From: an archaeon
Lineage (GTDB): Archaea; AGJL01; Methanococci; Methanococcales; Methanocaldococcaceae
Direction: 5' to 3'
Length of the DNA: 31,298 nt
Assembly: GCA_024278985.1 (NCBI GenBank)
Contig: JAJRSC010000028.1
Coordinates: 1-31,298 of the forward strand
Both the position numbers and the translations under genes were made by a program. Below are positions 1 to 31,298 of this stretch, one piece after another; position 1 is the first letter of the stretch, and each line of letters begins with the position of its first letter. The notes under the pieces were generated by a model that ran no database searches, had not been told where the DNA came from, and saw only the letters and a program-made list of their open reading frames with translations.

Positions 1-33
1 AATTTTACGTATTTAGTATAATATCTCTTCTAA

Positions 34-99
34 TATATAACTTTTTCTATTATGTAATTTGTCAGGGGGTAGGTAATAGCTTTTATTTATAAACCTTTG
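34..99 (-). promoter_or_regulatory. Two leftward BRE/TATA-like archaeal promoter motifs in a >=420 bp non-coding region
   Basis: Minus strand reads CAAAGG-TTTATAAA (99-86) and GAAAAAG-TTATATA (47-34). The target lies outside the window. Confidence 0.4.
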
Positions 100-466
100 A
101 AGTTTTTAATTTATCTTTCTTTTTTGATTTTTTAATTTAAAAACTTTTTAATTTTGAAAATACGTTTTGTTTATTAGGGAAATTTTAATTTAAAAATAAT
201 TGTCAAAAATCTTTTAAAAATCTCGATAATTCACTACATCCAAATACTTAAAATAATTAAAATACGCGACCCTTGGAAAATTGATAAAAATCCTTAAAAT
301 CGAAAAATAACCGGTTAAAATCCTCTAAACTAAAAATAAAAAATTTTTAACGTAATAAATATTATAAATCATATTTTGGTTAGGACATATAATAATTTTA
401 GATAAGTTACTTTAAAATAGAATGCACAATAAAATTATTATATATAATATTATTGGGGGTTTTTTA

Positions 467-1111
467 ATGAAAGTTAAAGAATTGATGGATAAAAATTTTG
501 TAAAAATTTATGAAGATGATAAAGTTATAGATGTCATAAAAAAACTAAAAAAAAGATTTAGATTTTCTGCACCTGTTTTAGATAATCATGAAAAACTTGT
601 TGGATGGATAACATCATTAGATATTTTGGGCATATCTGAGAAGGAATTTAATGAAAATATTAGTAAATATATGTATCCTAAGAAAGAAGTTATTTATGTA
701 TATGAAGATGATGAAGCAAGAGAAGTAGTTTTAAAATTTGTTAAATATAAACTGGTTAGTATTCCTGTTTTATCAAGAGATGAAAAGGTTGTAGGTGTTG
801 TTAGAAGTTGTGATATTGTTAAAACTTTAGCTAAATTATATGAGATTCCTGTTTATAAGATATTTAAAGAATTACATAACTATCTTAAAGATGTGTCCTG
901 GGAAGAGTTAATGGAAGCAGCTGCAATAGTCACTAAAAAAACAACTGGAGAGGATATTTCTCCAAAAGAATATGAAGAAAGAATCAAAAAAACAACATTT
1001 GGTAAAGCTATATGGACATGTGGAGGCTTAGAGAAATTTTTTGTTGGTTTGGTTGAGATTGGTATGGTTGCACTTGCAAGAAGAGTTGCAAAGGCAAGAG
1101 GTAGAAAATGA
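467..1111 (+). CDS. CBS-domain pair protein
   Basis: MKVKELMDK.., APVLDNHEKLVGWITSLDI and IPVLSRDEKVVGVVRSCDI are two CBS motifs. ATG 467 follows a GGGGGT RBS-like run and is preferred over 422. Confidence 0.85.
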   Translation: MKVKELMDKNFVKIYEDDKVIDVIKKLKKRFRFSAPVLDNHEKLVGWITSLDILGISEKEFNENISKYMYPKKEVIYVYEDDEAREVVLKFVKYKLVSIPVLSRDEKVVGVVRSCDIVKTLAKLYEIPVYKIFKELHNYLKDVSWEELMEAAAIVTKKTTGEDISPKEYEERIKKTTFGKAIWTCGGLEKFFVGLVEIGMVALARRVAKARGRK

Positions 1112-1497
1112 TAGATATAGATAAGATAGCCTATAATAAAAATTATGATTTATGGAAATTTTTAGAAGTTGCTTATAATAAAAATATAAAGCTTGACTTA
1201 GGTCATTTTATAATTTTAAATTTATTAATTGGAATTAATAAGTTATATGAAGAATTATCTAAAAAATATGGAGAAGAAACAGCAAGAGAAATATTAGAAA
1301 AAAATCATATATTTATAAAAAATACTGATTATATTTCAGGAGAGTTTTTGAAAAGATATATTAAAAGAAACAGCAGAGTAGCAGTTCATAATAGAATTAA
1401 AGATTTAAAAAATTTAGGATTCTGTATATGTAGCAAATCTGGGAAATTTGGAGGATATAAGTTAATTAAATGCCCTGAATGGTTTAACTCATTATAA
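1108..1497 (+). CDS. Putative winged-helix (BirA-type HTH) DNA-binding protein
   Basis: ATGA overlap with the upstream gene. SRVAVHNRIKDLKNLGF..SKSGKFGGYKL resembles the BirA N-terminal HTH/wing. Confidence 0.55.
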   Translation: MIDIDKIAYNKNYDLWKFLEVAYNKNIKLDLGHFIILNLLIGINKLYEELSKKYGEETAREILEKNHIFIKNTDYISGEFLKRYIKRNSRVAVHNRIKDLKNLGFCICSKSGKFGGYKLIKCPEWFNSL

Positions 1498-1924
1498 CCA
1501 TTAGTAGAAAGATTATATTTAAGGTTAAGAGAATTAATAAAATATAACTTAAATTTTTAAGTTTATTAAGTTCATTAGACATATTTTCATAATTGTTACT
1601 TAATAAATACAATACTTTTTGGAAGTTTTTTAAGTGTGTATTGTATCTATAAAATGAGAATCTTCTTATATTAAATATTTTTAATTTAGCAATATCTTTT
1701 TTGAGTGAAAAGACATCCTTATTAATTTCATTTAAAGATTCATTAATTAGAGTTGCAGAGTTTAATGTATTTTTAGCCTCAAAAATATGAAAATCAACTT
1801 TATCTGATAAATCCCTAAGTTTTAATATTTTATTATCTAAATCATTATTTATTATATTAAAACCAAAATGAGTCTCTGCTACAAAAGTATTAATTTTTGA
1901 TATTATATCATCTACTTTACCCAT
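1484..1924 (-). CDS. Hypothetical coiled-coil protein with C-terminal membrane anchor
   Basis: ORF with hydrophobic C-terminus (YILLILLTLNIIFLLMVIMS). ATG 1924 follows GGGGTG. Confidence 0.65.
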   Translation of the reverse strand: MGKVDDIISKINTFVAETHFGFNIINNDLDNKILKLRDLSDKVDFHIFEAKNTLNSATLINESLNEINKDVFSLKKDIAKLKIFNIRRFSFYRYNTHLKNFQKVLYLLSNNYENMSNELNKLKNLSYILLILLTLNIIFLLMVIMS

Positions 1925-1963
1925 TACAAACACCCCACACAAATTTTACAATAAAATTAAAAA

Positions 1964-2458
1964 TTATTTTAAGGTATTTTCAATATCTAATAAAATCTCT
2001 TTAATTCTATCCTCAATACTTTCACACAAATCTTTAAGTTCTAACAACTTTCCTTTATTAAATTTTACAATTTCATTAATCTTTTCATATTCAATAGCAG
2101 CCATATTATATTTATCCTTATCAAGATTTTTAAGTTTTTCTATTGTTTCACATAATTTTATTATTGATTCTTCATTTTTTGTTATGCTTGATTCAAGATT
2201 ATTTACCATAAGTTTAACATTTTCCACAACTTTAGATATATTTTCAATATTCTCTAAAAATTTCTCTAATATTTCAGGATTTATATTTTCTCTTCTATCT
2301 CTAATTTCATAATATTTATTTTCTATAACTCTCATAGTATTTTCAATATTCTTAAGCACATCATATAGCTGAATTATTAACTTATTTATCTCTTCATTTC
2401 CTTTTCTAAAATCAATTGCACTATTTAACAATTTATTTATTGCATTATCAATTTCCAA
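1964..2458 (-). CDS. Hypothetical coiled-coil protein
   Basis: 164-aa E/K/N/I-rich heptad pattern. TTG start after GGTGA RBS. Confidence 0.7.
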   Translation of the reverse strand: MEIDNAINKLLNSAIDFRKGNEEINKLIIQLYDVLKNIENTMRVIENKYYEIRDRRENINPEILEKFLENIENISKVVENVKLMVNNLESSITKNEESIIKLCETIEKLKNLDKDKYNMAAIEYEKINEIVKFNKGKLLELKDLCESIEDRIKEILLDIENTLK

Positions 2459-2545
2459 GTTATCACCTACAAAGATACATAAATAATATATATAACTAAG
2501 TGACTTTATAAAATAGTTGTTATATAATATTAAGAGGTGATAATT

Positions 2546-2734
2546 TTGGCTGTAAAAATAGATTATAATTTATGTAAAGGTCCAGATTGTGCTGAATGTG
2601 TAAATAACTGCCCAATGGAAGTTTTTGAAATTGATGTAGATAAGGTTGTTGTAGCAAGAGAAGATGAATGTACATTTTGTGGAGTTTGTGAAGATGTTTG
2701 TCCAACAGGTGCTGTAAAAGTAGAATCTGACTAA
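2546..2734 (+). CDS. 2[4Fe-4S] ferredoxin
   Basis: [14 protein letters not shown] and [12 protein letters not shown] motifs. TTG 2546 follows GAGGTGA. Confidence 0.92.
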
Positions 2735-2970
2735 TCTTTTTCTAATGCTTTAAAAACTTCTTCCCATGCTTCTAAACTTAATTTTGCATCTTCTTCACTC
2801 ATCTTTTCTATTGCATATCCTGCATGGATTAGTATATAATCCCCTACTTTTACATCTTCTAACAATGTTAATTTTGCTTTTTGTTTAACTCCTTTATATT
2901 CTGCTATTGCATATTTCTCATTATCTTCTTCAATAATCTCAACAACTTTACATGGAATTGCCAAGCACAT
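2731..2970 (-). CDS. hypC: Hydrogenase maturation chaperone HypC/HupF
   Basis: MCLAIP N-terminus and [13 protein letters not shown] motif. Confidence 0.95.
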
Positions 2971-2979
2971 ATTTCCACC

Positions 2980-3444
2980 TTATATATGATTTTTTATAAA
3001 AACTAATGTTATTACTACAATTGTATGCCTCAACAATCTACTAATAAATATAGCTAAAATATATCTATTGAATGGCATTTCAAAACTTGCACATACCCAA
3101 CAAATAATTTCAAAGGGTATAGGGGTAAAACTTGCTATTATTACTCCCAAAATTCCCCATTTTTTTAAAAATTCTCTACCTTTAATAATTTTTTTTTCAT
3201 CAAATAATTTATACATTAATTTTTCTCCAAACTTAATTCCTAAGAAATATGTTACCATTCCTCCTAAAACACTCCCTAATGTTGATACAACTATTATTAA
3301 TTTCCAATCTAATCCTAACATAATTCCTATAGTTATAAATATTTCTACTGGAAAAGGTTGGAATATAGGTTCTGTGAATCCAATTATAAATATTCCCAAA
3401 TATCCATATTTATTAATTAATTCTATAAAAAACTCTTTTAACAT
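2980..3444 (-). CDS. YqaA/DedA (VTT-domain) membrane protein
   Basis: FTEPIFQPFPVE, GSVLGGMVTYFLG and FTPIPF motifs; hydrophobic. Confidence 0.85.
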   Translation of the reverse strand: MLKEFFIELINKYGYLGIFIIGFTEPIFQPFPVEIFITIGIMLGLDWKLIIVVSTLGSVLGGMVTYFLGIKFGEKLMYKLFDEKKIIKGREFLKKWGILGVIIASFTPIPFEIICWVCASFEMPFNRYILAIFISRLLRHTIVVITLVFIKNHI

Positions 3445-4461
3445 TTAAATTCCCGAACGGTTTTTAGAATATTTTTTTAATTTTTCTTTTAAATATTTTT
3501 TTAATTCATCAAGATTAATCTCCTTATCTGCAGATATTTCAATAATCTCAAAATCTTTTAATTTTTCTTTTATATCCATTAATTTTTCTTTATCAGATAT
3601 GTCTATTTTATTTAAAACAACAACAATAGGAATTTTAAAGAGATTTTTTATTTCATTTAATAAATTTATTTGCTCTTCAATAGTATAACCACAGAACTCA
3701 CTAACATCCAATATAAATAAAATTAAATCTGCTAAATAGTTTAATGCCAATATTGCCTGAAGTTCAATATCATTTCTTTCATATAATGGTCTGTCCAACA
3801 AACCAGGAGTGTCTATAATTTGAATATCTCCATAATGTCCTACATTTATACCTTTTGTTGTAAATGGATAACTATTTATTTCTACATCAGCCCCAGTAAG
3901 TTTTTTTAATAGTGTTGATTTACCAACATTTGGATATCCTGCCAATACAATAGTAAAAGTGTCTTTAAAAGTTGGAAGTTCCTTTAATTTTTCTCTTGCC
4001 ACTGATAAGAATCCTAATTCTGGCTCTATTTGTTTTAAAATTGATTTAGCTCTACCAATAAATTCCTTTCTAATTTTTGCAGCTTCTTCTGGATTTTTGG
4101 TTCTTCTAATTTTTTTAGCATACTCATTTCCTAACTTTCTTATTAACTCAGAAGCCCATTTTAAAGCACCCATACATTTTTTAAATTCATCTATCCCTAC
4201 TAAAACCTCAACCATTTCCTGATAAAACTTAGGCAGTTTCCTAACTGGTGGAGTTTTATCAATTATCTTTTGTAGATTATCAGCTATTACAGAGGCAACA
4301 GTCCTAACTTTATGTTCTTCAACAGCTCTAGCTTTTAAGAGCCAAGGTAATTCTTTTTTTCTCATTTCTTCAGCTACTTTTTCTCCTCTTCTTAAAGCTT
4401 TATCCATTAACTCTTCTGGGAGTGGAATAGTTGGAATTTTTTTAAAAGGATTCTGTTTCAT
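3445..4461 (-). CDS. NOG1-family GTP-binding protein
   Basis: GYPNVGKS, YPFTT, DTPGLLDRP and NKID motifs, with an N-terminal helical domain. Confidence 0.93.
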   Translation of the reverse strand: MKQNPFKKIPTIPLPEELMDKALRRGEKVAEEMRKKELPWLLKARAVEEHKVRTVASVIADNLQKIIDKTPPVRKLPKFYQEMVEVLVGIDEFKKCMGALKWASELIRKLGNEYAKKIRRTKNPEEAAKIRKEFIGRAKSILKQIEPELGFLSVAREKLKELPTFKDTFTIVLAGYPNVGKSTLLKKLTGADVEINSYPFTTKGINVGHYGDIQIIDTPGLLDRPLYERNDIELQAILALNYLADLILFILDVSEFCGYTIEEQINLLNEIKNLFKIPIVVVLNKIDISDKEKLMDIKEKLKDFEIIEISADKEINLDELKKYLKEKLKKYSKNRSGI

Positions 4462-5468
4462 TCTCTCACCAAATTAACAATTTTGTTTATTTTTTTTAAC
4501 CCTTTTTTAAATTCATCTAAATCTAAAAATTCATTTTTAGTATGGGCTAATTCTAATTTACCAACACCAAAAATTATTGTTTTTGCTCTTAAAAACTTAT
4601 TAAAAAAATATGCCTCACAAGTAGCATTAAAAAAAGATATCTTTCCAATATTTTCTAATTTTTTTATAAGATTTTTATCATTTAATAAATAAAAATCTGA
4701 GTAAAATCTATTAGGATTTAAATAAATCTCACACTTATAATTTTTTAAGAAGTTTTTAATTTTTTTAATAATATCATTTTCTACACTCCTGACATCAAAT
4801 AAAACCTCAGCTTCTGGAGGGATAACATTACTTTCTAAGCCTCCACTTATTAATGTTGGAGTTATAGAACTTGAGTATTTTTTATCTATCACTATACTAT
4901 TTAAGGGTAGGTTTTTTATATCTAATATTATTTTGGCTAATTCTTCAATTGGATTATCTCCAGGAATTGATGAATGTCTTGGAGCTGTTCTACTCTTAAC
5001 TATAACCTCAAATCTTCCCTTATGACCAATACAAATATTTAAATCTGTTGGCTCTCCAACAATACAAAATATTTCTTTATTTATTTTATTCTTGAACTTC
5101 TGGCAAAAATTATAAACTCCTGAAGAATTTTTTTCTTCATCAGGGGAAATAACTAAAATAGAATTATCATTATTTAAAAAAGTATTTATAAGAAGAACTA
5201 TATTTCCCTTTGCATCTATTGACCCAGTACCATATATTTTATTATCCTCTATTTTTATAGGCGTCTGGAATTTAACAGTATCAATATGAGAATTTAATAT
5301 TAAATCAAAATCTTTATTTCTATATGCAACAAAACAATTTTCAATAATTTTATTTTTTATATTTAAAGAATCAAAATAATTTTTCAAAAATTTAAATGCT
5401 CTTTTAACACCAACAGGATTGTCAGTTTTAATTTTTAATAACTCAATTAATAAATCTATGTTATTCAT
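4458..5468 (-). CDS. M20 family metallopeptidase/deacylase (ArgE/DapE-like)
   Basis: [23 protein letters not shown] and AHTKNE motifs. Start taken at ATG 5468. Confidence 0.88.
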
Positions 5469-5787
5469 AAAATTCAACCTTTTTACCAATATATTTACTT
5501 AAATCAATGTTTTTACTTTTAAATTCTAACATCATATTAGAATATTCCTTACATTTGTAAATTTCCCATGGATTCATTCTAACAGCATCAACCACTTTAT
5601 TATCATATATAAAGAATATATCAATAGGATAAAAAACAAAAAATGTATGAACCCTTATTTTTCTTTTATTATATTTAAATAATAAAGCTTTATCTCCTAT
5701 ATCTCTAAACATTAAACCAAAAGCTCTTTTAATAAAGTTATCAGCAATTTCTACATTAAACTTTAAATTATCAATTTTAACTATCAT
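5461..5787 (-). CDS. DUF192 family protein
   Basis: [17 protein letters not shown] and [13 protein letters not shown] motifs. Confidence 0.8.
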
Positions 5788-6604
5788 TATTTCCCTTTTT
5801 ATTGTATGGAACAGGAATATAATAAACAGATGGTTTTGACCCCATTGGTTGAGGATAGAGTTCTAATAATTTATAAACCTTTTTTGGAACATTTGTATTT
5901 ATTTCAATTCCAAGCTCTTTAAGTTTTTTAACAGTTAGAGGATAATCATGGGTCCATCTACCTTCAGTTAATATCTTAGCAAGTTTTTTAGCTTTTTCTT
6001 CTTCATACTTATCTTTTAATAAATTATAAACAAAGTCTTCCATCTGTTTTATTGCTTTTTGAGCTATATCAACTAAAATAAGTGTTTCATCATTTAATTT
6101 TTCTCCTTTTTTGTAGTAACTCTCTAAAATAGAAGCTGCTGGATATTGACCAAGTTGAGGGTCAACTGGCCCAAGAACAGCATTTTTGTCCATAATTATC
6201 TCATCTGCTGCTAAAGCTATTAAGGTTCCTCCACTCATTGCATAGTGAGGAATAATAACTGTTGTTTTTGCCTTATGTTCTTTTAAGGCCAAAGCAATCT
6301 GTTCTGCTGCTAAAGCAATACCTCCAGGAGTGTGAATTATTAAATCAATAGGCATATCATCAGGAGTTAATCTAATAGCCCTTAAAATTTCTTCACTATC
6401 TTCAATAGTTATATATCTATAAATTGGGATTCCAAACAATGATAAAACTTCCTGTCTATGTATCATGGCAATAACTCTACTTTTTCTTTCTTTTTCTAAC
6501 TCTCTTATACACCTCAATCTTCTCATTATTCTATATCTCATCATCATCTCAGGATACAAAAAGATAAGAAAGAAAAATATAAAAAATAAAAAGTCAAAAC
6601 TCAT
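5777..6604 (-). CDS. SDH-family ClpP-fold serine protease
   Basis: [32 protein letters not shown] and WTHDYP motifs, plus an N-terminal TM helix. Confidence 0.88.
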
Positions 6605-6713
6605 ATTTTCCCCCAAAGTATTATTTTAAGGTAGTATTTTATTATAAGTAAAAATATTTAAATTTTGACAAAAGAAAAATATATATAAAGTAAAACAAAA
6701 TAATATTAATATA

Positions 6714-6783
6714 TTAACCCTACTCCATAGTGAGTAGGGTGTATCTTTATTTTAACTGCACCCCATAGTGGGTGCAGTGTATC
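6714..6783. repeat. Two tandem 32-bp palindromic units (period 38) with 9-bp stems and an identical CATAGT loop
   Basis: TTA-ACCCTACTC-CATAGT-GAGTAGGGT-GTATC (6714-6745) and TTA-ACTGCACCC-CATAGT-GGGTGCAGT-GTATC (6752-6783). Confidence 0.9.
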
Positions 6784-6784
6784 C

Positions 6785-8479
6785 TTACATCTCAACAGGA
6801 TAGCCTCTTTTTTTCCAAGCTTCTAAACCACCATCTAAGTTATAAACTTCATATCCATGCTCTTTGAGAATTCTATATGCAGAGGGACTGGTAAATCCTA
6901 ATTTACAATATACTATAATCTTTTTATCTTTAGGAACTTCATGAATTCTATCCTTTAATTCATCTATTGGGATATATATAGAGCCTGGTATTTTACCAGA
7001 ATATTTTGATTTTGGAACTACATTGATAAATAAATATTGATTATCATTAAGTTTTTTATATGCCTCATCTACAGATATTGATTTATATGTTTTTATTTTC
7101 ATTATATTATCTCTAACAGATTTAGAAACTTTTATTAATCTTGAAATAACTTTTTCAATTTCAGATATTGCTTTTCTTTCTTCTTCAGTTATAGCTGATA
7201 ACTCTTCTGCAGTTGCTGTGAATTCTTCAGCAATTGATGCAGTGTCTTGAACTTCTCTTAAAACTTTATCCATTGATTCAATAGTTTCATCAGCTGACTC
7301 TTTTATTGTTTTAATTTTCTCTAAGATTTTATTTATATCATCTTTAATCTCTAAGAATGTCTTATTAACATCATCTATTGCTATAACACCATTTTCTACT
7401 TCAGTTTTTCCAAGATTTCCTAAATTAATAGTCTTTTCTACTTGAGTGCTTATTTCCTCAATAATATTATTTATTTTTGATATAGACCTATTAATCTCCT
7501 CAGCTAAACCTTTAATCTCTGTTGCTACAACAGCAAAACCTTTTCCAACGTCTCCAGCTCTTGCCGCTTCTATAGATGCATTTAAAGCTAATAAACCTGT
7601 TTGTTTTGCAATATCTCTAATAAGTGTAGTGACTTCATTTATCATTTTAGATTTTTCTCCCAATTCTACTATAGCTTTACTTAGATTTTCAATAATATCA
7701 GAAATATTATTCATAACCTCAACAGCTCTCTCAACTTTTTTACTACCTTCATCAGCTTTTTCATTAACTTTTATTGCAAATTCATAACCTTCAGTAGATA
7801 AATTATTTGTTTTAATAGCAATCTCTCTGGTTTCTTCTACTTCACTACTTATATCTTGTAATTTATTAGATTGTTCTGCAGCAGCATTAGCAACTTCTTG
7901 AGCAGAGTCAGATATTTGTTCTATAGCCTCTTTGGCTTTGTTTGTTTCTCTCTTTAAAATGTCTATTTGTGCATTTAATTCTAAAACTTCAACTCTAATA
8001 TTTTCAATTATTTCAGAGACTCTTTCAATAGCTTTATTAAACATTTTTTGGAATCTATTTCTTTTTCTATTTTCATTTAATCTAACAGAAAAATCACCTT
8101 CAGCAAGTTTCTCAAGAGCTTGCATAGCTTCTTTAATTGTTTCTGAGATTTCTTTTGTAATTTCTTTCATTTTTTTATCTTTTTCCTTAAATTCTTCTAA
8201 AATTTTAATAAGTTTATTTAATAACTCTCCAAATTCTTTATTAATTTTTATATTCTCAATTTTTTCATTTTCTAAGTATTTATCAATCAGAACTGTTAAA
8301 TTGTTAATATTATGTATAATAACTTTCTCAATAATATATGCTGATATTAGAGATGTAATAATAATAACAACTATAGAAATAAAGAAATTTCCAAAAAAAT
8401 GTATTATAAACACACTTAATATATTTAATAAAAAAATAATCAAAAATGCAATATATAAAATCCTAATAGATGAAATCAT
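6785..8479 (-). CDS. Methyl-accepting chemotaxis protein with C-terminal rhodanese domain
   Basis: Two N-terminal TM helices, HAMP-like [13 protein letters not shown], and MCP tip [39 protein letters not shown]-terminal [31 protein letters not shown] is rhodanese-like. Confidence 0.92.
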
Positions 8480-8637
8480 AACCCCCACACATTAAATATT
8501 GTTATTAATATCTATAATGATTTTTTTATAAGGTATTGTTTATTATATAGTATGATAATATAAGTAATAATATAAAAATTATTACTATACAATAGATATT
8601 ATTAATGATAATAAAAAATTTTTAAGTTGTGAGAATT

Positions 8638-8925
8638 ATGACTAAAAAAAAGATAGACAAATTATATTTAAAAATATATTTTGATGGAGGAGAAATATTA
8701 GAAGGATTTTATGATTTTGATTCCATAACTCTATTAAAAAATAGTTTTTTAAAATATCTATGGACAGGAAAAAAAGATGCTGTTATAGTTTGGAATATTG
8801 AAGAAAAAAAATTTTCTATAATAAACTTGGATAAAGTAGCATCTATTTATGTAGAAGGTTCTTTAATGTTCTTGGATGATATTCCTGAAAAAAGAATGGG
8901 TTCTCTTAGAGAAATAAATGAATAA
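8638..8925 (+). CDS. Hypothetical protein upstream of KaiC-like ATPase
   Basis: ORF with host-like codon usage. ATG 8638 (GTG 8629 is an alternative start). Confidence 0.65.
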   Translation: MTKKKIDKLYLKIYFDGGEILEGFYDFDSITLLKNSFLKYLWTGKKDAVIVWNIEEKKFSIINLDKVASIYVEGSLMFLDDIPEKRMGSLREINE

Positions 8926-8961
8926 AAAATAAAAATAAAAAATAAAAATTGGTGATTATTT

Positions 8962-9690
8962 ATGAAAAGAGTAAAAACTGGAATCCCTGGAATGGATGAT
9001 ATCTTACATGGAGGAATTCCTGAGAGAAATGTTGTCCTTCTTTCTGGAGGGCCAGGTACTGGAAAATCTATATTCTGTCAACAGTTTTTATATAAGGGAG
9101 CAAGTGAATATAACGAACCATCTATATTAATAGCCTTGGAAGAGCATCCAGTCCAAATAAGAGAAAATATGAAACAATTTGGTTGGGATGTTAAAAAGTT
9201 AGAAGAAGAGGGCAAGTTTGCAATAATTGATGCCTTTACATATGGTATTGGTAGTTCTGCAAGAAGAGAGAAGTATGTAGTTATTGACCCAACAGATGAG
9301 AGGGAATTAATAGATGTTTTAAAAGAGGCTATAAATGATATTGGGGCCAAAAGAATAGGTATAGATTCAGTTACAACTTTATATTTAAATAAGCCAATGA
9401 TGGCAAGAAAAACAGTTTTCCTATTAAAAAGAGTAATAGCAGGTTTAGGATGTACTGCAGTATTTACATCTCAAATTTCTGTTGGAGAAAGAGGTTTTGG
9501 AGGGCCTGGAGTAGAGCATGCTGTTGATGGTATTATTAGATTGGATTTAGATGAGATAGATGGAGAACTAAAAAGAAGTTTAATTGTCTGGAAAATGAGA
9601 GGAACATCTCACTCTATGAAAAGGCATCCATTTGATATAACAGATAAGGGTATTATTGTATATCCAGACAAAGTTTTAAAACTTAGATGA
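8962..9690 (+). CDS. KaiC-like / RecA-superfamily ATPase (single domain)
   Basis: KTGIPGMD, Walker [14 protein letters not shown] and KMRGTSH motifs; GGTGA RBS. Confidence 0.92.
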
Positions 9691-10253
9691 GTGAGATATT
9701 GATAGCTATAATTAACAATGGAGGCCAGTATGTTCATAGAATATACAGAAGCTTAAGATATTTAAAGGTAGATGCAAAAATCTTACCCAATACAATAACA
9801 ATAGAGGAATTAAAAGGTTATAAAGGAGTTATATTTAGTGGAGGTCCTGATATAGAGAAAGCTAAAAATTGCATTGATTTAATATTAAATTTAGATGTTC
9901 CAATTTTAGGGATATGCTTAGGTCATCAATTAATAGCTTTAGCTTTTGGAGGAAAGATTGGAAAAGCTGATAAAGAGGAATATGCCTTAACAAAGATATA
10001 TGTGGATAATGAAGATGACATATTCTTAGGAATTCCTAAAGAATTTAATGCCTGGGCATCTCATAAAGATGAAGTAAAAGAACTTCCAAAAGACTTTATA
10101 ATTTTGGCACATTCTGATATCTGCAAAATTGAAGCAATGAAACATAAATCAAAACCTATATATGGAGTTCAATTCCACCCAGAAGTTGCTCATACTGAAT
10201 ATGGTAGTGAGATTTTAAAAAACTTTTGTAAGGTTTGTAATATAATGCGATGA
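9687..10253 (+). CDS. guaA: GMP synthase glutamine amidotransferase subunit A
   Basis: [21 protein letters not shown] and GVQFHPEV motifs. Confidence 0.93.
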
Positions 10254-10304
10254 TGAAAGGGTTATAGGCTGAATTTTGATGAGACCTGGGACAGCTGAGC
10301 ATTA
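10243..10304 (+). ncRNA. Archaeal box C/D methylation-guide sRNA
   Basis: C box ATGATGA 10250-10256, 12-nt guide, D' CTGA 10269-10272, C' TTGATGA 10276-10282, 12-nt guide, D CTGA 10295-10298, and terminal stem TAATGC/GCATTA. Confidence 0.93.
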
Positions 10305-10325
10305 CTATCTATTTTAGGTGAAACT

Positions 10326-10931
10326 ATGAGATTATTAACTTTAGAAGAGGGAACTTTTGCTGTTAAATTTGCAAGAGCAGTTATTGAGAACTATCTACAA
10401 GGTAAGGATGTTATTGTTGAGGACTATCCTGAAGTTTTTAATGAAAAAAGAGGATGTTTTTGTACTCTCCATACATATCCAGAGAGAGAGTTAAGAGGAT
10501 GTATTGGTTTTCCTGAACCAATATTACCATTGATTGAAGCATTAAAAGAGGCAGCAATATCAGCAGCAACAAGAGACCCAAGATTTCCTCCTGTAACTTT
10601 GGGAGAGATGGATAATATTGTTGTTGAGGTTAGTATCTTAACCAAACCAGAGCTAATTAGAGTAACTCATCCAAAAGAATATTTAAATGAAATCGTAATT
10701 GGAAGAGATGGATTAATAATTGAATATGGTCCATATAGAGGTCTTCTACTTCCACAGGTTCCTGTCGAATATGGTTGGGATGTTGAGGAATATTTAGCCC
10801 ATTTATGTTTAAAAGCAGGATTACCTCCTGATGCCTGGTTATTAGAGGGAGTTAAAATATATAGGTTTCATGCACAAATTTTTGAAGAAGTAGAGCCAAG
10901 AGGAAAAGTAATTGAAAAAAAACTTTTATAA
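10326..10931 (+). CDS. AMMECR1-domain protein
   Basis: LRGCIG, AATRDPRFPPV, EVSILT, GLLLPQV and LCLKAGLP motifs. Confidence 0.93.
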   Translation: MRLLTLEEGTFAVKFARAVIENYLQGKDVIVEDYPEVFNEKRGCFCTLHTYPERELRGCIGFPEPILPLIEALKEAAISAATRDPRFPPVTLGEMDNIVVEVSILTKPELIRVTHPKEYLNEIVIGRDGLIIEYGPYRGLLLPQVPVEYGWDVEEYLAHLCLKAGLPPDAWLLEGVKIYRFHAQIFEEVEPRGKVIEKKLL

Positions 10932-10940
10932 GGGATTATT

Positions 10941-11408
10941 GTGATTCTTTCTCCAAACACAATAAAAAACTTTTTTGATGAATTGGATGAAAGACAAATA
11001 CAACAGTGTGGTATTGACTTAAGATTATGGAAAATTTTTGACATTAATGATGGAGGTAGTATAGATTTTAGTAATGATAAAAGAGTTCTTCCTAAATATA
11101 GAGAGATTTTTAATTCTGAGAAGGATGAGTATATAGAATTAGATAAAGGTGTCTATTTAATAAAAGTTAAAGAGTATATAAAAATTCCTAAAAATGTTGT
11201 TGGTTTTGTTTATCCGAGAAGTTCTTTATTAAGAATTGGAGCAACACTTTATTCTGCTGTTCATGACCCTGGATATGAGGGAAGACCAGAGTATTTATTA
11301 GAAGTTTTTAAAAAAATTAAGATTTATAAATATGCAAGAATATGCCAAATTGTTTTTTTTAAAGCAGACAATACAGGAATATACAATGGAATATATAAAG
11401 GGAAATAA
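10941..11408 (+). CDS. Archaeal dUTPase (dCTP deaminase/dUTPase family)
   Basis: QQCGIDLR, PRSSLLR, AVHDPGYEGR and RICQIVF motifs. Confidence 0.85.
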   Translation: MILSPNTIKNFFDELDERQIQQCGIDLRLWKIFDINDGGSIDFSNDKRVLPKYREIFNSEKDEYIELDKGVYLIKVKEYIKIPKNVVGFVYPRSSLLRIGATLYSAVHDPGYEGRPEYLLEVFKKIKIYKYARICQIVFFKADNTGIYNGIYKGK

Positions 11409-12269
11409 ATGAGGTTTGGAATATTTACAATTAAAAGGGATGAAGTAGTTAATAGTTTAATAGATATCTTAAAAAATAGAAATATAGATTACCATGTTAT
11501 CAACCCTAAAAATATAATAACTGATTTTAATAGTGTTCATCATTATAAACTTTCTTTATATGATTTAGATGTTATTTTTGTTAGAGATTTAGGTTTTGAG
11601 AGTTTTTTTAGGTTTGATATCCTTAAAATTCTTGAAGAGTATACAACAGTTATAAATTCTTACAATTCAATAAATATATCATCAAATAAATTTTTATCAT
11701 CTCTTACATTTAAAAAAAATAATCTTCCAATTCCTAAAACTTATGTAACAGAAAATTTAGCTGAGGCATTAAAAATTATAGATTATCTTAATGTTGCTGT
11801 TATAAAACCAATATTTGGATGTAGAGGAGAGGGAATAATTAAGATAAAAAAAGAATATTCAATAACTAAAAAATATAAATTACTTGAAGAATTTCAAAAA
11901 AAATATATAACCTTCTATATTCAGGAATTTATTAAACCAAAGGATAATATATATAAGGATATAAGAGCTTTTGTTATTGATGATGAAATTTTTCCAATAT
12001 ATAGAATTGGAGGAACTAATTGGAAGAATAATATTTCTCTTGGGGCAAACATAGAAGAATGTCCTTTAAATGAAGAGATAAGAGAACTTTCATTAAAAGC
12101 AAAGGATGCCTTAGGTTTGTTTTATGGAGGAATTGATATTATTGAAGGAGATGAGGGATATTTTTTATTAGAAGGAAATGCTACACCATCATGGTTAGGA
12201 GTTAGTAAGATATATCCAAAAATTCCTGAGATATTAGTAGATAAAATTATTAATGAGGTTAAAAAATGA
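11409..12269 (+). CDS. mptN: RimK-family ATP-grasp ligase, probably tetrahydromethanopterin:alpha-L-glutamate ligase
   Basis: NKFLSS, PKTYVT, KPIFGCRGEG, YIQEFI, DIRAFV and EGNATPSW motifs. Closely resembles Methanocaldococcus MptN as recalled. Confidence 0.72.
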   Translation: MRFGIFTIKRDEVVNSLIDILKNRNIDYHVINPKNIITDFNSVHHYKLSLYDLDVIFVRDLGFESFFRFDILKILEEYTTVINSYNSINISSNKFLSSLTFKKNNLPIPKTYVTENLAEALKIIDYLNVAVIKPIFGCRGEGIIKIKKEYSITKKYKLLEEFQKKYITFYIQEFIKPKDNIYKDIRAFVIDDEIFPIYRIGGTNWKNNISLGANIEECPLNEEIRELSLKAKDALGLFYGGIDIIEGDEGYFLLEGNATPSWLGVSKIYPKIPEILVDKIINEVKK

Positions 12270-13006
12270 TAAAGATTTTAAAGTTGGGAGGTAGTATAAT
12301 AACAAACAAAAAAGAGCCATTTTCTATAAAATGGGAAAATATAGAAAGAATAGCCAAAGAAATTAAAGATTATAAAGGAAAGTTAATTATTATCCATGGT
12401 GGAGGTTCATTTGGTCATCCTGTTGCTAAGAAACATATTAACAATTTAAAAGGAGGATTTTGGGAAATACAGAGAGCCATGAGAAGGTTAAATAATATAA
12501 TTATTAATACATTAAACTTTAATAACATCCCAGCTGTTTCAATTCAGCCCTCTTCTTTTGCATATATTAAAAATAATAAGTTATATTTTGATATCTCAGC
12601 AATAAAGCTTTTTTTAGATAATGGATTTATTCCTGTTGCTCATGGAGATATTATTATTGGAGATAGAATAAAAATTCTTTCTGGAGATGAAATAGCTACT
12701 TATTTAGCAAAAGAATTAAATGGAGAAATATTATTTGCTACTAATGTAGATGGTGTTTATATTAACAATGAAGTAATTGAAAAAATAGACAATAAAAATT
12801 ATTTAAATATTATAGAATACCTATCTGGTTCTGATGGGATAGATATAACTGGAGGAATGAGATATAAAATAGAGACTTTAAAGAAATATAAACTTAAAGC
12901 TATTATATTCAATGGAAATAAAGAGGGAAATATTAAAAATGCACTTTTTGGAAATGTTAAAGGGACAAAAATTGATTTCACTGATAACCATGGAACTAAA
13001 AAGTAA
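12266..13006 (+). CDS. Isopentenyl phosphate kinase (amino-acid kinase family)
   Basis: ILKLGGSIITNK, IHGGGSFGHP, ILSGD and DITGGMRYK motifs. Confidence 0.9.
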   Translation: MIKILKLGGSIITNKKEPFSIKWENIERIAKEIKDYKGKLIIIHGGGSFGHPVAKKHINNLKGGFWEIQRAMRRLNNIIINTLNFNNIPAVSIQPSSFAYIKNNKLYFDISAIKLFLDNGFIPVAHGDIIIGDRIKILSGDEIATYLAKELNGEILFATNVDGVYINNEVIEKIDNKNYLNIIEYLSGSDGIDITGGMRYKIETLKKYKLKAIIFNGNKEGNIKNALFGNVKGTKIDFTDNHGTKK

Positions 13007-14162
13007 CTATCTAAAAGATAAAAAAATAGTTATTGGTGTTACCTCTTCTATTGCAGCTGTTGAGGTTATAAAGTTAATAAGAGAATTAAAAAGACATGGT
13101 GCAGTGGTTTATTGTATTCTTACAGAAGAAGCAAAAAAAATTATTGGTATAGAAAGTTTAAGATTTGCAGCTGATGAAGTTTTTGAAGATATAACAGGAG
13201 ATGTTGAACATGTCCAATTATATGAAAAATCTGATTTACTTATAATATGCCCAGCCACTGCCAATATAATTTCTAAAATTTCCCTTAAAATAGCAGATAA
13301 TTTAGTAAATACAACTGCATTAATGTTTTTAAACTTTAAGCCTGTTATTATTGTTCCAGCAATGCATTTAAACATGCTTAAAAATATTGAAGAGCATTTA
13401 AACAACTTAAAAAAATGCTGTAAAATAATTTCTCCAAGAATTGAAGAGGGTAAGGCAAAATTTCCAGATTATAAAGAGATTGTAAAAGAAGTTATAAATA
13501 CTATAGAAAATAAATTTGATAAAAAAGTTTTAATATTAAATGGAGCAACTGCAGAGTTTATAGATGATGTTAGAGTTATAACTAATTTATCAAGTGGAAA
13601 ATTTGGAAAGGCCTTAGCAGAGGAATTTAGTAAAGACTTTTATGTTGAAATTATTCAAGGGTTAGGGGAGTATCCATATTATATTAAAGTTCATAAGGTT
13701 TTAACTGTTGAAGAGATGTTAAATAAAGCAATTTCATTAGCTAAAAATTTTGATGTTATCCTTTCACCAGCAGCAATATCTGACTTTACAGTTGATAAAA
13801 TTGAGGGTAAATTAAGCTCAGATAATGAAGTTACTTTAAAATTAAAAAGGGCTCCAAAGATTTTAAAAGAATTGAGGAAAAGATATAAAGATAAGATTAT
13901 TGTAGGCTTTAAAGCAGAGTATAATCTCAGTGAAAAAGAATTAATATAGAAAGCAAAAAAAAGATTAGAAGAGTATGATTTAAATATGATTGTGGCTAAT
14001 GATTTATCTAAATATTACTTTGGAGAAGATTATTCTGAAGTTTATATTATAACAAGGGAAGATATTAAAAAGGTTGAAGGTAGCAAGAAGAAAATCTCTA
14101 TGGAAATAGTTAATAAAGTTAAGGAGTTGATACAATGGCAAAAAAGGAAGATACAGGATTAG
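12990..14162 (+). CDS. coaBC: Bifunctional phosphopantothenoylcysteine decarboxylase/synthetase, interrupted by an in-frame TAG at 13947-13949
   Basis: [37 protein letters not shown] and VGFKAE motifs. The frame continues after TAG as [19 protein letters not shown]... to TAG 14160-14162. Confidence 0.88.
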
Positions 14163-14296
14163 CTACAAGTGCGGGGTTAGTTAGATATATGGAAGAAAGT
14201 TTATCAAAAGTTAAAATAAAGCCAGAGTATGTCATTGGAACAACTGTAGCAGTTATTATTGTTGAGATAATTTTAAACTATGGAAGATTTTTTTAG
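14135..14296 (+). CDS. secG: Preprotein translocase subunit Sec61beta/SecG
   Basis: Manual translation [53 protein letters not shown] shows the SAGLVRY..KIKPE motif and a TM helix. Absent from the ORF track (53 aa). Confidence 0.92.
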
Positions 14297-14306
14297 TGGG
14301 GAATAG

Positions 14307-15218
14307 ATGGAGGTAATACTTGAGATTATTATTTTAATTTTATCTGGCTATTTTTTAAAAGTTTTAAACATTTTAAAAGAAGAAGATTCAAAAGTTTTAA
14401 GTAGAGTAGTCATTTATTTAACAATGCCCTCAACCATATTTTTAGTAATCTTAAAAAATCTTAATCCATGCCAAATATCATCTTTTTTAAAGTTAATGGT
14501 TATAATAATATTGACATTTTCTCTTTGTGGATTATTGGCTTATATTTTAGGTAGATTTATAAAATTAGATAAAAAAAGTTTAGGAGGTTTAATTTTAGTA
14601 TGTATGCTTGCAAACACTGGATTTTTGGGCTATCCAATAATCTTGGGGATGTTTGGAGAACATGGATTGGTTAGGGCTATTTTTTGTGATATGGTAAGTG
14701 TATTTATAACTATGGTTTTAGGTAGTTATGTAGGAATAAAATTTGGCTCTGGAGAAGGTAAAAATGTTTTTGTAGAAATGATTAAATTTCCTCCATTAGT
14801 AACTGGAGTATTAAGTATTCTATTGGTTATTATAGGATTTAAGTTAAGTTATTTACCAAATTTCATATTAAAGTCTATAAATTATTTGTCATCTGCAACT
14901 GTCCCCTGTATTATGATTTCTTTGGGATTATCTCTATCTCCAAGAGCTATACAGTATAGTCTATCAATTTCTGGACTTGCCTGTTTATTTAGATTTTTAT
15001 TATCTCCAACCTTTGCCTATTTATTTTCTATAATATTTGGAGTCTATGGTTTGGATAGGGATGTATTAATAATAGAGAGTTCAATGCCTTCTGCAATGAT
15101 GTCATTTGTTTTAGGGACAATTTATAATTTAAATACTAAAATAATATCATCAGCAATTTTTATAACAACTGTTATGTCATTTTTTGTTTTATTTACCTTA
15201 AAGTTCATCCTTGTTTAG
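14307..15218 (+). CDS. AEC (auxin efflux carrier) family transporter
   Basis: ANTGFLGYP, ATVPCIMISLG and ESSMPSA motifs; multiple TM helices. Confidence 0.88.
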   Translation: MEVILEIIILILSGYFLKVLNILKEEDSKVLSRVVIYLTMPSTIFLVILKNLNPCQISSFLKLMVIIILTFSLCGLLAYILGRFIKLDKKSLGGLILVCMLANTGFLGYPIILGMFGEHGLVRAIFCDMVSVFITMVLGSYVGIKFGSGEGKNVFVEMIKFPPLVTGVLSILLVIIGFKLSYLPNFILKSINYLSSATVPCIMISLGLSLSPRAIQYSLSISGLACLFRFLLSPTFAYLFSIIFGVYGLDRDVLIIESSMPSAMMSFVLGTIYNLNTKIISSAIFITTVMSFFVLFTLKFILV

Positions 15219-15620
15219 GGCAATAACCTCAACAAACTTAGGATTTTTTAGCTTTTTGTCGTAATACATAGTTATTCCAACATATATATTTTTTCTTTTT
15301 CCAATAACATAATCACACTCACAACCTACATTAATAAAACTTTCCTTCATTTTATCAAATCCAAAAAAATCAAGATAAATATCATCCCCTTTTAATATAT
15401 TATGAATATTTTCTACAAAATCCTTTATTTTTTCTTTATCTTCAATAACTTCAAAATTATTCTCTTTTAATTTTTTTGTAAGATATTCTTTAATGTTATC
15501 AACATCATCTCTACATATAGATTTAACAATAAACATATTTAAAGAATCAAAAATAGGTTTAGACCCTTTAAATGCATTCATATCCTTTAACAATTTAGCA
15601 ACGGCAGTTCTCCACATCAT
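15198..15620 (-). CDS. Conserved methanogen hypothetical protein (DUF2120-like)
   Basis: ORF coupled to mdh; AFKGSKP motif. Family assignment is from recall only. Confidence 0.6.
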   Translation of the reverse strand: MMWRTAVAKLLKDMNAFKGSKPIFDSLNMFIVKSICRDDVDNIKEYLTKKLKENNFEVIEDKEKIKDFVENIHNILKGDDIYLDFFGFDKMKESFINVGCECDYVIGKRKNIYVGITMYYDKKLKNPKFVEVIALNKDEL

Positions 15621-16549
15621 AAATTTTTAACCTCCATACAATATTTTTTTAGTGTTTCAGCTGACTTTAAAAATAACTTTCTCTCATCTTCATTTAAATC
15701 AATTTCAACAATTTCCAAGATTCCCTCTTTTCCAACCTTTACAGGAACACCAATACATAAATCTTTAATTCCAAATTCACCATCAACATATGCTGATAAA
15801 GTGAGTATTCTTCTTTCATTATTAACCATAGCCCTAACAACATTAACTATTGCTGAGGCAGGCCCAAATTCAGAACCTCCTTTTAACTCTATAATTTTTT
15901 CCCCTTTATTTTTAACATCCTCTATTATTTCATCAATAGGTAGATCTTTAAAATTATTAAATTTATATATTGGTATTCCACCTATGGATGTAGCACTTAA
16001 AAGAGGAACCATTGTATCTCCATGTTCTCCTAAAATTCTGGTTCTAACTTCATCTATATGAACATTAAAAAATTTGGCAATTTCTACCTTAAACCTTAAA
16101 GAATCTAAGTGAGTCCCTAAACCAAAAACCTGCTCTCTGCTAAAATTAGAGTCTATTAATGCCTTATAAGTAATAACATCTACAGGATTAGTAATAATAA
16201 ACAGTTTTGTATCTGTTATTTTAGAGATTTCTTTAGCATATTTTCCAACAATTTTAGCATTTATTTTTGCCAACTCTAATCTACTCATTCCTTCAGCTCT
16301 TGGAACTCCAGCAGTAATTATTACTAATTCACAATCTTCAAGAGGTTTTAAGTTATTATCTGATGTTACAGATATATTAGCATCACTTCTTGCTCCTGCT
16401 ATAGCATCATATAAATCCATTTTTAAACCTTCTAATTTATTGACAGACCTACCTACTAAAACTAAGTCTTTCATAAATGGCTCTTTTGCTAATAATAAAG
16501 CTGTTGCACTTCCAACTTTTCCAGAAGCTCCAATAATTCCAAATTTCAA
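15617..16549 (-). CDS. mdh: LDH-like malate dehydrogenase
   Basis: IIGASGKVG, ITAGVPRAEGMSR, ITNPVD, LDSLRF and GEHGD motifs. TTG 16549 follows GGTGA. Confidence 0.92.
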   Translation of the reverse strand: MKFGIIGASGKVGSATALLLAKEPFMKDLVLVGRSVNKLEGLKMDLYDAIAGARSDANISVTSDNNLKPLEDCELVIITAGVPRAEGMSRLELAKINAKIVGKYAKEISKITDTKLFIITNPVDVITYKALIDSNFSREQVFGLGTHLDSLRFKVEIAKFFNVHIDEVRTRILGEHGDTMVPLLSATSIGGIPIYKFNNFKDLPIDEIIEDVKNKGEKIIELKGGSEFGPASAIVNVVRAMVNNERRILTLSAYVDGEFGIKDLCIGVPVKVGKEGILEIVEIDLNEDERKLFLKSAETLKKYCMEVKNL

Positions 16550-16559
16550 AAAATTCACC

Positions 16560-17609
16560 TTATTTTTTTCTAACAAATAGTATAACTGACAAAATAATAG
16601 TAATAGAAAGATAAATTACAATATCTACAAAGAATGTTAAAAAACTTATTTTATCTAAAAGATAGTAGGCCCCATTAATAATAAGCTCTCTTATTATAAA
16701 TATTCCTATAAAATAAAATATATATCTTTTCAAAATACTCACAAGTTGTTCATCACTATGTAATAGCTTATCTATCAATCTCCCAATTAATAGGGATAGT
16801 AAACTTAAAGTTAAAGGATTCACAAAATATATTAAAAACTCTCCAACCATAGTATTTATTTTATTTGTAAGATGTATTTGACTGTAAGCATATAAACTTC
16901 CAATAAATAAAATAAATACTGCCACTCCCAAAGAAATAGGATAGACATATCCGAGTTTAATTTCATCCTCCTTTTTAAACTTTTTTTTCAACAGCTCCCT
17001 TAATCCTGCACCTTCAGCCAGGATATACAAACCTAATAAACCAACTACTATTCTCCAACCAATATCTGCAAAGATAGCATATAATAATAAAGAAAATCCT
17101 AAAAAAGTTAAAATTAGAGGAATATATTCTTCCATTGTTTTCTTTAAAAATTCCTGTATTAGGTAGTATGTTGATTCTAAAGTTTCACTTTGTTTAACAA
17201 CTATCCTTATTTTCCAAACAAAAATATCCTTACCTTCAAGATACTTAATAATCATCTCATCCTCTTTACCATCAGAAACTAAATATATAAAATTTGGGTT
17301 GTATAGATAAACTAAAAAATCAATTTGTTCCTTTATTTTTAAAGCACATTCCTCTGACTCTACATTTTTAGTTCCTGATATTGTAGCAATTTCAACATTC
17401 TTTTTATATTTTGCTTTTAATTCATCATATAATTTAACTCCTCCAAAAATTGAGTTAATATCACTATCTCCTGGATCAGCAAGTGCCAATTTAATAGCTG
17501 CTTTTATATTTTCCTCTCTTCCTAATACTGGAGTAGAAATTCCTGCCTTTCTTCCTAAGTCATCATCTAAATCAACAATAAGAACAAGATAATTTTTTTC
17601 CTCTAACAT
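16560..17609 (-). CDS. DUF373 family membrane protein
   Basis: VDLDDDLGRKAGI.TPVLGRE, DPGDSD and VSDGKEDE motifs, with C-terminal TM helices. Confidence 0.85.
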   Translation of the reverse strand: MLEEKNYLVLIVDLDDDLGRKAGISTPVLGREENIKAAIKLALADPGDSDINSIFGGVKLYDELKAKYKKNVEIATISGTKNVESEECALKIKEQIDFLVYLYNPNFIYLVSDGKEDEMIIKYLEGKDIFVWKIRIVVKQSETLESTYYLIQEFLKKTMEEYIPLILTFLGFSLLLYAIFADIGWRIVVGLLGLYILAEGAGLRELLKKKFKKEDEIKLGYVYPISLGVAVFILFIGSLYAYSQIHLTNKINTMVGEFLIYFVNPLTLSLLSLLIGRLIDKLLHSDEQLVSILKRYIFYFIGIFIIRELIINGAYYLLDKISFLTFFVDIVIYLSITIILSVILFVRKK

Positions 17610-17613
17610 AATT

Positions 17614-18411
17614 TCAACATTTTAAATATAAATTCTTTAATAAAACAGCATCCTCTTCCATTAAAGGACTCTCACAGATAACAGTACCCTTTACATTAAA
17701 ATCCTTTAATGCTCTTAACACATCTTTATAATTAAAAGAAGATATATTTAATGGTAAATGTCTAATCTCTCCTTACTTTCCATATTCCACTCCAGAGATA
17801 TGAATATGCATATCTTTTAATGCTTCACTACCAAGTTTTTCCTCTATATTTAATAGAATACTACAAAAATCTTCATAACTATTAATTTTTCCCAAACTTC
17901 TAGCATATAGATGATGAAAATCAATACATGGTAATAAATTTAATATAGAGCATAGCTCTAAAATCTCCTCTAAACTACCAAATTGTGAAATTTTTCCTGT
18001 ATTTTCAGGTCTTAAATTTATATTGATATTTAAGATATTTAACTCATTTATAATCTCTTCTAAGTTATTTTTTATATTTTCGAATGTCTCTTTTTTTCCT
18101 TTTTTTAAATAGTATCCACAATGGAATACCAAATTTTTACCTAAATGTCTTAAAACTTTTGCAGATTTTATTATTCTTCTCTTACTATTTTCTATTTTAA
18201 TTTTTTCATTAGCATTTAAATTAATATAGTGAGGAGCATGAGCAGAAAAAATTATATCAGGAGCAAATTTTTTTAACTCTTTTGCATAATCTTCTTTCAT
18301 ATAAACTCCTCTAACAAATTCTAACTCTAATGCATCTAAATTTAAATTCCTTAATAATCTTACTTCCCTAAATTCATCCTCTTCCCTTCCACCAGCAACT
18401 CCAAACTTCAT
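17614..18411 (-). pseudogene. Endonuclease IV-like (AP endonuclease family 2 TIM barrel) gene with in-frame TAA at 17773-17775 (pseudogene or sequence error)
   Basis: SAHAPHYINL, VFHCGYY, PENTGK, CIDFHH and HIHISG motifs. The frame resumes after TAA as GEIRHLPL...TVICESPLMEEDA to TGA 17614-17616. Confidence 0.75.
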
Positions 18412-18474
18412 AACTAAAACCTTTTAATACTTAATTTTTAAATCAAGTATATTATAATTAATAATATAAATTAG

Positions 18475-21117
18475 GTGAGTTATATGGAGCTGCCAAAGGA
18501 TTATAATATAAAAGTTGAGAAGGATATACAAAAAAAGTGGGAGGAGAGTGAGATATATAAATTTATGGAAAACAGTGAAAAGCCACCATATATTATAGAT
18601 ACTCCTCCTCCATATCCTACTGGAAAATTGCACTTAGGACATGCTTTAAATTGGAGTTATATGGATTTTATAGCCAGATACAAAAGAATGAAAGGTTATA
18701 ATGTCTTATTCCCTCAAGGTTGGGATTGTCATGGATTACCTACAGAGGTTAAAGTTGAAGAGATTTATGGAATAACAAAATCAGAAGTAGATAGAGAGAA
18801 ATTTAGAGAGTTATGTATTGAATTAACTAAAAAAAATATTCAAAGAATGAGAGAACAAATAAAAAGTTTAGGTATTTCAATAGATTGGAGTAGAGAGTAT
18901 ATAACAATGGAACCAAGTTATATTAAAAAATCACAAACTGCATTTGTTAGAATGTATAAAGATGGATTAATATATAGAGGAAAGTTTCCAGTTAATTGGT
19001 GTCCAAGATGTCAAACTGCAATTGCCTTTGCAGAGGTTGAATATATTGAGAGAGAGACATATCTTAACTATATAAGATTTCCATCTGCAGATGGTAGTGA
19101 AGAGTTGATAATTGCAACAACAAGACCAGAGTTATTGGCAAGTTGTGTTGCTATTTTAGTTCATCCTGAAGATGAAAGATATAAAAACTTAGTTGGAAAG
19201 GAGTTTATTGTTCCTCTTTTTAACCATAAAGTTAAATTGTTAGAAGATGAAGATGTTGAAAAAGAATTCGGTACTGGGGCTGTAATGGTTTGTACTTTTG
19301 GGGATAAAACAGATGTCTTATGGGTTAATAGACATAACTTAATGATAAAAAAGGCAATTAATGAAAAAGGAGAATTAACAGAGATAGCTAAAAAATATAA
19401 AGGGTTAAAAACAGAAGAGGCAAGAAAAAAAATTATTGAAGATTTAAAAAAAGAAGGATATTTAATAAAGCAAGAAAAAATAAAACAAAATGTTGGAGTT
19501 TGTTGGAGATGTAAAACACCTATTGAGATTATTGTAACAGAGCAATGGTTTGTTAATGTTAAAAAACTCTTACCAAAGGTTAAAGAGGTTGCTGAAAAAA
19601 TTAAGTGGGTTCCTGAACATATGAAAATTAGATTACTTAATTGGATTGAAAATATGGATTGGGATTGGGTTATTAGCAGACAAAGAATTTTTGCAACACC
19701 AATTCCAGTTTGGTATTGTAAAGATTGTGGTAATATTGTAGTTGCAAAAGAGGAGGATTTACCAATTGACCCAACTAAAACAAAATATAGATGTGATAAA
19801 TGTGGCTCAGAAAATTTAGAGCCAGAAAAGGATGTTATGGATACATGGATGGATTCCTCAATAACACCCATGGTTATAACTAAGTGGTTGGATGATAATG
19901 ATTTCTTTATAAAGCATTATCCTACTCAACTAAGACCACAAGGACATGATATCATAAGGACATGGGCATTTTATACAATTGTTAAAAGTGTTGCCTTAAC
20001 TAATAAAGAACCCTGGGAAGAGATAGTAATAAATGGTATGGTGTTTGGAGAAGATGGACATAAAATGAGTAAAAGTAGAGGTAATGTAGTAGAACCAGAT
20101 GAAATAACAGAAAAATATGGAGCAGATGCCTTAAGATTGTGGGCTGCTAATAGTGTAATGGGGGAAGATGTTCCATTTAGTTGGAAAGAAATTGACTATG
20201 CATATAGATTTTTAAGAAAATTCTGGAATGCTTGTAGATTTGCAAAAATGCATATAAAAGATGATGAAATTGAAAACTTAAGAGATTTTAACAGTAAAAA
20301 TGTAATTGATTTATGGATAGTTAGTAAATTAAATAGATTAATTGAAAAAGTTGATAAAAGTTTAGAAAACTATAGATTTAATGTAATTGTTGAGATTTAT
20401 AAATTTATCTGGCATGAGTTTTGTGATAACTATATAGAGATGGTAAAATATAGATTGTATGGAGAAGATGAAGATAAAAAAATGGAAGCAAAAAGAACAT
20501 TATACTACTGCATAGATAGATTATTAAGACTGTTGGCAATATTCACTCCTCACTTCTCTGAGTATGTTGGGGAAATTTATAGAATAGAGGACTTACATTT
20601 TAAATTTCCAGATGTAGAGGAAGAAAAAATAAATGATGAGATTGAAAAAATTGGAGAAATTGCGAAGAATACAGTGGTATCATTAAGAAGATATAAAGCA
20701 AATAAGGGAATGGCATTAAATGCAGAAATTGAAAAAGTTGAAATATATAGTGAAGATGAAGAAACCTATAATGCACTTCTAAAGGCAAGAGAAGATATAA
20801 AAGGAACATTAAAAATAAAAGAACTTAACATAATTAAAGGAGCTCCAAACTTAGAATATAAAATAGTTGAAATTATTCCTGATAAATCAAAGATAGGGCC
20901 AGAGTTTAAGAAATATACTAAGGAAGTAATGGAAATTATAAAAAATGCTGATGAAGAGACTTTAAAGAAGATTATTGAAGAAGGATTAAAAACAGAATAT
21001 GGAACTATAAGAAAAGAGCATATAAAAGATATTAAAAAATCTCTATTCTCAAAAGGGGAAAAAGTTGAATCTGTTGATATTGAGAATGTTTTAGCAATGG
21101 CTATTATTAAAATCTAA
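18475..21117 (+). CDS. valS: Valine--tRNA ligase
   Basis: [15 protein letters not shown] (HIGH), [16 protein letters not shown] and KMSKS motifs. Confidence 0.96.
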
Positions 21118-21126
21118 ATATTTTTT

Positions 21127-22380
21127 GTGATGTTTATGGACTTAGAAAGATATTTAAAAATTGGAGAAAAGGAAGGTTATGAAGTAGAAGTTTTTTATGT
21201 AGAAGGAGAAAGTTTAGGAATTGATTTAGATGGGAAAAGTGTTGATACTTTTGAATATGATAAATCTTATGGTATAGGAATTAGAGTAAAAAAAGACAAT
21301 AAAATAGGATTTGCATATTCTAATAAATTAGATGAATCTTTAATTTATAAAGCAATGAAAAATTTGGTTTATGATGAATATACAACATTTTCATATCCTC
21401 AAAAATATCCCAACCCTAAAATATTTAGTAAAAAAGTTTATGATTTAAAAGAAAATGATTTATTGGAGTTATTGTGTGAAATGAGAGATATTGCATTAGA
21501 AAAGGGTGAAGTTTTAAGTGGAGGAGTTAGTAAGTCATATGATAAAGTAAGAATATTAAACAGTAATGGTGTAGATATTGAAGAAGAATCTACATATTTC
21601 TCAGCATCTATTTCTGTTATGATAGAGGATGAGCCAGCTTATGAGTATAAGAGTAGTATAGATATTTTTGATGTTAAAGAGATTAGTGAAAAGGCAATAA
21701 AATTAGCAGAGTTGTCTAAAAAAGGAGAAAAGATTAATTATAAAGGGACTATAATTTTATCTCCAAGAGCCTTAAGAGGACTTTTAGGATATACATTTAT
21801 TCCTGCATTTGTAGCAGAAAATGTTCAAAGAGGTAGAAGTTATTTAGCCAATAAAATAGGTGAAGTAATTTTTAATGAGAATATTAATATTGTAGATGAT
21901 GGAACTATTGATTATTATTTAAATTCTGGAAAATGTGATGGTGAAGGAGTGGCTACACAGAGAACTGTTTTAGTTGAGAAAGGAATATTAAAAAACTATT
22001 TATATGATATAAAAAGAGCCAATAAAGAAAAAAAATATTCTACAGGCAATGGAATGAGAGGATATAATACATTACCTTACATATCTCCAACAAACTTTAT
22101 TATTGAGGAAGGTAAAGAAGATAAAGAAAGTTTTTCAGAATATTTATATATTAATGATGTTATAGGAGCACATACCTCCAACCCAATAACAGGGGATTTT
22201 TCTGTTGAAATTCAGAACTCTTATTTATACAAAGATGGGGAAACTATACCAATAAAAAAAGGACTGTTTAGTGGAAATATATTTAAAATGTTTAAAGAGG
22301 CAAATCCTTTAAAAGGTTTAGAACAGAGAGGAAAATTAGTTTCTCCAGAGATAGCTTTTAATGGTGAAATAATATCTTAG
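21127..22380 (+). CDS. TldD/PmbA family protein
   Basis: GIGIRV..KIGFAY, DGEGVAT, STGNG and NPITGDFS motifs. Confidence 0.9.
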   Translation: MMFMDLERYLKIGEKEGYEVEVFYVEGESLGIDLDGKSVDTFEYDKSYGIGIRVKKDNKIGFAYSNKLDESLIYKAMKNLVYDEYTTFSYPQKYPNPKIFSKKVYDLKENDLLELLCEMRDIALEKGEVLSGGVSKSYDKVRILNSNGVDIEEESTYFSASISVMIEDEPAYEYKSSIDIFDVKEISEKAIKLAELSKKGEKINYKGTIILSPRALRGLLGYTFIPAFVAENVQRGRSYLANKIGEVIFNENINIVDDGTIDYYLNSGKCDGEGVATQRTVLVEKGILKNYLYDIKRANKEKKYSTGNGMRGYNTLPYISPTNFIIEEGKEDKESFSEYLYINDVIGAHTSNPITGDFSVEIQNSYLYKDGETIPIKKGLFSGNIFKMFKEANPLKGLEQRGKLVSPEIAFNGEIIS

Positions 22381-22978
22381 CAGGAATTATTTTAGCAGGA
22401 GGAAAAGGAAAAAGAATTGGAGGAAAAAAACCATTCAGGAACTTTAAAGGAAAAAACTTATTTATTATCCTTCAACTCTTTTTAAATCTTTAAATATTCC
22501 TTTTGTTACAGTTTTTCCAAAAAATAGTATTGATTTAGTAGAAGAAAATGAATATATTAAAAAATTTGGTATTGTAGCTTTTGATTTAATAGATAATATA
22601 GGTCCTTTAATGGGAATTTATGTAGGAATGCTAAATTTAAAATCTGATTGGTATTTAGTAGTTCCATGTGATACACCATTTATAAATAAAGAAGCAATTT
22701 TAAAAATTGCTAGTTATATAGATAAGGCTGAAAATAATTATGCTATAGTTCCAAAGTATAAAAATAACTATATTGAGCCACTTTTTTCTCTATACCATAA
22801 AAAAAGTTTAAAAATACTTCAACAAATTATATTAAAAAAAGGAAATTTATCAATAAAAAATTTTATTAATCATTTAAATCCAATATATATTAATGCTGAG
22901 AAATTTGGGAATATATTTTATAATGTTAATACTCCTGAGGAGTTAAAAAATGTTAAATTCTCTAAAATTAATAAATGA
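22374..22978 (+). pseudogene. mobA: Molybdenum cofactor guanylyltransferase MobA, split by a -1 frameshift at A6 run 22451-22456
   Basis: 5' frame ILAGIILAGGKGKRIGGKKPF; the -1 frame continues LIYYPSTLFKSL...GPLMGI..VVPCDTPF..EPLFSLY..NVNTPEEL. Confidence 0.8.
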
Positions 22979-23564
22979 AAAAGAAGTTAAAATAAAAATT
23001 AAAAACTTTACATTAAAAGGATTTTCCTGTATAAATTTGGATACCTGTCTAGAAGAGTTATTTTTACTTACACTCTCTAAACTTAAATATAGAAGAGAAC
23101 TTTTAAATTTTGAAGATACTGAATTTATTAAGAACTTTACTAAAAAAATTGAACCAAAATTTAACAAAAAACCACATTTAAATAATGGGATTGTTTTTGA
23201 ACTTTGGGTCTATTATATGGTTATGGAATATTTTAAAAATAAAGATGTAAAAATTTTAAGAAATGTAGATGTTAGATATAATGGAAATAATATAACTGAA
23301 ATTGATTTATTTGTTGAATATAATAATAATTATTTCATTTTTGAATGTAAAAATAAATTTGTGGGGAGTAATACTATATTTAAGTTATTTGGAATTATGA
23401 AAATTTTAGATATTTGTAATGGTGTTATTGCTACAACTAAAAAATTTAAATGGAATTTAGAAAAAGAAGATATATTAAAAGAATGTAATATCTATATATT
23501 AGATGAACTTTTAGAAAAAGATAAAAACAGAATATTTAAAGAATTAAAAGATATCTTTAAATAA
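22950..23564 (+). CDS. PD-(D/E)XK nuclease-fold protein
   Basis: G..FE..V, EIDLFV and FIFECK motif spacing. Confidence 0.65.
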
Positions 23565-24525
23565 GTTCTCTTTTGACAACTTCCTTAGCCCAGTATGTAA
23601 TTATAAAATCAGCTCCTGCTCTTTTTATTGAATATAAAACTTCTCTTATTGCTTCATCTCTATTTATATAGTTAAGTTTTGCAGCTGCTTCAATCATTGA
23701 ATATTCTCCACTAACTGAATATCCTCCAATTGGCACATAAAACCTTTTTTTTGCTTCATTAATTATATCTAAGCAGGGTAAGGCTGGCTTAATTAAAACT
23801 AAGTCTGCTCCTTCTTCAATATCTAACTCTATCTCTTTTATTGCCTCTCTCTTGTTTCTTATATCCATTTGATAACTCCTTCTATCTCCAAATTTTGGGG
23901 CAGATTCTGCTGCTACTCTAAAAGGTCCATAAAAAGAAGATGCATATTTAGCAGAATAACTCATAATTATAGTATCTGTAAATCCCTCTTTCTCTAAGAT
24001 TTCTCTTATTGCTCTAACTCTTCTATCCATCATATCAGAAGGAGCTATAACATCTGCCCCTGCTTCAGCATAGTTTAGGGCAATTTTTTGTAAAATTTTT
24101 AGAGTTTCATCATTTACTATTTTCCCATTTTTTACTATTCCACAATGTCCGTGTATGGTATATTCACATAAACAACAGTCGGCAATAACTAAAATTTCAT
24201 CTCCAAGTTCATCCTTAATTTTTCTTATAGTTTTCTCAATAACATTATTTTTTTTGTAGGCTGAAGTTCCATATTCATCTTTTTCTTTTGGAATTCCAAA
24301 TAATATAACCCCTGGAATCCCTAAATCAGCAATTTCCTTAACTTCTTCAACAGCTAAATCAACACTAAACCTATATTGGTTAGGCATGGAAGGAATTTCT
24401 TTCTTATCTTTTATATTTTCATCTACAAATATGGGCATAATTAAATCATCTTTAGTTAAAGTAGTCTCTGCTACCAAGTCTCTAATTTTTTTATTTTGTC
24501 TTAATCTTCTTGGTCTTATAATCAT
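23557..24525 (-). CDS. hemB: Porphobilinogen synthase (ALAD)
   Basis: [40 protein letters not shown] and YSVSGEY motifs. Confidence 0.96.
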
Positions 24526-24614
24526 AAGTTATCACTTTAATTTTTTATAATCATTAAATTTTTACTATTTGATATGTATTATATAAAATCTTAATCAATA
24601 AAAAGGGTGAGAAT

Positions 24615-26372
24615 TTGATATTAGCAATTATTGATTATGAAAGATGCCAACCTAAAAAATGTTCTTTAGAATGTATCAAATACTGCCCAGGAGTTAGAAT
24701 GGGAGAGAAAACTATAGAGTTGGATGAAAAAACTGGAAAACCTATTATATCTGAAGTTTTATGTTCTGGATGTGGAATTTGTGTAAAAAAATGTCCATTT
24801 AAAGCTATTTCAATAATTGGACTCCCTGAAGAGTTGGGAGAGGATAAAATAGTTCATTCTTATGGTCAAAATAGATTTAAACTATTTGGTTTAGTGGTGC
24901 CAAGAGATGGGGTAGTTGGTATTATTGGACAAAATGCCATTGGTAAATCAACAGTTTTAAGAATATTAGCTGGGGAGTTAATTCCAAATTTAGGAAGAGA
25001 GGATAATGTTAGTTATGACGAGGTTATAAAACATTTTAGAGGGACAGAATTACAAAGTTATTTTGAACTGTTAAAAAATAAAAAAATTAAACCAATTCAT
25101 AAAGTTCAGTATGTTGATATCCTTCCAAAAGTTGTTAAGGGTAAAGTTGGAGAACTATTAAAAAAGGTAGATGAAAAAGGGAAATTTAATGAAGTTGTTA
25201 AAAAGTTAGAACTTGAAAATATTTTAGATAGAGAACTTTCTCAATTATCTGGAGGAGAACTTCAAAGAGTTGCCATAGCTGCAGCTTATTTAAGAAATGG
25301 AGATATATACTTCTTTGATGAACCTTCTTCTTGGTTAGATATAAAACAAAGATTTAACATGGCTAAACTTGTTAGAGAACTTAATAGAGTTATTGTAGTT
25401 GAGCATGATTTAATAGTTCTTGACTATTTATCTGATTATATCCATATTATGTATGGGGTACCATCTGCTTATGGTATTGTTTCACTACCTAAGAGTGTTA
25501 GGATAGGGATAAATGAATATTTATTAGGAGAGTTAAAAGAAGAAAATATAAGATTTAGAAAAGAACCTATAATATTTGAAAAAAGGGCTGTTATTGACTA
25601 TAAAAATAGACCTATTCTTTTGAAATACTCTTCAGTTAAAAAAACTTTGGATACTTTTAAGTTGTATGTTGAAGGAGGAACTATATATAAGGGAGAAGTT
25701 ATTGGAATTCTTGGATCTAATGGAATAGGAAAAACAACATTTATAAAAATATTGGCAGGAGTTATAAAACCAGATGAGGGGGAGGTTATTAAAGATAAGG
25801 ATATTAAAGTCTCATACAAACCACAATATATAACTCCTGATTTTGATGGAACTGTTGAAGAACTTTTAAGTTCAGTAACTAATATCCATTCATCATATTA
25901 CAAATCAGAAATATTAACTCCTTTACAACTTGAGAAACTATTAGATAGAGAAGTTAAAAAACTATCTGGGGGAGAACTTCAAAGAGTTGCTATTGCTCTA
26001 TGTTTAAGTAGAGAGGCAGATATTTATTTATTAGATGAACCTTCAGCATTTTTAGATGTTGAACAAAGATTAGCTGTCTCAAAGGTTATAAGAAGAATTG
26101 CAGATGAAAAAGAGGCTGGTGTGTTTGTAGTTGACCATGATATTCTTTTCCAAGATTATATATCAGATAGATTTATAGTTTTCTCAGGAATTCCTGGAGT
26201 CGAAGGAACTGGTAGTTCTCCACTAAATAAAAGAGAGGGAGCCAATAGATTTTTAAAAGAAATGGGAATAACATTTAGAAGAGACCCAGAAACTGGAAGA
26301 CCAAGAGCTAATAAAGAAGGTAGTCAAAAAGATATACTACAAAAAGAAAAAGGAGAATACTATTATGAATAA
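24615..26372 (+). CDS. Ribosome recycling ATPase ABCE1/RLI
   Basis: N-terminal Fe-S domain (CQPKKC..C..C, CSGCGICVKKCPF), two LSGGELQR ABC domains, and TFRRDPETGRPRANK. Confidence 0.96.
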   Translation: MILAIIDYERCQPKKCSLECIKYCPGVRMGEKTIELDEKTGKPIISEVLCSGCGICVKKCPFKAISIIGLPEELGEDKIVHSYGQNRFKLFGLVVPRDGVVGIIGQNAIGKSTVLRILAGELIPNLGREDNVSYDEVIKHFRGTELQSYFELLKNKKIKPIHKVQYVDILPKVVKGKVGELLKKVDEKGKFNEVVKKLELENILDRELSQLSGGELQRVAIAAAYLRNGDIYFFDEPSSWLDIKQRFNMAKLVRELNRVIVVEHDLIVLDYLSDYIHIMYGVPSAYGIVSLPKSVRIGINEYLLGELKEENIRFRKEPIIFEKRAVIDYKNRPILLKYSSVKKTLDTFKLYVEGGTIYKGEVIGILGSNGIGKTTFIKILAGVIKPDEGEVIKDKDIKVSYKPQYITPDFDGTVEELLSSVTNIHSSYYKSEILTPLQLEKLLDREVKKLSGGELQRVAIALCLSREADIYLLDEPSAFLDVEQRLAVSKVIRRIADEKEAGVFVVDHDILFQDYISDRFIVFSGIPGVEGTGSSPLNKREGANRFLKEMGITFRRDPETGRPRANKEGSQKDILQKEKGEYYYE

Positions 26373-26384
26373 ATTGGGATTATA

Positions 26385-27179
26385 ATGAGAGCAGAAATTA
26401 TATTTCTTGGGTCAGGGGGAGGGAGATGGGCTACAATAACACAAAAAAAACCTACAGGAGGTTTTATAATTAATGTTGATAACCTTAGGATGCATGTTGA
26501 CCCAGGACCAGGGGCAATTGTAAGAGCAAATAAATTAAAATTATCTCCTTGGAAAACAAATGCCATTTTTGTATCTCATTGCCATCCAGACCATTATAAT
26601 GATGTGGAAGTGTTAATTGAGGCAATGACTGAGGGAATGGTAAAAAAAAGAGGTTATTTAATAGGAAGTTTAACAACTATAGAAGGTTATGGAAAATATG
26701 AGAAAGTAGTTTCAGATTATCACAAATCAAAAGTAAAAAATGTTGTTGTTATATATCCAAATGATAGTATTAATCTTTATGATAATGAATTAATTGCAAC
26801 TAAAACAAAACATGGAGACCCTTATGGAGTAGGTTTTAGATTAAAAACAAGATATGGAGATATTGGATATACTTCAGACACTGAAAAAATTGATTCTTTA
26901 ATAGATGATTTTGATGGGGTTAGGGTTCTAATAGCAAATATAACAAGAAAGAAAAATGAAAAAATTAGAGGACATTTATGTTCAAATGATATTATTGATA
27001 TAATAAACTCAATGAATAAAAAGCCAGAGTTATTGGTTATGTTTCATATGGGTCTGAAGATAACAAATCCAAAAAGTGAGGCAGAATATATTTCTAAAAA
27101 CACTGGAATTGAGGTTGTACCCTCAAAATTTGGATTAAAAATAGAGTTGATAGATGGAATATATAAAAGAATTTTATAA
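26385..27179 (+). CDS. MBL-fold metallohydrolase
   Basis: FLGSGGGR, DPGPG, SHCHPDH and YTSDT motifs. Confidence 0.9.
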   Translation: MRAEIIFLGSGGGRWATITQKKPTGGFIINVDNLRMHVDPGPGAIVRANKLKLSPWKTNAIFVSHCHPDHYNDVEVLIEAMTEGMVKKRGYLIGSLTTIEGYGKYEKVVSDYHKSKVKNVVVIYPNDSINLYDNELIATKTKHGDPYGVGFRLKTRYGDIGYTSDTEKIDSLIDDFDGVRVLIANITRKKNEKIRGHLCSNDIIDIINSMNKKPELLVMFHMGLKITNPKSEAEYISKNTGIEVVPSKFGLKIELIDGIYKRIL

Positions 27180-28709
27180 TTATTTATTTATATTTGCTCC
27201 AATATTAGAGTCATAATTGATTATCTCTCCTCTATAGTTGTTTATATTTCCTCCTGCAATAGTAGATTTTATAAATTCTATTATTTCATAATTATTAACA
27301 TTTAATGTTTCTATATATGAGTTTATAATTATTATAACCCCATTATTTTTTTGAATATCTAAATTTTGGACAGTACTATTTTCAATAATTAATAAACCAT
27401 TTCCATTAATTTGACCAGATATTTCCATATTGTTTATATCTCCTCCAACTATATATAACTCTGCATTTCCTTTAATATCTCTAATTTTTATATCATTTAT
27501 AGTTTTATTAGTTAAATTGACATTTACATTTCCAGTTATATCTCCTATTTCTATAACTTTTTTATTAAATGCTTTATTTGTTATAAAGTACAGAGTGTTA
27601 ATATCTTTAATACTATCAAAATCTATATTTGAATTTCCATTTAATCTTAAATATAAGTTATTTATATATTTAATATTACCTAAGTATAAATCTCCATTAC
27701 CATTTACTTTAATTCTTCCATTATTTATAACTCCTTCTAAGTTAAAAAAGTATATTCTATTTCCTGGGACATGAATATCTATATCTGGGCCAATATATTT
27801 AGCCCCATCTATAGGATTACTTTGCATTTTTAAATATCCATTACCATTTATTTTTATAAATAATCCTTCAACTTCAGCAGTACCATTTTCATCGGTATTA
27901 TTTATAGTTGATGGATAATTAATTCCAATAACTACACTAATATTATTATTGTTTTCATTAATTTCATTTATTACATTAGTAGAATCAACTGATACGGTTA
28001 TATTGTGATAATATTCTTCTTCTGTATTATTTTCGTTTCCATATCTATATGTGTTTCCATATTCATTTCCATTTCTATGCCTGTATCCATGCCCTGTATG
28101 TGTTGAGATTATATAATCAAAAGTAACAGTTTTTATTTCATTAACTGCTAATCCATCAACTGTTTTATTTTCAATTGGTATTCCATTGTCATATAATGTT
28201 ACAATAAATTGTTTAGAAACATTTGCTGTTCCTTGGTTGGTTATATTAACCTCAATTATTACAGGAGTATTATTATCACATTTTCCATGTCTACATCTAT
28301 TTTGTAGTTGAGTATCTTCTCCACTATTTTGTACTCTTTCTTTATATTGACCACAAATATGTTCTTTTGTATTATTATCTATTATTACTAAACTAATTGG
28401 TACTAAGTCAGGTAAGTTAATAGTTTCATTATTAGTAATGTTTTGTTCAGTTGTTGTATTATTTGTGTTATTATTTTCAGTTGTTTCATTTATAATAGTT
28501 TCCTTATTAGTAATATTCTTCCCTGCTGTAGAAAAATTATATCTTTTAATATATATACTACCCACTTCTTTTTTAACTTCTTTTACAGCTTCTCCTTTAA
28601 ATAAATAATCTGAGCCTATTTGACTTACTACAATTGCTCCTCCTACTAATACCACAAGCATTAATATTATAAATTCTAAAGATAGTTGTCCTCTTTTAAA
28701 TCTTAACAT
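27180..28709 (-). CDS. Class III signal peptide (pilin-like) surface protein with CARDB-like Ig domain and Asn/Gly repeat C-terminus
   Basis: KRGQLSLEF plus a hydrophobic stretch; LPDLVP..NITNQGT..VDSTNVINEINENNN (CARDB-like); repeated (I/V/L)xGN motifs. Confidence 0.8.
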   Translation of the reverse strand: MLRFKRGQLSLEFIILMLVVLVGGAIVVSQIGSDYLFKGEAVKEVKKEVGSIYIKRYNFSTAGKNITNKETIINETTENNNTNNTTTEQNITNNETINLPDLVPISLVIIDNNTKEHICGQYKERVQNSGEDTQLQNRCRHGKCDNNTPVIIEVNITNQGTANVSKQFIVTLYDNGIPIENKTVDGLAVNEIKTVTFDYIISTHTGHGYRHRNGNEYGNTYRYGNENNTEEEYYHNITVSVDSTNVINEINENNNNISVVIGINYPSTINNTDENGTAEVEGLFIKINGNGYLKMQSNPIDGAKYIGPDIDIHVPGNRIYFFNLEGVINNGRIKVNGNGDLYLGNIKYINNLYLRLNGNSNIDFDSIKDINTLYFITNKAFNKKVIEIGDITGNVNVNLTNKTINDIKIRDIKGNAELYIVGGDINNMEISGQINGNGLLIIENSTVQNLDIQKNNGVIIIINSYIETLNVNNYEIIEFIKSTIAGGNINNYRGEIINYDSNIGANINK

Positions 28710-28829
28710 TGTGCATCACCATAAAATATTTAAGATTTTTTCTTATAATAATTATATTATTATGTCCTATTATATTTAAATTTACTTTAGTATAATTACA
28801 TATTTGAATACTAGGACGTGGTGGATTTT

Positions 28830-29849
28830 ATGAAGCTTACAGAGTTGGTAAAACTACATGGTTGAGCTTGTAAGCTCCCCAGTACTGAGCTTGAAGTTTT
28901 AGTTGAGGGTATCGTTAAAGAAGAAGATATAAAAGATTTGTTAGTTGGATTGGGTGATGATGCAGCAGTTATAAAAAAAGGGGAAATAGTTATAGCTAAA
29001 ACTGTTGATGTTTTTACTCCAATAGTAGATAACCCCTATATTCAGGGAAAAATTACTGCCTGTAATGTGTTAAGTGACATTTATGCTATGGGTTTATCAG
29101 AAGTTATTGGAGTTTTGGCTATTGTAGGAATTCCAGAAAAATTACCATTAAATATGGTTAAAGAAATGTTAAAAGGATTTCAAGATTTTTGTAGAGAAGA
29201 TGGAACTTCTATTATTGGAGGACATACTATTTTAAACCCTTGGCCACTAATTGGTGGAGCAGCTACAGGAGTTGGTAAAGAGGAGGAAGTTTTAACTAAG
29301 GGAGGAGCTAAAGAGGGTGATGTTTTAATATTAACTAAACCTCTTGGAACTCAGCCAGCTATGGCTTTATCAAGAGTTCCAGAGGAATTTTTAGAATTTT
29401 TAAATATATCTAAAGAAGAAAAGGAAGAAATCATAAATAAGGCTATAAAGTTAATGACTACCTCTAACAAAAAGGCACTATTAGCCTTAAGAAAAGCAGA
29501 GAAAAAAGTTGGAGATAAAATAGCAAATGCTTTAACAGATGTTACTGGTTTTGGAATTTTAGGACATAGTAATGACATTGCTAAATTTAGTAAGGTAGAT
29601 ATTATTATTGATACACTTCCTTGTATAAAAGGAACTCCTAAGTTAAGTAAGGAGTTTGGTCATGCTTTATTAGAGGGATACGCTGCTGAAACTGCTGGAG
29701 GATTATTAATTTCAGCTAAGAGAGAATACAAGGATGATTTAATTAATGAACTTGAAAAAGTTGCATATGCCTTTGAAGTTGGATATGTTAAGAAAGGAAA
29801 AGAATTTAAAGCTAAGTTAAGTAAAGATGTAAAAATTATAGAAGTTTAA
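28830..29849 (+). CDS. selD: Selenide, water dikinase (selenophosphate synthetase), a selenoprotein with UGA-Sec at 28863-28865
   Basis: MKLTELVKLHG-U-ACKLP is in frame with GDDAAV, TVDVFTP, GGHT, LTKPLG and DVTGFGILGH; GGTGG RBS; SECIS downstream. Confidence 0.96.
28875..28892 (+). repeat. 5' arm of an 18-bp perfect inverted repeat (partner 29848-29865)
   Basis: CTCCCCAGTACTGAGCTT. Confidence 0.95.
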
Positions 29850-29865
29850 GCTCAGTACTGGGGAG
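29848..29865 (+). repeat. 3' arm of an 18-bp perfect inverted repeat (partner 28875-28892)
   Basis: AAGCTCAGTACTGGGGAG, the exact reverse complement of the 5' arm. Confidence 0.95.
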
Positions 29866-29900
29866 AACTAAAGAAGATTTTAAGTAATGTTATGATAGTG

Positions 29901-29935
29901 AAGCACACCGAACCCTTATTTAGGGAGGTGTGCTT
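29901..29935 (+). promoter_or_regulatory. Archaeal SECIS element in the selD 3' UTR
   Basis: AAGCACACC-GAA-CCCT-TATTT-AGGG-A-GGTGTGCTT: 9-bp lower stem, GAA/A internal loop and C-G upper stem, matching the Methanococcales SECIS consensus. Confidence 0.93.
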
Positions 29936-31298
29936 ATTTCTTTATAATGATTTTATCAGCTTTAATAATTACATTTCTAAGTTCTATTTTAATACCCTCT
30001 GGTAGTATATCTACAACCTTAACAATATCAGTTATAGACATCTCAGGTTTTTCTTTATCTTCTAATTTTTGAGGAGCTTGCTCTTCTTTTTGTTCCTCTA
30101 TTTTAGTTTCTTCTTCACTCCACAATTTAATAACTGGATGTCCTTTTTCTTTTAGGAATTTTTTTAGTTCTTCGGTGGTTTTTACATCTTCTTCAGTTGC
30201 TATTTTATCGTATAACTCTTTCGGTATTGCTTCTTTAACTCTCTCTTTCAATTCTTTCGGTAACCAAACGACTCTCTCCCAACCGCCATCTCCTTTTAAA
30301 AATTTCGGTGATTGCATATAACTTATTGATATTCCTACAAATCCTGGTACTTGTTTCCCTCCACTACATTGTCCCGCTATTGTTGAAAATGGTATCCCCA
30401 ACGGTGTTTCTCCTTTAAAATTCCTATGAACTATTCCAAAACCTTCAACTTCTGGAATATAAAATGCAACCGCTTCAAAGCATCCGCATGATGTACATGG
30501 ATTTGTTAATGCAGAATGTAATGCGACTTCTGTAAATGCTCCCTGACTTTTTTCAGCGACTACTTCATTAACACCACTATAAACACCAAGATTTTCATCT
30601 AAACATTCTCCTTTTTCAATTGGAAATATTGGCCCATGAGGATCTATTTTAGCAGCAGCTCTTGCATCAAGGTAATTTATTCCACCACATAATGCTGGTC
30701 TATCTGGAGTTATAACACAGACATGTGTAGGAGCAAAACTTTGACACATTATACATCCATAGAATTCATTAATATCCTCTTCTTTAATTGCTTTAGTTTT
30801 TTCATCTCTTTTTCTATATATTTCTCTCGCTTCTTTTAAACCTTCTTTAATCTTTTCAGGGTCGGTTATTATTGTTACTTGACATTTTTCTATAAATGGA
30901 AATTCTGCCTTAAATAACTCTTTAACAACTTCAGCGATATGCTTAAACCTTAACCCCTTGTTAAAGGCGTCTTTACTTACTCTAATCCAAATTTGGTCTC
31001 TTTGATTAAGATGCATAACTCCTTCAATATAGTTTAAAAACTCGTGTATTCTTCTCTCTAAAACACCCTCTAAGTCATCATCTAAATCTTTTCCAGAAAC
31101 TTTAACAACAATAGCGAAAGGATGACTTTTTCCTTCTTCTAATTCATCCAACTCTTTACCAACGATTTCAATTTTATCCTCTGCTTCACCAACTTTAACC
31201 AACTCAAACCCAAAACTTTTAGGACCAGCTAATTCTACATACATATCTGGCCTTCTAATTCTTTCTCCTTCATTCATTGGTCCTACTGATACGGGAAT
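29934..31298 (-). CDS. cdhC: Acetyl-CoA decarbonylase/synthase beta subunit (5' end outside the window)
   Basis: The frame is open to the window edge (IPVSVGPMNEGER). GCIMCQSFAPTHVC, ALCGG and PCTSCGCFE are A-cluster motifs. Confidence 0.95.
   Translation of the reverse strand: MPVSVGPMNEGERIRRPDMYVELAGPKSFGFELVKVGEAEDKIEIVGKELDELEEGKSHPFAIVVKVSGKDLDDDLEGVLERRIHEFLNYIEGVMHLNQRDQIWIRVSKDAFNKGLRFKHIAEVVKELFKAEFPFIEKCQVTIITDPEKIKEGLKEAREIYRKRDEKTKAIKEEDINEFYGCIMCQSFAPTHVCVITPDRPALCGGINYLDARAAAKIDPHGPIFPIEKGECLDENLGVYSGVNEVVAEKSQGAFTEVALHSALTNPCTSCGCFEAVAFYIPEVEGFGIVHRNFKGETPLGIPFSTIAGQCSGGKQVPGFVGISISYMQSPKFLKGDGGWERVVWLPKELKERVKEAIPKELYDKIATEEDVKTTEELKKFLKEKGHPVIKLWSEEETKIEEQKEEQAPQKLEDKEKPEMSITDIVKVVDILPEGIKIELRNVIIKADKIIIKK

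Follow-up and report, generated by a model that had tools for sequence, protein, structure and literature searches.

How an archaeal SECIS element in an untranslated region (UTR) reaches a ribosome that may stand a kilobase or more from it is still a puzzle. Archaeal SelB is without the extension that would bind the SECIS, and archaea have no known SECIS-binding factor (PMC2933860). The closest described system is fdhA1, for which Peiter, Einert, Just, Jannasch, Najdovska and Rother (RNA Biol 2025; PMC11881835) reported that the flanks of a 5'-UTR SECIS are complementary to the open reading frame (ORF), and named the idea 'SECIS repositioning'. As described there, the sequence adjoining the SECIS is antisense to the ORF a short way past the UGA, and pairing would bring the SECIS next to the recoded codon, at a distance of 43 nt on its 3' side. 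The case concerns one gene, whose SECIS has a short flank on either side (7 and 10 nt in Methanococcus maripaludis); the flanks are conserved in the order, are longer in thermophilic genera, and raised the activity per mRNA of a reporter two-fold (PMC11881835). Two reports from M. maripaludis count against tethering: artificial flanks with such complementarity had no significant effect on reporter activity and lowered the mRNA three-fold (PMC11881835), and a 3'-UTR SECIS works from 520-679 nt without a clamp (PMC9622424). The available main text of PMC11881835 mentions no arms for selD/sps, fwuB or hdrA and no stand-alone RNA made of guide and SECIS. In the open full-text literature, the repositioning idea was found in that paper only, with no clamp for selD, fwuB or hdrA, no SECIS-bearing small RNA and no natural trans-acting SECIS.

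Other systems share single features with the arrangement described below. Archaeal C/D box sRNAs and bacterial trans-encoded sRNAs use ~20 nt of antisense sequence to bring an RNA-protein module to a defined target site, as would the guide-and-SECIS module reported here; in the latter, the cargo would be a SECIS and the outcome codon redefinition. Luteovirus -1 frameshifting and tombusvirus readthrough need pairing between sequence 3' of the recoded codon and a 3'-UTR element kilobases downstream, but these viral cases rely on signals for frameshifting or readthrough and not on a SECIS, and we know of no trans-acting version of such long-distance recoding pairing. 'Antisense tethering' has been put forward as an unproven idea in which viral mRNAs borrow a host SECIS (PMC11510084). 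The bacterial SECIS is likewise a recoding signal just downstream of the UGA within the reading frame that must be melted by the ribosome; it is, however, a hairpin formed locally, whose apical loop lies 16-37 nt from the UGA (PMC13188914), and is read by the SelB C-terminal domain. The eukaryotic Sec redefinition element (SRE) of SPS2, SEPN1 and other genes is a structure a few nucleotides past the Sec UGA, occurs in selenophosphate synthetase genes and favours recoding over termination (PMC4561486); as described there, it is a local stem-loop that works without SECIS contact.

In this study, we analysed the selD locus on a contig of a heat-loving methanogenic archaeon, within a stretch of 31,298 nt that is referred to as a whole as the window. 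Unlike the bacterial SECIS, the selD mRNA carries a predicted long-range helix (intermolecular in the case of the module) that would only carry a separate archaeal SECIS of the GAA/A type, and the partner of its UGA-proximal arm lies 955 nt downstream; unlike the SRE, the helix is formed with the SECIS flank itself. The complementarity between SECIS flank and ORF that characterises repositioning is present in selD (18-21 bp), whereas a 5'-UTR SECIS with flanks on both sides is not: the selD SECIS belongs to the 3' UTR and has one arm of 17-22 bp, on its 5' side, and the helix starts ~10 nt past the UGA. Because the selD SECIS lies in the 3' UTR and has one arm, the selD clamp is a variant of fdhA1 repositioning and not the same element. 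In knowing of no account of an RNA bridge of this kind, the preliminary description of this locus was out of date, as Peiter et al. had already proposed repositioning for fdhA1 (PMC11881835).

Materials and methods

The comparison set comprised 40 genomes, and a SelD profile scan of the genome contigs gave 14 loci, in Methanococcales only; the comparison speaks for this order and not for Methanopyrus or other Sec-using archaea. Genera are labelled as follows: g1, the genus of the window; g5, its sister genus; and g2, g3 and g4, other genera of the order. Archaeal SECIS elements were judged by a basal stem, an asymmetric GAA/A loop, 2-4 G-C pairs above this loop and an apical loop of ~4-8 nt, features drawn from PMC9622424 and PMC11881835. 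Complementarity between sequences following UGA codons and the 110 nt upstream of SECIS elements was compared with 3000 random windows, in which the longest complement was 15 nt. Raw RNA reads from one run were used for the module locus of a relative; three contig-based RNA runs cover the whole stretch without transcript-end information.

Results

The selD gene (selenophosphate synthetase / selenide, water dikinase) occupies 28830-29849 on the + strand and comprises 339 codons and a stop, TAA (29847-29849, +), when TGA is translated as U. Its product is a full-length match to the NCBIfam SelD equivalog NF010705 (584.9 bits, cut-off 291), also matches TIGR00476 (234.9 bits) and both Pfam AIRS and AIRS_C, and carries the N-terminal motif HGUACK, thereby belonging to the SelD family. 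The Sec codon UGA (28863-28865, +) is codon 12 and encodes U12 of the conserved motif HGUACKLP. A single in-frame TGA was found at the identical position in 38/38 selD loci, full or partial.

An archaeal SECIS lies at 29901-29935 (+) in the 3' UTR, 51 nt past the selD stop. It consists of a 9-bp basal stem, an internal loop with GAA opposite A, a CCCU/AGGG apical stem that supplies the G-C pairs above the loop, and an apical loop UAUUU; the pair probability of the stem was 0.89-0.96 in the fold of the whole selD mRNA. The selD 3' UTR was without an Rfam family match when positions 28000-31298 of the window were scanned. The sole match in that interval, sR52 (E=7), was rejected as a chance match.

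Positions 28875-28892 (CTCCCCAGTACTGAGCTT) are the exact reverse complement of 29848-29865 over 18 nt, and the helix reaches 21 bp counting one G-U pair. The 5' arm (28875-28895, +) is coding, spans codons L16-E22 and begins 9 nt past the Sec UGA (UGA+12..+32); its exact core ends at 28892, and an extension with one G-U pair takes it to 28895. The 3' arm (29845-29865, +) runs from the final sense codon through the stop to nucleotide 16 of the 3' UTR. The arms are 955 nt apart, and an A/U-rich spacer of 35 nt (29866-29900, +) leads from the 3' arm to the SECIS. The G+C content of the arm is 10/18, against 27% for the window. On recheck, the coordinates that the preliminary description had given for the arms, the 955-nt loop, the 35-nt spacer and the SECIS were all correct, and its 18-nt exact complement, 21 bp with one G-U pair and G+C count were reproduced from the sequence.

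The helix is plausible at 80 °C. When the whole 1146-nt selD mRNA was folded, the clamp was part of the minimum-energy structure with 18/18 pairs at both 37 °C and 80 °C and 17/18 pairs at 65 °C, and its mean pair probabilities in these folds were 0.99, 0.96 and 0.94. The energy of the arm duplex at 85 °C ranged from -10.7 to -15.7 kcal/mol. An exact inverted repeat of at least 18 nt occurred in 0/1000 dinucleotide shuffles of the 1131-nt locus (maximum 17, reached once). An 18-nt inverted repeat at any distance arose in 13/60 shuffles of the whole 31-kb window, and the single-sequence statistic is therefore significant locally only. The deciding evidence for the selD helix is the comparison across genomes and not this statistic.

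An uninterrupted helix of 17-22 bp was found in 18/18 evaluable selD loci of the two clamp-bearing genera (g1, 16/16; g5, 2/2). Its position with respect to UGA and SECIS is constant. Taking the first base of the UGA as reference, the 5' arm starts at +9..+13 and ends at +27..+32. For the 3' arm, 15 loci have a start at stop-2..+2, two have it at +7 or +8 and one has it at +23, and this arm lies 5' of the SECIS in all 18 helix-bearing loci. Across relatives, 22 to 103 nt separate the arm end from the CCGAACC core of the SECIS; because of this range the tether geometry is loose, which we count against tethering.

The two arms covary. Over 17 core pairs in 18 selD sequences, 303/306 cells are canonical, and two-sided compensatory changes occur at six pairs. 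The pair at UGA+14 appears as C-G, G-C or U-A and that at UGA+26 as G-C, A-U or U-A, while at UGA+21 the pair change compensates a Thr-to-Ala substitution. The two arms of one species pair with 0-1 mismatches, whereas arms combined from different species average 2.05 (n=212) and slid registers give 9.6-13.5. Permuted 3' arms gave zero mismatches in 0/5000 trials (minimum 12), figures that overstate significance because related sequences are not independent. The covarying complementarity between UGA+10..+30 and the SECIS-proximal UTR that the preliminary description had proposed to look for in related selD loci was thus found, in every one of the 18 loci and with six two-sided pairs.

No clamp was present in the 17/17 evaluable selD loci of g2, g3 and g4, in which the longest complement was at most 10 nt. 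The distance from UGA to stop is also ~1 kb in these loci, and the SECIS lies 3-60 nt past the stop; since they have this distance without a clamp, tethering is not needed in those organisms. The clamp is no general archaeal solution and is confined, for selD, to two genera. We take g1 and g5 to be the hottest-growing genera of the order, so that selD, with a helix in 18/18 loci of g1 and g5 and 0/17 of g2-g4, shares with fdhA1 a pairing that is conserved and longer at higher growth temperature, in agreement with the longer fdhA1 flanks of thermophiles.

Similar pairings were detected for two further selenoprotein genes. In the genome of the window, 23 nt just past the hdrA UGA are complementary to a stretch upstream of an orphan SECIS on another contig, and 19 nt just past the fwuB UGA are complementary to a stretch that adjoins the hdrA guide and belongs to the same orphan SECIS, giving the order hdrA guide, fwuB guide, SECIS. 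When 7 UGA windows were each compared with the 110 nt that precede 6 SECIS elements of this genome, the hits were 18 nt for selD with selD, 23 for hdrA with the orphan, 19 for fwuB with the orphan and 13 for vhuD-U2 with vhuD; the remaining cells held 5-10 nt. The short-distance genes of this genome (hesB-like, fruA and the first UGA of vhuD) stayed at background level with 5-9 nt. A pairing of hdrA with the vhuD SECIS region was rejected, having 7 nt only. The check on other selenoprotein mRNAs suggested in the preliminary description was therefore positive, the UGA-proximal sequences of fwuB and hdrA being complementary to arms that adjoin a SECIS.

The guides of the free-standing module are antisense to hdrA UGA+10..+41 and fwuB UGA+26..+44. 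Among the evaluable g1 genomes, the hdrA pairing (21-23 nt) was present in 14/14 and the fwuB pairing (16-19 nt) in 13/14, the exception, G013, having 12 nt and a mismatch; compensatory changes occur in both pairings. The module is unlinked to any selenoprotein gene in the genome of the window and in G003, G004 and G015, with complementarity retained, and no SECIS was found within 1.5 kb of fwuB in these four genomes. Arms in cis also exist: four further genera have fwuB cis arms of 9-26 nt, and hdrA cis arms of 15-28 nt adjoin the SECIS of hdrA itself in g1, g3 and g5. In the hottest-growing Methanococcales, every examined selenoprotein mRNA with a UGA ~1 kb or more from its SECIS (selD, fwuB and hdrA) has a covarying antisense arm beside a SECIS. 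The positions of the arms vary by gene (UGA+10 for selD and trans-hdrA, +26 for fwuB and +28..+38 for cis-hdrA), so no single pausing geometry fits all, which is a further point against tethering.

The module accumulates as a discrete RNA of ~100-108 nt in a relative, the library strand being assumed. At the module locus of this relative, the + strand depth of the RNA reads was 188-500 over the module, 0-1.6 over the upstream fwuB ORF and at most 1 downstream, and the 3' ends of reads entered adapter at locus positions 1600-1608. A TATA-like box lies 24-27 nt upstream of the module in 14/15 loci, and a T-run lies past the SECIS; the RNA would arise from its own promoter or by processing. A sigma-70-type scan of the locus gave 2 promoter-like sites against 2.2 expected and 0 intrinsic terminators, but these bacterial models are uninformative for archaea. 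The guide-and-SECIS module of two loci had no match at E <=1 in Rfam 15. The module shares with trans-encoded antisense sRNAs a discrete transcript, a location unlinked to its targets and covarying antisense stretches.

Discussion

We consider it probable that the SECIS is tethered by base pairing to the site of recoding, with selD using a cis arrangement and hdrA and fwuB one in trans. In the selD mRNA, the helix of 18-21 bp would loop out ~950 nt of coding sequence and anchor the 3'-UTR SECIS to a point ~10 nt past the Sec UGA. The arm base closest to this codon, 28875, would pair with 29865, the final base of the 3' arm, with the spacer and the SECIS coming next. As these directly follow 29865, the SECIS would hang at the end of the helix that faces a ribosome with the UGA in its A site, an arrangement similar to the local one of bacteria. 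The Sec-decoding factor(s) bound to the SECIS would become more concentrated at the UGA, and the ribosome would probably slow as well because the helix begins 6-9 nt past the UGA codon. Afterwards, the ribosome would melt the helix and continue reading. Judged from the comparison of sequences, the helix is expected to form in vivo and to raise Sec insertion. The mRNA-encoded bridge envisaged in the preliminary description gains support from conservation and from its recurrence in hdrA and fwuB, and the mechanism itself is deduced from this comparison.

The same principle would hold for fwuB and hdrA, with the orphan module of the genome of the window acting in trans. We lean slightly towards a more far-reaching reading, in which a free RNA of ~105 nt, with two antisense guides before a SECIS, would give Sec decoding in trans to hdrA and fwuB mRNAs that are without a usable SECIS. 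Hyperthermophilic Methanococcales would address the SECIS to distant UGA codons by Watson-Crick pairing, a scheme that in the genus of the window would have turned into a programmable guide system, and the selD clamp would be the intramolecular form.

The helix may alternatively have been selected as an RNA structure with another job, such as a pause or roadblock past the UGA comparable to a eukaryotic SRE, a translational autoregulator of SelD, or a helix for mRNA stability or processing (as a target of a double-strand-specific RNase, or in 3'-end protection), with the closeness to the SECIS being incidental. The start of the selD helix 6-9 nt past the UGA, a spacing typical of recoding stimulators, would suit such a pause, the authors of the fdhA1 study mention double-strand-specific RNases in connection with the three-fold loss of reporter mRNA caused by complementary flanks in M. 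maripaludis (PMC11881835), and eukaryotic SPS genes have stem-loops adjoining the UGA (PMC4561486). However, a local hairpin would suffice for pausing or stability, yet the partner arm adjoins a SECIS in selD, in fwuB, in hdrA (cis and trans) and in the published fdhA1 case. In addition, guide and SECIS were relocated together when the module moved to unlinked loci, and the fwuB and cis-hdrA arms, at UGA+26 to +38, are too distant for stalling a ribosome on the UGA. We therefore regard this explanation as unlikely and favour tethering of the SECIS.

Exact inverted repeats around ~1 kb also have the form of invertible segments, and covariation alone does not separate an RNA helix from a DNA inverted repeat that evolves in concert by recombination or gene conversion. 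The preliminary description held an invertible segment to be less likely, and our results bear this out to the point that a DNA-level origin seems very improbable. The intact orientation is the same in 18/18 loci, each from a genome assembly, and an inversion would cut selD past codon 15. The selD arms are just 17-22 bp with ends that differ among species, and 6 pairs in 5 sequences are sense-strand G-U pairs at the inner end of the helix, which would read C-A on the other strand. The same pairing logic also joins unlinked loci, where nothing could invert, and the Pfam-annotated neighbours of selD, a class III signal peptide/CARDB protein and CdhC, include no recombinase. The remaining explanation, namely that the match is fortuitous, misassembled or a side effect of coding constraint acting on the conserved KLPSTELE motif, can practically be discarded: whole-window shuffles do reach 18 nt and the peptide encoded by the 5' arm is conserved, but locus shuffles do not reach that length, the non-coding 3' arm tracks synonymous and non-synonymous changes of the 5' arm across 18 independently assembled genomes with the same helix orientation, against the misassembly that the preliminary description had asked to be checked, and the 3' arm is missing from genera that share the peptide motif (as KLPNTELE or KLPNAQLE).

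With SECIS tethering as the preferred explanation, a hint from one gene, fdhA1, becomes a testable rule. The four genomes in which the guide-and-SECIS module is unlinked from its targets and complementarity is kept represent a natural separation experiment. If tethering is true, the distance problem would be explained for these organisms, and there would be a natural precedent for a SECIS in trans; the module would then count as the first trans-acting SECIS from nature and as a guide RNA that redefines codons. A simple design rule for placing Sec at a chosen UGA would follow, in which an antisense stretch of ~20 nt is followed by 12-45 nt of spacer and then a SECIS. The selD gene is special because SelD makes the selenium donor, and a SelD that receives Sec more efficiently would safeguard the entire pathway under selenium scarcity.

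The convergent gene downstream of selD encodes CdhC, the acetyl-CoA decarbonylase/synthase beta subunit (29934-31277, - strand; Pfam CdhC and ACS_CODH_B_C). Its stop codon (29934-29936) shares bases with the 3' end of the selD SECIS stem.

The selD clamp in the window

In the window, selD occupies 28830-29849 (+) and matches the SelD equivalog NF010705 with 584.9 bits. Its sole in-frame TGA, the Sec codon, lies at 28863-28865 (+; codon 12, motif HGUACKLP), and ORF reading places the TAA stop at 29847-29849 (+). An archaeal SECIS with textbook features is located at 29901-29935 (+) and comprises a 9-bp stem, a GAA/A loop, a CCCU/AGGG stem and a UAUUU loop. The preliminary description had claimed an exact long-range complementarity in this mRNA, which was confirmed: the 5′ arm at 28875-28892 (+) is the exact reverse complement of the 3′ arm at 29848-29865 (+), at the stop codon and first 16 nt of the 3′ UTR, and the resulting helix (the clamp) reaches 21 bp once one G-U pair is admitted. 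Its figures for arm composition (10/18 G+C) and for the distance from the 3′ arm end to the SECIS (35 nt) were likewise reproduced; the window as a whole has 27% G+C.

Upstream of selD, the gene at 27180-28709 (−) codes for an Asn-rich protein of 509 aa that carries a CARDB domain and a class III (archaeal pilin-type) signal peptide. On the other side, the convergent cdhC ends in a stop codon (29934-29936, −) overlapping the final two pairs of the SECIS basal stem, with zero spacer between the two transcription units. At the centre of the arm at 28875-28892, CAGTACTG is palindromic in the window's species alone, so that both arms share a direct 8-mer and each could self-pair; the palindrome is incidental because relatives carry CAGCACCG at that place.

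An 18-nt inverted repeat appeared in 0/1000 dinucleotide shuffles of the 1131-nt selD locus and somewhere in 13/60 shuffles of the whole window; because of the latter frequency, the single sequence is only suggestive of a clamp. The minimum-energy fold of the whole 1146-nt mRNA contained 18/18 clamp pairs at 37 °C and 80 °C and 17/18 at 65 °C, and the mean pair probabilities of the clamp at the three temperatures were 0.99, 0.96 and 0.94.

Conservation and covariation of the selD arms

A selD protein search was performed in 40 genomes of the order Methanococcales, yielding 38 with one in-frame TGA and one more copy cut at a contig end; G029 (copy 5′-truncated) and G035 (no match at E ≤ 1e-50) lay outside the comparison. 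Among the 38 loci compared (L001-L038), L016, L028 and L036 were left out because the contig stops at or just past the stop codon. A Watson-Crick helix running 17-22 bp without interruption occupied the same site in 18/35 evaluable loci: 16/16 in the window's genus (g1) and 2/2 in its sister genus (g5). Counted from the first base of the UGA, the 5′ arm of these 18 loci starts at UGA+9 to +13 and ends at +27 to +32. The start of the 3′ arm falls at stop−2 to +2 in 15 of them; two have it at +7 or +8 and one at +23. This arm ends 22-103 nt from the SECIS core. Arm duplex energies ranged from −32 to −43 kcal/mol at 37 °C and from −10.7 to −15.7 kcal/mol at 85 °C. No complement longer than 10 nt was found in 17/17 evaluable selD loci of the other genera (6 g2, 10 g3, 1 g4), where the matches were A/T-rich; the SECIS of these clamp-free loci lies within about 3-60 nt past the stop.

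Across 17 core pairs and 18 sequences, 303/306 cells were canonical, and all three exceptions fell at helix ends. Two-sided changes were observed at six core pairs, namely, UGA+14 (C-G, G-C, U-A), UGA+20 (U-A, C-G), UGA+21 (A-U, and G-C in one species, where the partner change compensates for a Thr-to-Ala change), UGA+23 (U-A, C-G), UGA+26 (G-C, A-U, U-A) and UGA+27 (C-G, U-A). The conserved, covarying complementarity that the preliminary description proposed to look for was therefore seen in every evaluable g1 and g5 locus (18/18). Seven distinct 5′ arms and nine distinct 3′ arms were represented. Own-species arms had 0-1 mismatches, cross-species combinations with different 5′ arms a mean of 2.05 (n = 212), and partners slid by 1-3 nt 9.6-13.5. 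Permutation of the 3′ arms among species gave zero mismatches in 0/5000 trials, the lowest value being 12. These figures overstate independence because the species are related; the pair types represent at least several separate events. Sense-strand G-U pairs occurred at the inner helix end (six pairs in five sequences). The clamp helix is almost certainly a selected RNA structure.

An orphan SECIS with putative guides for hdrA and fwuB

The window's genome (G000; 30 contigs, 86% complete) was scanned structurally, and six SECIS elements were detected. Five were assigned to selD, a hesB-like gene, fruA, vhuD and probably vhuU; the sixth, on contig C6, has no adjoining selenoprotein gene, being flanked by 387 nt of non-coding sequence upstream to the contig end and by a UGA-free Thi4-like gene downstream. 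This orphan SECIS and the two guides preceding it form a module outside the window (C6, + coordinates 27953-28048; about 1440-1549 on the − strand of the extracted locus L040). In the same genome, a SECIS was not found within several kb of fwuB (TIGR03129, 632.6 bits; Sec at U121) on the same strand, and hdrA (Sec U201) is followed solely by vhuD and the vhuD SECIS.

The preliminary description had advised extending the comparison to other selenoprotein genes, and the pairing recurred there, with covariation in g1. UGA+26 to +44 of fwuB complements exactly (19 nt) a stretch that stops 15 nt short of the orphan SECIS, and UGA+10 to +32 of hdrA complements exactly (23 nt) the stretch directly 5′ of this fwuB guide, with an overlap of four G. 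Trivial opposite strands aside, these stretches are the top antisense matches genome-wide to the hdrA and fwuB windows. When seven UGA windows were compared with the 110 nt upstream of each of the six SECIS, four combinations exceeded background (selD-selD 18, hdrA-orphan 23, fwuB-orphan 19 and second vhuD UGA-vhuD 13), the remaining cells giving 5-10; of 3000 windows drawn at random from the genome, 9 reached 13, and the highest value was 15. The hdrA duplex starts at the first base of the module's conserved GGGGTGG and consists of 7 bp, a small internal loop and 24 bp. Duplex energies at 80 °C were −27.3 kcal/mol for hdrA and −18.0 kcal/mol for fwuB.

The module was found by BLAST in 14/16 other g1 genomes, both misses being 86%-complete assemblies. 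Among the 15 module-bearing genomes, pairing with hdrA spans 21-23 nt in 14/14 evaluable cases and pairing with fwuB 16-19 nt in 13/14, G013 having 12 nt plus a mismatch. Compensatory changes were observed in the hdrA guide (G004 at two sites, G013, and G000/G003 versus the rest) and in the fwuB guide (G000, G003, G004 and G006/G009). Ten genomes that are complete or nearly so carry the module 40-55 nt past the fwuB stop and ~7.2 kb downstream of the hdrA UGA. It is solitary beside unrelated genes in G000, G003, G004 and G015, where fwuB has no SECIS within 1.5 kb. In the alignment of module loci (A3), a TATA-like box stands 24-27 nt upstream of the conserved 5′ GGGGTGGGCG in 14/15 loci, even where the module adjoins the fwuB 3′ end, and a T-run past the SECIS and a covarying SECIS stem are present.

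RNA reads over the module

Single-end raw RNA reads of run X22 (coded organism C) were mapped to a relative's locus (L046:1100-1900), in which the module occupies 1501-1607. Depth on the + strand, under the assumed sense of the library, was 0-1.6 over the fwuB ORF (1100-1477), 20.6, 188, 400, 500 and 344 in successive bins of 1478-1612, and 1 or 0 thereafter. Adapter read-through occurred after 1600, 1603, 1604, 1607 and 1608 in 63, 160, 32, 63 and 69 reads, respectively, and eleven reads carried loose letters before 1501. Coverage coincides with the module span; the module therefore accumulates in a relative as a discrete RNA of ~100-108 nt, either a primary transcript or a processed 3′ UTR. 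The module:mRNA ratio is not meaningful because the library looks enriched for small RNA. Three contig-based RNA runs covered the stretch from end to end and were uninformative about transcript ends.

Cis arms in fwuB and hdrA

Outside g1, fwuB carries a cis arm directly 5′ of its own 3′-UTR SECIS (L117-L131), measuring 25-26 nt in g5, 10-21 nt in g3, 14 nt in g4 and 9 nt in one g2 genome. A pattern search did not find the fwuB SECIS in four g2 genomes, and one genome carries the Cys form. Arm length appears to fall from the genera that we take to be hotter-growing to those presumed cooler-growing.

In many g1, g3 and g5 genomes, hdrA has its own SECIS in the hdrA-vhuD intergenic region (L076-L100; for example, L078, stop+81 to +160). 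A cis arm complementary to UGA+28 to +65 lies 17-21 nt upstream of this 3′-UTR SECIS, with lengths of 24-28 nt in six g1 genomes, 20-25 nt in g5 and 15-22 nt in most of g3. This hdrA SECIS is absent from G000, G003, G004, G008, G013, G015 and G016. Some of the species that have it would thus have hdrA served both in cis and in trans.

Probable role of the helices and relation to published work

The preliminary description knew of no earlier account. This holds for the selD clamp after a literature search, and not for the idea of SECIS repositioning, which Peiter et al. 2025 (PMC11881835) propose for fdhA1. There, 7- and 10-nt flanks of the 5′-UTR SECIS complement the ORF and are conserved order-wide, longer in thermophiles; in an M. 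maripaludis reporter, activity did not change significantly, mRNA was three-fold down and activity per mRNA two-fold up. Previous studies place archaeal SECIS 80-1300 nt from the UGA, with the SECIS-binding factor not known (PMC2933860), and describe SECIS-UGA distance as having no strict limit in M. maripaludis (PMC9622424). For eukaryotic SPS genes, Mariotti et al. 2015 (PMC4561486) report local stem-loops at the UGA; an archaeal long-range helix is not mentioned in the accessible text. A full-text literature search, which covered few subscription papers and no supplements, yielded no published account of a clamp in selD, fwuB or hdrA, nor of a small RNA carrying a SECIS. The extension of repositioning to 3′-UTR SECIS thus appears to be new, as does a stand-alone RNA combining two guides with a SECIS, the most interesting consequence of the analysis.

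Common to selD, fwuB, hdrA (cis and trans) and the published fdhA1 is an antisense arm next to a SECIS that pairs shortly 3′ of the UGA. In selD, fwuB, hdrA and fdhA1, the 3′ end of the arm (SECIS side) pairs with the base nearest the UGA. This shared geometry is tether-like; a role in pausing, stability or processing needs only a local hairpin. That guides and SECIS moved together to unlinked sites in four genomes also argues for a tether. In selD and trans-hdrA, where 6-9 nt separate the codon from the helix start, the ribosome may plausibly also pause with the UGA in its A site, as a secondary effect; in fwuB and cis-hdrA the helix starts too far away for such a pause. Sequence comparison, energetics and the one RNA data set indicate that SECIS tethering is probably the main role of the helix, and the same evidence tilts somewhat towards the module acting as a trans-acting SECIS RNA. 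The longest arms occur in the genera that we take to be the hottest-growing, which would fit a tether that has to hold at 80 °C and above; such a requirement could explain little or no benefit in the mesophile M. maripaludis.

A helix in vhuD

In vhuD of G000 (contig C12, 0-based 7029-7443), a 13-nt helix with arms at about 7278-7290 and 7421-7433 joins the second UGA+48 to a position lying 30-41 nt ahead of the GAA core in the vhuD SECIS. Comparison of loci L073-L087 showed this helix in 13/13 evaluable g1 genomes, with one compensatory change (G004); g3 lacks it, its matches spanning 6-8 nt. The conservation is weaker evidence because both arms are coding. The 58-nt hdrA-vhuD intergenic stretch of G000 (contig C12, 0-based about 6974-7030) holds no SECIS; in it, GATGA ... 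CTGATGA surrounds a GGCCC/GGGC hairpin, recalling C/D-box or kink-turn motifs.
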